The notes under the pieces: model-generated
What the model was told of the DNA's origin: nothing
Databases searched by the model: none
The model's input: the letters and a program-made list of their open reading frames with translations, nothing else
Part shown: positions 1-64,000 of the stretch, piece after piece
Layout of the letters: every line of letters starts with the position of its first letter
Numbering within the stretch: the stretch's first letter is position 1
Position numbers and translations under genes: made by a program
Source: an uncultured Candidatus Saccharibacteria bacterium
Lineage (GTDB): Bacteria > Patescibacteriota > Minisyncoccia > Phycocordibacterales > DATDWN01
DNA: 64,000 nt
NCBI GenBank assembly: GCA_964603545.1
Contig: CAZRVD010000003.1
Coordinates: forward strand, 4,945-68,944
Reading direction: 5' to 3'

Positions 1-370
1 CAAGAAAGCCATCAGTAATAACAAATTCCTTTTCACTATCCAGATGTATATTTTTTGTTTTTGATAAAAACCAAGGAGATGAAAATGAGATTAATATTCT
101 ACTGATTTCTTTGTCTTTGCTTTTCCAGTATTTATGTTCAGATCCTCTTTTTATTAGATCAGAAAGCATTTCTTCTAAAAGAGAGTTCATTTCCATTTCA
201 AGCTTAACAGCATCCAGTTTCTCGGTTGTAGCAAAAAACTTTTTAGCAATGTATATGAATCTTGGTTTTTGATCTTTTTCAAAAACCACAAGCGCACCAG
301 TCGTTGTGCCGTTTCCAATGTCAATTAAAATAGCGACTTCTTCTTTATTAGAGCTTAAAAAAGAAAACAT
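1..370 (-). CDS. Partial CDS (N-terminal ~123 aa; gene continues beyond the window start): ASKHA/actin-like ATPase-fold protein, Ppx/GppA- or PilM-like
   Basis: Own translation of the minus strand from the ATG at 370: MFSFLSSNKEEVAILIDIGNGTTTGALVVFEK... The DIGNGTT phosphate-1 loop is typical of sugar-kinase/actin-fold ATPases. No stop codon before the window edge. Confidence 0.3.
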   Translation of the reverse strand, partial: MFSFLSSNKEEVAILIDIGNGTTTGALVVFEKDQKPRFIYIAKKFFATTEKLDAVKLEMEMNSLLEEMLSDLIKRGSEHKYWKSKDKEISRILISFSSPWFLSKTKNIHLDSEKEFVITDGFL

Positions 371-417
371 ATACAAATAAGTATATAGTAGCTAGGTTCT
401 AGTTGCTAGTTGAAAAA

Positions 418-2190
418 CTATTCGAGAATTGCCTTGATACGACGCACACCTGCGGACACCGCCTCTTCCTTTATTATTTTAAAATTTCCTAACACCCCAG
501 TGTTTTCAACATGAGGACCTCCACAAAACTCTTTTGAGTAAGCGTTTTCAAGTGAGTTACCTATATAGTAGACATTTACCTCATCTCCATACTTGTCTCC
601 AAAAAAATGATGAGCTCCTGTTTTCTCTGCATCCTCTTTTTTCATTACCACTTTGTTTACAGGTAAATTTGCTTGAATTTTTTCATTTACAAGCTTTTCT
701 ACTTTTTGCTTTTCTTCGTCAGTTAGTTTTTTATCAAAAGCAAAGTCAAAACGAGTCCTTTCAGTAGTGATATTGCTTCCCTTTTGTGACACTGTCTCTC
801 CTAAAACATCCCTAAGTGCCTGGTGGAGTAAGTGTGTGGCTGTATGATACTTTGTTTCCATTTCTCCCGTACCAGAAAGCCCTCCTTTAAATTTTTGTTC
901 GGAACCAACTCGCGAGAGTTCCTGATGTTCCTTCATGTCTTTTTTAAATTTTTCATAGTCAGGTCGTTCTTTTTTTTGAGCAATAAGAATTGAATCCGTA
1001 AGTTCAAACGGAATTCCGTAAGATGTGTACAAAATAAAAGGATCTATTTCGCCAATATATTTTACCCCTTCCTTTAATTTTGATCTAAATTTACCCTCTT
1101 CATTACTAATAATTTCGTTAATCTTTTCTTTATTTAAAAATAAATTAGGGTAAATATCTTTATATTTTTTAATAAAAATTTCAGAAATGTTTATTAACCC
1201 CCCTTCTTCTATTGATAAAGAATCGGTCCATCTTATTGCCATTCTAATTAGTCTACGCAAAATATAACCTTTTTCTGTATTTGATGGTGTTACTCCATCC
1301 GATATTAGAAAAATTGATGTTCTAATATGATCGGCCAAAACCCTAGTACCCTTTGTTAGCTCATTTTCATTAGTTGTTATAGAAAGACTTTTAATAAGTT
1401 TCATAACATCTTCAAAAATATCCGTTTCAAAGACACTTTTTTTCCCTTGCACAACCGCAACTATTCTTTCAAAACCGGCTCCGGTGTCTACATTCTTATT
1501 TGGAAGTTCTGAGACAACTTTGCCATCTTTTGCCAAAAACTGCATAAAAACATTGTTCCATATCTCAACAACCTTCTGTTCGTCGTCAGCTTTTAAGTAT
1601 TCATCAAGAGTCATTCCAGAATTAAGTTCTCCTGTAAGGTCGTAAAACATTTCTGTGTCAGGACCGCAGGGACCATTTGGACCAGCAGACCACCAGTTTT
1701 TTTCTTTTGGTCTGAAGTAAATTCTTTCGCCCGTTACTCCGTTTTTCTCAAAAATTTCTTTCCATATTTGAGCAGTTTCCTCATCTTTTGGAGCATTTTC
1801 GTCACCTTCAAAGCAAGTTACATAAAGTCTCTGTGGATCTAGGCCAAAACCTTCTTCTTTCGAGGTCAATAGTTCATAACTCCAGTTAATAGACTCTGTT
1901 TTCCAGTAGTCTCCCAAAGACCAGTTGCCCATCATTTCAAAAAAAGTAAGGTGTGTATTGTCCCCAACTTCATCTATGTCATTTGTTCTTACACATTTTT
2001 GAATGTTAACCAGTCTTTTGCCTTGCGGATGTTCTTGGCCTAAAAGATATGGGACCAAAGGTTGCATTCCTGCCGTGTTAAATAAAACGGAAGGATCGTT
2101 TTCTGGCACGAGTGATGCCGAAGGTATGATTTTATGACCTCTTTTTTCAAAAAAATGTAAAAATTTTTGTCTAATTTCGTTTGAAGTCAT
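418..2190 (-). CDS. alaS: Alanyl-tRNA synthetase, short form (catalytic + tRNA-recognition + editing domains, no C-Ala domain)
   Basis: N-terminus FLHFFEKRGHKIIPSASLVP. The editing domain has HTATHLLHQALRDVLG and CGGPHV. 590 aa versus ~870 aa canonical. Confidence 0.9.
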   Translation of the reverse strand: MTSNEIRQKFLHFFEKRGHKIIPSASLVPENDPSVLFNTAGMQPLVPYLLGQEHPQGKRLVNIQKCVRTNDIDEVGDNTHLTFFEMMGNWSLGDYWKTESINWSYELLTSKEEGFGLDPQRLYVTCFEGDENAPKDEETAQIWKEIFEKNGVTGERIYFRPKEKNWWSAGPNGPCGPDTEMFYDLTGELNSGMTLDEYLKADDEQKVVEIWNNVFMQFLAKDGKVVSELPNKNVDTGAGFERIVAVVQGKKSVFETDIFEDVMKLIKSLSITTNENELTKGTRVLADHIRTSIFLISDGVTPSNTEKGYILRRLIRMAIRWTDSLSIEEGGLINISEIFIKKYKDIYPNLFLNKEKINEIISNEEGKFRSKLKEGVKYIGEIDPFILYTSYGIPFELTDSILIAQKKERPDYEKFKKDMKEHQELSRVGSEQKFKGGLSGTGEMETKYHTATHLLHQALRDVLGETVSQKGSNITTERTRFDFAFDKKLTDEEKQKVEKLVNEKIQANLPVNKVVMKKEDAEKTGAHHFFGDKYGDEVNVYYIGNSLENAYSKEFCGGPHVENTGVLGNFKIIKEEAVSAGVRRIKAILE

Positions 2191-2191
2191 A

Positions 2192-4000
2192 TTATGATTT
2201 TTGTTTACTTAACCATATTTTATATTTATTTGCCATATCTTCAAAACTTATACTGTTACTAGCAATCTCGTCTTTACCATGAACCATATATATTATTGCA
2301 TTCAAATCAACTTTTTTACGTGAACTTTTTACTGCTTTTGCTTTTGAAATTCTACTTTTAGCTCTTTTTAATATCTCAGGAAGTTTTAGTGTTACATTTC
2401 TAATATATGGATCAGCACTTAGCTTTTTGCCAGTAGATATTTTGACTAGTTCATTGAATGTCCTTGAACCTGCTAGTTTCCAGACTTTTGCCATATCTTC
2501 TCCAACTTTTGGGTTGTCTACTATATATCCATACTTTTCAAAGAAATACTCTCTCCATTGTGTTAAGGCTAGAGTTGCGAGTCCGTAACCGTGGTAGGAT
2601 CCTGATGATTCCCAAGAGTAAATATGCGGAACATTCAAAGCCCCCAATGATTCTTCTGATCTTACATAGTACTTTTTAAAATTTGCTTTTGCTATATCCA
2701 AAACTTTTTTTTCTGTAAGATTTTTTGTCTCATATATTTCTTTTTCAAAATTTGCCACAAAAATAATTCCATTTAGTCCAAGAGGTCTAACTGTGTAAGT
2801 TTTTTTAACAATTCTTTCATAAAGATCAAATGGATAGGACTCACCTTTTGAATTTACTGCATATTTAGCTTCCCACTCAGGACTAGAAAACACTGTATCT
2901 AAAAACATGCTTTGGGTTTCAGCCCAAGAAGTAGACATGGGATAATACTCATGATTTACGCAAACATCGACTTGTTCAGAGTTTAAAAGATGTGCGGCAT
3001 GCCCCCCTTCATGAAATAAAGTATGAATTCCTTGAGTACCAGAACCGATTTGATCGGGCACTACATTGCAAGTAAAGTTAGTTGAACCCGCTAATCTTTT
3101 ACCGTTTTCATATTTAACTAGTCCTGGCCAGTGGCAAAAACCATTGCTGTATTTTCCTTTTCTATCTAACAAGTCTAATCTCAATGTGCCGTTTCTAAAA
3201 TCTATTCCCATTCGGCTAAATGATAAACCCCATCTCAACAGAGCATCGCTGAATTGGAAATACTGGTCTTCTTCTTTTGCAAAACTTCCGGACATCATAA
3301 AACTAAAGTTCCAAGGTTTAGTTATGCCCGGCGTCTCGGTTTCAAGTTTTACCACTTCTTTCATTGCGTATTTAGTTTTTATATGAATCTTATCAAAAAT
3401 AGTAAAGAGCTCCTTTTTTGTCATTCCATCTTCTTTTCTAACTTTAAAATCATAAAAATCACTGTACCCGATAGTTTTAGCGTACTTGTTTCTTAGTTTT
3501 ACTACTTTTATGTAATCTTTTACTAAATATGTTGCTAGTTTTTCTTTTGCCTTAAAACAAGCTTCTCTGACTTTTTCATCAGGATCAGTGTATGTCATTG
3601 TAGACATCTTATTAATTGACGCTTTTACGAATTTTTTTGTATTCGGATCAACATAGCCTTCTTTTCTCGTAGCAAGTTTCTTATGTAAAAAATCTTCAAG
3701 TTTATCGATTTCTTTTTTAATTCCTCTTGCTTTGTCGGGTATTTGATAACCTTCAAAAAATTTTAACCATGTGTTTAGTCTTGTTACTTCTTCTTTATTT
3801 GCGCCTTTCAACAACTCTTTGATTTTTTTTGTATACCTTGAGTCTGATCTAAAAGCATCTCTTTTTGCTAGTGCATCAGCCTTCTTTTTATTAACTGAGT
3901 GGTCTCCCATATATGATAACCAAAAATAGTCTTCATAATTTTTATGCAGTTCAAAATACTTATTGTTTAATTCTTCCAAATATTCAGTCGCTTTGCTCAT
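2192..4000 (-). CDS. M3-family zinc metallopeptidase (oligoendopeptidase F-like)
   Basis: HEGGH zinc-binding motif ([13 protein letters not shown]) in a ~600-aa protein, in the position and length typical of PepF-like M3B peptidases. Confidence 0.55.
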
Positions 4001-4612
4001 TTACTTAATATATTTTGTTAAAACTTGAAAGTCTTTAAGGATGGTCTCCTTATTTGAGCCATCATACAGGGCGACAGCAGGGTGGTAAAGGGGTATTACA
4101 GCTATGGGACCGTAACTTGCCTTCGCCACAAACTCCTTGCCGTGGAGCTCTCCAATAGGTCCTATTTGATCGGTTAGGCCAAAGTGGTTCATAATATAGT
4201 TCATAGAAAACCTACCGAGGGTTGCGATAACTTCCGGCTGGATAATATCTATTTGTCTCTCCAAAAAAGGTGCATAAAGTTTTATTTCTTCTTCTGTGGG
4301 ATCACGGTTTTCTTGCGGACGGTCTTTTACAATATTAGTTATATACACATCACTCCTGTTAAGTTTTATTGATTCCAACATATTGTCTAGAACTTTTCCC
4401 GACTTACCACAAAAAGGTCTTCCTGTTTCGGCTTCGTTTTTCCCTGGAGCTTCTCCAATAAACATAATGTGCGCTGTGTGACTTCCCTCCCCAACTACTG
4501 GAAAATACTTATTCTCAACTCGGTAATCATATAACGGAGATTCTTTCAACTGCAAAACATCATTTCTAATCTCCTTCATTTTTTCAAATCTTTCTTCAAG
4601 TGTGAGTGACAT
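4001..4612 (-). CDS. Uracil-DNA glycosylase, family 4
   Basis: GEAPGKNEAETGRPFCGKSGKVL (family-4 motif A) and HPAVALY (motif B); 203 aa. Confidence 0.8.
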   Translation of the reverse strand: MSLTLEERFEKMKEIRNDVLQLKESPLYDYRVENKYFPVVGEGSHTAHIMFIGEAPGKNEAETGRPFCGKSGKVLDNMLESIKLNRSDVYITNIVKDRPQENRDPTEEEIKLYAPFLERQIDIIQPEVIATLGRFSMNYIMNHFGLTDQIGPIGELHGKEFVAKASYGPIAVIPLYHPAVALYDGSNKETILKDFQVLTKYIK

Positions 4613-4652
4613 AAAATAAATTTTAAATTAAAAATTTTAAATTTCAAACAAA

Positions 4653-5264
4653 CTACAAATACTTCTTTTTCCTAATAACTGAATCTTCTGGAAACCACCA
4701 ATCATTTGAATTACTGTCCATAATTGATTTTGCTAGCACCTTCGCATTGTCTGTTTTTAACTTACTTATTCCAATTCTTGCCCATTCCACCGCTCGAGTG
4801 TTACCAGTATCAATCTCTTCTTTAAGTGAAATTACCCATTCTAAAGTATCCGCATCTTTCACAAGCACAGCTTCTTTTGATATTCTTTTTTCATATTCGG
4901 AAATAGTTTGAAACATATCACCGCCAAAAGGAACCGAGTCCGAAATATCTTTCACCGCACTGTGCTCTTTTCTCTCAACGTATTTCTGATGAATATGATT
5001 TAGGTCAGAAATCCGTGCTTCGGACAAATCATGAAAAAGACACATCTTCAAAACTTTTAATACATCAACCGTGCCATCCATTTGGGCCAATGCGTAGCCA
5101 ATAAAAGCAGTTCTGTTTAAATGCTCAGCAACGGATTGTTCTCCAGTACCCAGAAAATGAAAACCACTTCTTGGTGTTTTTGCCAGCATCCCAACTTCAA
5201 ACAAAAAGTTGACAATACTTTTATTTGTTTCTTTTTTGCTTTTCTTACTACTTTTCTTTTTCAT
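4653..5264 (-). CDS. HD-domain phosphohydrolase (YfbR-like 5'-deoxynucleotidase family)
   Basis: Motifs H...HDLSE...DADTLE; ~200 aa. Confidence 0.6.
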   Translation of the reverse strand: MKKKSSKKSKKETNKSIVNFLFEVGMLAKTPRSGFHFLGTGEQSVAEHLNRTAFIGYALAQMDGTVDVLKVLKMCLFHDLSEARISDLNHIHQKYVERKEHSAVKDISDSVPFGGDMFQTISEYEKRISKEAVLVKDADTLEWVISLKEEIDTGNTRAVEWARIGISKLKTDNAKVLAKSIMDSNSNDWWFPEDSVIRKKKYL

Positions 5265-5265
5265 A

Positions 5266-6111
5266 TTAAAGTGATTCTATTTCCTCTATGACTTTTTGTG
5301 ATTTTGAACTGTTAAGTCCGATAGTAATAAGTAAATCCGGATTAAGTAAGATTGTTTTACATAGTACCACTCCTTTATCCAATAGCTCTTTTTTCTCTCT
5401 TCCGTTTAGACTAAGCAGGCAGGTTAATGGATGTAGTTTGGACTCCAGTATCATATCGTGCAAGTTTCCTACTGGTGGGTAATTCCAACCTATCATCCGT
5501 AGTCCACCCTGGCAAGAGCCGTACTCTATAGCGGTTGAGGTAAATTTGGTATTGGTGACTAACCAACCTTCATCAAGATTTCTCTCCTTACCATATCTAA
5601 AAGTCATTTTCCTCAAATCATCAAAACGAGCTTTCACATATAAAGCAATCTTTAGATCAGATTTTATACCAAGTTCATTGTGAAATTTTGCTTCAACCAT
5701 GATTAATTTTTCGTCATTCCAAGCCACCACATCTACCTCATGCTCAACACAAAAACCTCTAACTATTTTACCAGTTTCTGCTTTAAAGCCTTTTTGTCTA
5801 AATATTTCAGCCACAAAGTCCTCAAAGGGAAATCCAGACGGCCCAAGTTCCATTATTGCCCTTTTCAATGAATACTTTAAGGCTATTGGCTTTTCTGCTT
5901 TCTCTAGAAGCTCAAATGCGTGTTTATACAAATCATGAGTTGTAACTTCGTGATTTGTATGAGATTTTATATGAGACTTTGTATGCTCTACTATATCTTG
6001 TACAGACCGGCTGGAAGCCCCGGCCTTTTTAAGTGATCTCTCTAGTTTATCAATATCAAATAGTTCTTTTGTTCCGTCCGCTTTTATTACATAGATTTGT
6101 TCATTTACCAT
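5266..6111 (-). CDS. ATP-cone domain protein fused to a restriction-endonuclease-like (Mrr-cat-like) C-terminal domain
   Basis: N-terminus IYVIKADGTKELFDIDKLERSLKKAG is an ATP-cone signature. The C-terminal half has a D...E.K-like core (VDVVAWNDEKLIMVEAKF). Confidence 0.5.
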   Translation of the reverse strand: MVNEQIYVIKADGTKELFDIDKLERSLKKAGASSRSVQDIVEHTKSHIKSHTNHEVTTHDLYKHAFELLEKAEKPIALKYSLKRAIMELGPSGFPFEDFVAEIFRQKGFKAETGKIVRGFCVEHEVDVVAWNDEKLIMVEAKFHNELGIKSDLKIALYVKARFDDLRKMTFRYGKERNLDEGWLVTNTKFTSTAIEYGSCQGGLRMIGWNYPPVGNLHDMILESKLHPLTCLLSLNGREKKELLDKGVVLCKTILLNPDLLITIGLNSSKSQKVIEEIESL

Positions 6112-6140
6112 TCAATCATTATCTCATACTTGAAAATCAA

Positions 6141-7238
6141 TTAAAATATACTTTCGATCACTCCACCACCAAGACATACTTCATCTGTATAAAAAACGGC
6201 AGACTGTCCTACGGATATGGCATTTTGTGGTTCGGCAAAGGCAATTTCATAAAAATCACCTCCTTTGTTTATTATGCAATTTCTTTTTTCTTGTCTATAT
6301 CTAATACGAACCGAAGTTTGTAGTGGAAGTTTTGGTACAATTTCAGAAACAAAATGAAAATCTTTTATAATAATACCTTTAATATTATCAATATTTTCTA
6401 TCTCCAGTTCCTTACTAGCAACCGTAATTGTATTTTTCTCTAAATCCTTTTTGACAACAAAAAACCTCGGGTCTTCTGCAGATTTTTTTGTAATAGTGAA
6501 TCCGTGTCTTTGTCCTATTGTTAGAAACTGTGCTCCGTCGTGGTATCCGATCATTTCTCCATCTGTGTTAAGCACATCTCCTTTTTTTACTTCAATGTAA
6601 TGAGAAAGAAATTCCTTAATATCAATATTACCCATAAAACATAGCCCCTGGCTGTCTTTTTTGTTCGCAGTAGATAGACCAAACTCCTGTGCAAGTTTTC
6701 TTACTTCTGGTTTTGTAAGATGTCCTACAGGAAAAAGGGTACGACTTAACTGATCTTGGTCTAATGTGTATAGAAAGTAACTTTGATCTTTCTCTTTATC
6801 TCTTGATTCTCTCAATTCGTAAACATTCGTATTGTTTTCGCTCTTATATTCGTATCTTATTGCATAGTGTCCTGTTGCGATAAAATCTGCCCCCATTTCA
6901 AGTGCCTTTTGTAAAAAAACTCCAAATTTTACATATTTATTGCAAAAAATATCTGGATTCGGCACTCTACCCCCCTTGTATTCACGTATCATATAGTCCA
7001 CTACCTCTTTTTTGTACTCCTTTTCACAATCAATAGTTATAAAAGGTACATTTAGAGTCGCGCAAACCCGCATGGCAGATAATCTCTCTTCTTTCCAGTC
7101 ACAAGGCATAAAATCTGGATACCAAACCTTCAAAAACACACCCGTTACATCATAACCTTGCTGTTTCAGTAACGCCAAAGCCACAGAAGAGTCTACTCCT
7201 CCCGAAACCCCCACAAAAACTTTCTTCCTTTTAGTCAT
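6141..7238 (-). CDS. mnmA: tRNA-specific 2-thiouridylase MnmA
   Basis: PP-loop VGVSGGVDSSVA, conserved Cys, typical length and C-terminal domain. Confidence 0.9.
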   Translation of the reverse strand: MTKRKKVFVGVSGGVDSSVALALLKQQGYDVTGVFLKVWYPDFMPCDWKEERLSAMRVCATLNVPFITIDCEKEYKKEVVDYMIREYKGGRVPNPDIFCNKYVKFGVFLQKALEMGADFIATGHYAIRYEYKSENNTNVYELRESRDKEKDQSYFLYTLDQDQLSRTLFPVGHLTKPEVRKLAQEFGLSTANKKDSQGLCFMGNIDIKEFLSHYIEVKKGDVLNTDGEMIGYHDGAQFLTIGQRHGFTITKKSAEDPRFFVVKKDLEKNTITVASKELEIENIDNIKGIIIKDFHFVSEIVPKLPLQTSVRIRYRQEKRNCIINKGGDFYEIAFAEPQNAISVGQSAVFYTDEVCLGGGVIESIF

Positions 7239-7320
7239 GAGAATTAATTAATAACACAAAAAATCTATCTTGAAAAGTCAGAACTTTCATAATCTAGATG
7301 AAATCCGACGTTGAGGATTT

Positions 7321-7363
7321 GAAAATGAGAGGAGCCTTACAATTAGTAAGGTGACGAACATTT
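7321..7363. repeat. Intergenic conserved motif, copy 1 (GAAAATGAGAGGAG ... TTACAA ... TAGTAAGGTGACGAACATTT)
   Basis: Matches 15210-15333, which carries an ~80-nt insertion between the two conserved blocks. Both copies sit in the gap between two minus-strand genes. Confidence 0.5.
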
Positions 7364-7401
7364 CCAAGTGCGAAGCTAGGAGTTCGCTAGATTTGGAAGT
7401 T

Positions 7402-8391
7402 CTAGTTATAGAGATAGCGTTCTTTGTTCTTCTTATGCTGATCAAAAGTAATAGCATAATACATCTTCCCATTCTTTCCAGTTAAAAAGTATAGATATTT
7501 GGTTTTTGTTGGATTTAACGTAGCTTCTATGGCGTCTATCCCTGGGTTGCTTATCGGAGTTGGCGGAAGACCCTTATACTCGTATGTGTTGTACGGAGAG
7601 TCAATTTCTAAGTCATCTAGTGTCAACTCTGCAGTACCCTTACCATTTATGTAAGAAAAAGTTGAATCAACCTGAAGTGGCATCCCCATAGAAAGCCTCT
7701 TCCATAATATCCCAGAGACAATTCTTCGACTTTCAGGAGTATTTGCTTCACCTTCTATAATAGAAGCCATTGTTATTATTTCATCCAAACTATAAGTGGT
7801 TGTGGCAAGTCCTGTTATGTTTTTTATCTTTGCTTCAAAAGTATTGTTCATTAATTTTATTATTGACCTTGGTCTTGTGGCATTGGTAATAAAATAAGTA
7901 TCTGGAAAAAGATAACCCTCTTTATTTTTAGCCAATCTCAAAAATTCTTCTTTGTTAAAATCTACCAAACTGTCTTCCAAAAAATCTCCTATCTCAAAAA
8001 TATCCCAACCTTCTGGTATTGTTACTTTTTTTGATTCTGTATGAAACTCTCCTTTTGTAAGTCTGTAGGCAATATCTACTGGCCCAACCTTCTCATTTAA
8101 TAAGTAATCTCCAGCGATAACCTTTCTCTCTCCACCAAGCACAATAACCGCTGTTCTAAAAACAAAAGGAAATTTTATTACATGTGCATCATGCAAAAAG
8201 TTTGTTATGTTTTGTAAAGATTCACCTTCTTCTATGGTTACAACTTCATTAAATGGAAAATTTTCTAGAGGTTTGTGAACATATGCATAAAATGAGAATG
8301 AAACTAGAACAAAAATTGCAAAAAGATAGACGTATTTGTCTCTTTTAGGCAATGCCTTAAAATTTTTAAGAAGTTCTTCCATCATACTCAT
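7402..8391 (-). CDS. mltG: Endolytic murein transglycosylase MltG/YceG family
   Basis: C-terminal DSPYNTYEYKGLPPTPISNPG; N-terminal TM anchor. Confidence 0.8.
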   Translation of the reverse strand: MSMMEELLKNFKALPKRDKYVYLFAIFVLVSFSFYAYVHKPLENFPFNEVVTIEEGESLQNITNFLHDAHVIKFPFVFRTAVIVLGGERKVIAGDYLLNEKVGPVDIAYRLTKGEFHTESKKVTIPEGWDIFEIGDFLEDSLVDFNKEEFLRLAKNKEGYLFPDTYFITNATRPRSIIKLMNNTFEAKIKNITGLATTTYSLDEIITMASIIEGEANTPESRRIVSGILWKRLSMGMPLQVDSTFSYINGKGTAELTLDDLEIDSPYNTYEYKGLPPTPISNPGIDAIEATLNPTKTKYLYFLTGKNGKMYYAITFDQHKKNKERYLYN

Positions 8392-8393
8392 AA

Positions 8394-9662
8394 CTATACT
8401 GGAAGATTGGCTGGAGCCTCAGCTTTTTTAGATTCAATTCTAGTAAACGATGGAGTAGTCGATACACCCCCAGGAAAGTGAAATAGAGTGGCGAGTTCTT
8501 CTGTGTTCAGTATAAAATGTGGTCTCTTGTATGGCCAGTAAAAATGTTCTCGTCTTTTGTATGCATCTAGAAAATCCTGCTTATCAGTGCTTAATGTTTT
8601 GGCATTTCTGTCTTTCCATGCCAAAAGAGGAGTTTTATATTTTGGAGAAAGTGCTCCTGTTGGAGCAAAATTGTTAAGTGACGAGTTAAAGTGCATTATT
8701 CCACCAACAACACCACCGACATTGCCCATACTAAAAACATCTTTTAGGGCAAAGTAAATAACTCTAATACCCGTATCAAATCCTTTTTTTGAAACACTCC
8801 TATCTAGTGCACTAATAGTATCCTTTTCTACTTCAGTTAACTGCCTGCCTGTTCCTGGGATAAGTTTTCCGTCTTTGTCTTTCTCACCTTTTGCTTTAGC
8901 AACAATATCATCAATTTCTTTCTTTGCTCCTTCCTTCCACCTTAAGTCTTTTTTTTCAAATATGTTCCACCATTTTCTGTCAGGATCTCTTTCTTCTGAA
9001 ACATGTGCACGTATTAGAATCTGAATCCAGACCTGGTTACCCTTGTCTAATGATCCCAAAAACTCTATTAATGGTGTCATTGGATCTAACTTGTACTCTT
9101 CTTCTGGGTTTTTATCCATCCCGTAATCAATATATGTCTTGATAGGAAAAGCATCTGCTTTTTTTAATTCAAACTCTGTAACCCACATACTGTTAACCTC
9201 AGGGTCGTAAACTACAGGCAACGTGTAGTCTTCTACTTCATAAATTTCTACTCCAGGATATTGGGAGTAAATATTGGCTTCTATTTTCTTTTTTTCTCTT
9301 TTTTTGGTTCTAATATAAAAATGGACACTACCGTCTATTGAGACTATTTCTAAAGAATGCTGATTTCTAACACTACCCTTCCAGTACTTTTCATACCAGT
9401 TCGCTTCTCCCAGAGTACTATGCATAGCAGCAATACAAAATTCCATAGCTGCAGGAGATTTGAATATCTCCCGTGGTAGTTTTATTTCTAAAAGAACATA
9501 TTCTTGTTTTGCAAAAAAAAGAGCTCTTCTGTATTTAACCCAAAAATCCCATGCTGTGTTTATTAAAAACAAAGGAACAGCAACGTATAAAAAGTAGTAA
9601 ACCACACTCCAAATCTGCCTAAACATGTCACTTCGGAGCACGTCAGTAATTAAATCAAACAT
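8394..9662 (-). CDS. Hypothetical membrane-anchored protein
   Basis: Long ORF with an N-terminal TM segment; no motif I can name. Confidence 0.4.
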   Translation of the reverse strand: MFDLITDVLRSDMFRQIWSVVYYFLYVAVPLFLINTAWDFWVKYRRALFFAKQEYVLLEIKLPREIFKSPAAMEFCIAAMHSTLGEANWYEKYWKGSVRNQHSLEIVSIDGSVHFYIRTKKREKKKIEANIYSQYPGVEIYEVEDYTLPVVYDPEVNSMWVTEFELKKADAFPIKTYIDYGMDKNPEEEYKLDPMTPLIEFLGSLDKGNQVWIQILIRAHVSEERDPDRKWWNIFEKKDLRWKEGAKKEIDDIVAKAKGEKDKDGKLIPGTGRQLTEVEKDTISALDRSVSKKGFDTGIRVIYFALKDVFSMGNVGGVVGGIMHFNSSLNNFAPTGALSPKYKTPLLAWKDRNAKTLSTDKQDFLDAYKRREHFYWPYKRPHFILNTEELATLFHFPGGVSTTPSFTRIESKKAEAPANLPV

Positions 9663-9727
9663 AAAATAATTATATCAATTGGGGACAAAAAAACCACCCC
9701 GCTGTTTCTATGGGATGGTTTTTTTGT

Positions 9728-10765
9728 CTAAACAACACTATACTTACCGTCTTTTGATTTTTTAAAAAATTTAGGATTCTGAAGATTCACCATAATTGTA
9801 TTTTCCTTAACGTATCTTTCCTTCAAAACCTTCTTTACTATCTCCTCTTTAGTTAATGGTCCGCTTTTCTCTAGTATGCCTTTTATAACATCTCTTACAA
9901 CACCACTCATATATCCCCACTCAGAAAGTGCATAAAGTCCTCTTCCAACTAGAACAAACCTAGGATCTTTTATAAGTTCATTGTGAGTAGTGGCTACATG
10001 AGCCTTTTTGTTAAATAACTCAGTAATTAGCTTAGCAACTTCCCTAAAGTGTATTGGAGAGCCATGTCGTCTGATAACTAGATACGCGTAGTCTCTCATA
10101 CCCTTTGCATTGATGTTTGAAGAAGTAGCCTTACCCCATTCACCAAGCGGATTTTTGTCTATTAGTTTTGAAAGCGCCAACCATCTTTTTGCAATTTCTA
10201 CATTTTTATATTTTTCTGAAACTTCCTTAACGTTTTCTAGAAACTTTTCAATCATATCTGATTCAAGTAAAATCTCGTCGTCAGACAAAGTTGAATAAAG
10301 CTGTCGCAATGAATTATGAATCTTTTTTGATAGCTCTTTGTCTACAGACCATCTGTGCTTGAATTCTGTATCTTCTTTTTCTTTTGTAAAATCCTCACCA
10401 ATGACTAGTAGGAAGTGAATTTGGTTTTGAGTAGCCTTATCCTTTGATATGTGTTTCAAAAGTGCCTCTTCTGAAACAGTAGAACCAAGGTCAGTTATTA
10501 GTTTAAAAAGTTCGTCAAAAGCCTCCTTTTCCTTTACATACTCCTTAGACTTTCTAATATTTATAATTGAATAGTTTTCAATTTGTCTAACTCTTTCTCT
10601 TGTTATTTTGTACTTTTTACCAATAGCCTCAAGGGTCATTCTCTTTGTATCGTCACCTAGTCCAAAACGAGACACAAGAACATCTCTTGATCTGTCAGAA
10701 GCAACTCCAAGTAGTCTTTTTACTACTTGCTTTGGTTTAAATTTAATTGGTGTTTTTTCGCTCAT
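9728..10765 (-). CDS. DNA-binding protein with an N-terminal sigma-70 region-4-like HTH and a C-terminal HARE-HTH-like domain
   Basis: LTLEAIGKKYKITRERVRQIE resembles sigma region 4.2. RFVLVGRGLYALSEWGY resembles HARE-HTH. Confidence 0.45.
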   Translation of the reverse strand: MSEKTPIKFKPKQVVKRLLGVASDRSRDVLVSRFGLGDDTKRMTLEAIGKKYKITRERVRQIENYSIINIRKSKEYVKEKEAFDELFKLITDLGSTVSEEALLKHISKDKATQNQIHFLLVIGEDFTKEKEDTEFKHRWSVDKELSKKIHNSLRQLYSTLSDDEILLESDMIEKFLENVKEVSEKYKNVEIAKRWLALSKLIDKNPLGEWGKATSSNINAKGMRDYAYLVIRRHGSPIHFREVAKLITELFNKKAHVATTHNELIKDPRFVLVGRGLYALSEWGYMSGVVRDVIKGILEKSGPLTKEEIVKKVLKERYVKENTIMVNLQNPKFFKKSKDGKYSVV

Positions 10766-10880
10766 AATTTGATAAAAAGCCTATAATTTCATAATGTCCT
10801 TAGACTTATACCGTCTATTTGTATCATTATACTGTATCCAAGTCAAGCCTTGACCAATATTGTTAAAATAGGGGTGAAAT

Positions 10881-13736
10881 TTATCCTATAACAAAGTTGA
10901 CCAGTCTATTTTTTACAAATATCACCTTTTGTATCGGTTTACCTATAAGCCACTTATCCACACCTGGAACTTCTTTAGCCATATTCACAATCTGCTCTTC
11001 TGTCATATCAAAAGTTACTAAACATTCACCTCTAACTTTGCCATTAATCTGTATTGCCATCTTAACTTCTACTTCTTGTAATTTTTTAGGGTCTGCTTTT
11101 GGCCAAGCTTCTAGAGCAAGTAAATTTTTATGTCCTAACTCTCTCCAAAGTTCTTCCGTTATATGTGGGGCAAATGGAGAAAGAATTTTTAAGAAAATTT
11201 CAAAATCTTTTTTCGAAATCGAATCAAATTTTTCCATTTCGTTAAGCAAAATCATCATGCTGGAGACCGCTGTGTTAAATGCCATTGTTTCAATGTCATC
11301 GGAGACCTTTTTTACAGTTTTATTGAGCAATATTTCAAATTTATCCTGGGATTTACCTTTTTTACTTACTTTTTCTTTAATCCTCCACACTCTTTCAAGA
11401 AACCTCCTAACCCCGAAAATATTGTCTTCATTCCAGGCTATCGGCTCAGAAAAAGGCCCCATGAACATCTCATACATTCGTAAAGTGTCTGCCCCATAAT
11501 GCTTTACTATTTCGTCTGGATTAATAACATTACCCTTTGATTTTGACATTTTTTCTCCCCCTTTTGCCAAAACTAAACCATGCGATGTTCGTTTCTTATA
11601 AGGTTCAGAGAATGGAACTAACTTAATATCATATAAAAACTTATTCCAAAAACGTGAGTATAAAAGGTGAAGAGTAGTATGTTCCATACCTCCGTTGTAC
11701 CAATCAACTGGCATGAAATATTTTAACTTCTTCGGATCAGCTAGTTTTTTGCTATTCTTTGGATCAGTGTATCTTAAAAAGTACCAAGAAGAACCAGCCC
11801 AGTTGGGCATAGTATCTGTTTCTCGTTTAGCAAAACCCTTACACTTTGGACATTTGGTATTTACCCAGCTGGAAATAGAAGCGAGTGGCGACTCTCCTGT
11901 GTCTGTTGGTTCGTACCTTCCTATTTTAGGTAATTTAAGTGGTAATTCTTTCTCTGGGAGTGGAACGACTCCACATTTTTCGCAATGCACGACAGGAATA
12001 GGTTCTCCCCAATACCTCTGACGACTAAAAACCCAATCTCTAAGCTTATACTTTGTAACAACTTTACCTCTTACGAATCTAGTAATCTCTGCTTTCGCTT
12101 TTTCTGAATCCATTCCTGAAAATTTACCGGAATTAATTAAAATACCATCTCCAGAGTAAGTTAACTCTTCTAAAAATGATTGCCAAGCATATTTATGAGC
12201 CTCTGGGGACAGAAACTCCATCATTTCTTTTTTAGATAACCACTGCACCTCATGAATCGCTTGTTCTTCCATTGACATTTCTTCTCTTTTTCCGTCCTGA
12301 AGTTCAAAATACATAGTTTCAAAATGTGCTAATCGATTTACTTTTTTCGGTACGTGGTAAAACTTACTGTGTATTTTTCCAAGATTCTTAATAAACTTTG
12401 GATGCAAATAACCTGTCTCTTGGATAATTTCCGAAATTGCTCCATCTTTCATACTCTGACCTTCTTCTGGTGCACCAGTAATTAATGTCCTCCAATCCAC
12501 TTTTTTCCATTTTAGCCCTATATATTTATCCTCTGACCAATGTTTAACGATTGCCATTACAGCACTTCTTTCAACAAAAGGTACCCCATCTTTAACCTTT
12601 CCTTGTATCGTTTTATCAACAAAAAGAGGCTCAATTACATTTTTAATTTTTATATTGTATTTTTTGGCGAAGTCCCCATCCCTCTCGTCATGTGCTGGAA
12701 CAGCCATTATGGCTCCAGTTCCATACGAAGCCAAGACATAGTCCGCAATCCAAACCGGAATTTGCTCATTGTTTGCAGGGTTTACAGCATGAATACCTTT
12801 TATTTCTACACCAGTTTTATCTTTTTCTTCTTTTGTTCTTTCTATTTCTGTCTTATCTTTAATTTGCTTAAAATATCTTAGAACTTCCTCCTTGTTCTCT
12901 ATTTGAGGCCAAAGTTTCTCAATTACTCCATGCTCTGGAGCAAGAACAAGATAAGTTGCACCAAAAATAGTATCAGGTCGAGTTGTAAAAACTTTTATTT
13001 TTTCACTACTTCTCCAAACATCAAAATCAATCTCACTACCCTCAGACTTTCCTATCCAATTCCTTTGCTGAATTTTAATTTTTTCTAAATAATCTACTGT
13101 ATCTAAGTCCTTATCTAACCTATCTGCATATCTTGTAATTCTAAGCATCCATTGTTCTTTTTCTCTTTTTTCAACTTTTGTTCCACATCTTTCACAACAA
13201 CCATCCACCACCTCTTCGTTCGCCAAGCCTATCTTATCCTTTGGACACCAGTTAATATTTATTCTATCTTTATAGGCTAAATCGTGTTTAAGTAGCTGTA
13301 AAAAAATCCACTGCGTCCACTTGAAGTATTTTGGATCTGTTGTGTTCACCTCACGAGACCAATCAAAAGAAAAACCAAGTGCTTGAAGTTGTCTTCTAAA
13401 TATATCTGTATTCTTTTTTGTAACAACTGCAGGTGGGATACCCGTTTTAATTGAGTAATTTTCAGTTGGAAGTCCGAACGCATCCCATCCTATCGGATAT
13501 AGAACATTAAATCCTTGTGCTCGCCTCTTTCGAGCTATTATATCCATTGCTGTGTTACTTCTAATATGACCTACATGAAGCCCATCCCCAGAAGGATAAG
13601 GAAACTCTATAAGTCCGTAAAATTTCTTTTTTTTAGATAGATCTTTAGCTTGAAAAACTTTCTTTCTCACCCACTCTTTCTGCCACTTTTTCTCTACCGT
13701 TAAGTGATTGTAGTCTTTCTTCATGATTTTCTTCAT
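10881..13736 (-). CDS. leuS: Leucyl-tRNA synthetase carrying an extra ~150-aa Nudix-like insertion
   Basis: HIGH-type motif PYPSGDGLHVGHIRS, editing-domain TTRPDT, AHDERD, KMSKSKGN. Insertion at about aa 375-525. Confidence 0.95.
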   Translation of the reverse strand: MKKIMKKDYNHLTVEKKWQKEWVRKKVFQAKDLSKKKKFYGLIEFPYPSGDGLHVGHIRSNTAMDIIARKRRAQGFNVLYPIGWDAFGLPTENYSIKTGIPPAVVTKKNTDIFRRQLQALGFSFDWSREVNTTDPKYFKWTQWIFLQLLKHDLAYKDRININWCPKDKIGLANEEVVDGCCERCGTKVEKREKEQWMLRITRYADRLDKDLDTVDYLEKIKIQQRNWIGKSEGSEIDFDVWRSSEKIKVFTTRPDTIFGATYLVLAPEHGVIEKLWPQIENKEEVLRYFKQIKDKTEIERTKEEKDKTGVEIKGIHAVNPANNEQIPVWIADYVLASYGTGAIMAVPAHDERDGDFAKKYNIKIKNVIEPLFVDKTIQGKVKDGVPFVERSAVMAIVKHWSEDKYIGLKWKKVDWRTLITGAPEEGQSMKDGAISEIIQETGYLHPKFIKNLGKIHSKFYHVPKKVNRLAHFETMYFELQDGKREEMSMEEQAIHEVQWLSKKEMMEFLSPEAHKYAWQSFLEELTYSGDGILINSGKFSGMDSEKAKAEITRFVRGKVVTKYKLRDWVFSRQRYWGEPIPVVHCEKCGVVPLPEKELPLKLPKIGRYEPTDTGESPLASISSWVNTKCPKCKGFAKRETDTMPNWAGSSWYFLRYTDPKNSKKLADPKKLKYFMPVDWYNGGMEHTTLHLLYSRFWNKFLYDIKLVPFSEPYKKRTSHGLVLAKGGEKMSKSKGNVINPDEIVKHYGADTLRMYEMFMGPFSEPIAWNEDNIFGVRRFLERVWRIKEKVSKKGKSQDKFEILLNKTVKKVSDDIETMAFNTAVSSMMILLNEMEKFDSISKKDFEIFLKILSPFAPHITEELWRELGHKNLLALEAWPKADPKKLQEVEVKMAIQINGKVRGECLVTFDMTEEQIVNMAKEVPGVDKWLIGKPIQKVIFVKNRLVNFVIG

Positions 13737-13742
13737 ATAACC

Positions 13743-13790
13743 ATGTTACAAAAAAATCACCCCTTAGTCCATAAGGGGTGATTTTTTATT
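13743..13790 (-). terminator. Bidirectional intrinsic terminator
   Basis: ATCACCCCTTAgtccaTAAGGGGTGAT hairpin flanked by A-run and T-run, just downstream of the 13796-14722 gene. Confidence 0.6.
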
Positions 13791-13795
13791 TTAAC

Positions 13796-14722
13796 CTAGT
13801 AACCTAAAGGCTTCGGGTACATCGCTGTGTTTATTTTTTGTTCAAAACAATGTCTTCCAGCTGGGTGTGTCCAGATGACATCTCCGTAATATGGATAAGC
13901 TTGGTTGTTAGTTAGTTGTTCATCAGATGCCTTGTTGAATTCCGCACAAAGTGAATACGTCAGAGTTCCTGTTTTTACATACTCGTAGGGTTTCTGGCTT
14001 TGTGGATCAACCATCGAACCATAGTAGGCAGCTGCCTTAAGTTCATCTACGTTATTTGGTAACTTTGAATTTGTTGCGTAATAAGTTTGTACCTGACTGT
14101 TTAAATTCTGTAAATCACTTAGTTTTTGCTGGTCGTATTTATACAATCTTTGTGTCCGAGGAGAACCTAAAACTGAAAAACCCCAGACTATAGAGCCAAG
14201 AACAATTACAAAAGCAAAAATTCTCCACATATTTCTAGATTTTGGAGTCAGTTTTCCTCTTATATCAGAAATATAATATGTAAACACCCCTCCAGTTATA
14301 ACTAATAGGACAAGGACCTTTAGAATGAAGCCTGTAGTGAGTTCCTGTCCATCAATAAAGTAGTAAAGGACTGTGATAAGATCTATCGCGAGAGCTACCC
14401 CCGCAATAAAAAGTGTTAGAAATGTTAACCATTTGTGTACTCCAGCATTTTTTCTCTCAGGATCAGAGTCATAGTCCTTCGCTAAAAGCCACATTAACAA
14501 AATAAATATTGGGAAAAATATTGCCAGGATAGAAACAGGCCACGATATAGAGCTACTACCAAAATAATAATAACCGTTAGTTATTTGTGGATATGCCTTG
14601 TTAATAACAGAGAACAAAAGAGTAACCAGACTTCCCACTACCGTGTACAGGGAAATAGTTGCTCCCAAGTTTAAGAAAAAATCCTTAACGTTACTTTTTG
14701 ACTTCATTGTTGTTGGTTCCAT
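13796..14722 (-). CDS. Hypothetical polytopic membrane protein
   Basis: Multiple hydrophobic helices; no catalytic motif recognised. Confidence 0.4.
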   Translation of the reverse strand: MEPTTMKSKSNVKDFFLNLGATISLYTVVGSLVTLLFSVINKAYPQITNGYYYFGSSSISWPVSILAIFFPIFILLMWLLAKDYDSDPERKNAGVHKWLTFLTLFIAGVALAIDLITVLYYFIDGQELTTGFILKVLVLLVITGGVFTYYISDIRGKLTPKSRNMWRIFAFVIVLGSIVWGFSVLGSPRTQRLYKYDQQKLSDLQNLNSQVQTYYATNSKLPNNVDELKAAAYYGSMVDPQSQKPYEYVKTGTLTYSLCAEFNKASDEQLTNNQAYPYYGDVIWTHPAGRHCFEQKINTAMYPKPLGY

Positions 14723-14742
14723 AAATTTTTATTAATTAATAA

Positions 14743-15162
14743 TTATTCTGTTGTTGTGCCTTCAAATTCGGCTTCATTTGCCATAGCGTCTACCTTTGTT
14801 TGCCGTACTATACCGTCCTTATGGTGAGCTGGGCTATATATAGTGTACATCTTTAGAGCCGTATTACTACTAGTGTTTATGACATTGTGTGTAGCTCCTT
14901 TTGGTATAACCACGGCATCCCCGTCTGCCACCTCATACTCTGTTTGATTTATAACCACCTTTCCTTTCCCTTCTTCAAATCTAAAAAACTGGTCGTTATC
15001 AGGGTGAACTTCACCACTAATCTCCTCTCCAGGAAGAAGACTCATAAGAACCAGTTGTGATTGTTCTCCTGTGTACAAAACCTTTCTAAAATTTGTATTT
15101 TCCCTTGTTAATTTTTCTATATTATCTTTGTATCCTTTTTTCATAACCGTATTATACCACAC
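14743..15162 (-). CDS. Cupin-domain protein
   Basis: Small beta-barrel signature GEVHPDNDQFFRFEEGKGKVVINQTEY...GDAVVIPKGATH. Confidence 0.55.
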   Translation of the reverse strand: MWYNTVMKKGYKDNIEKLTRENTNFRKVLYTGEQSQLVLMSLLPGEEISGEVHPDNDQFFRFEEGKGKVVINQTEYEVADGDAVVIPKGATHNVINTSSNTALKMYTIYSPAHHKDGIVRQTKVDAMANEAEFEGTTTE

Positions 15163-15209
15163 TTTGAACTTATCGAGTTTAAAATTTAAATGCAGTTCTA
15201 GGCAGACAA

Positions 15210-15333
15210 GAAAAATGAGAGGAGTGAGAAATGATGTGCATCATTTCGCAAGACTTTGAACGTTCTGTAATCAGAATGTGAAAAGTGTACAGAACCTGTA
15301 AGGTTTACAAGTAGTAAGGTGACGAACATTTTT
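15210..15333. repeat. Intergenic conserved motif, copy 2 (with ~80-nt insertion)
   Basis: Shares GAAAAATGAGAGGAG and TTACAAGTAGTAAGGTGACGAACATTT with 7321-7363. Confidence 0.5.
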
Positions 15334-15355
15334 TGAAGTCCAACAACGAAATGCG

Positions 15356-16453
15356 TTAAATTTTAAACTCGATCACATCGCCGTCTTGGACTATGTATTC
15401 TTTTCCTTCTGTACGTACCAGCCCTTTTTCACGAGCAGAACCATACGAACCAACAGAAAGTAAATCATCACAATGCACAACTTCTGCTCGAATAAATTTG
15501 TCTTTAAAGTCCGTGTGGATAGCTTGACCCGCAACAGGTGCTGTAGAGTCACGCAATATTGTCCAAGCACGAGTTTCATCTTCTCCAGTTGTAAAGTATG
15601 TTATTAAGTTAAGAAGTTTATAGCCACCCTTAATTAAACTATCTATTCCATCGTCTTTTCCACCAAGTTCGACTCTAAAAACTTCTTTCTCCTCACCCTC
15701 CAAATCTTTTAATTCATTTTCTATGTTGGCGTCAATTATTACGTATTGATATTTATTCTCTTTAAAAAATTCTAAAAGTTTTTGAAACCTTAGGTCATTT
15801 GTTTCATCTAAGTTTTTTCCGCCTGCTTTTTTGTTAAGTGCGTACATTATTGGTTTAAATGTTAAAAGATTTAACATTTTTACAACAAATTTTTCTTTTT
15901 CATCTATTTCTAAGCTATTTACAAGTTTTCCTTCTTTTAAATGAGCCAAGACTTTTTGCAAAACTTCATTTTCAAAAACCGCCTCCTTTTTTCCTGCTTT
16001 TACGTCTTTTTGTAGATTACTGAGACGCTTTGTAACAGTATCTGTGTCTACTAACATAAGTTCAAAGTTTATAACTTCAATATCTGAAAGAGGGTCTATC
16101 ATTCCATGAACATGAATTACTTTGTCATCTTCAAAAATTCTTACCACCTCTACAATAGCATCAACTTCTCTAATGTTTGCTAGAAACTTATTGCCAAGAC
16201 CCTCTCCTTCACTCGCGCCCTTCACAAGCCCTGCGATATCAACAAATTCAACTACTGCTGGAATAGTTTTTTTTGATTTAGAAAATTCTGAAAGTTTCCA
16301 AAGTCTAGGATCTGGCACAGGAACAATACCTACAGATGGATCAATAGTACAAAAAGGATAGTTCTCTGCAGGGACAGACTTTTTTGTAAGTGCATTAAAA
16401 AGCGTGGACTTACCCACGTTTGGCAAACCGACAATTCCGATTGAAAGTGACAT
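15356..16453 (-). CDS. ychF: Ribosome-binding ATPase YchF (Obg-family GTPase/ATPase)
   Basis: [16 protein letters not shown]-loop and a C-terminal TGS domain. Confidence 0.9.
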
Positions 16454-16594
16454 GATTGCTACTATACATCAAAACTACATTTTTTTAAACATGGTACAAT
16501 TTTATTAGAGAGGTGTGCATGAAAATCTTTTGCGCATTGCTTATGCTCCTTATTACATCATTCACCGCAAAAGCTTTTTTTTATTAAAGAAAAG

Positions 16595-16645
16595 GCCGGT
16601 CACACGCATTGCATGACCGGGCCTTGAACCCCCTCGACCGAAGCC
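16595..16645 (-). terminator. Intrinsic terminator of the collagen-like gene
   Basis: GGCCGGTCAcacgcattgcaTGACCGGGCC hairpin, followed on the minus strand by a T-rich run. Confidence 0.55.
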
Positions 16646-16652
16646 GAGGAAC

Positions 16653-17678
16653 TTACTGCGGGGTGTGCTCGTGTATCGCCACTGCACTCAAGAGGTCTTG
16701 AGTGAGTGGAATGAGCGGAATCTTACCGTAGGTCAGAAATTGGTCGAGTGGTACCCACCCGCTGATCCAGGCCTTCCGTGCCTTGACGATTGCCAGGACG
16801 GTGTCGAGGTTGACCACGCACATGTGGAACCGCGGATTCTCCCACTGATTCTTCTCCCTGTTCAGTGTGTACATGTTGCCGATGAAGTAAAACGAGGCGG
16901 TTGAGGCCGGCTCGATGTTCGTCCATCGGAACGGTGCGACTTCTCCTCCCCGAGTGAAGCCGATGACTTCCTTCTTGTTGAGGTTGAAGAGTACCATCAC
17001 GTCCGTTTCGGGCGTGAACATGTACAGCCACTCACAGGGGCCATCCGGAGCTGGCACGGTGCCTGTGACGGTATTCGCCGTCACCACGAGACCTGGAATC
17101 TCGAAGTCCGCATGAACCTGCTTGAGGCGTTCACACATCGCGATCGTTCCCGGAGGGCCTGCCGGACCTTGCGGACCAGTTGCACCGGGAACGCCCTGTG
17201 GACCCATGGGGCCAGCCGGTCCGGGAGGTCCCGGAGGGCCGGGTTCACCATTGACCTGGTTCAGAAACCAGATCACGTGCCCAACGTACGCTCCAGCTTT
17301 AAGCTGGGTCACGCCGTTGTTGAACACCGATTTGGTGATCACGTCAACTCCATTCACCTTTTCGATAGTGTAGACCCATGCGTCGACCAGTCCCGGTGAC
17401 ACCTGCTTGACGCTGATGTTGTGAAGAGCTCCGCCCACCACGTGGACGACCTTGCACTGCCCGATTCCGAGACGTGCCGTTGTCAGCACTCCGAGGGACT
17501 CAATGCGGTAACCTGCGTAGACATTGCTACGCAGATCCTCGCAGATTTGAACGACCTCATATGTTGGCACCCCTGAAGCGTCCTCACCGACGGCTGGAAC
17601 GTTGGCCTGGGCACCTTCGGCCAACAAGTTCATGCCCAGAAAGATCGCGAGCCAGAGAACTGCCTTTATCACCTTCAT
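16653..17678 (-). CDS. Secreted collagen-like triple-helix-repeat protein (signal peptide + 11 G-X-Y triplets + C-terminal globular domain), G+C-rich foreign gene
   Basis: Start at [25 protein letters not shown], preceded by [41 protein letters not shown] run. Composition is visibly G+C-rich versus flanks. Confidence 0.7.
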
Positions 17679-17753
17679 CACTTTCTTTCTCCCTTGCCAA
17701 CTTAATGGCTTTTTGCACTGCCGAAAATGGCAACACAAATCTGTTCTGTGCGC

Positions 17754-17782
17754 ACCGTAGCACCTTTCACAATTTTTGTCAA
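17754..17782 (-). promoter_or_regulatory. sigma70-like promoter of the collagen-like gene (TTGACA -17- TACGGT)
   Basis: On the minus strand: TTGACAaaaattgtgaaaggtgcTACGGT. SD AAGGGAG lies upstream of the ATG. Confidence 0.5.
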
Positions 17783-17794
17783 GAGGTACTCCTA

Positions 17795-18058
17795 CTACAT
17801 CAAACTCTTTAAATCTGACTCATATTTTTTAACAACATTCATTGTGGCTGTCATTTGGTCCAAACCTTTTTTCATTTCTTCCTGTACCTCAAGTCCAATT
17901 TTTTCAAAAAGCTGTGGATTTTTCTCTAACATACTAAAAATCTTTTCTTGTTCGGCCTGCGGAACACCTTTCATTTTTGAAGCCAGCATTTTTTTTATAA
18001 AAAAATTTTTTATTGACATAGGGCTCATAATATCAACAAATAAACTAGTCGTCCACAT
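17795..18058 (-). CDS. Hypothetical small protein (87 aa), native composition
   Basis: ORF only. It may be a remnant or C-terminal fragment adjacent to the foreign insertion. Confidence 0.25.
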
Positions 18059-18079
18059 AAGTTATGTTATGATATTTAT

Positions 18080-18874
18080 ATGTCCTGGAAAACAACGATT
18101 ATATTCTTCACTCTGTCAGTTGGTGGCCTTATCGGAATGATGACTTACTATAATCTAGATTTTTCTCTCCTTACTTCCCTTTCCTTTTATGAAAGTCTAG
18201 CAAATCCTTCTATTAGAATTGTAAAAGTGCAAGAGGGTCTCCGAAAAGAAGAAATAGCGGAAGTAGTGGGAACGAAACTTAGTTGGAGTGAGAAGGAGAA
18301 GACAAACTTTATAAATGCCCACCTAGCTCTAAACAGTGACAACTTGGAAGGAAAATACTTTCCAAAAACTTATATGTTAGACAAGGACGAGGACCCGATG
18401 GGAGTAACCGCCCTAATGCTAAAACAATTTTCTAAAGAAACTTCGACAATAAAAAAACAAAAAACAATGCAGGTGGTAAACCAGGACACTGCGGTAATTA
18501 TTGCATCAATCATTCAAAGAGAAGCTGCGGGTAAAAGAGATATGAAGTTAATCTCTGGGATTATTTGGAATAGACTTTGGAAAGGTATGAAACTCCAGAT
18601 GGATGCTACGCTACAATATGCAAAAGGTAGTGAGGAAGAAGGTTGGTGGATGAGAGTGGAATCCGCAGATAAGAAAATAGATTCTCCATATAATACTTAC
18701 ATAGAAGAAGGTCTCCCTCCATCTGCCATAGCAAATCCGGGGCTAGCCGCACTAGACGCTGCTTACAATCCACAAAAAACATCTTGCTTGTTTTATCTAC
18801 ACGACAAAAAAAGGAATATTCATTGCGCCAAGACATACGAGGAGCATAAGAGAAATATAAAGAGATATTTATAA
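18080..18874 (+). CDS. Second MltG/YceG-family endolytic transglycosylase paralog
   Basis: C-terminal DSPYNTYIEEGLPPSAIANPG; N-terminal TM. Confidence 0.75.
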   Translation: MSWKTTIIFFTLSVGGLIGMMTYYNLDFSLLTSLSFYESLANPSIRIVKVQEGLRKEEIAEVVGTKLSWSEKEKTNFINAHLALNSDNLEGKYFPKTYMLDKDEDPMGVTALMLKQFSKETSTIKKQKTMQVVNQDTAVIIASIIQREAAGKRDMKLISGIIWNRLWKGMKLQMDATLQYAKGSEEEGWWMRVESADKKIDSPYNTYIEEGLPPSAIANPGLAALDAAYNPQKTSCLFYLHDKKRNIHCAKTYEEHKRNIKRYL

Positions 18875-18993
18875 TAGTTGCTAGTAACTAGTTGTTAATT
18901 GCCAGTATTAATTTCTAGTTAGCAACCAAAAAACCCACAAAGTGAGTCTTTTGATTGCTACAACCTAAAACCTATCACCTAACCACTATTTTA

Positions 18994-19902
18994 TTACCAA
19001 GCTAGGAAATTCCACCAAGGTCTACCAGAAACTGTAGTTGTTCCGGTTGCTGAAATTGAGTAAGTAATCTCAGGTGTTACTGGGAAAAGGAAGAGTAGTC
19101 TTGCTTTTCTTTTTGCCTTAACTTCATAAGTCGCAGGCGCATCATCTGTACTTTCTACTTTTACAGCAGAGACAAAACTTTCATCAGCTTTTAGTTCCAA
19201 AACTGGTGGATTGTTAAATCCTCCAACTTTTGCTCCAGGACTTGTGGCACTACCGCCTCCGCCAGAAACAGGTTTGTCTGGAACGCAATTACCATTTGCA
19301 CAAATAGAACAGTTTTCTCCCTCTTCACCATTTGGACAAATTATAATCTTATCGACATAATTTATTGTTCCCCGACCAAAATCTCTTCCCACAGGAATGA
19401 TTCCAGGCCCAGGTGTTGGAGTAGGTGTTGGACCTCCTGAAGTATCATCGTCTCCATCACTGTCATCTGCTTCAGCAACACTAACACTAAAAGTAGCACT
19501 AGTATCTGTTATATTTGCAACTTTTACCTTAAGAGCTAGAGCATTTACAGAACCGCCTTCGCTTATGGTAAATGTCTGACTATAAGCTGGAGCTCCTAGA
19601 CATCTTGGGTCAGCATTTGGTCCACACCCACCAGCAGTTGAGATATTTACTTGAACACTTCTGTTTCCACTAGACGGATTAACTGGATTTCCTAGAGGAC
19701 AAGGAGTCATGCTTGGGACACAATCACCAACACTAGAGCTTACTTTTAGAAGCTCTATCTGCATATTTTGATAATTGGTAATAGTTACTTTCTCACCAAC
19801 TTTTAAAGAAAAAGTTGAAGGATAGTTAACTGAACTGTCAGCATAGGCTACTCCAGCAGAAAGTAGTAATGCAAAAACCCCCACTAATAATGTTTTTTTC
19901 AT
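18994..19902 (-). CDS. Secreted hypothetical protein (signal peptide, Cys-rich, acidic DSDGDDD linker)
   Basis: MKKTLLVGVFALLLSAGVAYA signal peptide. Confidence 0.5.
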   Translation of the reverse strand: MKKTLLVGVFALLLSAGVAYADSSVNYPSTFSLKVGEKVTITNYQNMQIELLKVSSSVGDCVPSMTPCPLGNPVNPSSGNRSVQVNISTAGGCGPNADPRCLGAPAYSQTFTISEGGSVNALALKVKVANITDTSATFSVSVAEADDSDGDDDTSGGPTPTPTPGPGIIPVGRDFGRGTINYVDKIIICPNGEEGENCSICANGNCVPDKPVSGGGGSATSPGAKVGGFNNPPVLELKADESFVSAVKVESTDDAPATYEVKAKRKARLLFLFPVTPEITYSISATGTTTVSGRPWWNFLAW

Positions 19903-19939
19903 TTTTTTAAAATTTTAAATAATTATAACTAGCTAAATA

Positions 19940-20434
19940 ATACCACCAAAAGTGGATTTTGGGAATGGTTATCCACACATCTGGTGCTAACTGTATAGAC
20001 GCTTTGGCACGGTGAATATTACATAAACAACAAACCGGGCGCTTTTGGGCGACCGGTTGCAGGTTTACTGCGGGAGACCAGGAAAAATCCCCGCAGTCAT
20101 AGACGTCTTGCTCGAGGCAAGAATCGTCTGAATAGTATCAAAGAACGCCAGAAGGGTTCGTTCGATACCAGAGAAAATCTCTGGGGTAAGGAACTTAATC
20201 GTGATAATTAGCATTCCAAACCCAACAGTTCGTAGTATTTTCATACTTTTGTTGTAGAGGGAGAGACCTAAGTTACTGTTCCGACAAACAGTAACCTGAT
20301 ATTGCTAATTACCAGATTGCCCCCCTCATCCACGATGACCAATAAATTGATCAGAATGGAAGAAAAGAGGTTCCGATTTATCCGTACGCCAGCTTGCCAG
20401 CGTTTTAGGATTGTTTAATTATCAAATAACTTAC
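19940..20434 (-). ncRNA. Candidate ~500-nt structured non-coding RNA of unknown class, promoter-to-terminator unit
   Basis: No ORF of 60 aa or more on either strand across ~500 nt. Extended -10 TGGTATAAT on the minus strand at 20441-20449. Terminator-like hairpin CCAAAAgtggatTTTTGG at 19946-19962 followed by a T-run. Many strong internal hairpins (GTTACTGTTtgtcggAACAGTAAC, CTGCGGG...CCCGCAG, CTTGCctcgaGCAAG). G+C above flanks. Confidence 0.35.
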
Positions 20435-20473
20435 GCCCGCATTATACCACACATTCAATGAAAAAAGCAATGC

Positions 20474-20887
20474 CTATTTTAAGACTTTAATATAGTAGTC
20501 AGAGCTCCCATATAGGGTATACTCTCCACCACTAGTCCTTTCAGCATAAACTTCTGCTTTTTTACCAATATGTTGCTCCACTTCACTAATAGAATCTACT
20601 CCTATAAGATTACCTGCTTCTTGATCAGGCAAAAGCCTACCTCCAGAAACAACGATGATCTCTTTACCATCAACTGTTACACTACAGACGCCATCAAAAA
20701 TACAGTCGAGTTTAACTCCAGTAATATTTCCTACCCATTTCACACCCTTACCACCTACTTCTGTACTAGAACTAGATTCTTGTGAGATTATAAAATTTAC
20801 CAATGGGTCAACCCAATACTTTTGGGTGCTAAGTAATCCCAGACCTATGATTATGAGAATTAAAAGTATTACTTGTATAAATCTCAT
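20474..20887 (-). CDS. Hypothetical membrane-anchored or secreted small protein
   Basis: N-terminal hydrophobic helix MRFIQVILLILIIIGLGLL. Confidence 0.4.
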   Translation of the reverse strand: MRFIQVILLILIIIGLGLLSTQKYWVDPLVNFIISQESSSSTEVGGKGVKWVGNITGVKLDCIFDGVCSVTVDGKEIIVVSGGRLLPDQEAGNLIGVDSISEVEQHIGKKAEVYAERTSGGEYTLYGSSDYYIKVLK

Positions 20888-20906
20888 CCTGTTAATTGAT
20901 TATGGA

Positions 20907-21278
20907 TTATTTTAAGAAAAACAGATATGCACCTACTAGTATAGCAGCAACTCCATAAAATCCGAAAAATCCTCTATATTTTCTAACAATTCCTTCACTT
21001 AATGTCTTAGGAGCAAAAATATAAACTAGTCCCTTGACCAATACGAGCCACGCAAACAAAGTTACTAGTGTTTTCCATGTTCCATCCCAAAGATTATATT
21101 GAATCAAATACATTGATGATAGAAAAACTAATATAACTCCTGTTAGATAAACAGTAGCAGGGTGACCAAAAAAATCATTAAGTAAATGTGGAATACTTTT
21201 TTGTTTGAAAAGTAGAAATAAACCACTAACCACCAAATAAATTGATAGAATTTTTAAAGTTAAAAGTGAGACGTCCAT
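20907..21278 (-). CDS. Hypothetical small integral membrane protein
   Basis: Four predicted hydrophobic helices in 123 aa. Confidence 0.4.
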   Translation of the reverse strand: MDVSLLTLKILSIYLVVSGLFLLFKQKSIPHLLNDFFGHPATVYLTGVILVFLSSMYLIQYNLWDGTWKTLVTLFAWLVLVKGLVYIFAPKTLSEGIVRKYRGFFGFYGVAAILVGAYLFFLK

Positions 21279-21364
21279 ATTTTTTATTTAATTGTAATGA
21301 CTTAATTATAACAAATGTATAAATTTATATGACACTACGCTATCCACTTTCAAAAATTCTAGAA

Positions 21365-21402
21365 AATCACCGACAAAACAAAGCCACGTCGATGCGTGGC
21401 TT
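21365..21402 (-). terminator. Intrinsic terminator of the 21443-21679 foreign gene
   Basis: AAGCCACGtcgatgCGTGGCTT hairpin followed by a T-rich run on the minus strand. Confidence 0.5.
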
Positions 21403-21442
21403 AGATTTCCAAGGGAACCAGTCTTGCCAGTCGTGCCAGGGT

Positions 21443-21679
21443 CTAGACCTGCCGACGACACGGGTCGCCGGAGCAGATGTTTACAAACTTGCATCTGCTA
21501 CAGTCCAGATTTGGGTCTGAAAACCCACCAACTCCATCCCGATTCTCCGTCATTGCGATCGTGCGCCTGTTGGCATCATTGGAGAACATTACTGCCTCTG
21601 ATGATGACATGCCCACCATGGCAAGAACCGAGAACTGCTGTGCGATAGCCTCTCTTATCTGACGTGACTTGAATGCCAT
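21443..21679 (-). CDS. Small G+C-rich foreign protein (~78 aa) with a C-terminal 4-Cys cluster
   Basis: Start chosen at MAFKSRQ because GGGGAGGG SD lies 9 nt upstream. C-terminus CSRCKFVNICSGDPC. Has its own promoter (TTGACA -17- TAGAAT at 21710-21738) and terminator. Confidence 0.4.
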   Translation of the reverse strand: MAFKSRQIREAIAQQFSVLAMVGMSSSEAVMFSNDANRRTIAMTENRDGVGGFSDPNLDCSRCKFVNICSGDPCRRQV

Positions 21680-21733
21680 AACCCTGACCCTCCCCATACA
21701 TCCTTTTTTATTCTATTCCTCCTGTTTAATCTG

Positions 21734-22642
21734 TCAATTTTTTTTAAAAAAAGTTTTGTTTATGTCAAAGTTAAAAATTTTATCTCCCACAATAAAACAT
21801 ATGCGCTGAAGTGGTTTGTAGTTGGAAATAAATTCCGTTTCTTTTATTTTTCCATCCGCATAAATAATTTCATAATTAATTTTTGCTGTATAACCTATTT
21901 GTGGAGTATTTATACATTCGCTTTGACCTTCTTCAAGCTCAGGAATCCATATGTATTTGGTTGGCAAAATATTTTTTATATTTGTTATCTCTGCTTCTGA
22001 AGTACTAGCAACTCTACCATCTTTTGTTCCATATATTTCAAAAATGGCATTTAAATTTTCTGTCCTACCTTTTATCATTATGGGATTCGCTGTGTCGTTT
22101 ACAAATTTAAAGTCTGGGCCAGGGTCAGAATAAGTTGCGTCCAACCCCACATCATACAAGGACACGGTGAAACTATGATTCGCTCGCTCTGTTACAGGTA
22201 GAGCCGAAGCCATTGCCGTCATAAAAAGTAGAGTTGAAACTTGGCAAAGCCCCCCACCAATACCTTTTGTTACTTCTCCATTCAAAAAAATCCTTTCTAC
22301 ACTCCAGCCATCTTCCACAGTTGTTGTACCTAGAGCTTTTTTAAAAGAGAATTCTTCTCCAGGAGCAAGTTTTATACCGTTCATTCTGCTAATACCAAGT
22401 TCTATATTTTTATGTCGTCCCTCTGTTCCTCCGGCATAAGATAGTTGTGCTCGACCCAGTAGGTCTTTACCGATTTCTTCTTCTTTTATGGGGGTTACCG
22501 CAACTTCTGGAATTTTTGTTTCGGTTTTTATTTCTATATTTTGTGGTTTGGGTTTACCAAGAAGTCCAAAAAGAAAAAGGATGAGAAGACAAAAAACCAA
22601 AAAGTATGTGACTGATTTCGTACTATGGTTTTTCGGGTCCAT
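21734..22642 (-). CDS. VanW-family protein
   Basis: GGGLCQVSTLLF motif, N-terminal TM. Confidence 0.7.
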   Translation of the reverse strand: MDPKNHSTKSVTYFLVFCLLILFLFGLLGKPKPQNIEIKTETKIPEVAVTPIKEEEIGKDLLGRAQLSYAGGTEGRHKNIELGISRMNGIKLAPGEEFSFKKALGTTTVEDGWSVERIFLNGEVTKGIGGGLCQVSTLLFMTAMASALPVTERANHSFTVSLYDVGLDATYSDPGPDFKFVNDTANPIMIKGRTENLNAIFEIYGTKDGRVASTSEAEITNIKNILPTKYIWIPELEEGQSECINTPQIGYTAKINYEIIYADGKIKETEFISNYKPLQRICFIVGDKIFNFDINKTFFKKN

Positions 22643-22672
22643 AAATCAAGTATAACAGGGTTGTAGAATTTT

Positions 22673-23740
22673 TTGACTATACCGTACATAGGAGTAACAT
22701 TGTGTAAGATGAAAACTTACTACTCTCTACTCGACGGGGTACGATTCTTTGCAGCTTTTTGGGTAATGAATTTTCACTACTTGTTTAACCAATCAGGAGA
22801 TCTGGAATGGTACAGATATGGTAATCTGGGAGTACAACTCTTTTTTATAATCAGCGGATTTGTTATCGTCCAGTCGTTGCACGGTAAAACACTTAAAGAC
22901 TTTGCTGTGGGACGTTTCCTACGACTCTTTCCACTTTTTTGGATACTTTGTACTGCAACATATTTGATAACACTATTAATCCCAGACACTAGCACAGTAA
23001 GTTTTACAGAATACCTACGAAGCATGACAATGTTCGGAGATTTATTTAATGGTATTGTTGGTTACACTCGATTAATTGACCCTTCATACTGGACACTTAC
23101 AGTAGAACTAATTTTTTACATAGCAATAGGAATTTTCACTTATTTTTTTAGAAGTAAAAATATTAGATACTTTCTAGGATTTTGGTTAGTACTTAGCGGA
23201 ATAGCTTTTGTGCTCAAGATTGATCACAACTTTTTTGTAAAACTTTTTCTAGTTCGACATGCATCATATTTTGCCTTTGGCGGTGCGCTAGCACTTCTTG
23301 CGACAAAACAAGCTGAAAATATTTATGAAAGATATATAGATTGGTCTCTGCTTTTTATTAGTAGTATTTACGCAACAATCATTCATCCTAGAGCATTAGA
23401 ACCCTACTACACCATTAATCCCCTCGACACAAATATTATTACAATTTTACACATTATATTTTTTGTCTTGGTTCCAGTTCTTGTTTATTCATCATCTAAA
23501 GTAAAAAATATAAAAACTATTCACCTCCTTTCTATTTTAGGTGGTATTACTTATCCTCTATATCTTCTCCATCAGAAAATCGGTAACGCTTTAATCAATT
23601 TTATTATTTCTAAAAATCAAAACTTTTCCTGGAATCATGTTTCAATAGGTTTTGAGGTGGTTATTATATTTATAGCTTATTTTGCTTATATTCAGGATAA
23701 AAAACTACGAATCTGGTTAAAAGAAAAATATTTTAAGTAA
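22673..23740 (+). CDS. Acyltransferase family 3 (OafA-like) integral membrane protein
   Basis: LDGVRFFAAFWVMNFHY start of the acyltransferase_3 fold; polytopic. True start may be the Met at 22709. Confidence 0.65.
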   Translation: MTIPYIGVTLCKMKTYYSLLDGVRFFAAFWVMNFHYLFNQSGDLEWYRYGNLGVQLFFIISGFVIVQSLHGKTLKDFAVGRFLRLFPLFWILCTATYLITLLIPDTSTVSFTEYLRSMTMFGDLFNGIVGYTRLIDPSYWTLTVELIFYIAIGIFTYFFRSKNIRYFLGFWLVLSGIAFVLKIDHNFFVKLFLVRHASYFAFGGALALLATKQAENIYERYIDWSLLFISSIYATIIHPRALEPYYTINPLDTNIITILHIIFFVLVPVLVYSSSKVKNIKTIHLLSILGGITYPLYLLHQKIGNALINFIISKNQNFSWNHVSIGFEVVIIFIAYFAYIQDKKLRIWLKEKYFK

Positions 23741-23770
23741 ACAAACAAATGAATTCCTATTGCTTAAACC

Positions 23771-24949
23771 CTACTGGGTAGAAAAGCATTCCTTTTGACC
23801 TAAATCTTTTTTGGTTAATGTTGAAAGATTAACTGTTATTTTTGACATTATTACTGCACCTAGACCATCAGCGGTATATTCACTAAGAGATGGACAATTT
23901 TTAGTGGTTACTTTTTCACTAGTTACTGATAAATATGTGATGTTATCACCTATTTGTGTTACGGGTCCTCTATACAAATCAGTAAAAACTTTCTTACGAG
24001 AGTTTAAATCATAAACTATCAACTCCCTAGGTGGAGGTGCTGTTCCACTATCCAACAGAAGAAAATTATCAGTAAAAGCTAGAAAATATTCTGCTGAAAC
24101 ATTTTTTAATTCAAAATCTTCATTTTCAACTTTATAAACACAAGGCATAATCTGATTTAGATTTGTTTTGTATTTAATTAAAATATCTGAACCTACTGAA
24201 TCAGTTAAACTTTTTTCTATAACAAAGTACTTTGGTGAATCGTGACACTCTAAACTAGCAGAAACACTTTGAACCTTATTATTTTTTATATAAACAGTTT
24301 GTTTTACTCTTTCTTCACCGCGTTCAAACATAATGTCATATGATCCAAATTCTTCATATGAGTTAAAGGAAACAACGGTCAGAGCGTAACTGCGACCAAT
24401 ATAATTAACTGCCATTTTTGCAGCTTTCATAATATCTGGAGTCATATCAAAAGCACGAATACAAGCACCAACATCTTTACTGAATGCATATCCAGCAGAA
24501 ATAAGACATCCTTCACTATCCCTATCACCCCCGATAACATTAGCTTTTTTTATAATAAACTGCTCGCTCTCTCCTGAAATCGGATTTGTGATTGGAATAG
24601 ATGCGTAACTAGTTATATCTAAAATATAGTTTCCTTCCGGATACATATTAGATACTGTCCACTCATGGCTCCCTGTGTTTGGAAGATTTATAAAAATTAT
24701 TGGGTCAAATTCTTGTCCTTCTTCTTGTAATGGTGGCGGGGGTATTCTTCTTATTGATACGGAAATCTTATATGATTCCGGAATATTTTTTGTTTCCCAT
24801 TCTATTTTTTGAATTGAACCAATGACTACAACATCTCCAGTTTTTGGAGAAAGAACTTTAACACTTTGGTCATTGTTATTTTTTAATACATAAATCAAAC
24901 CATAAATAGTAATAGCTAAGACGATGATAAAAATTAGAGCTTTTTTCAT
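23771..24949 (-). CDS. Secreted or membrane-anchored hypothetical protein
   Basis: N-terminal signal anchor MKKALIFIIVLAITIYGLIYVL. Confidence 0.45.
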   Translation of the reverse strand: MKKALIFIIVLAITIYGLIYVLKNNNDQSVKVLSPKTGDVVVIGSIQKIEWETKNIPESYKISVSIRRIPPPPLQEEGQEFDPIIFINLPNTGSHEWTVSNMYPEGNYILDITSYASIPITNPISGESEQFIIKKANVIGGDRDSEGCLISAGYAFSKDVGACIRAFDMTPDIMKAAKMAVNYIGRSYALTVVSFNSYEEFGSYDIMFERGEERVKQTVYIKNNKVQSVSASLECHDSPKYFVIEKSLTDSVGSDILIKYKTNLNQIMPCVYKVENEDFELKNVSAEYFLAFTDNFLLLDSGTAPPPRELIVYDLNSRKKVFTDLYRGPVTQIGDNITYLSVTSEKVTTKNCPSLSEYTADGLGAVIMSKITVNLSTLTKKDLGQKECFSTQ

Positions 24950-25092
24950 AACTACATTTTACCATTATTAACTTGAAATGGCTTAATTAAGAGAATTGGG
25001 TGTTTGAGGGATTAAATTTATATAAAGACGAAGACCGCTGGGCGAACCATGCGGTCTTAACGAGTGAGAGTCTGAACTAGGAGAGACTCAGG

Positions 25093-25350
25093 ATGGCCGT
25101 TGCGAACGCATACGAAGTTCGCAACGTTGTCTCGTCATCCATTGTTCCGTTTGCCATTGCATCTGCAGTTTCGCTGCCGAGACATGCACGGAAAAAACCA
25201 GGCTCCGCCGCCTTCTCTCTCAACCAAGCGACAATCTCGCTTTTAACCATCGGCTTCTCCTCCTCTGATTATCAGAATATCATGTTAATCGGATTTGTCA
25301 AGTTTGTGGACCATAGGACTCTTCCTTCATTCTGTTTCGCCGTCGCTTAA
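25093..25350 (+). CDS. Doubtful small ORF in a G+C-rich, hairpin-dense region; may be non-coding
   Basis: AGGAGA sits 10 nt upstream of the ATG. But the reading frame contains perfect palindromes (GTTGCGAACgcatacgaaGTTCGCAAC). Confidence 0.2.
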   Translation: MAVANAYEVRNVVSSSIVPFAIASAVSLPRHARKKPGSAAFSLNQATISLLTIGFSSSDYQNIMLIGFVKFVDHRTLPSFCFAVA

Positions 25351-25481
25351 CAGAATTCAGGACGCAGATTCACGACAAGCGCTACTGCGCTCGTAAACCG
25401 TGAATCTGTTCGAGTCCTGACGTAAAGCTTTGCTTTACTTCGGGTCCACAACGAAAAAAGCGCCTCTCGGCGTTTTCGTTG

Positions 25482-25554
25482 TGGACCCGACAGGACTCGA
25501 ACCTGCCACCCCATCATTGCAAATGATGTGCTCTACCAGATGAGCTACGGGCCC
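25482..25554 (-). tRNA. tRNA-Ala (anticodon UGC)
   Basis: Reverse complement GGGCCCGTAGCTCATCTGGTAGAGCACATCATTTGCAATGATGGGGTGGCAGGTTCGAGTCCTGTCGGGTCCA. Cloverleaf folds, anticodon loop TTTGCAA, G3:U70 Ala identity pair, 73 nt, CCA not encoded. Confidence 0.85.
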
Positions 25555-25761
25555 ATTATGCCTAAGTAAATTAAACTGCTTTAATTTACTTTGGACTTAT
25601 GGGAGCCAGAGACATGTTTCGCTACCAAGCTAAACAGTCGAGGCGGGGTCGCGGAATTCTGCGAACGACGGTGAGCAAAATATCTGTGACCTAATGAAGA
25701 TTACCAAAATTATTTACAAAATTCAAGCGGGCACTTCGCGTGCCCGCTCGTGTGAGCTGTA

Positions 25762-26019
25762 CTACTTCTTTCGCTTGAGCTCGGCCAGTTCGTGTGAGGT
25801 CTCGTTCAACTGCGCACGAAGAGAAGCGATGAGCTTCACGGCTTCACTATTCTCCTTAAGGAGTCTTTTCAGCTCATCTTTGTGCTCGTTCCGCTTTGCA
25901 AAGTACTCACGAGCCTGGAAATTCCTGTTGTTCACTAAGGTTTGAACCTGTCGTTTGGTACGAGACTTGCGGTCTTTACGCGGTGGAAGTTCCTCGAGTC
26001 TTTTTCTGGTTTTGCCCAT
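25762..26019 (-). CDS. Small basic coiled-coil protein (85 aa), G+C-rich foreign
   Basis: GGAGGA SD 9 nt upstream. K/R/E-rich heptad-like sequence. GCGGGCACttcgCGTGCCCGC terminator at 25728-25755. Confidence 0.45.
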   Translation of the reverse strand: MGKTRKRLEELPPRKDRKSRTKRQVQTLVNNRNFQAREYFAKRNEHKDELKRLLKENSEAVKLIASLRAQLNETSHELAELKRKK

Positions 26020-26113
26020 CAGCGTTATCCTCCGTCTGGTAGATAGCTTATTGGTTTAAGACAGACTAGTCAACTTTGGTTAAAATTTCTTTCATTTACA
26101 AATAACAATAATA

Positions 26114-26584
26114 ATGCTTTTATATTATGCGGAAATGGAGGTGGGTGTGGAAATCGATGCGACGATACTGATGACCAGGCAAGTTCGACTGGAAGCCAGG
26201 ATGAGACAAAATGACATCACCAGGCAAACCATCAACAAGGTTCGAAGGGTAATGGAGGAAAGGGGCTACCGTCCCGTGACTGGAGCAGACCTGATTCCCA
26301 ACCAGGAAGCTGTCCAGATTGAAATTAGCACCTGGTTCGAAGAGGGTCGACTCATGGGTGAATTTGGGGTTGCCCCAGGGACTACCATCGTGACACTCAG
26401 TGACCCACCGGTCAGAAAAATAACTGCTCCCGGGAAGTCGACCAACATGGTCTTCTTTCGTTGCGTGAAGCCAGAAAGCTCAATCGAAATGAGCATGCCG
26501 GCATACGAATTCATTCAGGAACAGTTCCAAACACGAGACCCCCAGGGTCACACCAACCTCGCCAGATACTTCGTCAAGATATGA
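26114..26584 (+). CDS. Hypothetical protein (up to 156 aa), G+C-rich foreign
   Basis: GGAGG SD before an in-frame GTG at 26147 suggests a slightly shorter product. No recognisable motif. Confidence 0.4.
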   Translation: MLLYYAEMEVGVEIDATILMTRQVRLEARMRQNDITRQTINKVRRVMEERGYRPVTGADLIPNQEAVQIEISTWFEEGRLMGEFGVAPGTTIVTLSDPPVRKITAPGKSTNMVFFRCVKPESSIEMSMPAYEFIQEQFQTRDPQGHTNLARYFVKI

Positions 26585-26663
26585 AGGAGGGCGATGAAAG
26601 CAAAACGAGCTACGACAAGGAGGAGCTACGGCACTCTCCGGTCGGGCTCTTTCTTTTATAAAA

Positions 26664-27665
26664 TTATCTACTATTTAGAGAAAGTAAAAGTACGTGGTGG
26701 AGAAAATCTTTTACAGACGAGCCGACAGACTTAAGTGCAAGCGGAAAAAGAGAATTTTTTGCCATACCCGGAAGAGTATTAACTTCTAGAAAATAAACTC
26801 CCCTCTTTGGTGAGACAATAAAATCTGATCTTGAATAGTGTCGTAGTCCCAAGTGGTCATGAACTAGTGTGGCAAGAGCTTCCATTTCTCTTTTTTCTTT
26901 TGCTGTAAAATTTCCAGGACAAATTTCCTGACTTTCGCCATTGTATTTTGAATTGTAATCCCAAAAATCTGTATCTTTTTCTTTGTTAGAATTCTCACCT
27001 TTGTATCTTATTTCCACAGGAGGTAGAGAATATGTTTTACTGTTTCTAAAATTTTCTATCACTCCCACAGTTGCTTCTTTTCCAACAATAAACTCCTCAA
27101 CCAAAGCGTCCGACTGCAAAGATAAAACCTCATAAAGTGCATTATAAAAATCAACATAGGTGTTTACTATTTTTATTCCAAGAGAAGACCCGCCTTGAGT
27201 AGGTTTTACAACAAGTGGTCCTGGGATTGAATTGAAAATTTCTTTTGATTTAGCCTTTAAATCATCAGTCTGTCTTACTAATGCATATGTTGGAGTTTTT
27301 ATTCCAAAATTTTTTAAATGTTCCTTTGTTAGCCATTTATTCATAGCAAGAGCTGATGAATACTTGCCAGAACCGTTATGTTTCACCCCGTGATGAGCTA
27401 GAAGTTCTTGTAGTTTTCCGTCTTCACCATACTGCCCATGTAAAGCGTTCCAAACAACATCTACATTTTTTAAAATTTTCTCTGGTGACTTTTCTACTCC
27501 ATGCATGTGCCAAGACCCATCTTTTGAAATAAAAATGTCTATTGGTCTATGAGTTTCAGAAAGTAGTTCTAGAACATGGGCACCGCCAAGTAGAGATACT
27601 TCGTACTCGTTTGATGGTCCTCCACGTATCACCCCAATTCTAAGTGAGTCTGGTAATGTTTGCAT
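26664..27665 (-). CDS. ddl: D-alanine--D-alanine ligase
   Basis: ATP-grasp signature EEFIVGKEATVGVI, typical N-terminal domain, 333 aa. Confidence 0.9.
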   Translation of the reverse strand: MQTLPDSLRIGVIRGGPSNEYEVSLLGGAHVLELLSETHRPIDIFISKDGSWHMHGVEKSPEKILKNVDVVWNALHGQYGEDGKLQELLAHHGVKHNGSGKYSSALAMNKWLTKEHLKNFGIKTPTYALVRQTDDLKAKSKEIFNSIPGPLVVKPTQGGSSLGIKIVNTYVDFYNALYEVLSLQSDALVEEFIVGKEATVGVIENFRNSKTYSLPPVEIRYKGENSNKEKDTDFWDYNSKYNGESQEICPGNFTAKEKREMEALATLVHDHLGLRHYSRSDFIVSPKRGVYFLEVNTLPGMAKNSLFPLALKSVGSSVKDFLHHVLLLSLNSR

Positions 27666-27683
27666 TTATATATTATACACAAA

Positions 27684-28922
27684 CTATATCTTATTCCTTA
27701 GTAATTTGTGGAAACCAACCGCGTATCTATGTGCCTCAGCATTTGAAAGAAGTATTTCCCTTTCATATTTCAACCATTTTTTATCTCCCAATATTTCTTT
27801 CGCTCTGTGCCTCTCATCTTTTACAACAGAAACTATGGGAATATCTAGATTGTGTTCTTTTAAGACTCTTTCCATTACTCTCTTTTGCGCGACTCCCCCG
27901 TCTACAACGACAAGATCTGGAAATCTCCACTCTATATGTCCAAGTCTACGCGAAAGCACTTCACTTAATGCTTTTGTATCGTTTACTCCAGGACTTTCTT
28001 TGATTTTAAATTTTCTATAATCAGATTTTTTTATTTCTCCATCTTCCACCACAGTCATCACTCCAACAACATTTTCCCCAGACATATGAGCAATATCATA
28101 TGACTCAATTCGAAAACTGTGCAACATCGGATGTTGCACAAGTTTGCCTTCTTCTTTTATTAAAGACACATCCTGGATATGATTTAAAGTAAATAATGTA
28201 CGTTTAGTAATGTTTGCCTCCTCAAACTTTTTTTCTTTCGCGAAACTTCGCATTTGTTTCTCAAGGTTTTTCACTAGTTTCTTTTTATCTCCTTCAAAAA
28301 ACAGTTTTATGTTTTCAATTTGCTTCACATAATTCTCTTTTGAAATTTCACCAGTACAAACTCCAGGACAAAGTCCTATCTGGCGGTTGAAGCAAGGCTT
28401 ACCTGTGTTTGGTTCACATTTGTCACGAAAAGGAAACATTTTACGAACAATTTTCAAGGCTTCTTTTAATTGTGTTCCGTTTGGAAAAGGTCCAAATGAA
28501 TATGATATTTCATATTTTTCATCCTTAAGAAAATGCGAGTTTAAAAGTTCTCTACCACGTAGAATCAAAACTCTAGGAAATTCCTCATTTGTGACAGCAA
28601 CAAAGTTAAAACTTTTGTTGTCTTTCTCTTTTAAATTAGCCTCGGGTTGATATTTTTTTATCAAATGAGCTTCTAAAACAAGAGCCTCCAATACTGAGTC
28701 TGTTTTTGTAAAATTGATTGTACTAAACCCTCTCAACATTTTAGAAATAAGTGGTGAGCGCGTATTTACAATATCTTTATTGAAATAGCTTTTAACTCGA
28801 TCTTTTAGTGAAGTGGCTTTGCCTATATACAATATCTTTCCTTTTTTATTCAAGAAAAAATACACCCCAGGTGAATCTGGCAGTTTAGCTAAAATTTTCT
28901 TTGACGTTTGACTTTTCTTCAT
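27684..28922 (-). CDS. uvrC: Excinuclease ABC subunit C, short form (GIY-YIG + UvrBC-interaction + RNase-H-like endonuclease; no C-terminal HhH2)
   Basis: GVYFFLNKKGKILYIGKATSLKDRVKSYF GIY-YIG N-terminus. Start taken at MKKSQTSKK (ATG 28922) with TATAAT just upstream. The longer ORF to 29069 runs into G+C-rich foreign DNA. Confidence 0.85.
   Translation of the reverse strand: MKKSQTSKKILAKLPDSPGVYFFLNKKGKILYIGKATSLKDRVKSYFNKDIVNTRSPLISKMLRGFSTINFTKTDSVLEALVLEAHLIKKYQPEANLKEKDNKSFNFVAVTNEEFPRVLILRGRELLNSHFLKDEKYEISYSFGPFPNGTQLKEALKIVRKMFPFRDKCEPNTGKPCFNRQIGLCPGVCTGEISKENYVKQIENIKLFFEGDKKKLVKNLEKQMRSFAKEKKFEEANITKRTLFTLNHIQDVSLIKEEGKLVQHPMLHSFRIESYDIAHMSGENVVGVMTVVEDGEIKKSDYRKFKIKESPGVNDTKALSEVLSRRLGHIEWRFPDLVVVDGGVAQKRVMERVLKEHNLDIPIVSVVKDERHRAKEILGDKKWLKYEREILLSNAEAHRYAVGFHKLLRNKI
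28118..28140. repeat. 23-bp palindrome TGTGCAACATCGGATGTTGCACA, copy a (inside the uvrC CDS, in frame, encoding VQHPMLH)
   Basis: Exact identity with 57258-57280 and 59618-59640. Confidence 0.8.
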
Positions 28923-28957
28923 TTTATCATCATCATTATACACGGAGGGAAGGTGAA

Positions 28958-29092
28958 TGCACCTACAAACCAATTTGGCGTTTTGGGTTCTCGTCGGTGG
29001 TCTTGGACTTCTCATCATCTGGAAGAGACACAGGTTGATGGACAGGATTCTTGACGTGATGGACAGCATAGACGAAATACTTGGGTGGTGAC
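28958..29092 (+). CDS. Small hydrophobic peptide (44 aa, single TM), G+C-rich foreign
   Basis: GGAGGGAAGG SD then ATG. MHLQTNLAFWVLVGGLGLLIIWKRHRLMDRILDVMDSIDEILGW. Below the 60-aa cutoff of the ORF track. Confidence 0.4.
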
Positions 29093-29203
29093 ATCCAACG
29101 AGAGCACACGGGTGCTGGGAGACCTATCTCCTGGCATGCCGTTTTTTTATCTTGACTTAACAGCATTTGGATTGTAGCATAAACAGAAGGAGACCTAGAC
29201 ACC

Positions 29204-29314
29204 ATGATCAGAACCCTTTTGATTATAGCCGGGTTTTGTGTGGTCGCGGGAGTAGTTGTCTGGTGTGTAGAACACCTATACGGTGGAACACCAGGCAGGA
29301 ATATCGGCGACTAA
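29204..29314 (+). CDS. Second small hydrophobic peptide (36 aa, single TM), G+C-rich foreign
   Basis: AAGGAGACC SD then ATG. MIRTLLIIAGFCVVAGVVVWCVEHLYGGTPGRNIGD. Confidence 0.35.
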   Translation: MIRTLLIIAGFCVVAGVVVWCVEHLYGGTPGRNIGD

Positions 29315-29328
29315 TGCGCACACGTGTG

Positions 29329-29360
29329 CCGGGAAGTGATTCCCGGCGCCGTTTTTCATT
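29329..29360 (+). terminator. Intrinsic terminator of the two-peptide cassette
   Basis: CCGGGAagtgatTCCCGG hairpin followed by CGCCGTTTTTCATTTATTTTATTTT. Confidence 0.55.
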
Positions 29361-29364
29361 TATT

Positions 29365-31995
29365 TTATTTTCTATACGCTCTAAATTGTTTTAAAGCTTT
29401 TTTTAAGTACTTGCCTGTATATGAAAGATCATTATTTGCTACTTCTTCTGGAGTTCCTTTTGCTACCAGCTGTCCCCCACCTTCCCCACCCTCTGGACCG
29501 ATATCCAAAATATAGTCGCTAGACTTTATAATATCCATATTGTGTTCAATAACAAGAACAGTGTTTCCTTTATTTACTAGTTTTTGCAAAATTTCTATAA
29601 GTTTTTTTACATCTTCATAATGCAGTCCAATAGTCGGTTCATCTAAAAGATAAATAGTTTTTTGAACATGAGGTCTGTAAAGTTCTGAGGAAATTTTCAC
29701 ACGTTGCGCCTCTCCTCCAGAAAGAGTTGTGGCAGACTGTCCAAGCTCCAAATACCCTAGCCCTACATCATCCATAGATTGGAGTCTGTCAGAAATTGCC
29801 GGGATATCTTCAAAAAACTTCAGAGCTTCCTCCACTGTCATTTTAAGCACATCGTGAATGCTTTTCTTTTTATAATGAACTTCCAGGGTTTCTTTCATAA
29901 ATCTTTTGCCCTTACAGACGTCGCAAGGCACGTAAACAGTCGGCAAGAAATGCATTTCCACTTCTATCATTCCGTTCCCTTGACAAGTTTCGCAACGACC
30001 CCCTTTTACATTGAAAGAAAATCTGTTACTTCTCCACCCACGGGCACGAGCTTCAGATGTTTCTGCGAACAAATCACGAATAAAGGTCCACGCCCCTGTA
30101 TATGTTGCTGGATTAGAGCGTGGAGTTCTGCCTATGGGTGACTGGTCAATAAGTATTGCCCTGCCCAAATACTCTGTTCCTGTAAAAGACTTACAGTTAT
30201 AAACTTCCGCGGAGCGGTACTTTCTTTCAAAACGCGCCTGCAAGTTTCTGTGCAAAATTTCATAAACAAAAGAAGATTTTCCCGAACCTGATACTCCAGT
30301 GACAGCAACAAATTTACCAAGTGGAATATCCACATTCATATTTTTGATATTAAAAATTTTTCCTCCACGAATCTGTATCTCACCCCGAGGTTCCTCACGT
30401 CTATTTTCTGGAACTTCTATAACTTTGTCTCCACGTAAGTAATCCAAAGTAACAGAGCCAGACAAATTTTTCTTTGCTGTTAACAAATCTTCTAGGTAGT
30501 CAGCCACGACCACATGACCTCCATGTATGCCAGCACCAGGACCAATGTCCACTATGTAGTCAGATGCAAATATTGTATCTTCATCGTGCTCCACAATAAT
30601 AATAGTGTTACCAAGATTTTTTAAATCTATTAGTGTTTGTATAAGTCTGTCATTGTCGCGAGAGTGCAGTCCTATAGTCGGCTCGTCGAGTACGTACAAT
30701 GCTCCCACAAGTCCAGAGCCAAGCTGCGAGGCCAAACGAATTCTCTGGGCTTCTCCACCAGAGAGAGTGTGAGCTCGACGGTCAAGGGATAAATATTCAA
30801 TACCAACATTAATCATAAAAAGAAGTCGTGATTCTATTTCTCGCATCACCACCTTTGAAATATTTTTCTCTCTCTCAGAAAGTTTAAGTCCGTCAAGAAA
30901 GGCAAAGGCATCTTTGATAGACATACTTGTCAGCTCCACAATATTTTTTTTACCAATTAGAACATGTAACGCCTCTTCTCGTAGTCTTGCTCCTTTACAC
31001 TTCAGACAAGCTTCTTTACCAAAAAAATGTCTTGTTCCCAAACCATTACATTCTGGACAAGCACCGTATGGAGAGTTGAAAGAGAAAAGTCTTGGTTCAA
31101 CTTCTGGATACGAGTAACCATCCTTTGGACAAGAAAGTTTAGATGACATGAAAAATTCCTCGGGTTTATAGTCTTTGTTTTTCTCCAGAGCCATATCGCG
31201 AAAAACTATTTTCACTTGACCGTCAGATTCCAGAAGCGACTTTTCTAAATCTTCAGAAAGTCTTTCCTCTGCGCTTTTACTATCTGTCTTGAAATCAAGC
31301 AAAGAAATACTATCTACCAAAACATCTATTGTATGTCTTTTTGTTTTTGAAAGTTCTACTCTATCACGCAAAGATTTTCTTACTCCATCTACTAATATAT
31401 GTGAATATCCTTTACCAAGTAAGTCATATAAAAGTTGGTAGTACTCACCTTTTCTTCCTTTTACAACTGGTGCAAAAATCTCTACGTACATTGGAAGTTG
31501 AATCTTTTTTGAATTTGTTATAAAAATTTTCTTTTTAGCTTCAACTCTTTCTAAAACAAAGTTTTTTATCTCTTCGTTTGAAAGCTTTGTTATTTCATCG
31601 CCACAAACAAGACAATGCGGATGACCAATACGAGAATACAAAATACGGAGATAGTCGTAAATTTCAGTAATAGTCGCTACAGTTGAACGTGGATTATTTG
31701 ATCTAGATTTTTGATCTATAGAAATTGCTGGAGAGAGTCCCACAATTTCATCTACATCTGGTTTTTGCATTTGCCGAAGAAACTGACGAGCATACGAAGA
31801 AAGAGACTCAACATATCTTCTCTGTCCCTCAGCAAAAATAGTATCAAAAGCAAGGGATGATTTTCCCGAACCAGAGAGACCAGTGAAAACCACCATTTTA
31901 TTTCTCGGCATTTCTACAGTTATATTTTTAAGGTTGTGAGTTCTTGCTCCCTTAACGATAATTTTTTCTTGTGATTTGTCTTCTTTTTTAACCAT
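29365..31995 (-). CDS. uvrA: Excinuclease ABC subunit A
   Basis: Two ABC ATPase modules with Walker [13 protein letters not shown] and [10 protein letters not shown], zinc-finger Cys pairs, 876 aa. Confidence 0.95.
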
Positions 31996-32129
31996 AATAT
32001 ATCAAAAAATTAACCCTGTCGGCCGTATGGGTTATCTATAGTCAAATATACTAACACGTACTAACTACAATGTACATTGACTTTGTAGCTCTAAATGATA
32101 ATGTCTTTAAAGAAGGGGGTGATGTGACT

Positions 32130-32381
32130 ATGCTGACAAATACCAATGCAAATTTCAAGTTGCCTCCTGAAGAGAAGGTGACATGGATCGACCCTAGCGA
32201 GGCTGGAGATCTTGCGGAGACTGTCACGGAATACATCAGAGTATATGGTAGGGAGGGACTCACACTTCACTCAACCACCAACTCAACAGCACTGGAAAGG
32301 AATATCGTCCTTGCAACCTTGAGAAAAGACGGCAAGATCCTTCCAGGCACCTTCATAAAGTCTCTTCTCCGTAAAGTGTAG
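32130..32381 (+). CDS. Small G+C-rich foreign protein (~83 aa)
   Basis: GGGGGTG SD upstream of the MLTNTNANFK start. Own terminator downstream. Confidence 0.4.
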   Translation: MLTNTNANFKLPPEEKVTWIDPSEAGDLAETVTEYIRVYGREGLTLHSTTNSTALERNIVLATLRKDGKILPGTFIKSLLRKV

Positions 32382-32390
32382 AAAAGAAAC

Positions 32391-32435
32391 GCGGCGCTCC
32401 TCGGAAGTTCGAGGGCGCCGCTGTATCGTATTTAC
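32391..32435 (+). terminator. Intrinsic terminator of the 32130-32381 gene
   Basis: GCGGCGCTCctcggaagttcGAGGGCGCCGC hairpin then a T-rich tail. Confidence 0.45.
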
Positions 32436-34546
32436 ATGAGTAAATCCTTATTTCTTGGATTTTTTAGTTTCATTACTTTCGGTACTTCGAGCTTTTTTTG
32501 AAGTTCTAATATCTCATCACGAAGTATTGCAGCTGTCTCAAAATCCAATATTTTTACCGCTCCATCCATTTGTTTCTCTTTTTGCCTAATAAGTTTCTGT
32601 GGATCTTTTTCAAATAATTTTTTATCTAACTCAAGTAGTGAATCCACAGTTTTTTTGTGTTCTGTTCTCATTTGGTCTGTAATGTCCTGAATTTTCTTGA
32701 TAATAGTTTTTGGAGTTATTCCATGCTTTTTATTGTATTCAATCTGCAAAGTTCTTCTTCGATTTGTTTCGTTTATTGCATACTCCATTGAACCCGTCAT
32801 CCTGTCTGCATACAAAATAACACGACCATCTACATTTCTAGCTGCTCGTCCAATTATTTGCACCAGACTCGTGTCACTTCGAAGAAATCCTTCTTTATCT
32901 GCGTCTAGAATTCCTATTAGTGTTACTTCTGGCAAATCTAACCCTTCTCGAAGTAAATTAACTCCGACAAGCACATCAAACTCACCCTTACGAAGTGAAG
33001 TTAGTATTTCAATTCTGTGAATTGTTTTTATATCACTGTGAAGGTACTCTGCCTTGATTCCCTTTTCTTTTAGATACTCACTTAAATCTTCTGCCATTTT
33101 TTTTGTCAGAGTCGTGGCAATAACTCTACCTCCTTTTTTGATTGCTTTTTCTGCTTCCTGTATAAAATCTTTTATTTGACCAGGATATGCGCTATCGGAG
33201 CCTCCGACCTCAGATGTCTTTGAAGAAGTAATGCGTCTAACTAGAACGACAGGATCTATTAAACCGGTTGGTCGTATTACTTGTTCAACTATTTGCTCAC
33301 TATGTTCTGCTTCATACTTACTTGGTGTTGCTGATGTGTAAATGACTTGACCTACTCGCTCTTCAAATTCTTCAAACTTTAATGGTCTGTTATCTTTTGC
33401 ACTTGGTAACCTAAATCCAAAATCAACTAAAGATTGTTTTCTTGAAGCATCCCCTGCATACATTGCACCGATTTGAGGAACGGAAACATGTGATTCGTCA
33501 ATAACCGTAAGAAAATCTGGATTGCCGTTTTTATCATGAGGAAAATACGAAAGTAAAGTATCCGGCGCTTCGCCAGCTTTTTTGCCCGAGAAATGTCTAG
33601 AGTAGTTTTCTATACCGTTGCAGTAACCCATTTCACGAATAAGAGCTAAGTCATATGTCGTTCTTCTTTTTAATCTTTCCACTTCCAAAAGTTTTCCCTC
33701 TTTTTCAAGCTCTTTTAGTCTAGTTGTTAACTCTAACTTGATGGATTTGAAAGCTCTTTCGTTTTGCTCTTTGTTTGAGATAAAATGTTTTGCAGGAAAG
33801 AGGAAAAAAACTTCAACTGTTTTGATGATTTCTCTGGTTATAGCGTCTATCACTAAAATCTCTTTTATTTTGCCACCAGAAATATCAGAGGCTATTTCCA
33901 ATCTATAAATAACTTTTTCGGAAACTGGCATTATCTCTATCATGTTTCCAATAGCTCGAAACATCCCTGGATTTAAATCTGCGGTAGTTCTTTCAAAATG
34001 AATATCTATAAGATTTCTAATAAAGTCTGCTCTTGATATTTTCTCCCCAGTTTGTATTTTTAAATTTACTTTTTCGTATTCTACTGGAGAACCTAAACCA
34101 TAAATGCATGAGACTGATGCCACAATTATCACATCTTTCCGAGTCAAAAGCGCCTGGGTTGAGGCGTGTCTAAGTCTGTCTATTTCTTCGTTTATCATCG
34201 CTTCCTTCTCTATATACGTGTCAGAAACTGGCATATACGCTTCCGGCTGATAATAGTCATAGTAAGAAACAAAAAAATGTACTGCATTGTTGGGAAAAAA
34301 TTCTCTGTATTCTTGTGCTAGCTGAGCTGCAAGAGTTTTGTTATGAGCAATAACTAGAGTTGGTTTTTGAATTTCTTGTATTACATTGGCTACTGTATAT
34401 GTTTTACCACTTCCAGTCACACCCAAAAGAGTCTGATGTCTCAGACCCTTTTTAAGACCATCCACCAAACCCTTTATGGCTTTTGGCTGGTCTCCCGCCG
34501 GTTCAAATTCTCTCTTTATCTCAAATTTCATTTGGTTACTATACAA
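32432..34546 (-). CDS. uvrB: Excinuclease ABC subunit B
   Basis: GSGKTYTVANVI Walker A, helicase motifs, C-terminal UVR domain. Confidence 0.95.
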   Translation of the reverse strand: MYSNQMKFEIKREFEPAGDQPKAIKGLVDGLKKGLRHQTLLGVTGSGKTYTVANVIQEIQKPTLVIAHNKTLAAQLAQEYREFFPNNAVHFFVSYYDYYQPEAYMPVSDTYIEKEAMINEEIDRLRHASTQALLTRKDVIIVASVSCIYGLGSPVEYEKVNLKIQTGEKISRADFIRNLIDIHFERTTADLNPGMFRAIGNMIEIMPVSEKVIYRLEIASDISGGKIKEILVIDAITREIIKTVEVFFLFPAKHFISNKEQNERAFKSIKLELTTRLKELEKEGKLLEVERLKRRTTYDLALIREMGYCNGIENYSRHFSGKKAGEAPDTLLSYFPHDKNGNPDFLTVIDESHVSVPQIGAMYAGDASRKQSLVDFGFRLPSAKDNRPLKFEEFEERVGQVIYTSATPSKYEAEHSEQIVEQVIRPTGLIDPVVLVRRITSSKTSEVGGSDSAYPGQIKDFIQEAEKAIKKGGRVIATTLTKKMAEDLSEYLKEKGIKAEYLHSDIKTIHRIEILTSLRKGEFDVLVGVNLLREGLDLPEVTLIGILDADKEGFLRSDTSLVQIIGRAARNVDGRVILYADRMTGSMEYAINETNRRRTLQIEYNKKHGITPKTIIKKIQDITDQMRTEHKKTVDSLLELDKKLFEKDPQKLIRQKEKQMDGAVKILDFETAAILRDEILELQKKLEVPKVMKLKNPRNKDLLM

Positions 34547-34622
34547 TAATTTTATATATAACTAAACCCCGTGTTTTACACGAGGGCCTTGTGGGCCGGT
34601 GTAATGTTTTACACCAGCCCAC

Positions 34623-34943
34623 CTACTTTTTTTTCTTAATTGGTAGTTCGTCCTGGTAAACACGACTCACACCACTTGCAGTCCAGACTTCAGTCAACAA
34701 GCCTTGGTTAATCCAATTGTAAATAGCCTTGGTGGAATAACCTGAGTATCTTGAAGCTCTCGTGATTGTCAGCGTGTTTCGATCGGGTTCAGAGGTCACA
34801 AGGCTGTCCCTGTACACAACTTTGTATCCACTCGGAGTCTCGTGACACTCTAGTTTACCCTCCGAAATCCATCTCTTAATGGTACGGATGTCGACACCAA
34901 CGATTTCAGCAGCTTTCTTCTTAGAAATAAGTTCTCTGCTCAC
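34623..34943 (-). CDS. Tandem helix-turn-helix DNA-binding protein (two excisionase/MerR-like HTH repeats)
   Basis: Two HTH units, AAEIVGVDIRTIKRWISEGKL and YSTKAIYNWINQGLL. G+C moderately elevated. Hairpins and a T-run lie downstream on the minus strand. Confidence 0.5.
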   Translation of the reverse strand: MSRELISKKKAAEIVGVDIRTIKRWISEGKLECHETPSGYKVVYRDSLVTSEPDRNTLTITRASRYSGYSTKAIYNWINQGLLTEVWTASGVSRVYQDELPIKKKK

Positions 34944-35007
34944 TACCCCTCCAATCCAATAGACAATAAAACATTATTTTAAATTTTAGTCAAACAAAAA
35001 ACTGTAG

Positions 35008-36219
35008 CTAATTTTTATCGTATTTTACCAAAAACTCCTTTTTATATTTTTTAAAATCACCAAACAACATTTCTTCTCGCATTTTAGAGACTAGGTGTGT
35101 AATAAAGTAAATATTGTGTATGGAAGTTAGCGTAGAAGCTAGCATTTCTTTGCTATGAAAAAGATGAGCAACATAGCTTCTAGTAAAGTTCACGCAGGTG
35201 TAACAACCACAATCCTCGTCGAGCGGTCTTAGATCACTTCTAAACTTTTCGTTAAGTAAATTTATCTTACCAAATTTTGTGTAAGCCCCTCCATTTCTGG
35301 CAATCCTTGTTGGCACGACACAATCAAAAAGATCACAACCATTTTCTACTGCCATAAAAAGATCTTCAGGTTCTCCTATACCAAGTAAATGTCTTGGTTT
35401 TTCTTTTGGAAGTATTTCGTTTACCCATTGCACTGCCTTGTCCATATCTTCTTTATCAAAGGAACCTCCAATACCAAAACCATCAAAATCTAATCCTCCA
35501 ATAAAATCAGCGGACTCTTTTCTTAACCTTTCACTTCTTCCTCCTTGAACTATCCCGAAAAGTGCCTGATACTCTGAATTCGGTTTTGATTTGTGGTATT
35601 CCAAAGATTGTTTTGCCCAACGATGTGTTCTGTCGAGTGCTTCTGCTTGATAATGGTCGCTTTCATTTGGAGAGGTGCACTCATCAAAAGCAAAAATAAT
35701 ATCTGCACCTAGATTATGTTGAATATCAATAGATTTTTCTGGAGTAAAATAATGAGCATCTCCGCTAATATGATCGCGAAACATGACACCATTTGGGTCT
35801 ATTTTTGCTATTTTGGGTAAATCATTTTCTTCATTTAATTCATCTAGTAGAATTTCTTCGTTTTTTTTGTGAGCAATTTTACTTAGTCCATTTTTACCGT
35901 ACGCCACACCAAGAGAAAATACTTGAAATCCTCCAGAGTCTGTCATAAGTGGCCCATTCCAATTCATTGCCTTATGAAGGCCACCAATTTTTGATATCTG
36001 CTCGTGTCCTGGTTCCAAATACAAATGATAAGTATTAGCAATAATAGTCTGCACTCCCGTTTCTTTCACTTGTTCTGGAGTAAGTGACTTTACGGTACCC
36101 TTTGTTCCAACCGCAACAAAAGCTGGAGTCTGTATGTCTCCATGTAGTGTATGTATTGTCCCAACTCTTCCCAAAGTTCCCGCCAACTCTTTATGTATTT
36201 CAAATTTAAGTGACTTCAT
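35008..36219 (-). CDS. tgt: Queuine tRNA-ribosyltransferase
   Basis: DSGGFQ, LLGIGEPEDL, zinc site CGCYTCVNFTRSYVAHL. Confidence 0.9.
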   Translation of the reverse strand: MKSLKFEIHKELAGTLGRVGTIHTLHGDIQTPAFVAVGTKGTVKSLTPEQVKETGVQTIIANTYHLYLEPGHEQISKIGGLHKAMNWNGPLMTDSGGFQVFSLGVAYGKNGLSKIAHKKNEEILLDELNEENDLPKIAKIDPNGVMFRDHISGDAHYFTPEKSIDIQHNLGADIIFAFDECTSPNESDHYQAEALDRTHRWAKQSLEYHKSKPNSEYQALFGIVQGGRSERLRKESADFIGGLDFDGFGIGGSFDKEDMDKAVQWVNEILPKEKPRHLLGIGEPEDLFMAVENGCDLFDCVVPTRIARNGGAYTKFGKINLLNEKFRSDLRPLDEDCGCYTCVNFTRSYVAHLFHSKEMLASTLTSIHNIYFITHLVSKMREEMLFGDFKKYKKEFLVKYDKN

Positions 36220-36283
36220 ATAATTTTTTTAAATCTAACACACTAAAGACCTTTTTCAAAAAACACCTGTATTCACTAACTTT

Positions 36284-36313
36284 TATTTCACAGCGATATA
36301 TCGCTGTGAAATA
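36284..36313. repeat. Perfect 30-bp palindrome TATTTCACAGCGATATATCGCTGTGAAATA, copy 1 (24-bp core TTCACAGCGATATATCGCTGTGAA)
   Basis: Identical to 36584-36613, exactly 300 bp apart. The core also occurs at 63101-63124 and 63561-63584. Confidence 0.9.
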
Positions 36314-36323
36314 TTCTATGTAT

Positions 36324-36540
36324 AAAAAAACGGGTGGGTTGGGAGCGATAGATTGCTCCCTTCCCACCCGGTTCGGACGGTTTCTTTCCACCGTCATTGG
36401 TATTGCTGGCCGACTGCGGCCCTGACACGGACGATCGAACGTGAGTACGAGCGTAAGGTCGAAACAAGCTAGGAGTTCGAAACGGACGAGACAGAGTCGA
36501 AGTTTCCGAGGCAATAGGTGAAGGCATCCCTCCACCGCTA
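36324..36540 (-). ncRNA. Candidate ~215-nt small RNA in a G+C-rich cassette bracketed by the palindromes
   Basis: Promoter TTGACT(36570-36575)-17-TATGCT(36547-36552) on the minus strand. Terminator CGGGTGGGaagggagcaatctatcgctcccaaCCCACCCG + T7 at 36324-36370. No credible ORF (only low-complexity S/P/R read-through frames). Repeated UUCGA-containing hairpins. Confidence 0.35.
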
Positions 36541-36546
36541 ACAGCA

Positions 36547-36575
36547 AGCATACACCCATTCTCTAGTAAAGTCAA
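36547..36575 (-). promoter_or_regulatory. sigma70-like promoter (TTGACT -17- TATGCT) of the candidate sRNA, directly abutting palindrome copy 2
   Basis: Read directly on the minus strand. The palindrome centre lies ~60 nt upstream of the predicted TSS. Confidence 0.45.
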
Positions 36576-36583
36576 GTACACTT

Positions 36584-36613
36584 TATTTCACAGCGATATA
36601 TCGCTGTGAAATA
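36584..36613. repeat. Palindrome copy 2 (identical 30-mer)
   Basis: See 36284-36313. Confidence 0.9.
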
Positions 36614-36624
36614 AAAGAGAGTAA

Positions 36625-36662
36625 CCAAAAAACAGACTTACTTTAGTCTGTTTTTTGGTTTG
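36625..36662 (-). terminator. Bidirectional intrinsic terminator downstream of the FKBP gene
   Basis: CAGACTtactttAGTCTG hairpin with T6 on both strands. Confidence 0.5.
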
Positions 36663-36681
36663 CTTTTTTAAAGTTATTCAA

Positions 36682-37131
36682 TTACTCCACCTTTAACAAC
36701 TCGATTTCGAAAATAAGTGTTGAACCAGCTGGTATGGGCCCATAATCCTGATACCCATACCCAAGCTCTGGAGGAACAACTACTATTCTCTTTCCACCAA
36801 CCCTCATTCCAACAAGTCCTTCATCCCAACCTTTTATAACCTGCCCACTACCTAGCACAAACTGAAACGGTTCACCTCTCGTTACTGAACTGTCAAAAAC
36901 ATTTCCATCTGTAAACTTGCCCGTATAGTGAACCACAACCCTACTTCCAGTTTTTGCTTCTTCTCCTGTTCCAACTACAATATCTTGTCCCATAATTTGT
37001 GAAGTTTGAGCAGTGCTCTCATTTGTTTTACTAAACATTGAAACTAATCCTTGCCCAAAAATAAAGAAAAATCCAACAATAAAAACAGAAACTACTACTG
37101 CTACCCATTCATTTTTACTTAATTTTTTCAT
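36682..37131 (-). CDS. FKBP-type peptidyl-prolyl cis-trans isomerase with N-terminal membrane anchor
   Basis: VVVHYTGKFTDGNVFDSS...GWDEGLVGMRVGGKRIVVVPPELGYG. Confidence 0.8.
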   Translation of the reverse strand: MKKLSKNEWVAVVVSVFIVGFFFIFGQGLVSMFSKTNESTAQTSQIMGQDIVVGTGEEAKTGSRVVVHYTGKFTDGNVFDSSVTRGEPFQFVLGSGQVIKGWDEGLVGMRVGGKRIVVVPPELGYGYQDYGPIPAGSTLIFEIELLKVE

Positions 37132-37217
37132 ATTTTTAATAGAAACTTACAATAATATTTAATGTCTTTGTATATTTATAGTATATACGGTAGGATAAGA
37201 AAAGCAAAATCCATCAA

Positions 37218-37997
37218 ATGAAAAGTAGGCCTAAAAAAACAGTAAAGCAGAAGAGGGTAAATCCGATATCCACACTAGACGTATACCCCATGAGAATAAA
37301 CAAGTACCTTGCTCACAAGGGTGTGGCTACTCGTACAGGGGTAGATGACCTCATAAAAAGCAGTAAAGTTCTTATAAATGGCGTGGTAGCAAAACTCGGA
37401 GATAAAGTAAGTGAAAGCGATAAAGTAGAGGTACGAGGAATACACTCTAAAAAAACTTACGTTTATTTAGCTTACAACAAGCCCAAAGGCACAGTTAGTA
37501 CAAACCCTCAAAGAGATGAGAAAGACATAATGCAGAGCCTAAAATCTTTACCAAAGTCAGACTTTGGCAAGGGTATTTTCCCTGTGGGTAGGATAGACAA
37601 GGAGTCACATGGGTTAATGATACTAACAAACGATGGGAGAATTACAGACAGATTACTTAACCCTATTTATAACCACGAGAAAGAATACGCAGTAAAAGTG
37701 GACAGAGCTTTTACTCCAGGTTTTTTAAGAAACATGCAAGACGGTGTAAACCTTGAAGATGGAGTTACAAAACCAGCAATTGTTAAAAAAATAAAAGAAG
37801 ATACTTTTAGTATCACCTTAACAGAAGGTCGCAATCGCCAAATCAGAAGAATGACAGAAAAATTGGGCTACACAGTCAGAGACTTGGAAAGAATTAGAAT
37901 CCAAAATATAAAATTAGAAAAAACTCCCGAAAACTCTGCTAGAGAAATAACTGGGAACGAAAAAATTGAATTTTTAAAAGGAATTGGTCTGGAATAG
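37218..37997 (+). CDS. rRNA pseudouridine synthase, RsuA/RluB family (S4 + PseudoU_synth_2)
   Basis: S4 domain MRINKYLAHKGVATRTGVDDLIKSSKVLINGV; catalytic PVGRIDKESHGLMILTNDG. Confidence 0.8.
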   Translation: MKSRPKKTVKQKRVNPISTLDVYPMRINKYLAHKGVATRTGVDDLIKSSKVLINGVVAKLGDKVSESDKVEVRGIHSKKTYVYLAYNKPKGTVSTNPQRDEKDIMQSLKSLPKSDFGKGIFPVGRIDKESHGLMILTNDGRITDRLLNPIYNHEKEYAVKVDRAFTPGFLRNMQDGVNLEDGVTKPAIVKKIKEDTFSITLTEGRNRQIRRMTEKLGYTVRDLERIRIQNIKLEKTPENSAREITGNEKIEFLKGIGLE

Positions 37998-38045
37998 TAA
38001 AAAATCACTCTTGCCAGCCTTGCTCCACCCAAGTACAATAGTCCT

Positions 38046-38786
38046 ATGACACAAAAAGAAATAATCAATACTACGCCAAAGAAATCCCCTGTTGAAATAC
38101 TTACAAGACAACAACTTCACAAAACAGCGGTAGAAAGAGTTCATCTTATAGCAGAAGAATTCACAGATGCTTTTAATTTCCTTCAGAAATACCCGAAATC
38201 TGTAACAGTATTTGGAGGTACTCGTTTCGTAGAAACCGACCCTCAATACGCAAGTGCAAGATCGCTTAGTGGAAGGATAGCAAAAGAACTAAACTATTCT
38301 GTAATCACAGGTGGTGGTCCAGGAATAATGGAAGCAGCAAACAGAGGTGCCTTTGAGGCAGGCGGAACATCCTTAGGATTGACTATTGAACTTTCTAACC
38401 ATCAAATAAAAAACGATTACCTTACAGATAATTTGGATTTTTACTATTTCTTCAGTAGAAAAGTTTGTATGTCTTTTTCTGCAGAAGCCTACATCTTCTT
38501 CCCTGGTGGATATGGAACGCTAGATGAGTTTTTTGAAATAGTTACCTTAGTTCAAACTAAAAAAATCGAAGCTGTTCCTATTATTCTTGTCGGTAGTGAC
38601 TTCTGGAAACCATTGGATGAACTTATGAGAAAAGAACTCCTAGGTAGAGGCACTATAGACCCGGACGACCTAGACTTATATAAAATAGTTGATGATGAAA
38701 ACGAGATAATGGAAATAGTCAAAAACTCACCTATTAGAAATGGCGTCCAATTCACTCATAACCATATTCATAGTGAGCAGAAATAA
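38046..38786 (+). CDS. LOG-family (TIGR00730) Rossmann-fold nucleotide-binding protein
   Basis: VFGGTRF ... GGGPGIMEAANRGA ... FFPGGYGTLDEFFE. Confidence 0.7.
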   Translation: MTQKEIINTTPKKSPVEILTRQQLHKTAVERVHLIAEEFTDAFNFLQKYPKSVTVFGGTRFVETDPQYASARSLSGRIAKELNYSVITGGGPGIMEAANRGAFEAGGTSLGLTIELSNHQIKNDYLTDNLDFYYFFSRKVCMSFSAEAYIFFPGGYGTLDEFFEIVTLVQTKKIEAVPIILVGSDFWKPLDELMRKELLGRGTIDPDDLDLYKIVDDENEIMEIVKNSPIRNGVQFTHNHIHSEQK

Positions 38787-38788
38787 GA

Positions 38789-39007
38789 TTATTTTACCTC
38801 AATAGATTTTTTAACCTCCTTAAACTCATTTTCTATCTGGGTCAGCCTTTCCCTTGATTCTTTAATGAGTTCTGCACCTTCTTTTACATATTCTAGACCT
38901 TTTTCTACATCTAATTCAGATTGAGATTCAAACCAAGAAACTATTCCTGCTAGTTTTTTCAGCGTCTCATTTAGATTTACTTTTGTTCCTGTCTTTTTTG
39001 GCGTCAT
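38789..39007 (-). CDS. xseB: Exodeoxyribonuclease VII small subunit
   Basis: 72-aa helical protein directly downstream of xseA; LEKLAGIVSWFE-type sequence. Confidence 0.75.
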   Translation of the reverse strand: MTPKKTGTKVNLNETLKKLAGIVSWFESQSELDVEKGLEYVKEGAELIKESRERLTQIENEFKEVKKSIEVK

Positions 39008-39011
39008 ATTT

Positions 39012-40193
39012 TTATATTACTTTACTCGTTATCCTACCATCAGAAACCATTATATCCAAGTCGTCTCCCGACCTTACATCTTTTTTGCTTTTAACTATTT
39101 TGTTACCACTTCGCACTATGCTGTATCCATGAGCTAGCTGTCTCTCTGGGTTTGAAAGTTCTATTACTTTGCCAGAGTTTTGCAGTAACTCACCCAAATC
39201 TCCCACCAAATTTTCAAATCCAGAAACCAAATCCTTTGTAAAACCGGTTATGTTTTCTTTGTAGCGATCTATACTAGACTCTATCCTATCTACAGAACGA
39301 AGTAGTGTATCTTCTGCTTTTCTAAACACTTCAATAAGTGCGTTAAAATTTGAGAAGATTTTTTCTTCATATGAATTCACCTTATAAAGCGCTTCGTTCC
39401 AAGACTGGTTCAAAAGATTAGCCACGGCAGTAGGAGTAGAAACATTTTTGTCACTTACCATACTAACAAGCGGTGCATCTTTGTCGTGCCCAATGCCCGT
39501 TATTACTGGCACACCAAAATCAGCAACTGCTCGCACCAAAACTTCGTTGTTAAAAGCTTGGAAGGACTCCAGCGAGCCTCCCCCGCGCATCATAACTAGC
39601 ACATCTAAATCTTTGTTTTTTAAAGTTTCCAAGGCTGAAAGTAAATCTTTCACAGCATCAATCCCTTCCACTTTTGAATCAACAAAAATTATTTCAAAAC
39701 CAAACTTACCAATATTTGTTAGGAAATCATTTATTACCGCACCACTTTTTGAAGTAATTACTCCAATCTTGTGTGGATACTCTGGTAAAGCTTTTTTTCT
39801 CTCAATACTAAAAAGTCCTTCTAGTTCAAGTTTCTTTTTTAATTTCTCGTAAGCTATTTGTAGTGCTCCTTCACCGACAAGTTCTATAGTTTCTACTTGT
39901 AGAGTTAGCCCACCATTTGGTTTATAAATACTTGGATAGGCAGAAACGATGATCTCCAAACCGTCGCGTAGCTCCACACCAGATACAGTAAAATCTCTCT
40001 TCCACATAAAACACTTCATGGTGCTTGCGTCTTTAGAATCTTTTATAGAAAAGTACAAATATGACCGTCCTGGATATTCCTGCACTCCAGAAACTTCTCC
40101 TATTATTCTGGCCTTCTCCTCCTTAAGATTTAAGTTTAACTTATCCAAATACTCACTAACTGAAATAATATCCGTTTGACTGTTTTGTGACAT
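39012..40193 (-). CDS. xseA: Exodeoxyribonuclease VII large subunit
   Basis: N-terminal OB-fold, 393 aa, operon with xseB. Confidence 0.85.
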   Translation of the reverse strand: MSQNSQTDIISVSEYLDKLNLNLKEEKARIIGEVSGVQEYPGRSYLYFSIKDSKDASTMKCFMWKRDFTVSGVELRDGLEIIVSAYPSIYKPNGGLTLQVETIELVGEGALQIAYEKLKKKLELEGLFSIERKKALPEYPHKIGVITSKSGAVINDFLTNIGKFGFEIIFVDSKVEGIDAVKDLLSALETLKNKDLDVLVMMRGGGSLESFQAFNNEVLVRAVADFGVPVITGIGHDKDAPLVSMVSDKNVSTPTAVANLLNQSWNEALYKVNSYEEKIFSNFNALIEVFRKAEDTLLRSVDRIESSIDRYKENITGFTKDLVSGFENLVGDLGELLQNSGKVIELSNPERQLAHGYSIVRSGNKIVKSKKDVRSGDDLDIMVSDGRITSKVI

Positions 40194-40204
40194 GAAAAAA
40201 TTTT

Positions 40205-40251
40205 ATCATAGTATACGAAACCGCCCAAGCGAAGCGCGGCTTCGCTTGGGC
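40205..40251 (-). terminator. Intrinsic terminator of the Cys-rich foreign gene
   Basis: Perfect 14-bp stem CGCCCAAGCGAAGCgcgGCTTCGCTTGGGCG then a T-rich tail on the minus strand. Confidence 0.55.
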
Positions 40252-40252
40252 G

Positions 40253-40573
40253 TCATCCAAGAATTTCTCTCTTGATCTGCTCGAGGGTCTCGAGATCATG
40301 TTCACAGGAAATGCCCTGCTCTGCACAGTTGACGCACCCGCAGTCTCTTGAAGAGCCAGCGGGGTTGACCCAAACTGCACACCATGGGCCGACAACGTCC
40401 TGACCGAGATCATCAAACGCACAAAGCGCAACCTCACAATCTCCCTCAACGAAACGGGCGAGAAGGTCATTGGGTTGACCAGGTTGGGGGAAAATCCCCA
40501 CGTAGTAGAAACCACTTGCCTGCGCGGACTCGGGTGATTTGACTTGTTCCTCCACGTATCTCATCATGCGCAC
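40253..40573 (-). CDS. Small G+C-rich foreign Cys-rich protein (106 aa, 7 Cys)
   Basis: TTGACA -35, SD GGTAGAGGTG, DCEVALCAFDD...RDCGCVNCAEQGISCEHD. Confidence 0.4.
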   Translation of the reverse strand: MRMMRYVEEQVKSPESAQASGFYYVGIFPQPGQPNDLLARFVEGDCEVALCAFDDLGQDVVGPWCAVWVNPAGSSRDCGCVNCAEQGISCEHDLETLEQIKREILG

Positions 40574-40613
40574 CTCTACCCTACATGATGTAACTGCAAA
40601 GCAAAAATGTCAA

Positions 40614-41852
40614 TTATTCTATAAATGTAAGTGCTTTGCCACTCTTACCTGCTCTACCAGTACGACCAATACGGTGCACATAGTCCTCATAAGTCGCTGG
40701 CAAATCAAAGTTAATAACGTGTGACACGCCACTTATGTCTAGCCCTCGTGCAGCGACATCTGTAGCAACAAGTATTTGAGTTCTATCTTCTTTAAAAGTT
40801 TTCAGCGCACGCTGTCTTGCTGACTGGTTTTTGTCTCCATGAATTGACTCCGCTTTAAATCCTCTGTCTTTCAAAAGATTTGTTAGTTTTTCTACCCCGT
40901 GTTTTGTTCTGCCGAAAATCAAAACTTTGTTAAAGTCAGGTTGAATTAGCATGCTGTGTAGCACGTCTAGTTTGTTTTCCCCCCTCTGCACTTTTACAAC
41001 ATCTTGATCAACATTTTTTGAAGTGTCCCCTGTTTTAACAGAAATAGAAATCGGATTTTTTAGAAAATCTTTTATAAGCGCCTCAATCTCTGGTGAAATT
41101 GTAGCTGAAAAGAAAAGTGTATGTCTGTCTTTTGGCATAAGTGCCATCATGAACTTCATATCATTTATGAAACCCATATCCAGCATTCTGTCTGCTTCGT
41201 CTAGCACAACTGTTTTAAAAAACGAAAGGTTTAAAACTTTTCTCTCTATCAAATCTTTTATTCTTCCAGGTGTACCTATAACAAACTCATTTCTATATCG
41301 TAAATCCCGTATTTGAGACCCAATCGGTGCACCTCCAACGCAAACGGTAGAAAAAAGCCTCATGTTTCCTACAAACCCTCTCAGCTCTTCCTGAATCTGC
41401 AGTGCCAGTTCACGAGTAGGAACAACGATAAGAATGTTTTCTTTGTCATTACTTAAAACTTTATGAATTAGTGGTATTAGAAAAGCCGCCGTCTTTCCTG
41501 TACCTGTGTTTGCGATACCAACAACATCTTGCCCGCGTAGAACATGAGGGATGGCTTTATCTTGAATTGGTGTCGGGGTAACGTAGCCTTTTTCTATAAT
41601 ATTTTTCTTTAATCTTTCATCTATCAGAAAATCACTGAACTTGTGTTCAGGTACGAAAATAGTAGCTGTCTCCGTAACGACAGCTTTGTTAACAAATTTT
41701 GAAGGATGAATAGAATCCATTCTTCCTCTACCCCGTGATGGAGCTCTGCGAATTGGTGTGCCGAAACTTCTCCTCGCGCCCACGTTTCTACTTCCGCCAA
41801 ACGACGGCCGTCCAAAGGATCTTACGACCCTTCTTTGTGTATTTCTTTCCAT
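40614..41852 (-). CDS. DEAD-box ATP-dependent RNA helicase with N-terminal RG-rich extension
   Basis: Q-motif, ANTGTGKTAAF, DEAD in VVLDEADRMLDMGF, SAT, HRIGRTGRAG. Confidence 0.9.
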   Translation of the reverse strand: MERNTQRRVVRSFGRPSFGGSRNVGARRSFGTPIRRAPSRGRGRMDSIHPSKFVNKAVVTETATIFVPEHKFSDFLIDERLKKNIIEKGYVTPTPIQDKAIPHVLRGQDVVGIANTGTGKTAAFLIPLIHKVLSNDKENILIVVPTRELALQIQEELRGFVGNMRLFSTVCVGGAPIGSQIRDLRYRNEFVIGTPGRIKDLIERKVLNLSFFKTVVLDEADRMLDMGFINDMKFMMALMPKDRHTLFFSATISPEIEALIKDFLKNPISISVKTGDTSKNVDQDVVKVQRGENKLDVLHSMLIQPDFNKVLIFGRTKHGVEKLTNLLKDRGFKAESIHGDKNQSARQRALKTFKEDRTQILVATDVAARGLDISGVSHVINFDLPATYEDYVHRIGRTGRAGKSGKALTFIE

Positions 41853-42039
41853 TTATTTAATTATTGAGAATTATTAAAGAACTTATTCGTTTAATATTTT
41901 TGCCTAAATTCTTATCTCGTAAGTTCAAAATGGAAGCAATGCTTACCAACAATTAGAGAAAAATCTCTGAAGGAAACTAGTGAGAATAACTCAATGCTTA
42001 CACTATAAACTATTGCGTTTCAAATGTCAAACTTGATAC

Positions 42040-42068
42040 TTGACTTTCTACATTAGAGATGCTATAAT
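42040..42068 (+). promoter_or_regulatory. Consensus sigma70 promoter (TTGACT -17- TATAAT) of the Pro-rich membrane protein cassette
   Basis: acTTGACTttctacattagagatgcTATAATtaag. Confidence 0.55.
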
Positions 42069-42147
42069 TAAGTGCAGGAATTCGTTGGTGTTGGTCTCCC
42101 CGAGGATGGGGTGAGACACTCTCGAATCTTTGACAGGGAGTACGCTC

Positions 42148-43047
42148 ATGACTCGACTGGTTCGGATTTTCGTCCTCGCCTTGGCGGTTACGCTGGTCGC
42201 CAGCACCGCAATGGCACAGAAGGGACAGTTCGTTGCTCCTGTGAATGCGGAACTCGACAAGTTCCCCATCTACAACGACGTGCTGACAGTGGCCCAGATG
42301 GCCAAGCACGAACTCACGGTGAAGGTTCTCACGGAGCCCACCGTCGTGCACAACCACTTCCGTGGCCTGCACGGCAAGGACGGGCGCTTCGTCCTGGAAC
42401 TCTTGCCCACCGGAACAATCGTGTTGGTGGACAAGGACGGTAGGATCCGCTACAAAGCGGACTGCGGGAATCGGCTGAGCGAAATGCCGCCGCCTCCCGC
42501 ACCCGTCTTGGGACCGGCGACACCCGTACCGTGCATCCCGGAAATTCTTCCGCTCGCTCCCAAACAGAGTGGGTGGTCGTGGTTCTGGGGTGGCATGTGG
42601 AATTTCCTTGCCTGGATCGCCAACGGTCTGGGCGGGTTGCTGGCAGGAATCTGGCACTGCCTGTGGTTCCTGCTGACCAGCATCGGCTGGCTGTTCCTCT
42701 TGGCGCTCATTCTGTGGTTGACATGGCGACTGTTGCGCTACCTCTTCGGAGGTAACCAGCAGAACAACGCCTGGGGAGGGGGCAACAACCCGCCTGCTCC
42801 AGTCGCACCGCTCGTCACACCGCGACAGACGGCGACGCCACCGCCGGCTCCGACACCTTCAGCAGTCGCCCCTTCGGCGATTCCTGTGGTGGCGGGACCG
42901 CTCACCACCCCCGATCGCTCTTTCCTGAACTTCAACCCAGGGGATGTGGGTCGTCCGGACATGCTGACGTGGGGCGGGCGGATCACTCCGCACTCCTACG
43001 AGGACCGGCCGGACGGGAGTCACGCACTCCGATTCTATCGGAGGTAA
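42148..43047 (+). CDS. G+C-rich foreign secreted/membrane protein (signal peptide, two central TM helices, Pro/Ala-rich C-terminal region)
   Basis: AGGGAG SD before the MTRLVRIFVLALAVTLVASTAMAQ start. The region is very G+C-rich. Confidence 0.5.
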   Translation: MTRLVRIFVLALAVTLVASTAMAQKGQFVAPVNAELDKFPIYNDVLTVAQMAKHELTVKVLTEPTVVHNHFRGLHGKDGRFVLELLPTGTIVLVDKDGRIRYKADCGNRLSEMPPPPAPVLGPATPVPCIPEILPLAPKQSGWSWFWGGMWNFLAWIANGLGGLLAGIWHCLWFLLTSIGWLFLLALILWLTWRLLRYLFGGNQQNNAWGGGNNPPAPVAPLVTPRQTATPPPAPTPSAVAPSAIPVVAGPLTTPDRSFLNFNPGDVGRPDMLTWGGRITPHSYEDRPDGSHALRFYRR

Positions 43048-43066
43048 CATAGAGGGGTCATCCCTC

Positions 43067-43105
43067 GGCGGCAGGTCCCACAAGACCTGCCGCCATTTCG
43101 TATAC
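43067..43105 (+). terminator. Intrinsic terminator of the 42148-43047 gene
   Basis: Perfect 11-bp stem GGCGGCAGGTCccacaaGACCTGCCGCC followed by ATTTCGTAT. Confidence 0.6.
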
Positions 43106-43418
43106 AAAATATAATATTTGTGGTCTATATTTTTATGCACAGAAAATTGACACTTGTAAACAAGATATGCACAGTATATCCACTAAATTCACACTTATAT
43201 ATTATTGACAAATGGTACCCTTGGAACAAAATTATAGTAGGTACAAAATCAATGAAGACATCCTCAAAATAAATAGTGAAATTAGTCTCGTCCCCGTGAG
43301 CCTTATGAACTCACACAAGAGACAAAAATTATCACAAATCGGGATGCGCCTTCACCCGAAAGTACCAGCGAAAACAAAGCCTCTCGTAATATCTACGGAG
43401 GTCTTTGTTTTGCATTTT

Positions 43419-43814
43419 TTAGTTCATTCTTATTTTTTTAAGCTCTGAAATTAACTTTGTATAATTCGGCATTGTTTCTCCTACCAAATTCCAGAATTTT
43501 TGAGAATGGTTAAATTGTCCTATATGGCAAAGTTCATGCACAATTATATAATCAGTTAGATATGGAGGCAGTGTAATTATCCTAAAATTAAAATTTAAGT
43601 TCCCCTTGCTTGAGCAACTTCCCCACCGACTTCTCTGGTTTCTAATACTTACCCTCCCGTATTTAAATTTATAATGCTTGTTCCAATACTCCAATCTTTC
43701 TTTCACAAATTTTCTCGCATTCTCTTTCTCCTCTAAATATCTTTTACTCCCAATAGGTTTTCTCCTCACTCTCCTCCTAACCTTTCTAAAATAGAATTTA
43801 ATTATATTTCGCAT
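43419..43814 (-). CDS. DUF45/YgjP-like zinc metallohydrolase
   Basis: RWGSCSSKGNLNFN ... YIIVHELCHIGQFNHSQKFW (HExxH). Confidence 0.6.
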   Translation of the reverse strand: MRNIIKFYFRKVRRRVRRKPIGSKRYLEEKENARKFVKERLEYWNKHYKFKYGRVSIRNQRSRWGSCSSKGNLNFNFRIITLPPYLTDYIIVHELCHIGQFNHSQKFWNLVGETMPNYTKLISELKKIRMN

Positions 43815-43815
43815 A

Positions 43816-43845
43816 TTGACTTTTGTATATATATCGTGTTATAAT
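43816..43845 (+). promoter_or_regulatory. sigma70 promoter (TTGACT -18- TATAAT) of the 43892-44542 cassette
   Basis: atTTGACTtttgtatatatatcgtgtTATAAT. Confidence 0.5.
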
Positions 43846-43891
43846 ATAGTTAGAAATTACAACCCTGTGTTAACCACGAGAGGAGGTTCGA

Positions 43892-44542
43892 ATGTCTTCA
43901 CGACAGAAAGTAACGGACCTGCTTTTTGCGGTCCAGTTTGTTGGTGCAGCCTTGTTTTGTGGTGGCTACATCATGCGGTCGTTCTCAGACGTCACTGGAT
44001 CAAGCGTAGCACAGTTTGGCCTGGTAGAGATGTTTCTCTTGTTTCAATTGGCTCTAACGGTTAGTGCACACCGCACTTCCCCGAGTCGCTTAACGGAACA
44101 AGCAATCTGTACCTACCTGTTCTGGTTCATCCTCATGTTCCTCGTTATTGCTGTGGTGCTACTAAACCCAGCATACCGATGGAATGAAAAGGACACCACA
44201 ACTGCAATCGTTGCATTGGTTCTGACAGTTCTGACCCTTAGCTTTAACTACGCAAACGGGTCATCACTCAAAGACCCTTTCATCCGAGCACTGTTCGCAA
44301 TCGCGTACAAGTCAGTTCCCCAAGTACTCCTTGCCTGGAAATTCCTGGCAGAGGGCGCCTCGGGTACACCTGACTTGTCTGTGTATGTTGGACACGCCAC
44401 AATTCTCATTCGTCTTGGCCAGATCTACTTCATGGGAAAGGAAGCAGGCTGGGACCGAAACAGAATGTGGCTCTGGAGAAGCGAATGGGCCAACGAGATT
44501 AGTTGGCTTGTCGCCACAGTTGCGTGGTTTTTGGTTTCCTGA
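43892..44542 (+). CDS. G+C-rich foreign polytopic membrane protein (216 aa)
   Basis: GAGAGGAGG SD. Five to six hydrophobic helices. GGCCCTGGTCgaaaGACCCGGGCC terminator hairpin at 44549-44572. Confidence 0.5.
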   Translation: MSSRQKVTDLLFAVQFVGAALFCGGYIMRSFSDVTGSSVAQFGLVEMFLLFQLALTVSAHRTSPSRLTEQAICTYLFWFILMFLVIAVVLLNPAYRWNEKDTTTAIVALVLTVLTLSFNYANGSSLKDPFIRALFAIAYKSVPQVLLAWKFLAEGASGTPDLSVYVGHATILIRLGQIYFMGKEAGWDRNRMWLWRSEWANEISWLVATVAWFLVS

Positions 44543-44740
44543 GGCCCTGGTCGAAAGACCCGGGCCTCTTCTGTAATATAAAATCTCGTTGAACACATAT
44601 CTTTTTTGAGACTCCGCAGACCCAAAGCTTGGTTCCGTCAAGGCATTCCATCTTGACGGATTTAGGTCGAGGACTAAACGAACTCTCCGCAGGAGAGAGT
44701 GAGTGGTCTCAAAAAAGATATGTGTGAGAAAGAGATTACA

Positions 44741-46192
44741 CTACTTATCAATTGCCAAAACTTCATCTATTCTGATTTGTTTTACGAATTCCGGTACATG
44801 AGAAACAAGTATCATCGCGCCCTCGTATTTGTCCAACGCTTCAGCAATGACTGGGATGTGTCTAAAGTTTATATGGTTTGTAGGCTCGTCTAGAATAAGT
44901 AGTCCTGGTTTTTGGAGTACAAGTTGTGCAAAGGCAACCAAACCTTTTTGACCCTCAGATAGCGAACCTATTTTTGTATTTATTATCTCCCCTATGAGTA
45001 AAAACCCTGCTGCAACTGAGCGCATATTCTCCTCAATATGCTCTGTCATAACGCTCATTAGCGATTCGCGTACTGTGTCTTCAAAATTTAATGTTGAAAA
45101 ATCTTGCCTGTAGTATCCCACTTTTATACCCTCTGTAATTTTTGCCCCTTTAGCAGTCCCGGAAGCTAATTGTTCAAGAAGAGTACTTTTTCCGATACCG
45201 TTTGGTCCAGTTAAAAGTAAGTGTTCTTTTTTGCGTAAAACAACATCGCATTTTCGAGAAACCGGTTTGTGATTTTTTATCATTGAAAAAGATTTGATTT
45301 TTATTATGTCTCCGTTTATATCTGGCTGTACTGGAATAATAAAAGAACGAATAGCTTTGTCTTCTTTCCGAACATCTACCTTTTCTTCCTCAAGTTCATC
45401 TGCTTTTTCTCGCATTCGCCTTGCGACAAGACGCATCTGACCACCCTTGTTGGCAAAAAAGTTTGCTTTATCTTTGTTCTCTTGTATTTCTTTTGCCAAC
45501 TGGGCATTTTTCTTGTTTTCTTTTTCTATTCTGGTAGAAATTTCCGCCACCACATCAAAATAGTTACCCACGTACTGCTCTACCTTTCTAGTATGAACAT
45601 CCAAATACAGAACTCCCTGTGTAAAAGCGTTTAGAAATTCCGCATCGTGGGAAATTACAAGAACTGTTTTTGTGTAATCAACCAAAAACTTTGTTAAATG
45701 TTCTATACCGTCTTTGTCTAAGTTGTTTGTTGGCTCGTCTAGAAGTAAGATGTCTGGATCTTGTATTAAAGCAGATGCCAAAAGAAGTCGTGCTTGCTGT
45801 CCACCAGAAAAAGATTTTACTACTCTATCTATCGGTGCATTTAGGTTTACAACCTCTAGAACTTTTTTAATTTTTGGTTCAATATTGTAAATCTTTTCAG
45901 AAAAACAATTTTGAAAAAACTGGAGGACCGTCATCTCCATTTCATTTCTTGGAATAACCTGCCTTGCAATAGCTATACTCAAATCCTGTCCTAAGTGAAT
46001 TTGACCCCCCTCTGGTTTATAAACTCCTGTAATAAGGCCAAAAAGAGTGCTCTTTCCAGCGCCGTTTTGCCCCATAATAGTAACTTTTGATCCTCGCCTT
46101 ACTGTGAAATTTACTTCGTCCAGTATAGGTTTTTTTATTCCAAAATTAAATGAAACAGTATCAAAGTTTATAATAACTTCGTTTTTTGCCAT
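44741..46192 (-). CDS. ABC-F family ATPase (tandem ABC domains, no TMD)
   Basis: Two Walker A sites, GQNGAGKSTLF and GPNGIGKSTLL, each with an LSGGQ-type signature. Confidence 0.85.
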   Translation of the reverse strand: MAKNEVIINFDTVSFNFGIKKPILDEVNFTVRRGSKVTIMGQNGAGKSTLFGLITGVYKPEGGQIHLGQDLSIAIARQVIPRNEMEMTVLQFFQNCFSEKIYNIEPKIKKVLEVVNLNAPIDRVVKSFSGGQQARLLLASALIQDPDILLLDEPTNNLDKDGIEHLTKFLVDYTKTVLVISHDAEFLNAFTQGVLYLDVHTRKVEQYVGNYFDVVAEISTRIEKENKKNAQLAKEIQENKDKANFFANKGGQMRLVARRMREKADELEEEKVDVRKEDKAIRSFIIPVQPDINGDIIKIKSFSMIKNHKPVSRKCDVVLRKKEHLLLTGPNGIGKSTLLEQLASGTAKGAKITEGIKVGYYRQDFSTLNFEDTVRESLMSVMTEHIEENMRSVAAGFLLIGEIINTKIGSLSEGQKGLVAFAQLVLQKPGLLILDEPTNHINFRHIPVIAEALDKYEGAMILVSHVPEFVKQIRIDEVLAIDK

Positions 46193-46231
46193 GAGTAGCT
46201 ATTCTATAACAATTTTGAGTGGAAAGAAAGA

Positions 46232-46741
46232 CTACCTTCCTGTTTTTAGAATATAATAGTCCAAACCAATATACCCTGCAATCCTATGAGCTAACATTAT
46301 TAAAATAGCCAAAACAAGCATAACTGGGTTTGAACTAACTGTTCCCGCAAGGAGATAATTCACATTCATAAAAGCACCGAAAAATGCCGCTAGAAAAGTA
46401 AACGCTCCAAGTATGAGCCCAATTCCCACAAGAACCTCTCCATACGCTATTGCGTGCGACCAAGTGTTTGCATGTGGTAAAACTGCGTGCTGTAGAAACC
46501 ATGCATACCAGACGGAAACATCTGGATGCTCCCCCACAGTTTTACCGAGGGCTTCATTTACAAAACCTGTTATAGCACCACCTGCTGTACTCCCAACCCA
46601 AACAGAATTAAGCACCTTATGATACCCCGCTATTGCCCACTCGTAACCCAAATAGACTCTTGCCACTGTCCAAACTGGTGACATTACTCTGCTTGAAAAA
46701 ATAAAATGATAAATTGATGTCAAAAATCCTGGTGTTCTCAT
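46232..46741 (-). CDS. DoxX-family membrane protein
   Basis: Four TM helices; DoxX-like VYLGYEWAIAGYHK. Confidence 0.5.
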   Translation of the reverse strand: MRTPGFLTSIYHFIFSSRVMSPVWTVARVYLGYEWAIAGYHKVLNSVWVGSTAGGAITGFVNEALGKTVGEHPDVSVWYAWFLQHAVLPHANTWSHAIAYGEVLVGIGLILGAFTFLAAFFGAFMNVNYLLAGTVSSNPVMLVLAILIMLAHRIAGYIGLDYYILKTGR

Positions 46742-46757
46742 CTGTTTAATTGTTTAG

Positions 46758-47789
46758 TTATAAAGATTTATTGTCTAAAATTAAATTCTGATAAATATCT
46801 ATTAGCGCAAAGAAAAGCCCAATAATTAATGGTCCAAAAATAAAACCAATAGGTCCAAAAACTGCAATCCCGCCAAGCACAGCAAAAAGCATTATTAGTT
46901 GATGTACTTCTGTTCCTTTTGAATACAGATAAGGCCCAAGAATATTATCCACTAATCCAACAATAAGTCCTCCCCACAAAGTAAGACCTACAGCAAAAGG
47001 AACATTTCCTGCAATATACATGTATGCTACAGCAGGAATAAAAACCACAGCAGTGCCGAGTCCTGGTACAAGAGAAGCTATCGCTGATATACTCCCCCAT
47101 AAAGTCGGGTTAGGAACTCCAAAAACCCACAAGCCTATCCCCGCCAAAAGACCCTGTGCCACAGCCACTAAAAGAACACCCCTCACTGTTGAATTTACTG
47201 TTTGTTTTATCCTTACGAAAATCTCGTCGTCATATTTATCTTTAAGTGGGCTAAGATCAATAAGTATTTTTTTAAACTTAGCTCCGTCTTTTAAAAAGAA
47301 GTAAAGAGAAATAAATATAAGTATAATTCCTGTAAATATACCGAGAACACTCGAAAGAATCGCACTCAAATGGCCCGTAATCCAGTCTGCAATAACTTCC
47401 GCATATTCTCCTATATTCACTTCAAAAGCTGGATAAATTTTTTGAATCGGTTTTTCTATAACATTTGTGACTTTTTGAATATAATCAATCTCTGAGTCAT
47501 TAGTTAGTTGGGCATAAATACCCCTAGATTCATTGAAAACAGTCATCGTTAAAAAAATAGTTGGGGTAATAATGACAACTGCAAAAAGTATAACTACAAG
47601 AAAAGCGGAGATACCACTTCTGCCTCCGATAGAATTCGTTATTTTTCTATGAAGTGGAGTGAGCACTACTCCAAAAATCATAGACAACACCAGAACCTCA
47701 AGAAAAGGGGAAAACAGGGCAAGAACAAGGACTGTTGCAATAAGTAGTAACCCTACAAAAAAATATGTTTGTAATGAACTTCTTTCCAT
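46758..47789 (-). CDS. AI-2E (PerM/UPF0118) family transporter
   Basis: ~340-aa polytopic membrane protein with the characteristic topology and Gly-rich C-terminal helices. Confidence 0.55.
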   Translation of the reverse strand: MERSSLQTYFFVGLLLIATVLVLALFSPFLEVLVLSMIFGVVLTPLHRKITNSIGGRSGISAFLVVILFAVVIITPTIFLTMTVFNESRGIYAQLTNDSEIDYIQKVTNVIEKPIQKIYPAFEVNIGEYAEVIADWITGHLSAILSSVLGIFTGIILIFISLYFFLKDGAKFKKILIDLSPLKDKYDDEIFVRIKQTVNSTVRGVLLVAVAQGLLAGIGLWVFGVPNPTLWGSISAIASLVPGLGTAVVFIPAVAYMYIAGNVPFAVGLTLWGGLIVGLVDNILGPYLYSKGTEVHQLIMLFAVLGGIAVFGPIGFIFGPLIIGLFFALIDIYQNLILDNKSL

Positions 47790-47796
47790 TACTACA

Positions 47797-48180
47797 TTAT
47801 ACGAGGCAAATTGAATTTAAACAATATCTTTTCCCTGTATCTGTCGGTCCGTCTGGGAAGACGTGTCCTAAATGTGAGCCACACCTACTACATGTTATTT
47901 CTGTCCTCACCATTCCATGATCTTTATCTTCTTTTTCCACAACACTTCCTGGGAGAGCCTGGTCAAAGCTTGGCCAACCGGTGCCAGAATCAAATTTGGC
48001 TTCTGATGAAAATAGATCTTGTCCACAGACTTTACATTTATACATCCCATCCCTATCATCATGTAATAATTTTCCAGAAAAAGGCGCTTCCGTTCCCTTT
48101 TCACGAAGAACGGCATACTCCTCTGGAGTTAACCTAGTCCTCAACTCTTCTTCATTCACCTTTACTTTTATTTCATTCAT
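47797..48180 (-). CDS. msrB: Peptide-methionine (R)-S-oxide reductase
   Basis: CxxC ... GTGWPSF ... RTEITCSRCGSHLGHVF. Confidence 0.9.
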   Translation of the reverse strand: MNEIKVKVNEEELRTRLTPEEYAVLREKGTEAPFSGKLLHDDRDGMYKCKVCGQDLFSSEAKFDSGTGWPSFDQALPGSVVEKEDKDHGMVRTEITCSRCGSHLGHVFPDGPTDTGKRYCLNSICLV

Positions 48181-48247
48181 ATTTTGTGAATTTATTTAAT
48201 TCTGGAATTCTTGAGAATTCCAGAATTAACTTCTTTTTGTAATTCTG

Positions 48248-48799
48248 CTAAAGTTTTCCTGTATTATTTTTCAAAAGTTCTCCGAACTTTTGAATGACTT
48301 TTTCTAATTTTGGGTTTATCACCACTTCGCAATAAGCTTCACTCTTATTTCTCTCAAAATAATCCTGATGATAATTCTCTGCCGGGTAGAATGCTTCAAG
48401 CGGCACAACCTCTGTCACTACTTTTTCACCACCCTTATTTGATCGGTTTATCTCCTTTATAAAGTCCTCTGCAGTTTTCTTCTGTTTTGGAGTTGTATAG
48501 AAAATAACAGAGCGATACTGTTCTCCCACATCTTTCCCTTGTCTATTTACTGTAGTTGGATCGTGTGAACCAAAGAAAACTGTAAGTAAATCTTTATATG
48601 AAATTTCTTTTGGGTCAAACGTCACCTGAGTACACTCTGCATGTCCCGAATCACCCATACTGACTTCTGCGTATGTAGGATTTTTAGTTCTACCACCAGA
48701 GTATCCAGGTAAAACCTCCGAAACTCCCTTTAGCATTTTGAAAACCGCCTCGGTGCACCAAAAACAGCCTCCACCAAAAACAGCTATCTCATTTTTCAT
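48248..48799 (-). CDS. msrA: Peptide-methionine (S)-S-oxide reductase
   Basis: AVFGGGCFWCTEAVF active site. Confidence 0.9.
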   Translation of the reverse strand: MKNEIAVFGGGCFWCTEAVFKMLKGVSEVLPGYSGGRTKNPTYAEVSMGDSGHAECTQVTFDPKEISYKDLLTVFFGSHDPTTVNRQGKDVGEQYRSVIFYTTPKQKKTAEDFIKEINRSNKGGEKVVTEVVPLEAFYPAENYHQDYFERNKSEAYCEVVINPKLEKVIQKFGELLKNNTGKL

Positions 48800-48827
48800 C
48801 CCTTAATTATATCACACAAACCTAAAC

Positions 48828-49958
48828 TTATTTTAGTATCCCTATTTTATATGAAGCTATGGTACTAGTCGGTTTACTCTGTCCCTTATGCTGAGCTAGA
48901 AATCCTGCAGTAGCATCTACTCCACACATACTTTTTATAGCTTCTTGTCCTCCAGGATGCTGTGCTATCCAAGATGTTAAGTTATATACCCCACCAGAGA
49001 CTATTGACCAACAATCTGTTGATTTATTATGAACGGCAACCTGAACCAAAGTGTAACTTGCAATAGTAGGTGTAGGTGGAGTTACAGTAGTTGTGGTTGT
49101 AGAAGTTGGAGAAACAACTGGGGGAGTAACTACCTCGCCGCGGTCATCATCATCCTTGTCTTCATCTTCATCATTATCTCCCTCATCGTCATCAAGACCG
49201 TGATCTTTTTCAATTTCTTTTTGTTTACTTGTAGGTGTAGCTACCCTAACTGATGACATCATTATTATCCCGTTATCTCCAGAGCGACTCTTTTTTGATG
49301 TAAATATACTTGCAAATGTTGGGCTGTTGGAAGCACTGTTTGAAATAGTGACAAAAGCATCAAAGTGGTCGTCAATTTCTCTATCAAAATCTTGGGTTAC
49401 TTTTTCTGCCTTTTTTGTATTACCTTTCTTTTTTACCTTATCAATACTTTTATTTAACGCTTGAACTTTTTTAGAAAAGTTATTTTGTACAGTGACAGTT
49501 TGAACTTCTGTTAAACTTCCAGAACTACTCAAGGCCTCTACTTCGTCTAATCTAGCTGATACTTGCTTCAAATTAACATCCGCTTGTGATTCCGGTGTCA
49601 TAGCCAAAAGTGACTCAACATTTTCATTGATTCCAGTCTTAACTCCATATAAGGTATCTCCAGGTAGTGAACTTTGTGCATAATAACTTGTTCCAGTACC
49701 AAGAAATACAAGAAGAAGTACTAACGCCGGCATAATATATATTTGTCGAGATAAACCAAAAAAGTCATGAACTGTAATAGAACTTTTACGTGTTTTTGTT
49801 TCTCCAAAAGTAGAGGAGACTAACCCAGATTCAATATGTGAAATAATTCCGCCTTTAATTTTGGATTTTTCTTCCGCACTCAAAACAATACCCATTGCGG
49901 ATTGTGATATTTTTCCGATTAAAGCCTCTTCTTCGTTTGTAAATTTTTGTGGATCCAT
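48828..49958 (-). CDS. Putative anti-sigma factor: cytoplasmic N-terminus, one TM, extracytoplasmic domain, acidic linker and C-terminal cytochrome b5-like heme-binding domain
   Basis: Adjacent to and co-oriented with the ECF sigma. TM YIMPALVLLLVFLGTG. DDDEGDNDEDEDKDDDD linker. C-terminal WSIVSGGVYNLTSWIAQHPGGQEAI. Confidence 0.5.
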   Translation of the reverse strand: MDPQKFTNEEEALIGKISQSAMGIVLSAEEKSKIKGGIISHIESGLVSSTFGETKTRKSSITVHDFFGLSRQIYIMPALVLLLVFLGTGTSYYAQSSLPGDTLYGVKTGINENVESLLAMTPESQADVNLKQVSARLDEVEALSSSGSLTEVQTVTVQNNFSKKVQALNKSIDKVKKKGNTKKAEKVTQDFDREIDDHFDAFVTISNSASNSPTFASIFTSKKSRSGDNGIIMMSSVRVATPTSKQKEIEKDHGLDDDEGDNDEDEDKDDDDRGEVVTPPVVSPTSTTTTTVTPPTPTIASYTLVQVAVHNKSTDCWSIVSGGVYNLTSWIAQHPGGQEAIKSMCGVDATAGFLAQHKGQSKPTSTIASYKIGILK

Positions 49959-49959
49959 A

Positions 49960-50520
49960 TTATTCTAATTTAAATAATTCTCTTAGTTTGTTTATTCCGC
50001 GGTGGACGTGAACCGAAACCGTGTTCTCTGTTTCTCCTGTAATCTCTGCAATTTCGTGAAGCTCAAGACCTGAAACAAATCTCATAAAAACTGCTTCCCT
50101 GTAAACATCTGGAAGTTTTTCCAAAAGCTGTAGAGCTCTTTCTCCTTCAAGTCTATCATTTGCAGAGATTCCTTCTGGGGCTTCTGGACTAAACCCATCC
50201 TCTTCCAGAGAATCAAGCGAAACGGCCTTCTTCTTTCTATACTGATCTATGACGAGGTTGTTCATGGTTCTATACAAAAAAGCCCTCATGTTCAAAATGG
50301 TGTTGCCTTTTCCAATATAGTCCCAGGTTCTGACAAATGTATCTTGCAAGATATCCTTAGCAAGCTCCCTGTCGTGTACCTTGAAAAAACACTGCCTAAA
50401 CAAAGCGTCTGAATTATCATCATATGCCCGCAGAAAGTCCTGTTGCATCTTCTCTCTATTCATAGACGCTATATTATACCACTTATTACAGGTGTAGACA
50501 AAAATGGGCACCAAGCCCAT
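49960..50520 (-). CDS. ECF-type RNA polymerase sigma-70 factor
   Basis: Region 2 ILQDTFVRTW. Region 4 VYREAVFMRFVSGLELHEIAEITGETENTVSVHVHRGINKL. The true start is probably MNREKMQQ, around 50463. Confidence 0.8.
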   Translation of the reverse strand: MGLVPIFVYTCNKWYNIASMNREKMQQDFLRAYDDNSDALFRQCFFKVHDRELAKDILQDTFVRTWDYIGKGNTILNMRAFLYRTMNNLVIDQYRKKKAVSLDSLEEDGFSPEAPEGISANDRLEGERALQLLEKLPDVYREAVFMRFVSGLELHEIAEITGETENTVSVHVHRGINKLRELFKLE

Positions 50521-50532
50521 TTTTGTCCTTTC

Positions 50533-51495
50533 TTATATAGTTACTTCCAAAGGAGGAGTTACCTCTGTAGGTGGAGGTGATGGCTCAGGGTTTGGCTCTG
50601 GAATGACTGGAAGCACAACCTCATTTAAGACTGGAGTTTCTTCAGCAACCTCTATTACAGGGTCTGGAGGAACTTCAATAGTTTCAACTACCGAAACCCC
50701 TGGTTCTGTAACTGCCACTGGTTCTGGAGAGGGCTCTGTTTCCTTTATGACAGGTTCTGGTTGTTTTTCTAGAGTAGTTCCTTCTACCGTCGGTAGAACA
50801 TCTTCTACTATTGCTGGAACAACTAAACTCTCTACAACAGGAGGCGGAATATACGGAACAATAAATGTTATAGAAACTTTTTGTGTATCTCTATAACCCT
50901 TTCCAAATGGCACACCTGAGTTCCAACCCTTGTAGACCAGCTCCACCGTACAAGATTTGTCAGAAAACATCGTGTAGTCTGGCACAGACAAAGCCATGGT
51001 CCAAGGTCCTACTTCAGTTGTCGTTCCTGTATTTAGAGAAACTAACCCACCATCATATGGAAAGGGATACGTAGCAAACAAGTGAATAGTATTACACAAT
51101 TCACTGTCACCGTTTATCATCTCCGCCTTAACAAAATACTGTATAGGCTCACTATCCGAGTTTGGTGTCATAATCGGAGTGACAACAACCTCCCCCAAAC
51201 TCAAATCAACTTGAGCAGAATCCGCACTGTCGATTTCAACTTCAAAACCAATAGGATCCGCTCGCAAAAAGTTTCCTATCGTCTGCTCAACATCGTTAAA
51301 ATAAGAAATGGTATTTCCTACTGATGAAAGACTGAAAGAAACCAAAACTGAGACCAAGGAAATACTGGCGATTTTCAGACTAAATTTTTTAAACTGAAAA
51401 ACTTCAGTTTTATTTTCCTCTGGTCCAGAAGGTTTTAGTTGTTTCCTTCTAACTCCGTGGAATGGATATATTTCTTTGTTCAATTTGCTCCGCAT
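50533..51495 (-). CDS. SipW-cognate-type secreted protein with Pro/Glu/Val-rich C-terminal repeat region
   Basis: After the TM segment: SSVGNTISYFNDVEQTIGNFLRADPI matches the xFFSDxExSxGNxF SipW-cognate pattern. C-terminal PEPxP low complexity. Confidence 0.5.
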   Translation of the reverse strand: MRSKLNKEIYPFHGVRRKQLKPSGPEENKTEVFQFKKFSLKIASISLVSVLVSFSLSSVGNTISYFNDVEQTIGNFLRADPIGFEVEIDSADSAQVDLSLGEVVVTPIMTPNSDSEPIQYFVKAEMINGDSELCNTIHLFATYPFPYDGGLVSLNTGTTTEVGPWTMALSVPDYTMFSDKSCTVELVYKGWNSGVPFGKGYRDTQKVSITFIVPYIPPPVVESLVVPAIVEDVLPTVEGTTLEKQPEPVIKETEPSPEPVAVTEPGVSVVETIEVPPDPVIEVAEETPVLNEVVLPVIPEPNPEPSPPPTEVTPPLEVTI

Positions 51496-52012
51496 CTGTT
51501 TCTTTTTTATTTTTCAACTTACGAATCTCCGCCACTATCTTTCCTATTTCATCAACAATAATCACAAGCGCCGGAATTCCAACAAGGAGTGCAAAACCCA
51601 TGGGTTTTTTAGCAAAGTCTAAGACAAAACCTAAATAAGGAAGTGTGAAAACTACTTTGCCACTTATGTCACTTAGCCTTATTGGTGTTTGGTCTTCTGC
51701 ATCATTGGCATCCCCTTTTGTTGTAAATGTCCGAAGTGGTCCTGTGCCATCTATTTTCACAATACGATGGGTTGTAGGAATTTGGTCTTTCGTGTCCTTA
51801 CCAAAGGTCACCACATCATTTACCTCGTATGAACTAGACGGTCTTAGAACCACAACCCCGCCTGTTTTTATGTATGGCTCCATAGAACCAGACTTCACCA
51901 CTTTTATTTTGAAGTTGCCAGGGGTAGGCACTAGTGTTACCAGAAGTAACAAAGCAATAGCCACTATCCCCGCAACAAAAGTGTAGTAGATAAGATTGAG
52001 AAAGAATTTCAT
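51449..52012 (-). CDS. sipW: Signal peptidase I, SipW (archaeal-type, S26B) family
   Basis: N-terminal TM then VVKSGSMEPYIKTGGVVVLRP; a second TM at the C-terminus. Confidence 0.8.
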   Translation of the reverse strand: MKFFLNLIYYTFVAGIVAIALLLLVTLVPTPGNFKIKVVKSGSMEPYIKTGGVVVLRPSSSYEVNDVVTFGKDTKDQIPTTHRIVKIDGTGPLRTFTTKGDANDAEDQTPIRLSDISGKVVFTLPYLGFVLDFAKKPMGFALLVGIPALVIIVDEIGKIVAEIRKLKNKKETDAEQIEQRNISIPRS

Positions 52013-52030
52013 TTAGCTTTATTTACTCAG

Positions 52031-53392
52031 TTAGTTTTTAGCGTTAGTTATTGTACAAGTAATAGCTTCGCCTTCGTTTAGAACTATAGGAGTACTGGTA
52101 CTAGCTGGACATCCCACTCCAGTAATAGAGACAAAATGATAACCCACTCTACCTGTTTCGTTTATAAGATGTGGTGTGTTGGAAGTAACAGCAATAGATG
52201 CGCCCGTTGGAACTCCTACACCATCAACTCTTAGACCAAACAATGTGTTTGAGGCAAGTGGTGGAGTACCGGTTACGACTTTTATTAGAGTAATGTGTGC
52301 TGGAAGCTCTGTGTTTGTTATAACACAAGACTTCAGCTCATTTGCTCCAACATTTATATTCCCTTCAAAGTCACAATCCCCACTAAATGTAGCTTGATAT
52401 CCGTTTGAGCCAGCTTCACTTATGTTGTACAAACCTACTGGAACAGTTGTTGTTGCTCCAGAAGAAACTTCTGTAGAAACAAAACCATCATCAATAAAGT
52501 AATGGAAGTCTGTCACGGTATTGTTTCCGCCATTATTGTTTACAACAACTTTTGTTACAACAATTTTACCCATCTGTTGCACTACTGGTGGGACACATAG
52601 GAAATTTGGATTGTGCCTAGACTGAACCGCAGAAAACTTTACATCCGCAGTCAAACTATCTGTTTGAGTTGAATTGTTTAAGTTTGAGCCATCACAGACA
52701 ATACCTCCACTTGAGTTAGCTGGGGTTCTAGGTGAGGTAGAACCTAGTCCGTCTTGCACAAGTGCAGATTGACTAAGATTCCCAAAACACCATGCTTTGC
52801 CTATGTACAAAGTCTGTTCTCCAGGAACTGGCCCAGGAACTCCTGTCCATATGTTTGTACTGGAATCTGCTAGAGCCACAGTTGTTGAACCATTTAAACC
52901 AAGTGCCCCTATAGGTCCTTGAGAAATAACGTCCTCGTCATTCTCTAGAACATTATCCCCATCATCAGCCCACCATACGAAATTCACATTACTAGCAAGT
53001 TCGCCGTTTCCGGGACCATCACTAGCATCAACTTCTGCTTCCGGTTCATTTATTCCGTTATCATCATTTGAAGTCAGCTTAACGTTGGCACAAAGATATG
53101 AATCATTGTTGTCTACATGAAGAGAGATCGTGTCTTCTCCTAGATCTCCAGGTTTAACATCTGGAAAATCAAAAAACTTTTGAATAGTTAAGTCCGCCAT
53201 TTCCCATGTCGTACTAGCATTCAAAAATCCGTTGTAGTAGCTGTGATTGTCTATCATTAGGTCTATAGCTCCAGCAGTAAAAGTGTTTCCACTCGACAGT
53301 TCTCTGTCAGAGAAAAACGCACCTGTTCCACCTAGAACTAAGGCCGAACCAACAAACAAGATTAGAGCTGAACTTAGTAATATTCTTTTCAT
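52031..53392 (-). CDS. TasA/camelysin-like secreted protein with SipW-cognate signal peptide, paralog 1 (453 aa)
   Basis: MKRILLSSALILFVGSALVLGGTGAFFSDRELSSGNTFTAGAIDL. Confidence 0.7.
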   Translation of the reverse strand: MKRILLSSALILFVGSALVLGGTGAFFSDRELSSGNTFTAGAIDLMIDNHSYYNGFLNASTTWEMADLTIQKFFDFPDVKPGDLGEDTISLHVDNNDSYLCANVKLTSNDDNGINEPEAEVDASDGPGNGELASNVNFVWWADDGDNVLENDEDVISQGPIGALGLNGSTTVALADSSTNIWTGVPGPVPGEQTLYIGKAWCFGNLSQSALVQDGLGSTSPRTPANSSGGIVCDGSNLNNSTQTDSLTADVKFSAVQSRHNPNFLCVPPVVQQMGKIVVTKVVVNNNGGNNTVTDFHYFIDDGFVSTEVSSGATTTVPVGLYNISEAGSNGYQATFSGDCDFEGNINVGANELKSCVITNTELPAHITLIKVVTGTPPLASNTLFGLRVDGVGVPTGASIAVTSNTPHLINETGRVGYHFVSITGVGCPASTSTPIVLNEGEAITCTITNAKN

Positions 53393-53407
53393 TCCGTTTT
53401 CTGTTTA

Positions 53408-53443
53408 CCCCCGAACTAATTTTAGTAAATTCAGTTCTGGGGG
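53408..53443. repeat. Hairpin element CCCCCGAACTaattttagtaaattcAGTTCTGGGGG, copy 1
   Basis: Near-identical copies at 54905-54940 and 56793-56830; split copy at 56453-56471 / 56731-56749. Confidence 0.8.
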
Positions 53444-53459
53444 TGGATAATAATTTTAC

Positions 53460-54896
53460 CTAGTTAAGTGGACAATTTTCTGGAATAACAAACTGACCAA
53501 CCAAAGTTGAGTAAGCTGTGTTTGTTCCAGGATAAGCCCCGTTAAACATCGATATGACTTGTGCTTGGCTGTAAGGGAAGTCCAAACTGCCTGCGTTGAG
53601 TAGTGCTACCACCGTCTCTCTTCCAAGCTGATTTAATCCCCCACCACCCAGTTGCAAAACTTGTAACAAAGTTTTACCAGGAAAAGCGTTGTCGAAGACA
53701 GAAGAGTATAGTTGGTTCGGTGAGTAACCAGACCAGCTGTCAAAATGTTGACTTGCCTTCCAGTAACCATGTGAACAGTACTGGTTATTTTCTTCCTCAA
53801 CTTTAAGTTTATTTACAACTATAAATGTTTCTGTGGGATCATTAACAATAACTCCTAGACCCCCCGCGCCCGAAACATGTTCCCAGCCTTCCTGTAACAC
53901 CTCACTTATCTCATGAGTACCATAAGACACGCCAGTGAAAGCAACACAGCCATTTTGCAGAGTTACTCCAGAGTAATCCTCAATATTACCCGGTAGACCA
54001 TCATTTAAATTCAAGGTCCAACCAGAAAGAGGTTTACCTGTTTCATCTGTTTTACACAAAGTTACAGTTGATTTGTCTTCTTCTTCGTCATTTCCACAAA
54101 TAAACCCATCGTTACCCCTAGATTGAATCACAGAGAAAGTGACATCGGCTTTTACGCCGTCACTTTGAACTATGTTTCCTATTTCTTCACCTTCGCATTT
54201 AAAACCAGTTCCTCTTACTAGAGGTCCGTTGTTACCTGTTTTACCTAAACCATCTTGAGTTACTGGATAGTCCTGCATATCGCCAAAGCACCAGGCTTTA
54301 CCAATATACCTGACAGAATTTCCAATAAGCGGGTCATCACCTCCCCAAATGTTTCCATTTGAGTCAGCGATAGCCCAATTTTCTCCATTCCAAATATCTT
54401 TTACCAAACCTTTTTTGAATATTTTTTCTCCTATCTCATAAACATTATCTCCGTCGTCTGCCCAGAATTTGAAATACAATTTGTCTTGTAACTCACCACT
54501 GTTTTCTCCGGTGGTTACGTCCACAAGACTTTCTGGTTCATTCTGACCATTCTCTGGAGTGGCAGTAAGCAGTATATTCATACACGCCCAAGCATTGTTA
54601 TTGTTTACGTGAAGTGAAATAGTATCCTCTCCAATATCTCCTGGCTTTATATCAAGAAAGTTAAAGAAAAACTTACCCGCAAGCGGAGAAAGTTCCCAAG
54701 AAGTGGATGTGCTGTAAACCAGCTTGCCCCACTCGTTTGTTATATAACTTTCGTTGTCGATTTTTAGGTCGATAACCCCTGTGGCAAAAGTATTACCTGT
54801 GGACTTTTCTGTATCGGAGAGGTATGCTCCTGTACCAGTGGCCAGGATTGCTCCAGCAAAGATTATGGAAGTTATACTTAATAGTATTTTTTTCAT
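53460..54896 (-). CDS. TasA/camelysin-like secreted protein, paralog 2 (479 aa from MKKILLSITS)
   Basis: MKKILLSITSIIFAGAILATGTGAYLSDTEKSTGNTFATGVIDL. The longer ORF to 55007 reads through the upstream hairpin element. Confidence 0.7.
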   Translation of the reverse strand: MKKILLSITSIIFAGAILATGTGAYLSDTEKSTGNTFATGVIDLKIDNESYITNEWGKLVYSTSTSWELSPLAGKFFFNFLDIKPGDIGEDTISLHVNNNNAWACMNILLTATPENGQNEPESLVDVTTGENSGELQDKLYFKFWADDGDNVYEIGEKIFKKGLVKDIWNGENWAIADSNGNIWGGDDPLIGNSVRYIGKAWCFGDMQDYPVTQDGLGKTGNNGPLVRGTGFKCEGEEIGNIVQSDGVKADVTFSVIQSRGNDGFICGNDEEEDKSTVTLCKTDETGKPLSGWTLNLNDGLPGNIEDYSGVTLQNGCVAFTGVSYGTHEISEVLQEGWEHVSGAGGLGVIVNDPTETFIVVNKLKVEEENNQYCSHGYWKASQHFDSWSGYSPNQLYSSVFDNAFPGKTLLQVLQLGGGGLNQLGRETVVALLNAGSLDFPYSQAQVISMFNGAYPGTNTAYSTLVGQFVIPENCPLN

Positions 54897-54904
54897 TTTT
54901 TCTT

Positions 54905-54940
54905 GCCCCCGAACTAATTTTAATAAATTCAGTTCTGGGG
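54905..54940. repeat. Hairpin element, copy 2
   Basis: CCCCCGAACTAATTTTAATAAATTCAGTTCTGGGGG. Confidence 0.8.
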
Positions 54941-55051
54941 GTAACTTTCTAACCCACTTTCTTTGTTTGGTTGCGAAGCACGACTCTAGAGAGTTATGCC
55001 CCGCCACCTACAAAGATTAATGAGTTAGGAAAATTTTAGTTTAGAGTTCTA

Positions 55052-56434
55052 CTAATCAAATGTATTTGTAACAGTACATGTGATTGTATCCCCTGGGGTC
55101 AAAACAACTGATCCTGGGAAAGATGCTGGGCAAGAAACCCCCAAGAAGGATGTTCCTGTAACTGATGTTTGAGAATAACCAGCCACCAAAACTTCTTCGT
55201 CAAGTTCATGTGAAGCATTTGCGCTAACACCATTAGAAGATCCTGAAGTTACAATTCCACTATCGATTGATAGATCAAAGTCGTCTGGAGCAGATTCTCC
55301 CCCAACAACATTTTTAATTAAAGTAACTACTGGTTGAATATCATCATTAGTTATAGTACAGCTAGCAGCTCCCCCGGCTGGAACATTCACAGTTCCGTCT
55401 GATGCACAATCTCCACTAAATGTAGCAGAGTAACCAAACAGACCAGATTCACTCACTGTATGAAGACCAGCACTTGTTGTTGTCGCTACACCAGATGAAA
55501 TAGACATTGAATCAACAAAGAGTGGAAAGCCACCAACTACAGCTGTTCCACCATTATCATTTGTTACAACCTTAGTAACTGTAAGAGTTCCTGTTGTTGG
55601 CTCACCTTGTCTTTGTACACACTGGAAGTTTCCATTGTTTCTAGACTGAACAGCTCTGAAAGCAACGTTTGCTGTCAAACTGTCTGTTTGTGCAGTATTG
55701 CCAACTTGTGAACCATCACAAGTAAATCCTGTTCCAACTGTAAGAGGACTTCGTCCTACATCTGCGCCATTGTCTTGAGCAACTGGGTTTGGCGTAATTG
55801 TTCCAAAGCACCATGCTTTACCAACGTACCTTACAGATGCTCCTGGTACTGGACCACCTTGTAATGTCCAAATGTTATAAACAGAGTCAGCTAGTGTAAC
55901 AGTTGTTGTTGCACCTATTGCAAGAGCTCCTAAAGGACCGCCTTGTAGCAGGTTCTCCCCTGTTTCCAAAACGTTGTCTCCATCGTCAGCCCACCAAGCA
56001 AAGTTTACTTGCTGTGCTAGTTCACCTCCGTTTGGATCATTTGTTATATCTCCATCTTCTGCTTCTGGCTCAACAAGAGTGTTTTCATTGTTAGATGTAA
56101 GTGTTACATCAGCACAAAGGTATGAATCGTTGTTGTCCACGTGTAGAGAGATAGTGTCTTCGCCAATGTCTCCAGGTTTTAAGTCACTGAAGTCAAAAAA
56201 CTTCTCAATTGTTAAATCTCTCATTGTCCAAGTTGTCCAAGGACTAGCTACAAGCTGTCCTGTAGATGTACTTGTAACATAACTCGTATTATCTATCTGC
56301 AAATCAATAGCTCCAGCAGCCAAAACATTGCCTACTGAAGTTTCACTATCACTGAAAAAAGCTCCTGTTGCTGTTATAGCCATCGCCGCAACAAAAACAA
56401 CCACTCCTAAACTCATTAATATTTTTCTATTCAT
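55052..56434 (-). CDS. TasA/camelysin-like secreted protein, paralog 3 (460 aa)
   Basis: MNRKILMSLGVVVFVAAMAITATGAFFSDSETSVGNVLAAGAIDL. Confidence 0.7.
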   Translation of the reverse strand: MNRKILMSLGVVVFVAAMAITATGAFFSDSETSVGNVLAAGAIDLQIDNTSYVTSTSTGQLVASPWTTWTMRDLTIEKFFDFSDLKPGDIGEDTISLHVDNNDSYLCADVTLTSNNENTLVEPEAEDGDITNDPNGGELAQQVNFAWWADDGDNVLETGENLLQGGPLGALAIGATTTVTLADSVYNIWTLQGGPVPGASVRYVGKAWCFGTITPNPVAQDNGADVGRSPLTVGTGFTCDGSQVGNTAQTDSLTANVAFRAVQSRNNGNFQCVQRQGEPTTGTLTVTKVVTNDNGGTAVVGGFPLFVDSMSISSGVATTTSAGLHTVSESGLFGYSATFSGDCASDGTVNVPAGGAASCTITNDDIQPVVTLIKNVVGGESAPDDFDLSIDSGIVTSGSSNGVSANASHELDEEVLVAGYSQTSVTGTSFLGVSCPASFPGSVVLTPGDTITCTVTNTFD

Positions 56435-56452
56435 AATTAATTTTATTTTTTA

Positions 56453-56749
56453 CCCCCGAACTAATTAGGACTTAAGACTCTTACTTATCCTCCTTTTCAA
56501 ACCACCTAAAGACCTACCGTGCTCCTTGAGCATTTTCTCTCTATGTGTGGCGTCTTCCCTTAGTTTATATGCTTCGTAATATATCAACTCAAATGGCTTT
56601 CGTAATTTGGTTGATGTACTCTTACCCGAATTATGTTCTTCTATTCTCCTCTTGAGATTATTTGTGTATCCGGTGTAAAGATTTCCATCTTTCTCACTTT
56701 TTAAAATATACACATAGAACATAATTCAAAGTCCTAATTAGTTCGGGGG
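56453..56749 (-). mobile_element. GIY-YIG nuclease gene inserted into the loop of a hairpin element, bounded by 19-bp inverted repeats CCCCCGAACTAATTAGGAC
   Basis: Left arm 56453-56471, right arm (reverse complement) 56731-56749. The interior 56465-56722 encodes the GIY-YIG protein. Confidence 0.5.
56465..56722 (-). CDS. Small GIY-YIG domain nuclease (UPF0213/YhbQ-like, 85 aa)
   Basis: MFYVYILKSEKDGNLYTGYTNNLKRRIEEHNSGKS. Confidence 0.8.
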   Translation of the reverse strand: MFYVYILKSEKDGNLYTGYTNNLKRRIEEHNSGKSTSTKLRKPFELIYYEAYKLREDATHREKMLKEHGRSLGGLKRRISKSLKS

Positions 56750-56792
56750 TTGATTAATTTTTATAATACTTTTTATAATTTTGTTTACTTTA

Positions 56793-56830
56793 CCCCCGAA
56801 CTAAATTTTAATAAATTTCAGTTCAGGGGG
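56793..56830. repeat. Hairpin element, copy 3 (intact, upstream of the TasA-like array)
   Basis: CCCCCGAACTAAATTTTAATAAATTTCAGTTCAGGGGG. Confidence 0.75.
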
Positions 56831-57257
56831 TCGACCTTCTCTTCTCAAACTAAGCCCTTGGAATTCGCAAATAATTACAAAAACAAAAAGAGCTGTCTCT
56901 GTTGTAATATTAAAATTACTGCAGAGATAGCTCTTTTGCGTGTTCCAAGTGGTTTGTTTCAAGAAAAGTAACTAACATCTTTTCTAACTTACTTAAGAAC
57001 TAATTTATATCTTGATCTAAACCAAGATAAAGTTCATCGTATCACGCTGTTTTTTTATCAAAATAATAAATACTAAAAAAGTGTATAACTTGTGGAGAAC
57101 AAGTGTAAAACTCTACAAATATGAGTGAAAAAACGTGAAAATATAGTAAAATTTGACAAAATTTTAAAAAATTGAAAAACAAAAAATACCTTGACCAAAT
57201 TGAGATTTACAAAAAACTACACCATACTTGTGTAGCTTTTTGTAACCTATTGAGTAT

Positions 57258-57280
57258 TGTGCAACATCGGATGTTGCACA
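57258..57280. repeat. 23-bp palindrome TGTGCAACATCGGATGTTGCACA, copy b (8 nt past the stop of the 57289-57969 gene)
   Basis: Exact match to copies a and c. Confidence 0.8.
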
Positions 57281-57288
57281 GTAGAAAA

Positions 57289-57969
57289 CTATTGTGACAA
57301 AGTTGTGAAATTTCTTTCTGTACTCGTTGCACTGTTACCTCTTTCGTCAGTAATTTTTATCATGTAGTAGTATGTCGTGCTTGTGGAAAGGCCGGGAAGA
57401 TTTACAGAGTGTGTAAAGCTTAAATTATTTACAAAAAAATTTGCGGGTGAGGTAGAGGCTACTGGGGTGGTGTTGCTATACCAAAATTCTGACTTTACAT
57501 TTTTGTTTGCTGTCCAGAAAACATATCCTCGTGTTGGAGAATTGCTAGATGACTCAATTACAAACAACTGTGGTGTCACTATATAGTTGGTGGCCATTGC
57601 AAATAAGCTGTTTTTAGAAATTTTGTTCAGAAGTTCTCTAGTTTTTGGACCAACAATTCCGACTACCTCTAGGCCATTTTCCCCTTGTAGCTTCTTTATT
57701 GCCCGCTCTGTCAAAGTGCCAAAATAGCCCGTAATAAGGCCTTCTGGATATATGTTTGGCACCTTTGAAAGCTGTGACTGTAGAACCTTAACAGCATCCC
57801 CGCGTGAACCAAGCCGCAGACTAGGTGTAGGATTTGGCGGAGTATCCACCAAAGCCACCGTAGCCCCAGCCGTCTGCACTACAAAAAGCCCAGCCAAAAC
57901 CAAACCAAATATTGAAAAAGTTTTTTGTCTCATACTAAAATTATACCAATTTTCCACCAGAATAATCAA
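57289..57969 (-). CDS. Secreted protein with peptidoglycan-binding (PG_binding_1-like) domain and Ig/FN3-like C-terminal domain
   Basis: LRLGSRGDAVKVLQSQL...GYFGTLTERAIKKLQGENGL. Probable start at MRQKTFSIFGLVLAGLFVV, around 57933. Confidence 0.55.
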   Translation of the reverse strand: MIILVENWYNFSMRQKTFSIFGLVLAGLFVVQTAGATVALVDTPPNPTPSLRLGSRGDAVKVLQSQLSKVPNIYPEGLITGYFGTLTERAIKKLQGENGLEVVGIVGPKTRELLNKISKNSLFAMATNYIVTPQLFVIESSSNSPTRGYVFWTANKNVKSEFWYSNTTPVASTSPANFFVNNLSFTHSVNLPGLSTSTTYYYMIKITDERGNSATSTERNFTTLSQ

Positions 57970-58031
57970 TTTTAGACAAGACGATGGGGGCGCATCCCCC
58001 GAAGGAAATGCGCCCGTAGTACACGTCAGAT

Positions 58032-58439
58032 CTAGCCGACCTGGAAGGTCCTCATCAGGGTTTCCGAGGTCGCCGCCTCGAGGTCGCTTGCGAGAATCCT
58101 CGCCAGCATCGGATGCTCTCCGCTGACTGCGGTTCCACAGCTCTTCGGGATGACCCCGTCCACTGCCTCGTTCCGGTGTGGCATGACTGAGTACATGTAG
58201 AACCGAACCTGCGGATTGACCTGCTTTACCAGGCGGGCCAACTGCGAGCCCTCGATATGGCTGTCGAAGACCTGACCAGAGACCACGAACGCCGGAGAGC
58301 CATCCATCACAGCGTCCAGAACGGCTTCTGGAATACTGGTGAAGAGGATCTCCCGGGATCTCGCAGGATCGATCTTGGCAACCCCCTCCTTGATTCCGAG
58401 CAGATTCTCGCGATGACGCTGAGCCACGATGATCTTCAT
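58032..58439 (-). CDS. G+C-rich foreign hypothetical protein (136 aa)
   Basis: AAGGGAGGG SD before MKIIVAQ. GGGCGCATcccccgaaggaaATGCGCCC hairpin downstream at 57988-58015. No confident family assignment. Confidence 0.4.
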   Translation of the reverse strand: MKIIVAQRHRENLLGIKEGVAKIDPARSREILFTSIPEAVLDAVMDGSPAFVVSGQVFDSHIEGSQLARLVKQVNPQVRFYMYSVMPHRNEAVDGVIPKSCGTAVSGEHPMLARILASDLEAATSETLMRTFQVG

Positions 58440-58564
58440 ATGCCCTCCCTTGGGTAGAAACAACGAACAGAAATCCTGAACCTTATGACATTATACACCC
58501 GTTTACTATTATTGTCAAATACAATTTTAGTACTAAAACAACCTTACTTATACGACCAAAATTA

Positions 58565-58903
58565 TCAAAAAATCTTTGTGCCATTTGGCACCTGTCTTTC
58601 GGGTATGGTTAGAACGACGTCCCCGTTTTCATCTGCAAAACCAGTCGTCAAACATTCCGATACAAAAGGACCGATTTTTTTATTTGGGAAATTAACAACA
58701 CAAACAACTTGTTTACCAACAAGCTCTTCTTTTTTATAATGCTTGGTAATTTGAGCACTAGATTTTTTGATTCCTATTTCTTGTCCAAAATCAATTTCTA
58801 ATTTGTAAGCGAGTTTCCTTGCTTCAGGAAAATCATCCACTTTTATTACAGTGCCCACCCTTAGCTCCACTTTTTCAAAATCATTCCAGGTAATCTCATT
58901 CAT
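58565..58903 (-). CDS. tRNA-binding OB-fold protein (CsaA/Trbp111/MetRS C-terminal-like)
   Basis: WNDFEKVELRVGTVIKVDDFPEARKLAYKLEIDFG. Confidence 0.75.
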   Translation of the reverse strand: MNEITWNDFEKVELRVGTVIKVDDFPEARKLAYKLEIDFGQEIGIKKSSAQITKHYKKEELVGKQVVCVVNFPNKKIGPFVSECLTTGFADENGDVVLTIPERQVPNGTKIF

Positions 58904-58933
58904 ACTAAAATTCTACCACAACCCAACTTAAAC

Positions 58934-59479
58934 TTAGCTACGGTTGTCGTTTAAAAGTTCCTTCATGTGCGAAGCTATGGGGCCTCTAATTACATTGGTA
59001 AGTTTCAAAAGAGATTCTAGCCTTTTTAACCCCTCAACCGTCTTGGACTTAAATTCAATCGTATAAAAATCTTTCAAGCCCTCCACTCTCTCAAGATCCA
59101 CCTGATCTTCGCCAATATTGTACTGCCAACCCGTACGGGTAAACTCAAATTCGTATTTGTATTGATTTAGGAGATTTTCCTCAATAAACTTTTTTGCATC
59201 TTCCTCCAATTCAAATTCTTTCCTAAGTGGTACGTCCGTGTCCACACCAATCTCTTTTTGATAGTGTTTTTTAACAGACACAATTACATCCGCTTCACCC
59301 CAAATATTTTTCTCATAAGTTCTTAATCTCAAAAATTCCTCATCCAGTCCTTTTTTGGGGTTGTATGAAGAATATATTTTGTCAGTTAAAACATACTCAC
59401 CCTTAAAAATTGCTTTGTTCTCTAGGAGAATCTTCCTATAAGTTTCTATTTCTGGAACAAATGACCTAGCTTCTATCAT
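58934..59479 (-). CDS. CYTH-domain protein (class IV adenylate cyclase / triphosphatase-like)
   Basis: Alternating acidic pattern EIE...E.E ... VDLERVEGLKDFYTIEF, typical of CYTH barrels. Confidence 0.5.
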   Translation of the reverse strand: MIEARSFVPEIETYRKILLENKAIFKGEYVLTDKIYSSYNPKKGLDEEFLRLRTYEKNIWGEADVIVSVKKHYQKEIGVDTDVPLRKEFELEEDAKKFIEENLLNQYKYEFEFTRTGWQYNIGEDQVDLERVEGLKDFYTIEFKSKTVEGLKRLESLLKLTNVIRGPIASHMKELLNDNRS

Positions 59480-59617
59480 ATGAAAAATTATTGTATATGA
59501 TTCCTCACCACTTTTTCGTTACTTTTTGCCTCAATTTCCCTCCAATCTTCTTCACTAAAATGTCTACCCTCCGCCTTTCCTTCGTAATGTGCTCGCCAAT
59601 TTTGATACGTCTCTGCT

Positions 59618-59640
59618 TGTGCAACATCGGATGTTGCACA
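59618..59640. repeat. 23-bp palindrome, copy c (5 nt past the stop of the 59645-60052 gene)
   Basis: Exact match. Confidence 0.8.
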
Positions 59641-59644
59641 ATTA

Positions 59645-60052
59645 CTAAATTTGATCTTTTTTGAGAGATTTGTAGAGAATTAGGATGAGAGAGAAGACTA
59701 AATATATCAATGAAATAAAAATTGCAACTAAATCTTTTTCTGTGTGTAAAAATTCATCACCACTATACCATGGGACAAAAATTAAAATTAAAATGTAGAT
59801 TATAAAATAAATTATTAAAGTTTTTCTCCATATAGAAAAAATATTTTTGTTCCAAAAATATATAAGAAGTGAAGGAATAATAACGGTCAAGCTAGATAAT
59901 GATACCAACAACAGATAATTCAAAAAACCAACACACAAAGAACTTCCTTCACTACAAATCTTAAATACTGTATATTTGGGAATTAATAGAAAAAAAACTA
60001 TGGACCCAATAACTCCCCAGTAAATCAAGAGTTTGTTTGACAACCAGTTCAT
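59645..60052 (-). CDS. Hypothetical small integral membrane protein
   Basis: Four hydrophobic helices. Confidence 0.4.
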   Translation of the reverse strand: MNWLSNKLLIYWGVIGSIVFFLLIPKYTVFKICSEGSSLCVGFLNYLLLVSLSSLTVIIPSLLIYFWNKNIFSIWRKTLIIYFIIYILILIFVPWYSGDEFLHTEKDLVAIFISLIYLVFSLILILYKSLKKDQI

Positions 60053-60067
60053 AACATAATTCTAACC

Positions 60068-63061
60068 CTAATAACTAATTTTTAAAAGGTCTCCATCCGT
60101 TTTAACAGTAACCACAACAAGCCCTGGTTTTGTACTCACCACTGCCCCGTCCCTGGTTTTCTCCCTTACAACTGTAGTATTGGTTGCCTTTCTGTAGTTA
60201 AATACATACTTTTCCACACCCTTCGCAACAACCCTTGTATCTAAGTCTGTTAGAACTCCTTTCTTTTCCTGCCAATCATAAACTATATCTGTATTTGGAA
60301 GATTTGTTGTAACCCCGTTTCTAATAATTTTGTTATAAGTAAATCTAAATCTCGTTGGGAACTCTATAAATTTAGTAAACGGAATAACTGTTGTGTTACC
60401 CTGGTTGTCTATAAGAGTTGTGGAAGTACTAGTTGTCAGTATTGTTGGATTTGGGTCTATCAAATTTACTGCAGAGAAAACAACGTCCTTTGTACTAGTT
60501 GAGAAAGTAACCTGTAGCTCTGGAGGAGTACTGTCATATACAGTTACACTATTTTCTTTGGCTTCTAGTATTTTATCTACTATTCCATCTCCATTTCCAT
60601 CAATTTTCAGTGTAGAGCTAGCTACACTTGTATTTGGAACTATATTCATTTCTACCAAAGTAGAAACTGTGGATGGAACACCTTGGAAAGAAGTAGTTTC
60701 TATAATATTGTTCCCAACTTGCTTATCTACATCCAGCGAGAAACTCCCACTATGAAGACCCTTAAGTTTCAAAGTAAGTGTTAGGTCGTTTGGAGTAGAA
60801 ATAAACTGTACGTCACCTATTTGCTCATAATTAACATCTGGAATTTCCTCTCTTATTTTACCTGTTACTGGATCCTTTCCTGTATACCTACCAAATGAAT
60901 CTGTTACCCCCAATGTGAGTGGTGAATGAAGTGTGTAATGCAGACGATTTTTACTAGAAATTAAAGTTGATGCATTGTCTACAACTATATTACTTGAATC
61001 AGAAAAAACTGTATTATTAAAAGTTGATGAAATAAAATCTAATATGTTTGGAATTTCTAAAATATCCCTGTGCTTCCTATTTACTCCACCAACCGGATCA
61101 TTGTACTTCCACAAATCCACCCACCACCTCTCAACATTCGGTGTGGATGTAGACATCCACAAGGCACTAGGCACAACAACCGTACCGTCACCATCTACCA
61201 CATACCGAGGTTTGTAAGAAAGATATTCTGTTCCAGAAGAATTCAAATAGGATTTATAATCCACCCCAGCTATTGTTTCCTCTCCCCATCCGGCTATTTG
61301 TATAACTTTGGTTGTAGAAGCTGGTTGCCACAAATCTAATACAGCATGCATACTCTGTGCATCTGCATACAAACCAGAGTTTCCAATATTTGGGTGAACG
61401 GTGTCATCAAAGGCAGGTTTGCTTCTTCCGTCTGTTCCTAAAATATAATTTTTAAGCTCCGTATTATTTGAAACAAAAAGTCCGTACTCTGAAGTCTGTG
61501 GATTGAAAAACGGTTTATCTTCAAAAGTAGCCACCTTATCTACCACAAACCCTGGATCAACTATTGAAAAATATCCTTCAGAAGGTAATAGGTTGTAAAT
61601 AGCCGGCATGTTCTCAGAAAGGTCTCTGGAACGAGCGTTGTCCATAATCAGCCCATAACCCAAACCTTTCCCGTGAAGTAAAGCTACTACGGCATCTGGT
61701 GTTCCCACTTGTGGCACAGCAACAAAAATTATTTTATCTATTTTGTTGTAAATTGGATTGTTGGTATCCTTCAATTTTTGAACTAAAGCTTTTATTACCA
61801 AGCCTCCGTTTGAATGCCCAATGAGTGTCACTTTACCTGTCCCAGAATTTTGCTGTAACTCTTGTAATTTTTTAAGAATGTAACTTTCAGAAAAATTTTG
61901 TGAATTGTTATAGAAAAGTCTGTTTCTAGTTGTACTCGCACCAAATGTTATGATGTCATTTAAAGAAAGTCGCCAGTCATAAGGGATAAAAGCATAGTCA
62001 GGTATAATGCCGTCATTTTTCCAATTTCGGAGTTCTGTTATGAAAGAATTGTAAACATTCGCTCCAAATACTTCATCCATCACTCCAGTCTCCGCTTCAT
62101 CACTTATACTCTGGGTATCGTCTTTTGTATAAATAGGATTTAAACTTTTACCGGTAGTATTAAGTGAAAGTTTGGTATGTTTTGAATCAGATGTTGAAAG
62201 CCACAACTCATCGTCGTGGAAACACTCATTACCAATCAAACTAGTCCCACAATCAATCGTTCCCAATTCTTCATAAAGTCTAGAACTCATTACCCCAGGA
62301 AAAAACATCACGCTCGAATTACCTGTCGGTGGTGGAGATACAACTTCACCAGTAAAAACTGCCGAAACAGTCACAATATTTGTCCCAGAAGAGGCATAAG
62401 TAGTATTCCCACTCAAAATTCTTTGAGCCAAAACTGGTGGATCAATCGACTCAATACTCAAATCACAATTAAAAACTTTTCCTTTTAGGCTTTGCGGAAG
62501 AGGATTCCCGTACTTACTAGAATCATAATCTGCCGGGCATTCACCTTCGAAACATGGCGACTTAATACTTACATTCCAGTCATCCACCGCATCAGTCGGA
62601 CCGTTTATCTCACCGGTCGCAACCAAAGACACATGAGAAGCATCCTGAAGAAAACCAACTTCAGTTACTTCAGTTGTCGTTGATTGGATATTTGGTTCTA
62701 TTCCAATATATGGACAAAGGTTGTAATTTCCATCAATACAGTTGTAATCATCATCATACAAACTACATGACTGAAAACGGTTTATTTTGTAACCCGCCAA
62801 GCCCTCATCCCACTCAAAATGAGAAGCAAAAGCTGGATCAATAGAAATAGCAAGTGGGGTTGTAGTACTTTCAAGAGACGCTAATATAACATTAGTAGAA
62901 GGACTGTTTACCTCATAAAGAGCAAAAAACGCAGAGACAAACGGCGTACTTAGTAGAAAAAAGAGCAATAGTGATAGGGCAAAAACAAATAATGACTTTG
63001 TTTTCTTTTCCATATTGACCGTCATATTACTCACAGCCCTCCCTTGGTCAATATTGCTCAC
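60068..63061 (-). CDS. Large (~980-997 aa) secreted/membrane-anchored protein containing an alpha/beta-hydrolase (lipase/esterase, GHSxG) domain
   Basis: N-terminal TM LFVFALSLLLFFLLSTPFVSAFF. VTLIGHSNGGLVIKALV nucleophile elbow. Long Thr/Ser/Val-rich beta-rich C-terminal region. Confidence 0.5.
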   Translation of the reverse strand: MSNIDQGRAVSNMTVNMEKKTKSLFVFALSLLLFFLLSTPFVSAFFALYEVNSPSTNVILASLESTTTPLAISIDPAFASHFEWDEGLAGYKINRFQSCSLYDDDYNCIDGNYNLCPYIGIEPNIQSTTTEVTEVGFLQDASHVSLVATGEINGPTDAVDDWNVSIKSPCFEGECPADYDSSKYGNPLPQSLKGKVFNCDLSIESIDPPVLAQRILSGNTTYASSGTNIVTVSAVFTGEVVSPPPTGNSSVMFFPGVMSSRLYEELGTIDCGTSLIGNECFHDDELWLSTSDSKHTKLSLNTTGKSLNPIYTKDDTQSISDEAETGVMDEVFGANVYNSFITELRNWKNDGIIPDYAFIPYDWRLSLNDIITFGASTTRNRLFYNNSQNFSESYILKKLQELQQNSGTGKVTLIGHSNGGLVIKALVQKLKDTNNPIYNKIDKIIFVAVPQVGTPDAVVALLHGKGLGYGLIMDNARSRDLSENMPAIYNLLPSEGYFSIVDPGFVVDKVATFEDKPFFNPQTSEYGLFVSNNTELKNYILGTDGRSKPAFDDTVHPNIGNSGLYADAQSMHAVLDLWQPASTTKVIQIAGWGEETIAGVDYKSYLNSSGTEYLSYKPRYVVDGDGTVVVPSALWMSTSTPNVERWWVDLWKYNDPVGGVNRKHRDILEIPNILDFISSTFNNTVFSDSSNIVVDNASTLISSKNRLHYTLHSPLTLGVTDSFGRYTGKDPVTGKIREEIPDVNYEQIGDVQFISTPNDLTLTLKLKGLHSGSFSLDVDKQVGNNIIETTSFQGVPSTVSTLVEMNIVPNTSVASSTLKIDGNGDGIVDKILEAKENSVTVYDSTPPELQVTFSTSTKDVVFSAVNLIDPNPTILTTSTSTTLIDNQGNTTVIPFTKFIEFPTRFRFTYNKIIRNGVTTNLPNTDIVYDWQEKKGVLTDLDTRVVAKGVEKYVFNYRKATNTTVVREKTRDGAVVSTKPGLVVVTVKTDGDLLKISY

Positions 63062-63094
63062 GCTCCAAAAAAATGTTCTAATTTTTTACTCCAG

Positions 63095-63130
63095 TATTAA
63101 TTCACAGCGATATATCGCTGTGAATTAATA
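63095..63130. repeat. Perfect 36-bp palindrome TATTAATTCACAGCGATATATCGCTGTGAATTAATA, copy 3 of the 24-bp core
   Basis: Between the stop of the YerC-like gene and the start of the large hydrolase gene. Confidence 0.9.
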
Positions 63131-63131
63131 C

Positions 63132-63536
63132 CTATTTTGCATATTTTCTCCAATACTTTTTTCCTATCTTGGGTGGCATTAATCCACCCACCGTCATAAT
63201 GCTCCAAATTATTTTCTCTAGATCTATTTTTTCTCTCTGAGATGTTTTTAAAATGGAATTATACTTCCCTATTTCCATCTTTAGAGAAATCATTGTAATA
63301 GTTGAAGTACTTACCTTTAATATTTCTGAGATTGAAAGCTGTGGTATTTTTGAATTCAACAATAATACAATAGCAATTCTTTTAGCTAGCATTAGCTTTT
63401 CTGTATCGGTCAAAAGTTCATTGACTACCCCAGACAACAACTTTTTATTCTGAGATTTATTCAAGATCAGTATTAGATCATTAAATAACTTGTCTGAAAG
63501 TTCCTTATCCAATTCCTTACTAGAGATATGTGGCAT
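63132..63536 (-). CDS. TrpR/YerC/YecD-family helix-turn-helix protein (135 aa)
   Basis: LTDTEKLMLAKRIAIVLLLNSKIPQLSISEILKVSTSTITMIS matches the YerC/TrpR-like HTH. Start at MPHISS. The longer ORF to 63800 reads through palindrome copy 4. Confidence 0.5.
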   Translation of the reverse strand: MPHISSKELDKELSDKLFNDLILILNKSQNKKLLSGVVNELLTDTEKLMLAKRIAIVLLLNSKIPQLSISEILKVSTSTITMISLKMEIGKYNSILKTSQREKIDLEKIIWSIMTVGGLMPPKIGKKYWRKYAK

Positions 63537-63556
63537 ATATTCATCAATTATTGATA

Positions 63557-63588
63557 ATATTTCACAGCGATATATCGCTGTGAAATAT
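63557..63588. repeat. Perfect 32-bp palindrome ATATTTCACAGCGATATATCGCTGTGAAATAT, copy 4, ~25 nt upstream of the YerC-like start codon
   Basis: Read directly. Confidence 0.9.
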
Positions 63589-63726
63589 ATTAATGGCGAA
63601 TTATAGGATGTCAAATGAGAGAATGTCAAAGGATTGAGAACTAAGAAATCTAGAGTAAGTAAAATTTTAAAATAAGAAAAAGCAATCTTGCTATTTATTA
63701 TTACAAAAAAACAATCCGCGATAGTT

Positions 63727-64000
63727 TTAGACAAAGCCGGGGAAGAAATCCGTTTTGATTTGTGAGCCGGGAACACCAAGTTTTTGGAGGGTCGTTTCAA
63801 ATGTAGATACCATTCCGTGAGTACCAGATATGTAGAACATTCTGTCTTTGTAATCTGGAACTTCTTTTGTAATCATATCCCCTGTTATAAAACCGGTACG
63901 CATATTATTTAAATCAGTATTTGTTCCAGACTCATTTACAACATATATATTTTTCCAGCCCACTTCCCTATTTGCTGTGTCAAAAATATCTCTATAGGCG
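63727..64000 (-). CDS. Partial CDS (C-terminal end; gene starts beyond the window), possibly FAD/NAD(P)-binding oxidoreductase-like
   Basis: The ORF is open to the window edge. C-terminal FYISGTHGMVSTFETTLQKLGVP resembles NAD-binding tails of ferredoxin-reductase-type enzymes. Confidence 0.25.
   Translation of the reverse strand, partial: AYRDIFDTANREVGWKNIYVVNESGTNTDLNNMRTGFITGDMITKEVPDYKDRMFYISGTHGMVSTFETTLQKLGVPGSQIKTDFFPGFV

What the first reader, a model, noticed from the sequence alone, without database searches (positions are those of the whole stretch)
36324..36575. Candidate novel small RNA carried in the palindrome-bracketed foreign cassette
On the minus strand: TTGACT(36570-36575)-17 bp-TATGCT(36547-36552), then about 215 nt with no plausible ORF (the only long frames are S/P/R low-complexity read-throughs that also cross the terminator and the palindrome). 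It ends in CGGGTGGGaagggagcaatctatcgctcccaaCCCACCCG + UUUUUUU. The body holds four hairpins each presenting a UUCGA-containing loop or stem (ACUUCGAC, GUUUCGAAC, GUUUCGACC, CGUUCGAUC). That could be a repeated protein- or RNA-binding motif, or T-loop mimicry. I could not match it to SRP, 6S, tmRNA or RNase P consensus elements.
Basis: partly seen in the sequence, partly recalled or inferred. Interest (0 to 1): 0.75.

Follow-up and report, generated by a model that had tools for sequence, protein, structure and literature searches.

The report
New small RNA gene beside tgt
A roughly 215-base non-coding RNA gene with its own promoter and terminator sits between two housekeeping genes of an uncultured Parcubacteria bacterium; it matches no catalogued RNA family, has one clear relative in another genome, and its function is unknown.

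Summary
The transcription unit is real. On the minus strand there is TTGACT-17-TATGCT, then about 215 nt at 52% GC (genome 38%), then a two-tier terminator with U7. It matches no Rfam family and has no conserved reading frame.

One clear ortholog lies at the same FKBP-tgt position in a second Parcubacteria genome (L003). Both share:
- the 5' hairpin;
- a 36-nt unstructured block, 33/36 identical, with frame-breaking indels;
- a pyrimidine-rich, UUCG-rich body;
- a GC hairpin;
- a GGGUGG..CCACCC terminator.

So "candidate novel sRNA" is supported.

- The four UUCGA motifs are more than chance gives, but they do not sit in four defined hairpins. The ortholog has UUCG x7 and UUCGA only once, so T-loop mimicry fails.
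- The palindromes are not the vehicle. The ortholog has one variant copy, on one side only. A second pair in the window brackets an unrelated TrpR-like gene.
- The promoter looks native.

The FKBP-tgt spacer is a hot spot. It is 3-100 nt in 16 related loci and 206-1370 nt in 17. The long spacers hold several unrelated promoter-plus-terminator RNA-like units, none found in Rfam where scanned, and small ORFs.

The likeliest function is a trans-acting regulator that uses its single-stranded pyrimidine-rich platform. This is inferred, not shown.

The parts
36570..36575 (-). -35 hexamer TTGACT of the sRNA promoter
   Evidence: The L003 ortholog has the same hexamer and a 17-nt spacer.
36547..36552 (-). 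-10 hexamer TATGCT, preceded by GGGTG
   Evidence: The same GGGTG-TAT context occurs at the strong promoter at 58518 in this window and in L091.
36324..36540 (-). Predicted transcript, about 215 nt. The start is inferred about 7 nt after the -10; the end is the U7 tract.
   Evidence: Sequence; fold z=-3.1; no Rfam hit.
36517..36536 (-). P1: 5' hairpin GGUGGAGG-GAUG-CCUUCACC (8 bp, -13.8 kcal/mol)
   Evidence: L003 has GUGGGGGA-GUUG-UCCUCCAC of equal stability (-13.6 kcal/mol) at the same position.
36477..36512 (-). Most conserved block GCCUCGGAAACUUCGACUCUGUCUCGUCCGUUUCGA (33 of 36 identical to L003). Locally unstructured; contains the anti-SD-like CCUC.
   Evidence: blastn E=5e-5; reading of both sequences; local fold of the first 18 nt of the block plus 4 upstream nt only -1.9 / -0.6 kcal/mol, no better than shuffles.
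36422..36516 (-). Pyrimidine-rich body (66% C+U, 15% A) with UUCGA at 36497-36501, 36477-36481, 36459-36463 and 36435-36439
36408..36421 (-). P3: GC hairpin GGCCG-CAGU-CGGCC, preceded by conserved GUGUC. A predicted long-range helix P2 (36511-36516 with 36401-36406) closes the body.
   Evidence: L003 has an analogous GC hairpin preceded by GUGUC, and a long-range helix of different sequence.
36376..36395 (-). P4 hairpin GACGGU-GGAAAGAA-ACCGUC (absent from L003)
36324..36371 (-). Two-tier intrinsic terminator: GGGUGGG / AA / GGGAGC-loop-GCUCCC / AA / CCCACCC + U7
   Evidence: L003 has the same layout: GGGUGGUC / AA / UGC-UUCG-GCA / AA / GACCACCC + U6.
36586..36611 (.). Upstream palindrome TTTCACAGCGATATATCGCTGTGAAA, 10 bp upstream of the -35. 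Not part of the transcript.
   Evidence: Absent at this position in L003.
36286..36311 (.). Downstream palindrome (identical copy), between the sRNA terminator and the tgt promoter (TTGAAA-16-TAGATT, 36232-36259)
   Evidence: L003 has the variant TTTCACTACAATATATTGTAGTGAAA at the same place.
36623..36660 (.). Bidirectional terminator of the upstream FKBP gene; it isolates the sRNA unit from read-through
   Evidence: A similar terminator followed within about 15 nt by TTGACW is found in all occupied spacers of relatives.

Best explanation
It is a genuine stand-alone non-coding RNA gene of about 215 nt and the founding member of an uncatalogued, narrowly distributed sRNA family of Parcubacteria.

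Shown:
- A near-consensus sigma-70-type promoter.
- A stable 5' hairpin (P1).
- A long, pyrimidine-rich, weakly structured central region. It holds a 36-nt highly conserved single-stranded block and 4 (window) or 7 (ortholog) UUCG motifs.
- A GC hairpin and a two-tier intrinsic terminator.
- No coding potential.

Inferred:
- The RNA acts in trans through the exposed pyrimidine-rich platform.
- Most likely it pairs its CCUC/UUCG-containing single-stranded block with purine-rich segments of mRNAs (Shine-Dalgarno-type, GAGG/CGAA) and so changes their translation or stability. C-rich sRNAs of Hfq-independent Gram-positive bacteria work this way.
- The flanking helices would serve as protective clamps.

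The palindromes on either side are separate intergenic elements, not part of the RNA or its vehicle.
For: - The promoter and terminator are real, and such strong promoter matches are rare in the window.
- GC island.
- Fold stability: z=-3.1 for the window RNA and z=-3.9 for L003.
- No Rfam family matches.
- The L003 ortholog is at the same locus in the same orientation. Local alignment z=13 and semi-global z=6.6, with 0 of 300 shuffles as good. blastn E=5e-5.
- P1 has equal stability in both RNAs despite sequence changes.
- The conserved block is unstructured on its own and mostly unpaired in the ensemble. Bacterial sRNA seed regions typically show this pattern (general knowledge).
- Indels of 1 and 3 nt lie inside the conserved block, and no frame is conserved.
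- The ORF product is an orphan.
- tgt keeps its own promoter close to the ATG whether or not an RNA unit lies upstream, so the RNA is not a tgt leader.
- SD sequences in this genome are AGGAGG-like, complementary to the CCUC/CUCC motifs in the body.
Against: - Transcription has not been observed.
- Only two clear family members exist, so covariation cannot be tested statistically.
- No target stands out. Duplex energies against 57 translation-initiation regions of the window are no better than shuffled controls. Searches for the complement of the conserved block give only chance-level hits. The window is probably a small fraction of the genome, so this test is weak.
- The repeated UUCG motif, with its variable copy number and a 25-nt tandem duplication in L003, fits a multivalent protein-binding platform at least as naturally as a base-pairing seed.
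- Distribution is patchy. By tgt identity, the closest relatives of both carriers lack this RNA.
Confidence: 0.45

Rival explanations
1. Protein sponge or decoy. The pyrimidine-rich loop, with its 4-7 UUCG-containing units, is a multivalent binding platform. It would titrate a single-strand pyrimidine-binding factor (for example a cold-shock-domain, S1 or KH protein, or Rho, whose rut sites are C-rich, G-poor and unstructured). The logic is that of CsrB/RsmZ or CrcZ.
For: - UUCG(A) is enriched over dinucleotide shuffles in both orthologs.
- Copy number differs (4 versus 7), and L003 shows a 25-nt tandem duplication of the unit.
- The body is weakly structured and clamped by stable helices.
- The near-consensus promoter suggests high expression.
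Against: - No candidate binding protein has been identified.
- UUCG enrichment in the window RNA alone is marginal (P=0.06-0.12).
- The longest conserved element is a 36-nt block rather than just the short motif.
- Protein-sequestering sRNAs are a small minority of known bacterial sRNAs (general knowledge).
- GGA motifs (the CsrA type) are not conserved: by my own reading of the two sequences, there are 6 in the window RNA and 2 in L003.
Confidence: 0.22
2. Exchangeable cargo of a hot spot. The unit is one of many interchangeable small genes that are gained, lost or swapped between related Parcubacteria in the FKBP-tgt spacer. This could happen by homologous recombination through the conserved flanks, or with help from the palindromes acting as recombination sites, like pdif modules or REP/PATE elements. 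Its cellular role may be accessory or conflict-related. This concerns origin and is compatible with either functional model.
For: - Spacer length is bimodal: 3-100 nt in 16 loci versus 206-1370 nt in 17.
- At least two other RNA-like families and several singletons, plus small ORFs, occupy the same spot in relatives.
- The two carriers of this RNA are not each other's closest relatives by tgt identity.
- A 10-6-10 palindrome resembles a tyrosine-recombinase core site (inference from the sequence).
- Other dispersed small elements exist in these genomes.
Against: - L003 carries the RNA with a single palindrome, so the RNA is not inside a bracket there.
- No empty site with a single palindrome was found, and no recombinase lies nearby.
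- No copy of the palindrome or the RNA occurs in viral contigs.
- The FKBP terminator plus TTGACW promoter boundary is shared by all occupied spacers. That equally fits one ancestral, fast-diverging sRNA locus.
Confidence: 0.2
3. Cis-acting leader or attenuator of tgt. A riboswitch- or T-box-like element would control read-through into tgt via the terminator.
For: - A 215-nt structured RNA ending in a terminator lies about 105 nt upstream of tgt, in the same orientation.
- GGGUGG in the 5' arm of the terminator loosely recalls the T-box sequence (from memory; a lead only).
Against: - tgt has its own promoter between the terminator and the ATG: TTGAAA-16-TAGATT here and TTGTAA-16-TAGATT in L003.
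- Relatives with no RNA unit keep a promoter-like TA...T hexamer close to the tgt start codon.
- No T-box, preQ1 or other riboswitch model matches at E<=10.
- Other genomes carry unrelated units at the same position, up to three in tandem.
Confidence: 0.04
4. Small protein gene. This is the 87/97/117-aa S/P/R-rich frames, as in the GenBank annotation of hypothetical protein CEO12_160.
For: - Long open frames exist in two minus-strand frames.
- Gene callers predicted an 87-aa product.
Against: - The frames start inside the promoter, have no properly spaced SD, and run through the terminator and the palindrome.
- An A-poor sequence lacks stop codons by composition.
- No protein homolog exists anywhere.
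- There is no Pfam hit.
- Frame-breaking indels lie in the conserved block, and no frame is conserved with L003.
Confidence: 0.03

Closest known systems
C-rich, Hfq-independent base-pairing sRNAs of Gram-positive bacteria (RsaE/RoxS, S. aureus RNAIII)
   Same: A stand-alone gene with its own promoter and intrinsic terminator. Several single-stranded pyrimidine-rich motifs (here CCUC, CUCC, UUCG) sit between stable hairpins. A conserved unstructured block could pair with G/A-rich ribosome-binding sites.
   Different: There is no sequence or Rfam relationship. The motif is UUCG/CCUC rather than CCCC/UCCC, and it is mostly not displayed in hairpin loops. No targets are known. The RNA is longer, with a body of about 95-120 nt held as a closed loop.
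Protein-sequestering sRNAs with repeated short motifs (CsrB/RsmY/RsmZ, CrcZ)
   Same: A short motif is repeated 4-7 times with variable copy number between orthologs. The repeat unit has expanded by duplication. A strong promoter and a terminal Rho-independent terminator are present.
   Different: The motif is not GGA or A-rich. The motifs are not in hairpin loops. No partner protein is known. No Rfam match.
SRP RNA helix 8 (4.5S/scRNA)
   Same: Locally, GUCAGG-stem-tetraloop-stem-AGCA (window 36402-36427) resembles GUCAGGUCC-GGAA-GGAAGCAGC of domain IV. This comparison is from memory of the E. coli 4.5S sequence.
   Different: The loop is CAGU, not GNAR. The asymmetric loop is on the wrong side. 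AGCA is not conserved in L003. No SRP model scores at E<=10.
REP/BIME-type intergenic palindromes, PATE elements and pdif modules (for the flanking palindromes only)
   Same: Perfect 26-32-bp palindromes occur in several identical copies in intergenic DNA. Arm changes are compensatory between genomes (AGCG/CGCT versus TACA/TGTA). The hairpin is stable (-18 kcal/mol). Assemblies break at them (L002 starts inside one). Pairs bracket small genes, as pdif sites do.
   Different: No RAYT, IS200-type or Xer gene is seen nearby. Only 4 copies are known. Three of the four lie within 30 bp of a predicted promoter, which would equally suit an operator of the TrpR-like protein that one pair brackets.

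Membership tests
Any Rfam 15 family (including SRP, 6S, tmRNA, RNase P, T-box, preQ1 riboswitches) | Covariance-model score at or above the family's gathering threshold | tested here: not met
   The whole window at gathering score gives only tRNA-Ala at 25482-25554. 36200-36700 at E<=10 gives only weak hits to the AT-rich flanks, palindromes and terminator hairpin, none over the RNA body and none to those families. The L003 ortholog also has no hit.
Bacterial SRP RNA | Helix 8 with a GNAR tetraloop, a symmetric loop (AGG/AGCA) and a 5'-heavy asymmetric loop, conserved across homologs | tested here: not met
   The loop is CAGU. The asymmetric loop would be 2 nt on the 5' side and 5 nt on the 3' side. 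AGCA is absent in L003. No CM hit.
6S RNA | Rod-like fold with paired 5' and 3' ends and a large central bubble | tested here: not met
   In the MFE and centroid folds of both orthologs the ends are not paired with each other. Each fold has a separate 5' hairpin and a terminator. No CM hit.
tRNA-like / T-loop mimic | A 5-bp stem closing a 7-nt UUCRANY loop; detection by ARAGORN; motif conserved in homologs | tested here: not met
   ARAGORN finds only tRNA-Ala elsewhere. The UUCGA motifs lack flanking complementary stems. L003 has UUCGU/UUCGG in most copies and UUCGA only once.
Trans-encoded bacterial sRNA (generic kind) | Own promoter, Rho-independent terminator, intergenic position, no conserved ORF, conservation in a related genome | tested here: met
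   promoter and terminator; no conserved ORF; ortholog.
Trans-encoded bacterial sRNA (generic kind) | Detected transcript and identified target or partner | not testable with these tools
   No expression data are available. Target searches limited to the 64-kb window give no signal above chance.
CsrB/Rsm-type sponge | Multiple GGA motifs in hairpin loops, conserved in homologs | tested here: not met
   By my own reading of the sequences, the window RNA has 6 GGA and L003 has 2. The enriched motif is UUCG.
Cis-regulatory leader of tgt (riboswitch, T-box, attenuator) | No promoter between the element and the regulated gene; the element co-occurs with the gene | tested here: not met
   A tgt promoter lies between the terminator and the ATG. 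Many relatives have tgt without the element, or with unrelated units.
Type III toxin-antitoxin RNA array | Tandem direct repeats of the antitoxin RNA, followed by a toxin gene after a terminator | tested here: not met
   TRF finds no tandem repeat in the window RNA. The downstream gene is tgt (Pfam E=6.6e-135).
Mobile cassette bracketed by recombination sites (integron attC, pdif module, PATE) | The cargo is always bounded by two sites; empty sites or the same cassette appear at other loci | tested here: not met
   The L003 ortholog has only one palindrome. No second copy of the RNA occurs in the window or in about 100 loci. Complete genomes could not be searched.

The most novel reading that the evidence does not exclude
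The FKBP-tgt spacer of this Parcubacteria clade is a dedicated exchange point for strongly expressed, fast-evolving structured-RNA genes. It holds at least three unrelated families, up to three units in tandem. This RNA is one allele of that pool: a multivalent UUCG-repeat decoy that titrates a host, phage or partner-cell factor. It would then be an RNA-based accessory or conflict island in ultra-small episymbiotic bacteria, and the ATATAT-centred palindromes would act as recombination or insulation sites.
Probability: 0.12. Interest if true: 0.7.

Novelty: new member of a known kind. Interest (0 to 1): 0.4.

Why it matters
To my knowledge, almost nothing is known about regulatory RNAs in candidate phyla radiation (Patescibacteria) bacteria. 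Their genomes are tiny and many are thought to lack classical RNA chaperones.

This is a clean, well-bounded sRNA gene with an ortholog and a conserved single-stranded block. It can be tested directly by metatranscriptome mapping, by a covariance-model search of public assemblies, and by in-vitro binding.

It also corrects a database annotation: hypothetical protein CEO12_160 is very probably not a protein.

The more interesting by-product is the variable spacer upstream of tgt. It holds several RNA-like units not found in Rfam (where scanned) in related genomes. That could be mined systematically for new RNA families.

Tried and rejected
- Rfam at gathering score and at E<=10, on the window, the ortholog and 20 related loci: nothing relevant.
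- ARAGORN: no tRNA or tmRNA at this position.
- SRP-like reading of GUCAGG..AGCA: rejected, because the loop geometry is wrong, it is not conserved in L003, and no CM hit was found.
- T-box or riboswitch leader of tgt: rejected, because tgt has its own promoter.
- CsrA-type GGA sponge: GGA is not conserved.
- CreT-like tRNA-sequestering mini-ORF (SD-like GGAGG directly before AUG in the P1 loop, CGA/UCG codons): rejected. By my own reading, the start codon and spacing are not conserved in L003 or L088.
- Protein coding: rejected.
- Metagenome scan with CCTCGGANACTTCGN{1,4}CTGTCTCG: 5 hits, all the same phage-like coding region, so false positives.
- Viral-contig scans for the palindrome and for the P1-plus-GCCUCG pattern: none.
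- nhmmer or blastn of this RNA and of six other spacer units against all loci: no further members.
- Shuffle-controlled alignments of the window RNA to nine other spacer units: only L003 is significant. L091 is marginal (z=2.2). The P1 resemblance in L088 is anecdotal.
- Target prediction against 57 start regions of the window, and complement searches: no signal above chance.
- A whole-RNA MAFFT alignment of WIN, L003 and L091 was too poor to justify building a covariance model.
- Literature searches for CPR/Patescibacteria sRNAs found nothing relevant.

Full report
**Context**
- The window comes from Parcubacteria group bacterium Gr01-1014_46, a candidate phyla radiation bacterium. Its tgt protein is 100% identical to that record.
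- The finding lies in the 462-nt spacer between an FKBP-type prolyl isomerase gene (36682-37131, minus) and tgt (35008-36219, minus).
- Neighbouring genes are ordinary housekeeping genes: a pseudouridine synthase, a LOG-family protein, xseA/xseB, a small MerR-like HTH protein and uvrB.

**Checking the observation**

- On the minus strand, TTGACT (36575-36570), 17 nt and TATGCT (36552-36547) form a promoter-like site.
- The stricter pattern TTGACW-N17-TAnnnT occurs only seven times on both strands of the 64-kb window.
- GC content rises to 0.50-0.53 across 36300-36599, against 0.34-0.37 next to it and 0.38 overall.
- The unit ends in CGGGUGGG-AA-GGGAGC-AAUCUAUC-GCUCCC-AA-CCCACCCG followed by U7.
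- The FKBP gene has its own bidirectional terminator at 36623-36660. tgt has its own promoter, TTGAAA-16-TAGATT, at 36259-36232. The unit is therefore insulated on both sides.
- The predicted 223-nt RNA folds to -83.5 kcal/mol, z=-3.1, with 0 of 200 shuffles as stable.
- Rfam 15 gives nothing at gathering score in the whole window except tRNA-Ala.
- Rfam gives nothing over the RNA body at E<=10.
- ARAGORN finds no tRNA or tmRNA here.
- The four UUCGA strings are present and exceed expectation (shuffle mean 0.45, 0 of 2000 shuffles with 4).
- The claim of four hairpins each presenting the motif does not hold. In the ensemble the motifs are partly in weak stems (mean unpaired probability 0.17-0.48) with no shared context.

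**Not coding**
- The long frames start inside the promoter, have no properly spaced Shine-Dalgarno sequence, and read through the terminator into the palindrome.
- They stay open because the sequence is A-poor (15% A in the body).
- Gene callers did predict an 87-aa product (GenBank CEO12_160). It has no homolog among 5.8 billion clustered proteins and no Pfam domain.
- The most conserved nucleotide block differs between the two orthologs by a 1-nt and a 3-nt indel. A six-frame comparison finds no conserved frame. The only matches run through the terminator and palindrome, in different frames.

**An ortholog**
- Eighty tgt loci from GTDB species representatives, plus 13 further contigs of close relatives, were collected.
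- One genome, CAZSNI010000002.1 (L003, tgt 84% identical), carries a homologous RNA gene at the same place and in the same orientation.
- In L003 the order is: FKBP, terminator, TTGACT-17-TAAACT, an RNA of about 210 nt, terminator, palindrome, TTGTAA-16-TAGATT, tgt.
- Similarity is significant. blastn gives E=5e-5 against all loci. Local alignment gives z=13 and semi-global z=6.6, with 0 of 300 dinucleotide shuffles as good.

The two RNAs share these features:
- (i) P1. It is GGUGGAGG-GAUG-CCUUCACC in the window and GUGGGGGA-GUUG-UCCUCCAC in L003, at -13.8 and -13.6 kcal/mol.
- (ii) UGCCUCG just after P1.
- (iii) A 36-nt block, GCCUCGGAWACUUCG..CUGUCUCGUCC..GUUUCG, with 33 identities. It has no stable local structure.
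- (iv) A pyrimidine-rich, A-poor body: 66% and 71% C+U.
- (v) GUGUC followed by a GC hairpin.
- (vi) A predicted long-range helix of different sequence that closes the body.
- (vii) The same two-tier terminator, with GGGUGG in the outer stem and AA/AA internal loops.

L003 has UUCG seven times (P=0.002) but UUCGA only once, and it contains a 25-nt tandem duplication. The shared motif is therefore UUCG inside a unit that expands and contracts, not a T-loop-like UUCGA.

**No further members**
- None were found by nhmmer or blastn.
- None were found by shuffle-controlled alignments to nine other spacer units.
- None were found by a metagenome pattern scan, which gave only false positives in a phage-like gene.
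- None were found by viral-contig scans.

**The locus is a hot spot**
- Among 33 loci with FKBP directly upstream of tgt, the spacer is 3-100 nt in 16 and 206-1370 nt in 17. Two of the 17 long spacers are the window's own contig and a duplicate of L098.
- Among relatives with tgt at 79% identity or more, 11 of 15 spacers are occupied.
- Occupied spacers start alike: an FKBP terminator of the type AAAAAACAGC..GCUGUUUUUU, about 15 nt, then TTGACW-17-TAnnnT. What follows differs.
- One family of about 350 nt occurs in L089, L090 (third unit) and L098.
- A second family occurs in L085, L090 (second unit), L006 and L022.
- Singletons occur in L086, L088, L091 and L008.
- Small ORFs occur in L007 and L100.
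- L090 has three units in tandem.
- The four singleton units that were folded are clearly more stable than shuffles (z=-4.3 to -5.2).
- None of the units in the loci that were scanned (L098-L100 were not) matches Rfam.
- By tgt identity, the closest relatives of the two carriers lack this RNA. L088 is closest to the window (87%). L097 (88%) and L090 are closest to L003.
- The unit is therefore a derived and patchily distributed occupant of the spacer. This is the part of the 'foreign' idea that survives. It cannot yet be decided whether this reflects one ancestral locus diverging very fast or replacement by recombination.

**The palindromes**
- TTTCACAGCGATATATCGCTGTGAAA occurs four times in the window, where none is expected by chance. 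The copies are at 36286, 36586, 63100 (2 mismatches that keep the symmetry) and 63560.
- The second pair brackets an unrelated 135-aa TrpR-family gene.
- L003 has a single copy, only downstream of the RNA, with both arms changed in a compensatory way (TACA/TGTA for AGCG/CGCT).
- L085 has a shorter variant between the FKBP stop codon and the FKBP terminator.
- The hairpin is very stable (-18.1 kcal/mol). One independent assembly breaks inside it (L002).
- Three window copies lie within 30 bp of a predicted promoter. One is 10 bp upstream of the sRNA -35. One is 26 bp upstream of the tgt -35. One is immediately downstream of a perfect TTGACA-18-TATAAT promoter of the TrpR-like gene.
- They are thus either REP-like intergenic hairpin repeats or operators, possibly for the TrpR-like protein. 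The data do not decide between these.
- They are not the carrier of the RNA gene.

**Mechanism**
- Shown: the anatomy of an insulated, probably strongly transcribed, non-coding unit. Its most conserved part is a long single-stranded pyrimidine-rich segment clamped between stable helices.
- Inferred: it acts in trans through that segment.
- I rank base pairing to purine-rich mRNA segments first. Most stand-alone bacterial sRNAs work that way (general knowledge). The conserved block is unstructured and contains CCUC, which is complementary to the AGGAGG-type ribosome-binding sites seen in this window. C-rich sRNAs of Hfq-independent bacteria use the same logic.
- The main rival is a multivalent decoy for a pyrimidine-binding protein. 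The repeated UUCG unit and its copy-number variation favour that rival.
- Target searches within the window gave nothing above chance. That is a weak test, because the window is probably a small fraction of the genome.

**Verdict**
- This is a real and well-delimited candidate sRNA gene and a new family of a well-known kind.
- It has one ortholog and sits in a variable RNA-rich spacer.
- The cassette and T-loop interpretations are not supported.
- Function remains inferred.

Noticed in passing
window 63100-63125 and 63560-63585, with ORF 63132-63539 (-): A second pair of the same palindrome brackets a 135-aa TrpR-family HTH gene. One copy lies immediately downstream of a perfect TTGACA-18-TATAAT promoter (63629-63600), at or near the transcription start. 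The other lies just after the stop codon. This suggests either autoregulation through the palindrome or 5'/3' hairpins on the mRNA.
   Followed up: partly
L089 1515-1866, L090 1618-1970, L098 about 1110-1465: An uncatalogued RNA-like family of about 350 nt ('family A') has its own TTGACA promoter and terminator in the FKBP-tgt spacer of three related genomes. L089 and L090 are 73% identical over 356 nt. There is no Rfam hit in L089 or L090; L098 was not scanned. It shares a 3' module of about 85 nt (CCCCGAG..CGUAGGGGC..GGGCGACUCAG..CUGGGCGCCC U-run) with another unit in L090.
   Followed up: partly
L085 2160-2466, L090 1120-1578, L006 2668-2975, L022 2660-2975: A second uncatalogued GC-rich RNA-like family ('family B', 300-460 nt) lies at the same spot in four genomes. 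The L006 and L090 5' ends are 91% identical over 69 nt. L085 and L090 are 68% identical over 173 nt. No Rfam hit at gathering score in any of the four.
   Followed up: partly
window 7281-7401 (-), partial copy at 15305-15333; L091 1520-1640, L006 2460-2581, L007 2164-2285, L086 2010-2130: A dispersed element of about 125 nt has terminal inverted repeats (AACTTCCAAATTTGG ... CCAAATT.TGAAAGTT) and a central hairpin. It lies just after FKBP in several relatives but at a different intergenic site in this window (81% identity). It looks MITE-like or is a small structured RNA. No Rfam hit at gathering score in the window.
   Followed up: partly
window 44560-44740: An intergenic element of about 150 nt is bounded by perfect 20-bp inverted repeats (ACACATATCTTTTTTGAGAC / GTCTCAAAAAAGATATGTGT). 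A related sequence lies in the FKBP-tgt spacer of L089 (1405-1439), and by eye in L098 (about 885-1035).
   Followed up: partly
window 19903-20473, 21279-21733, 25560-25760, 31996-32431: Further GC-rich intergenic islands (80-nt GC maxima of 0.54-0.62 in a 38% GC window) have no Rfam match. They may hold small ORFs, leaders or other uncatalogued RNAs.
   Followed up: no
window 29152-29364 (+): A strong promoter (TTGACT-17-TAGCAT) is followed by an SD and a small hydrophobic ORF of about 36 aa (MIRTLLIIAGFCVV...) and a terminator. It is probably an unannotated small membrane protein.
   Followed up: no
window 36288-36551 (-): The GenBank/ENA record annotates an 87-aa hypothetical protein (CEO12_160) over the RNA gene. 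It is an orphan with no homologs and is most likely a mis-annotation.
   Followed up: yes
L002 position 1 (= window about 36309); L083/L084 position 1: Independent assemblies of this genome and of a relative end inside or right next to the palindrome upstream of tgt. This is consistent with the palindrome being a multi-copy repeat that breaks assemblies.
   Followed up: no

What the first reader, a model, noticed from the sequence alone, without database searches (positions are those of the whole stretch)
50533..56434. SipW-type signal peptidase with four SipW-cognate (TasA/camelysin-like) secreted paralogs: a probable fibre or sheath assembly locus
An S26B/archaeal-type signal peptidase (VVKSGSMEPY motif) is immediately followed by three tandem 450-480-aa paralogs whose N-termini match the SipW-cognate class signal (GTGAFFSDxExSxGNxFxAGxIDL). 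It is preceded by a fourth protein with the same cleavage-region motif plus a long Pro/Glu/Val-rich repeat tail. In Bacillus, SipW-TasA builds amyloid-like biofilm fibres. The proteins here are about twice TasA's size with beta-rich C-terminal regions. In a reduced-genome, possibly episymbiotic organism this could be a surface-fibre or attachment system that is not described.
Basis: partly seen in the sequence, partly recalled or inferred. Interest (0 to 1): 0.7.

Follow-up and report, generated by a model that had tools for sequence, protein, structure and literature searches.

The report
TasA-like surface fibre operon, Parcubacteria
An ultra-small groundwater bacterium (Parcubacteria) carries a five-gene operon that most likely builds a TasA-type protein fibre on its surface; the kind of system is known, but this version, common in its lineage, has extra cross-linked domains and has not been studied.

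Summary
On the minus strand, 56434..50533 is one five-gene unit. It has three TasA-family paralogs (460, 478 and 453 aa), an archaeal/ER-type SipW signal peptidase, and a 320-aa protein (P5) with the same cleavage-region motif and a Pro/Val/Glu tail. A terminator hairpin closes the unit.

Profile searches support the SipW class (TIGR02228 103.8 bits, cut-off 51.85; invariant Ser43/His82). Each paralog passes TIGR04088 or PF12389.

All 77 related loci from species-representative genomes are Patescibacteria. The order TasA-like genes, SipW, P5-like is kept in nearly all loci. In 20 of the 80 loci examined, SipW and P5 are fused into one protein.

Best reading: SipW cleavage exposes a donor strand, the subunits polymerise by donor-strand exchange, and P5 acts like TapA. 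Polymerisation is inferred, not shown.

This is a new variant of a known kind. It is auto-annotated as "TasA family", and I found no characterisation of it.

The parts
55052..56434 (-). parA: TasA-family subunit, 460 aa. Signal peptide 1-25 (predicted SipW cleavage A25|F26), donor-strand-like segment 26-~40, beta-sandwich 45-263, CnaB-like domains 281-365 and 369-459.
53460..54896 (-). parB: TasA-family subunit, 478 aa. Same N-terminal motif and beta-sandwich, one CnaB-like domain, then a different ~107-aa C-terminal Cys-bracketed domain (C..GYWK..HFDSW..GGGGL..LGRxTVxALLNA..CP) of unknown function.
   Evidence: TIGR04088 24.3 bits, PF12389 23.6 bits. The C-terminal domain has no Pfam hit. It also occurs as stand-alone small secreted proteins or lipoproteins and on TasA-like proteins in L007, L052, L054 and L062.
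52031..53392 (-). parC: TasA-family subunit, 453 aa, same architecture as parA (beta-sandwich plus two CnaB-like domains). It has the canonical form found next to SipW in most related loci.
   Evidence: TIGR04088 19.5 bits, SpaA_2 29.4 bits. Best hit of the family profiles in the window. The N-C1-C2 architecture is seen in 55 locus proteins.
51449..52012 (-). SipW-type (ER/archaeal-type, S26B) signal peptidase, 187 aa, with N- and C-terminal membrane helices. Ser43, His82, Asp101 and Asp107.
   Evidence: TIGR02228 103.8 bits (cut-off 51.85); NF046067 Bacillus SipW equivalog 114 bits, below its cut-off of 190. Invariant residues in 76 aligned sequences. Hydropathy peaks at 1-19 and 138-156.
50533..51495 (-). 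P5: 320-aa accessory protein. Basic cytoplasmic N-terminus, membrane helix 39-57, motif GNTISYFNDVEQTIGNFL, Ig-like beta-sandwich 84-213, disordered Pro/Val/Glu tail 225-320. Proposed TapA-like donor-only nucleator or anchor.
50497..50527 (-). Terminator-like hairpin (GACAAAAATGGGC-ttggt-GCCCATTTTTGTC) 5 nt after the P5 stop codon. It marks the 3' end of the unit. It is followed by a promoter-like site (TTGTCT-17-TATAAT, 50501..50473) for the ECF sigma gene.
54906..54941 (-). Stem-loop ACCCCCAGAACUG..UUAGUUCGGGGG in the leader of parB.
   Evidence: dG -16.8 kcal/mol, z -4.1. The TTAGTTCGGGGGT motif occurs 5 times in the window against 0.09 expected.
53407..53444 (-). The same stem-loop in the leader of parC.
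   Evidence: dG -18.2 kcal/mol, z -3.5. Alignment of the leaders.
56792..56831 (-). The same stem-loop upstream of parA. It is now separated from parA by a 340-bp GIY-YIG cassette that duplicated its 3' arm.
   Evidence: dG -19.4 kcal/mol, z -3.9. Repeats D3 and I1.

Best explanation
This is a dedicated operon for a TasA-superfamily, chaperone-free, donor-strand-exchange surface fibre in a Parcubacteria (Patescibacteria) bacterium.

Proposed mechanism. Each of the three subunits is exported by Sec with a SipW-class signal peptide. The co-encoded ER/archaeal-type peptidase SipW cuts after A25 (T-G-A|F-F-S-D). This frees an N-terminal segment (about 26-37, FFSDxExSxGN) that is disordered in the monomer. 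That segment inserts as a beta-strand into the beta-sandwich of the next subunit, as in B. subtilis TasA. Each subunit would carry one or two CnaB-type Ig domains on the fibre; these domains are predicted to be locked by internal Lys-Asn isopeptide bonds and disulfides. P5 has the donor-type motif but lacks the acceptor LKPGD/GED region, so it would play the TapA role: it supplies the first strand and/or ties the fibre to the envelope through its Pro-rich tail.

Shown here: the peptidase class and its catalytic residues; the paralogy; the motif and its profile support; the folds; the conserved triads; the conserved gene order; the SipW-P5 fusions.

Inferred: cleavage by SipW at A25|F26; polymerisation by strand exchange; isopeptide formation; the role of P5; any function in attachment.
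For: Peptidase class and residues.

Signal and motif. hhalign to TasA aligns the TasA cleavage site A27|A28 with parA A25|F26, and the TasA donor strand 28-38 with parA 26-37. The TasA residue numbering was checked against PMC9674648.

Monomer model: residues 21-40 have pLDDT below 50, although this segment is among the most conserved in the family (T23, D29, E31, S33, N36, G41, I43, D44 and L45 are invariant in 98 sequences). BsaA monomer models show the same behaviour (PMC11580942).

Triads: K-E-N triads sit on the first, middle and last strands of each CnaB-like domain. They are kept in 118 of 123 and 114 of 117 domains, and the rare exceptions lose several triad residues together.

Gene order: 76 of the 80 loci have SipW directly after a TasA-like gene. 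P5-like follows SipW in 45 loci, mostly overlapping it by 4-47 nt, and is fused to SipW in 20 loci with a consistent three-helix topology.

P5: it keeps T, D, E, G and N of the donor motif but has gaps at K86-E92.

Operon boundary: a terminator follows P5.
Against: No multimer prediction or experiment was possible, so strand exchange is not demonstrated.

The subunits have no recognised cell-wall anchor (no LPXTG, no C-terminal helix). P5 would also lose its membrane helix if it is cleaved, so how a fibre would stay on the cell is unknown.

P5 alone reaches no curated threshold.
Confidence: 0.65

Rival explanations
1. The paralogs are SipW-processed surface adhesins or matrix proteins that do not polymerise. 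They would be monomers or small oligomers that display CnaB stalk domains, and the conserved N-terminal motif would be only a peptidase recognition element.
For: The only sequence-level link to TasA is the signal/cleavage region. CnaB domains are typical stalks of Gram-positive adhesins. C. perfringens BsaB, a TasA-like paralog, forms only dimers (section heading in PMC11580942).
Against: Conservation extends about 20 residues beyond the predicted cleavage site and covers exactly the segment that is the donor strand in TasA. A donor-only partner (P5), and in other loci paralogs that lack only the donor segment, fit a polar polymer better than a set of monomers. The beta-sandwich matches the fibre form of TasA.
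Confidence: 0.2
2. The proteins form an S-layer or sheath (a two-dimensional coat) rather than a fibre.
For: Multiple Ig-like domains and acidic DDGDN-type loops that could bind Ca2+ are also common in S-layer proteins (general knowledge). The S-layer proteins of CPR bacteria are unidentified (general knowledge).
Against: No S-layer anchoring domain such as SLH was found. The closest structural relatives are linear fibre subunits and pilins, not lattice proteins. Every characterised member of the TasA superfamily read for this report forms a filament or tubule by donor-strand complementation (PMC12518558).
Confidence: 0.07
3. The proteins are camelysin-like (Peptidase_M73) secreted metalloproteases.
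For: The Pfam family name only.
Against: None of the four proteins has an HExxH motif. The family name is regarded as a likely misidentification of CalY (PMC11580942). The fold is a beta-sandwich without a protease-like match.
Confidence: 0.02

Closest known systems
B. subtilis tapA-sipW-tasA operon (TasA biofilm fibres; donor-strand exchange, PDB 8AUR)
   Same: A dedicated ER-type SipW peptidase sits in the operon. The SipW-class signal and the homologous post-cleavage N-terminal segment are shared. The subunit has a beta-sandwich. There is a smaller accessory protein with a donor-like N-terminus (P5 versus TapA).
   Different: There are three large subunit paralogs instead of one. Each carries one or two C-terminal CnaB-type domains with K-E-N triads and eight cysteines. 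The gene order is subunits-sipW-accessory. The accessory protein has a Pro/Val/Glu tail and is fused to SipW in about a quarter of related loci. Sequence similarity to TasA stops after ~50 residues. The Bacillus SipW equivalog model is not reached (114 bits against a cut-off of 190).
C. perfringens sipW-bsaA-bsaB-bsaC (BsaA 'exchange-and-lock' fibres with an intermolecular Asn-Lys isopeptide; PMC11580942)
   Same: A SipW operon with several TasA-like paralogs. The N-terminal loop is disordered in monomer models. An Asn in the donor segment (N36) and a Lys in the acceptor body (K86) are almost universally conserved.
   Different: The candidate catalytic acid (E92) lies after the Lys, not before it as E56 does in BsaA. 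Its proximity to K86 and N36 could not be checked. There is no vWA protein (BsaC) here. The CnaB domains are fused to the subunit rather than encoded on neighbouring proteins.
Archaeal TasA-superfamily filaments (AbpA bundling pili, AbpX, cannulae CanA, Sulfolobus threads; PMC9245690, PMC12518558)
   Same: Chaperone-free donor-strand complementation of jelly-roll or Ig-like subunits. Tandem TasA-like paralogs are frequent, and a signal peptidase I gene is often adjacent. An acidic loop in this family (WWADDGDN) could bind Ca2+ as in cannulae; this is inference only.
   Different: This is a bacterial (Patescibacteria) lineage. The similarity to those archaeal families was not tested directly here.
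Sortase-assembled Gram-positive pilins (Spy0128, SpaA, RrgB)
   Different: There is no LPXTG sorting signal and no YPKN pilin motif. No sortase is among the products of the locus, all seven of which were scanned, or of the six flanking genes scanned. Polymerisation would be through the TasA-like N-terminal domain instead.

Membership tests
ER/archaeal-type signal peptidase I (MEROPS S26B; SipW class) | Matches the archaeal-type model above its curated cut-off and the bacterial P-type model below its cut-off | tested here: met
   TIGR02228 103.8 bits (cut-off 51.85); TIGR02227 26.4 bits (cut-off 47)
ER/archaeal-type signal peptidase I (MEROPS S26B; SipW class) | Catalytic Ser (SGSMEP) paired with His instead of the P-type Lys, plus conserved Asp residues | tested here: met
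   S43, H82 (THR), D101 and D107 are invariant in 76 aligned sequences. The roles of these residues follow published SipW mutagenesis, cited from memory.
ER/archaeal-type signal peptidase I (MEROPS S26B; SipW class) | Orthology to Bacillus SipW (NCBIfam equivalog NF046067) | tested here: not met
   114.1 bits against a cut-off of 190. Same class, but not an equivalog.
ER/archaeal-type signal peptidase I (MEROPS S26B; SipW class) | Cleaves the co-encoded substrates | not testable with these tools
   Supported only indirectly, by gene adjacency in 76 of 80 loci and by the SipW-P5 fusions
SipW-cognate signal class (TIGR04088) | Model score at or above the cut-off of 19 bits | tested here: inconclusive
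   parB 24.3 and parC 19.5 pass. parA and P5 give no reported hit even at E<=10. The P5 homologue P0131 passes at 20.0; P0122 scores 16.3.
TasA/camelysin family (Pfam PF12389) and TasA superfamily | Pfam gathering score (22.5 bits) | tested here: inconclusive
   parA 24.8 and parB 23.6 pass; parC 21.2 does not. The matches cover only profile positions ~4-53 of 196. 91 of 98 family members hit at E<=0.01.
TasA/camelysin family (Pfam PF12389) and TasA superfamily | Jelly-roll/beta-sandwich subunit fold like TasA | tested here: met
TasA/camelysin family (Pfam PF12389) and TasA superfamily | The N-terminal donor strand complements the next subunit, forming a fibre | not testable with these tools
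   Only monomer prediction was available. Indirect support: the segment is homologous to TasA 28-38, disordered in the monomer model and highly conserved.
CnaB-type isopeptide domains (Pfam SpaA_2/SpaA) | Domain model above its cut-off and a CnaB fold | tested here: met
CnaB-type isopeptide domains (Pfam SpaA_2/SpaA) | Lys (first strand), Glu/Asp, Asn/Asp (last strand) triad | tested here: met
   K288/E329/N363 and K374/E413/N457 lie on the expected strands. The triad is kept in 118 of 123 and 114 of 117 domains. Bond formation itself cannot be tested here.
Sortase-dependent pilins | C-terminal LPXTG sorting signal and pilin motif | tested here: not met
   No LPXTG-like motif followed by a hydrophobic tail, and no YPKN motif
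BsaA-type 'exchange-and-lock' subunits | Asn (donor strand), Lys and Glu (acceptor) triad forming an intermolecular isopeptide | tested here: inconclusive
   N36 and K86 are near-universal. N36 and E92 co-vary (176/2 versus 9/16, Fisher p 1e-15), but this is confounded by one paralog class. The geometry was not checked.
TapA-like nucleator (for P5) | An N-terminus that mimics the subunit donor strand, encoded with sipW | tested here: met
   Motif and hhalign E 6e-5; conserved position after SipW or fusion to it. Homology to TapA itself was not tested, and P5 has no Pfam hit.

The most novel reading that the evidence does not exclude
Paceibacteria build a sortase-independent, covalently reinforced heteropolymeric pilus. 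SipW, often physically fused to its own substrate P5, would act as the assembly start site. P5 would donate the first strand. The subunits would then chain by donor-strand exchange and be locked by an intermolecular N36-K86 isopeptide, as in BsaA. Specialised subunits (parB with its unknown C-terminal domain; in other genomes, donor-less cap subunits) would end the fibre and bind the host cell. If so, this would be a second major class of CPR surface filament beside type IV pili, and a candidate organelle for episymbiotic attachment.
Probability: 0.2. Interest if true: 0.8.

Novelty: new variant of a known kind. Interest (0 to 1): 0.55.

Why it matters
Patescibacteria (CPR) are a large, mostly uncultured share of bacterial diversity, and they appear to live attached to hosts. 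The one recent perspective checked here (PMC11665869) mentions type IV pili and predicted surface adhesins and contains no occurrence of 'filament', 'appendage' or 'S-layer'.

This locus is a concrete second candidate. It is conserved in at least 346 matches in species-representative genomes, and the N-terminal domain family spans about 1,900 clusters at 50% identity. It combines two otherwise separate ways of building tough extracellular fibres: TasA-type strand exchange and pilin-type isopeptide-locked CnaB domains.

The natural SipW-substrate fusions give unusually direct genomic evidence that a signal peptidase is committed to one assembly pathway. They also give an easy experimental handle, namely autoprocessing.

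The claims can be tested with multimer prediction, heterologous expression and cryo-ET of groundwater enrichments.

Tried and rejected
- Sequence searches of the PDB with parA and with the 98-sequence family profile found nothing relevant. The link to TasA beyond residue 50 therefore rests on fold comparison only.
- The fold of P5 matched only generic Ig-like sandwiches (PorA N-terminal domain, pilus subunits and chaperones, macroglobulin domains). No specific assignment is possible, and TapA was not among the top 60 matches.
- The parB C-terminal domain has no Pfam match and no named homologue.
- I considered whether the ECF sigma factor, the DUF5667/cytochrome-b5 anti-sigma-like protein and msrA/msrB downstream belong to the system, and rejected it. 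A terminator and a separate promoter lie between P5 and the sigma gene. In L002 and L003 about 8 kb of other genes intervene.
- I considered programmed frameshifting to join SipW and P5 in this genome, and rejected it. P5 is in the +1 frame and there is no X_XXY_YYZ slippery site in register. Overlapping separate genes are the rule in related loci.
- I searched the 80 fetched loci for the intergenic hairpin and found no matches. It is specific to this genome.
- I rejected the camelysin protease and sortase pilin readings because there is no HExxH and no LPXTG/YPKN.
- The N36/E92 covariation looked like evidence for a BsaA-type lock, but it is explained largely by one paralog class that lost the whole donor segment. 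I left it as inconclusive.
Full report
**What is in the sequence.** The interval 50533-56434 holds five ORFs, all on the minus strand. In the direction of transcription they are:
- parA, 56434..55052, 460 aa
- parB, 54896..53460, 478 aa from MKKILL
- parC, 53392..52031, 453 aa
- a 187-aa signal peptidase, 52012..51449
- a 320-aa protein here called P5, 51495..50533, which overlaps the peptidase gene by 47 nt

parA is 54% identical to parC and 40% to parB. P5 aligns only weakly, at 22%. A regex for the shared motif, and a profile of the paralog N-terminal domain, hit exactly these four ORFs in the 64-kb window.

A strong hairpin with a T-run (50527..50497) lies 5 nt after the P5 stop. It is followed by a promoter-like site and the likely true start (ATG at 50463) of an ECF sigma gene. 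The five genes therefore form one unit. The sigma factor, the anti-sigma-like DUF5667/cytochrome-b5 protein and msrA/msrB downstream are a separate module. In relatives L002 and L003 they lie about 8 kb away, behind other genes.

parA is 100% identical to CEO12_182, parC matches CEO12_180 (P0056) and P5 is 100% identical to CEO12_178, all of 'Parcubacteria group bacterium Gr01-1014_46'.

**The peptidase.** It matches the archaeal-type signal peptidase I model TIGR02228 at 103.8 bits (cut-off 51.85). It fails the bacterial-type model TIGR02227 (26.4 bits against 47). It resembles Bacillus SipW (NF046067, 114 bits) but stays below that equivalog's cut-off of 190. In an alignment of 76 sequences (the window's enzyme plus 75 homologues from related loci), S43 (SGSMEP), H82 (T-H-R), D101 and D107 are invariant. 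This is the Ser/His/Asp pattern of ER-type (S26B) enzymes, not the Ser/Lys pattern of LepB. The residue roles come from published SipW mutagenesis, cited from memory. Hydropathy shows N- and C-terminal membrane helices.

**The three paralogs.**
- Profile support. TIGR04088 (SipW-cognate signal) scores parB 24.3 and parC 19.5 (cut-off 19). PF12389 (Peptidase_M73, the TasA/camelysin family) scores parA 24.8, parB 23.6 and parC 21.2 (cut-off 22.5), but only over the first ~50 residues. Of 98 aligned family members, 91 hit PF12389 and 96 hit SpaA_2.
- Model. An AlphaFold2 model of parA built on that alignment has mean pLDDT 83.7. It shows a signal helix (3-21), a segment at 21-40 with pLDDT below 50, a beta-sandwich (45-263), and two Ig-like domains (281-365 and 369-459) with pLDDT above 90.
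- Limits. Sequence-only PDB searches find nothing. hhalign of the family against B. subtilis TasA aligns only residues 1-49 (E 3.3e-5, probability 72%).
- What the alignment shows. It places the TasA cleavage site A27|A28 on parA A25|F26. It places the TasA donor strand (residues 28-38) on parA 26-37. That is exactly the segment that is disordered in the monomer model yet among the most conserved in the family: T23, D29, E31, S33, N36, G41, I43, D44 and L45 are invariant. BsaA monomer models show the same behaviour (PMC11580942).

**Features beyond TasA.** Each CnaB-like domain carries a Lys on its first strand, a Glu on a central strand and an Asn on its last strand: K288/E329/N363 and K374/E413/N457. 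Across the related loci the triad is intact in 118 of 123 and 114 of 117 domains. The few exceptions have lost two or three triad residues together. This is the signature of the self-forming Lys-Asn isopeptide of pilin CnaB domains, which is established knowledge for that family. Each paralog also has eight cysteines, and the four in the N-terminal domain are invariant. There is no LPXTG, YPKN or HExxH motif. These proteins are therefore neither sortase substrates nor metalloproteases. An invariant acidic loop (WWADDGDNxxExxE) could bind Ca2+, as seen in cannulae (PMC12518558); that is inference only. parB replaces the second CnaB domain with a ~107-aa Cys-bracketed domain. This domain has no Pfam match and also exists as small stand-alone secreted proteins or lipoproteins.

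**P5 and the fusions.** P5 has a basic N-terminus, a membrane helix (39-57), the motif GNTISYFNDVEQTIGNFL, a confident Ig-like sandwich (84-213) and a disordered tail (P 23%, V 21%, E 19%). The tail is compositionally biased, not a tandem repeat. Profile-profile comparison with the paralog family gives E 6e-5 (probability 65%) over the signal, the motif and the first strands. P5 itself reaches no TIGR04088 threshold, although its homologue P0131 does. When aligned to the paralog profile, P5 keeps T23, D29, E31, G35 and N36 but has no counterpart of the LKPGDxGED acceptor region.

I examined 80 loci: 77 from species-representative genomes (all Patescibacteria) and 3 fetched by protein look-up. 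L002 and L046 are the same contig.
- SipW directly follows a TasA-like gene in 76 loci.
- A P5-like gene directly follows SipW in 45 loci, usually overlapping it by 4-47 nt.
- In 20 loci, SipW and P5 are one ORF of 356-731 aa.

The fusions have three hydrophobic segments: SipW helix 1, SipW helix 2 and the P5 helix. The SYFxDxE motif follows the third helix. This topology puts both the catalytic domain and the P5 cleavage site outside the membrane. It is strong genomic evidence that P5 is a partner, and probably a substrate, of SipW.

**Mechanism proposed.**
1. The subunits are exported by Sec.
2. SipW cleaves at A25|F26 (T-x-S|Y in P5).
3. The freed N-terminal strand inserts into the sandwich of the next subunit, as in TasA (PMC9674648). 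This forms a fibre decorated with isopeptide- and disulfide-locked CnaB domains.
4. P5, which can donate a strand but not accept one, nucleates and/or anchors the fibre as TapA is proposed to do.

Only the components and their conservation are shown here; every step of assembly is inferred. In other genomes, the last paralog before SipW is a short class that has lost exactly the donor segment but keeps K86. This suggests a polar fibre with a donor-only end and an acceptor-only end, like the tip and terminator subunits of chaperone-usher pili. The window lacks that class. However, parB's odd C-terminal domain is found on members of that class in L052, L054 and L062, so parB may be the specialised subunit here.

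A BsaA-type intermolecular lock is possible. N36 and K86 are near-universal, and N36 co-varies with E92 (Fisher p 1e-15). The covariation, however, is carried by that one paralog class, and the geometry could not be checked.

**Comparison and novelty.** The system works like tapA-sipW-tasA of B. subtilis and sipW-bsaABC of C. perfringens. It belongs to the TasA superfamily as recently defined, which also includes the archaeal AbpA, AbpX, cannulae and threads. It is not an equivalog of any of them.

NCBI already labels homologues 'TasA family protein' or 'SipW-dependent-type signal peptide-containing protein'. Wang et al. 2022 list Patescibacteria among the phyla with PF12389. Full-text searches found no paper that describes the locus in Patescibacteria. 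The CPR perspective I checked mentions type IV pili and predicted surface adhesins and has no occurrence of 'filament', 'appendage' or 'S-layer'.

The new elements are the fused TasA-CnaB subunit architecture, the conserved multi-paralog/SipW/P5 operon across Paceibacteria, and the SipW-P5 fusions. The N-terminal domain family has 1,918 clusters at 50% identity at E<=1e-3. I rate the finding a new variant of a known kind, of moderate interest.

Noticed in passing
window 56465-56722 (- strand), with repeats at 56449-56473, 56729-56750 and 56789-56804: An 85-aa GIY-YIG nuclease ORF (Pfam 67.8 bits) lies immediately upstream of parA. It is bracketed by a perfect 22-nt inverted repeat and a 16-nt direct repeat (TTTACCCCCGAACTAA). 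It looks like a small mobile GIY-YIG cassette that inserted into the leader hairpin of the first fibre gene and duplicated the hairpin's 3' arm.
   Followed up: partly
window 56792-56831, 54906-54941 and 53407-53444 (- strand): A near-identical stable stem-loop (ACCCCCNGAACUG-loop-UUAGUUCGGGGGU; -17 to -19 kcal/mol, z -3.5 to -4.1) precedes each of the three paralog genes, about 10-30 nt before the start codon. The 13-mer occurs 5 times in the window against 0.09 expected. It is absent from all 80 related loci. It may be an mRNA processing, stability or translation-control element that sets subunit ratios.
   Followed up: partly
Related loci such as L014 9480-10970, L021 1544-3175, L004 12416-13984 and L067 10833-12323: In 20 of 80 loci, SipW is fused in one ORF to the P5-like protein. 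The fusion has three membrane segments and retains the SYFxDxE motif. This is a signal peptidase fused to its presumed substrate.
   Followed up: yes
Related loci such as L011 2999-3883, L036 9477-10379, L044 5254-6087 and L071 1177-2064: The last TasA-like gene before SipW in many genomes is a short class (~280-390 aa). It lacks the donor-strand segment (position 36 is not Asn) but keeps the LKPGD Lys. E92 is replaced in 16 of 25 cases. It could be an acceptor-only cap or anchor subunit. The class is absent from this window.
   Followed up: partly
window 53463-53783 (- strand; parB residues 373-479): A Cys-bracketed ~107-aa domain (C-x-x-GYWK-x-x-QHFDSW ... GGGGL ... LGRxTVxALLNA ... CP) has no Pfam match. 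It also occurs as stand-alone small secreted proteins or lipoproteins (P0133, P0146) and at the C-terminus of TasA-like proteins in L007, L052, L054 and L062.
   Followed up: partly
window 48828-50463 (- strand): An ECF sigma factor is followed by a membrane protein that combines DUF5667 with a C-terminal cytochrome-b5-like haem domain, and then by msrA and msrB. This may be an oxidative-stress module with a haem-sensing anti-sigma factor. The same arrangement is seen in L002 and L003.
   Followed up: no
window 16653-17738 (- strand) and 42130-43047 (+ strand): There are two G+C-rich islands (0.48, against about 0.36 for the window). One encodes a 361-aa protein with a collagen-like Gly-X-Y stretch (Pfam Collagen 25.9 bits, just below its cut-off). 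The other encodes a 305-aa Pro-rich membrane protein with a signal peptide and no family match.
   Followed up: no
window 57289-57969 (- strand): A 226-aa secreted protein with a PG_binding_1 domain and a purple-acid-phosphatase-N-like (FN3-like) domain lies upstream of the fibre operon. A similar gene sits upstream of the operon in L002. This is conserved synteny, and a possible link to the cell wall.
   Followed up: no

Follow-up and report, generated by a model that had tools for sequence, protein, structure and literature searches.

A stand-alone GIY-YIG nuclease gene enclosed by perfect inverted repeats, probably a member of a widespread group of minimal hairpin-bounded selfish elements

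The hairpin-bounded unit and its neighbours

A gene for a small GIY-YIG nuclease lies on the minus strand of the window (the whole 64-kb stretch of DNA analysed here) between two 22-nt arms, which an inverted-repeat search of the window found to be 100% complementary (22/22). The preliminary description of this DNA had placed the nuclease gene between the arms of a hairpin, and this geometry is borne out, with arms that are perfect and longer than first reported. The arm 22-mer occurs at two places only in the window, and none of 100 shuffles gave any match. Reading along the minus strand, the long terminator-like hairpin of an upstream peptidoglycan-binding gene (56886-56937) is followed by short hairpin C, a spacer, the unit and then, 18 nt beyond the 3' arm, the ATG (56434) of the third TasA-like paralog (Table 1). 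No clean target-site duplication was found at the window copy, where the flanks read TCAA and TAAA, and neither a second GIY-YIG gene nor a further hairpin copy was found in the 64 kb.

Table 1. Positions of the unit, its parts, the short hairpins and the downstream gene in the window.
Feature	Position	Strand	Remarks
Complete unit, 299 nt	56452..56750	-	Order 5' arm, 6-nt leader (arm end to ATG), GIY-YIG ORF, 3' arm
5' terminal inverted-repeat arm	56729..56750	-	Sense strand ACCCCCGAACTAATTAGGACTT; includes SD-like AGGA
3' terminal inverted-repeat arm	56452..56473	-	Sense strand AAGTCCTAATTAGTTCGGGGGT; covers last two codons and stop
GIY-YIG nuclease gene, 85 aa	56465..56722	-	Stand-alone SLX1/UPF0213 type; Pfam PF01541
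Start-codon segment GAAUUAUGUUCU	56716..56727	-	Pairs with 56628-56639
Internal segment AGAACAUAAUUC	56628..56639	-	Codons E-E-H-N-S; complementary to start region
TasA-like / SipW-type signal-peptide protein, paralog 3	55052..56434	-	Host gene, directly downstream, co-oriented
ORF-less hairpin A	53408..53443	-	15 nt upstream of ATG (53392) of TasA-like paralog 1
ORF-less hairpin B	54906..54941	-	9 nt upstream of ATG (54896) of TasA-like paralog 2
ORF-less hairpin C	56793..56830	-	42 nt (A/T-rich spacer) upstream of the unit's 5' arm; separate copy

Folded as RNA, the whole unit reaches -94.1 kcal/mol, compared with -55.4 kcal/mol for shuffled sequences (z -9.0), and both of its ends are paired. 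Within this fold the start-codon region and the E-E-H-N-S codons form an inner stem of 12 bp. Complementarity of at least 9 nt to the start region is present in 18 of 84 family members, against 1 of 84 in a control region; this recurrent inner stem over the start codon suggests tight translational control. Consensus scans for a promoter or terminator of the unit's own gave scores no better than shuffles. An Rfam search at E<=1 over 51500-58500 found no group I or group II intron, and since it returned spurious sub-threshold hits only, identity with a known RNA family or intron was ruled out.

The 85-residue protein matches Pfam family PF01541 with E=1e-18 and 67.8 bits, against a cut-off of 22.6. 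The match covers residues 1-71, the catalytic domain alone spanning the protein, and a length of 85 residues implies that no DNA-binding domain fits. Residues Y5, Y16, G18, R26, H30 and E62 are invariant in an alignment of 28 homologues. The profile matches PDB entries 1zg2 (E=4e-13) and 1ywl (2e-9) and SLX1 (6e-4 to 1e-2), and the nearest relatives with a solved structure are the UPF0213 proteins BH0048 (1zg2) and EF2693 (1ywl), followed by SLX1. The Slx1 branch of the superfamily is characterized by a minimal domain that lacks auxiliary domains and the C-terminal Asn of the UvrC/HEase branch (PMC1564403). With Slx1-type proteins closest, a minimal domain and no Asn after E62, the protein falls in the Slx1/UPF0213 branch, and it shares the minimal domain and the missing C-terminal Asn with bacterial Slx1-like proteins (BH0048, EF2693) and eukaryotic SLX1. 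Searches of PHROGs and NCBIfam gave no informative family. Against its relatives upstream of TasA-like genes the gene has a dN/dS of 0.07-0.12, with synonymous sites saturated (dS 0.56 to above 2); this implies that the protein has been maintained, and that the conservation of the arms goes well beyond the neutral expectation.

A hairpin had been reported before each TasA-like paralog, and this holds: short hairpins without an ORF stand 9-15 nt from two of the ATGs, and the filled unit precedes the third. On the minus strand the hairpins have the form CCCCC(A/T)GAACT-loop-AGTTCGGGGG; in A and B, CCCCC-A-GAACT-G-AATTT pairs with AAATT-AGTTC-GGGGG to give 15 bp with two bulges and a 4-nt loop. 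Their kinship with the arms of the nuclease gene, also part of the preliminary description, is confirmed, as the outer 14 nt of those arms are common to hairpins A, B and C, the arms running 8 nt further, and ACCCCCGAACTAAT(T) is common to the short hairpins (36-38 nt) and the arms. The motif CCCCCGAACT, with at most one mismatch, gave 10 matches against 1.8 expected. The hairpins have folding energies of -11 to -13 kcal/mol as single-stranded DNA, with z scores between -5.3 and -6.7. Chance as the origin of the arms and the motif was rejected on the shuffle, expected-count and family controls. Hairpins A and B are identical at 35 of 36 positions, their flanks cannot be aligned, and the adjacent paralog proteins are 47% identical. 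No flanking duplication was found at hairpins A, B and C, and every copy in the 64 kb falls inside a 3.5-kb stretch at the TasA-like genes.

Inverted repeats and insertion sites across the gene family

A scan of species-representative genomes with the homologue alignment matched at least 600 stretches, 560 of them encoding a relative. The sample kept comprises 80 loci (cited here by L numbers) with 85 homologous genes at 53-78% protein identity; these loci are phylogenetically related and counts over them are non-independent, although their arms and contexts nonetheless differ widely. Represented are Patescibacteria of many classes, Omnitrophota, Planctomycetia, Elusimicrobia, Margulisiibacteriota and others; many of these genomes were binned from metagenomes, and the taxonomic label is doubtful in some cases.

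For each gene the 120 nt upstream were compared with the sequence around the stop and beyond it, and the best ungapped inverted repeat was taken. The score is at least 13 in 56 of the 85 genes and at least 16 in 39, and 29 homologues have no clear repeat; among controls, a score of at least 13 was reached by 1 of 425 shuffled partners and by 2 of 324 displaced positions in the same loci. The preliminary description had raised the question whether other copies of the gene all sit in split hairpins: the 64 kb hold no other copy, and family-wide those 56 of 85 are bracketed. The family arms are 13-26 nt long, near-perfect and begin with a C-run, examples being (A)CCCCCACACC, GCCCCTCAC, CCCCCCACCAC and AACCCGCACAC. 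The upstream arm ends 0-28 nt before the ATG, some copies including ATGTTT, the downstream arm overlaps the stop or follows it directly, and the units measure about 275-320 nt. The inner arm sequence varies by lineage, and the two arms of one unit agree at 95% of positions (1055/1106, Watson-Crick). Mismatches on the sense strand comprise 13 G-U against 18 A-C, with no G-U bias, which rules out sense-strand RNA pairing as the sole constraint on the arms; the lack of G-U tolerance implies some constraint on the DNA or on both strands.

Genomes in these data carry few copies, 1-3 each. Two divergent copies with different arms occur in L005 and again in L067, and in L074 a direct repeat separates two copies in tandem. 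Phage UPF0213 homologues on viral contigs, 50-53% identical, served as a negative control and have no flanking repeats, from which it follows that repeats are not general to small GIY-YIG genes. Carriage by phage was rejected on the same contigs, whose only UPF0213 genes are these repeat-free ones. Judged from the sequence comparisons, the repeats are a property of the gene family and not of the TasA locus, and the arms accompany the gene wherever it goes.

Direct repeats of at least 5 nt lie outside the arms in 27 of 55 units, against a null of 4.9% from mismatched left and right controls, and repeats of at least 7 nt in 14 of 55, against 1.3%. Their length is not uniform: away from tRNAs they are 4-6 nt and A/T-rich, as in L052, where CATAA flanks both sides of the unit, and at tRNAs they are 7-12 nt. 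At 24 of 77 loci the ORF is followed within about 100 nt by the start of a tRNA gene, co-oriented in 21 and opposite in three. In this group the tRNA's first 9-12 nt recur on the unit's far side (GGGCCCGTAG in L006, GGGCGGCTAG in L030, GGGCCGTTAG in L039) and the tRNA 5' end is supplied by the unit's terminal G-run, so these repeats are readable either as a 7-nt duplication with a coincident G-run or as a 9-12-nt duplication.

Several copies interrupt or abut structural RNA genes. L003 contains a full-length match to RNase P RNA with a 291-nt insert in the loop of a short helix, and in L026 and L056 the unit abuts AGGAAAGUCC, the position of RNase P helix P3. In L009 the unit stands at the tip of a 23S rRNA helix (model positions 1205-1226), which we take to be helix 45, the classical site of intervening sequences. 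These helix-tip positions may reflect insertion into hairpin loops or survival only at tolerated sites. A co-oriented ORF starts within 60 nt downstream in 15 of 33 cases against 114 of 458, a modest excess.

Gene-less copies and the history of the TasA locus

Hairpins or minis without an ORF occur within 3 kb of the gene in five more loci, and in each of these it is the local unit, not the family consensus, that the arms match. They comprise ATCCCCACACCTATG / CATAGGTGTGGGG in L035, CCCCCCACCAATTTTGTTTCCAA... in L080, a 119-nt mini with ATCCCGTACGAAAT ends in L081, three copies in L028 and several in L019. Minis with full 22-nt arms and loops of 18-30 nt are present in L102 and L086. L115 contains a decayed mini that keeps the last GIY codons beside its right arm; minis with 3' codons of the gene indicate that hairpins derive from full units. 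When metagenomes were scanned for the hairpin pattern, a scan limited to GAACT arms and with the frequency of other arm types outside its reach, the pattern turned up upstream of TasA-like genes in L099, L102, L111 and L115, as one to four copies in tandem. The orthologous loci L099 and L102 have flanks that are about 90% identical, and the number and kind of their hairpins differ.

The closest protein relatives of the nuclease, with 82-88% identity, are encoded directly upstream of a TasA-like gene and in the same orientation, in L083, L084, L086, L089-L097 and L135/L136. The preliminary description had allowed that other genomes might carry the gene at this locus without flanking inverted repeats, the similarity being coincidental; the copies at the same site in L083, L084, L086, L089-L097 and L135 are all flanked by them. 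The arms of these relatives differ from those of the window at up to four positions, with the changes matched on both arms (L084 has ACCCCCGCACTAATCAAGACTT on both). Across six TasA-linked copies, 7 of the 22 paired arm positions have changed on both sides and 97% of cells are paired, a result obtained in 0 of 500 shuffles.

L086 and L089-97 have a hairpin equivalent to C upstream of the unit. Its arms have GAACT in L089 and relatives, and the arms of the nuclease gene there have GCACT, which marks hairpin C as a separate copy. It had been put forward as a duplication made by the insertion, a claim that fails on these relatives, in which hairpin and unit likewise stand in tandem and their arms differ in sequence.

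The site has its best orthologue in L135, where the arms and the downstream leader show no difference from those of the window and the GIY gene is frameshifted. No short hairpins were found at the TasA-like paralogs of L135, and the more distant TasA-like clusters of L133 and L134 have neither the gene nor the hairpins. The L133 locus, without the unit, stands at only 57% protein identity. A near-identical empty allele of the TasA locus was not found, the closest TasA ortholog being 57-66% identical. The conservation of TasA synteny across lineages in which dS is saturated implies long-term stability. With the same site occupied in five or more lineages, the window copy is by all appearances an old, vertically inherited insertion and not a recent jump. 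The pattern as a whole indicates an old GIY insertion at the TasA locus, apparently followed by an ongoing turnover of ORF-less copies, and speaks against entry of the gene into a hairpin that the host had long possessed.

Interpretation and relation to known systems

We propose that 56452-56750 probably belongs to a widespread family of selfish elements that are minimal in size and bounded by a hairpin, with the short hairpins as ORF-less derivatives. By analogy, the best reading of the unit, and one that we hold to be rather likely, is a selfish element akin to rRNA intervening sequences; the preliminary description's idea of a mini selfish unit is supported. Most likely the short hairpins are made of two arm tips and a short loop, and are derivatives of this kind and not pre-existing host hairpins. 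The gene may also re-insert into ORF-less hairpins, homing by arm homology.

A course of events can be proposed on this basis. With arms that end so close to the ATG (0-28 nt), there is no room for a promoter of the unit's own, and the unit would depend on read-through from outside, a dependence that agrees with the orientation it shares with rRNA, RNase P RNA, tRNA and the TasA-like gene. It would persist beside host genes that run in the same direction and are strongly transcribed, here in the leader of a gene for a TasA-like surface protein. In the transcript the arms would pair, leaving the insert as a closed stem-loop and the host RNA contiguous, and RNase III could plausibly cleave the perfect 22-bp stem, two helical turns in length, as it does in rRNA intervening sequences. 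At the DNA level the palindromic ends may form an extruded hairpin or cruciform. Nucleases of the SLX1 type act on branched and stem-loop DNA, which they cut, and the extruded ends would belong to this substrate class. The nuclease could then cut the extruded ends or the target, and so move or copy the full unit and, in trans, the ORF-less hairpins. A role for the nuclease as the mobilising enzyme is the simplest mechanism that we infer from this analogy. We advance only tentatively, and with more doubt than confidence, the larger claim that a bare 85-residue nuclease mobilises a hairpin-shaped DNA element; this would be the smallest autonomous prokaryotic mobile element and a new class of transposon enzyme, and its ORF-less derivatives would be the source of at least some rRNA intervening sequences and REP-like leader hairpins, the origin and spread of which are to our knowledge unexplained so far. 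Low copy number, stable synteny and the lack of a clean duplication at the window copy and its three hairpins count against a mobile element. So do the 29 of 85 homologues in which no clear repeat was found, a protein too short for a DNA-binding domain, the want of a precedent, as we know of no GIY-YIG protein that acts as a transposase, and the fact that no near-identical filled/empty pair was found.

The preliminary description had the gene inserting into a hairpin that was already there. In a fuller form, a pre-existing host hairpin (the 5'-leader hairpin of TasA-like genes, or any hairpin of a C-run and a G-run) is the target, and a smaller GIY core with only the inner repeat AGGACTT/AAGTCCT entered its loop, possibly by homing from filled to empty hairpins. 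We regard this as unlikely. CCCC(N)GAACT hairpins do occur before TasA-like genes that have no intact GIY gene (the metagenomic L099, L102, L111 and L115), the RNase P and 23S inserts sit exactly in the loop of a native helix with which the C-run and G-run of the arms align, and the consensus RNase P P3 helix is itself a C-run, a loop and a G-run; helix-tip sites in RNA genes may, however, be the sole surviving insertions. The repeats follow the gene family into tRNA leaders, RNase P RNA, 23S rRNA and other genes, and it is the outer C-run and ACAC that are most conserved across phyla, in wholly unrelated contexts. Direct repeats flank the outsides of the arms; the arms extend 8 nt beyond the shared hairpin and overlap the stop of the ORF, and arms that include the ATG and the first Phe codon (L005, L051, L070) imply that they are not host-derived. 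The minis that keep GIY 3' codons, such as that of L115, point from full unit to hairpin, L135 has the unit without the hairpins, and the TasA-like paralogs of L133 have neither. Of the interpretation first given, the geometry, the kinship of the arms and the mini selfish unit are supported, and the order of events and the duplication around the insertion are not.

It is also conceivable, if decidedly improbable, that the protein is a domesticated or ordinary host nuclease for repair or RNA processing, that the repeats are an expression device (an end-to-end mRNA stem, an RNase III site or autoregulation) and the short hairpins stabilise or regulate leaders, and that nothing is mobile today. 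The strong purifying selection, the long-kept position upstream of TasA-like genes, the single copy in the window's genome and the conserved inner stem that occludes the start codon would all suit a host gene, as would a possible -10 just upstream of hairpin A that would make the hairpin a 5'-terminal stem, with promoter scores no better than those of shuffles. A 2006 survey of the superfamily, moreover, regarded prokaryotic Slx1-like proteins as vertically inherited (PMC1564403). Such a gene leaves unexplained the inserts in 23S and RNase P RNA, the partial tRNA duplications, the tandem copies of L074, the divergent copies with different arms within one locus (L005, L067), the pseudogene with intact arms (L135), the turnover of hairpins between orthologous loci, and a protein identity of about 60% across Patescibacteria, Omnitrophota, Planctomycetia, Elusimicrobia and Margulisiibacteriota. 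The 22-bp stem, the helix-tip sites and the co-orientation with host RNA genes could alternatively point to an intron-like element acting at the RNA level, in which the arms pair as a dsRNA stem, the insert is cut out of the transcript by the GIY-YIG protein or RNase III, and spread proceeds through an intermediate of RNA or hairpin form; Slx1-like domains fused to the tRNA methyltransferase TrmH have been read as a hint of work on RNA (PMC1564403). The arms, however, show no tolerance for G-U pairs, no reverse transcriptase or ligase is linked to the gene, Rfam finds no intron or other family, and three tRNA-adjacent copies are oppositely oriented, and we consider this reading very improbable.

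The selfish-element reading invites comparison with several known systems. Bacterial 23S rRNA intervening sequences occupy helices 25 and 45 and are excised by RNase III without religation, and some contain an ORF. Our units resemble them as self-contained inserts with inverted-repeat ends that form an extended stem at a helix tip (in L009 at the tip of a 23S helix), in their sporadic distribution across lineages and in having short ORF-less forms. They differ in that the window copy lies in an mRNA leader and other copies in RNase P RNA and at tRNA 5' ends, and in that the ORF encodes a GIY-YIG nuclease, whereas the ORF of intervening sequences encodes the four-helix 23S_rRNA_IVP protein. Tsurumaki et al. 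2024 (PMC11270868), in the parts of the text considered here, describe non-intron insertions with GIY-YIG ORFs at scattered sites in CPR rRNA genes, 'outside the context of homing', and credit an earlier report with identifying GIY-YIG ORFs in such insertions. Phyla, kind of protein, lack of a group I or II intron and sparse, variable sites agree with ours; the same parts of that text mention no inverted repeats, flanking direct repeats, ORF-less cognates or non-rRNA sites, and the likeness is one of description.

REP/RAYT systems (REPtrons) likewise combine dispersed intergenic palindromic hairpins with one nuclease gene between two inverted ones, the hairpins matching the local arms. RAYTs, however, are HUH (Y1) transposases of about 150-300 aa, and REPs run to hundreds of copies where we find few per locus; with a GIY-YIG protein in place of an HUH (Y1) transposase, the resemblance is one of architecture only. 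Pairs of TIR transposons and MITEs are matched in the terminal inverted repeats, in direct repeats in about half of the units and in deletion derivatives that lack the ORF and keep the same ends, but the enzyme here is not a DDE, serine or tyrosine transposase and the direct-repeat length is not uniform. The three hairpins of the window are MITE-like in being small, ORF-less and matched at their ends to a local autonomous element, and unlike MITEs in target-site duplication and dispersed multi-copy distribution, neither of which they show. The smallest insertion sequences measure roughly 700 bp; the unit, at about 290 bp, is well below this.

Free-standing GIY-YIG homing endonucleases such as T4 Seg, with SegB in a tRNA cluster, are likewise intron-free and stand beside conserved RNA genes. 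Seg and I-TevI have a long DNA-binding domain and belong to the UvrC/HEase branch, in contrast to the bare Slx1-type domain found here, and homing endonuclease genes, unlike our unit, are not known to have bounding inverted repeats. The unit comprises the ORF and its arms alone and is not housed in a self-splicing intron or intein, and its nuclease is joined to no DNA-binding domain. UPF0213 and Slx1-like proteins, close in sequence as they are, have been treated as repair factors, unlike what we propose, and the 2006 survey placed the prokaryotic ones among vertically inherited repair genes (PMC1564403). A prediction of gene transfers from Patescibacteria to other bacteria includes GIY-YIG genes (PMC12455944). 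A description of inverted repeats around these GIY-YIG genes was not found in the open-access literature searched, and a prior description elsewhere is possible.

The at least 560 loci found in one species-representative scan indicate a subfamily in which the nuclease is packaged together with terminal inverted repeats. Such a packaged unit would invade tRNA leaders, RNase P RNA, 23S rRNA and the leaders of highly expressed mRNAs, and would shed gene-less hairpins. If the nuclease mobilises the hairpin, the unit would be a new minimal type of transposon; it would provide rRNA intervening sequences and some of the palindromic repeats between genes with a concrete origin that can be tested, and would account for the predicted movement of these genes from Patescibacteria to other bacteria (PMC12455944). 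For annotators, short C-run hairpins before surface-protein genes need not be regulatory sites. Small stand-alone GIY-YIG genes of the UPF0213/Slx1-like type are annotated in very many genomes.

Units at structured RNA genes

Members of the GIY-YIG family, many of which are bracketed by C-run inverted repeats, were located in the fetched loci within RNase P RNA and 23S rRNA genes and beside tRNA genes. Where the host is RNase P RNA (L003, L026 and L056) or 23S rRNA (L009), a native helix of the RNA aligns with the C-run and G-run of the unit arms.

Units of the GCCCCTCAC subfamily lie immediately 5' of tRNA-Ala, Val and Trp genes (L006, L022, L030, L039, L042, L054, L066, L067 and L074). The initial 9-12 nt of the tRNA are duplicated upstream of the unit, and the tRNA 5' end is supplied by the terminal G-run of the unit itself. 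The geometry is equivalent in L004, L018 and L040, but here the units sit at the 3' end of tRNA-His or tRNA-Ile in the opposite orientation. We note that L074 holds a tandem pair of identical units before tRNA-Ala, with the same 9-12-nt direct repeat between them and three repeat copies in all; this could be a true tandem duplication or an assembly artefact.

Coordinates of units, stems, hairpins and leader motifs
Feature	Location	Strand	Remarks
Unit within RNase P RNA	L003 2973-3272		helix loop
Unit within RNase P RNA	L026 and L056		P3 position; adjoining AGGAAAGTCC
Unit within 23S rRNA	L009 2961-3273		helix tip
GCCCCTCAC-subfamily units at tRNA genes	around locus positions 2960-3300		
Tandem units before tRNA-Ala	L074 1832-2426		
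GAAUUAUGUUCU, start-codon region	window 56716-56727	minus	inner stem
AGAACAUAAUUC	window 56628-56639	minus	inner stem
Unit with decayed ORF	L135 4700-5000		Minisyncoccia GCA_049296815.1
TasA-like cluster	window 52031-56434		
Imperfect hairpin	window 56886-56937	minus	26 bp, then T-run
Peptidoglycan-binding gene	window 57289-57969		
GGTCG-containing motif	window 56831-56838	minus	AAGGTCGA
GGTCG-containing motif	L099 and L102		ataaaggtcgataag
GGTCG-containing motif	L133 and L135		ggtcggt
Distant GIY-YIG homologue	L071 ~5771-6185	minus (of locus)	37% identity

The GIY start codon and a decayed copy

Within the window unit, GAAUUAUGUUCU pairs perfectly over 12 bp with AGAACAUAAUUC, which encodes the residues E-E-H-N-S of the GIY-YIG ORF. 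Start-region complementarity of at least 9 nt, counting untranslated leader bases, is present in 18 of the 84 family members, compared to 1 of 84 for the control region. This pairing suggests that the start codon is occluded by the inner stem of the unit.

At the orthologous site in L135 the arms are identical to those of the window, while the GIY gene is frameshifted, with residues 1-51 and 55-85 in different frames. The ORF has thus decayed with its arms intact.

The TasA-like cluster and host gene leaders

The window cluster consists of three tandem paralogs of the TasA-like, SipW-type signal-peptide kind, followed downstream by a sigma-70 gene. The paralogs share 43-47% identity over their N-terminal 270-340 residues and have divergent C-terminal SpaA-like domains; close orthologues are few, the best at 57-66%. 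The imperfect hairpin upstream is probably the terminator of the peptidoglycan-binding gene, and comparable terminators precede the TasA-like clusters of L133 and L135. An Rfam match of this hairpin to mir-17 was sub-threshold and judged spurious.

In L005, L014, L020, L029, L048, L072 and L081 the host gene downstream of the unit has its start codon only 0-6 nt past the right-arm G-run, so the right arm may supply or mask the ribosome-binding site of that gene. Several lineages share a short GGTCG-containing motif in the leader that precedes their TasA-like genes, and the ORF-less hairpin C begins directly after the window copy of this motif.

Other palindromes were observed. The distant homologue in L071 lies between two copies, in direct orientation, of the 32-nt palindrome CGCCTTCGCTACGCTGAAGCGTAGCTACGGCG, and an apparent tRNA 3' end stands in front of each copy; this bracketing differs from the inverted-repeat arms of the GIY unit. 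In L101, L103, L105, L107 and L109, five contigs of the OMLO01 and Ga0126337 sets, the same CCCCGAACTAAAT...ATTTAGTTCGGGG core is nested in the longer perfect palindrome GGCGGCCCCATTTCCA...TGGAAATGGGGCCGCC.
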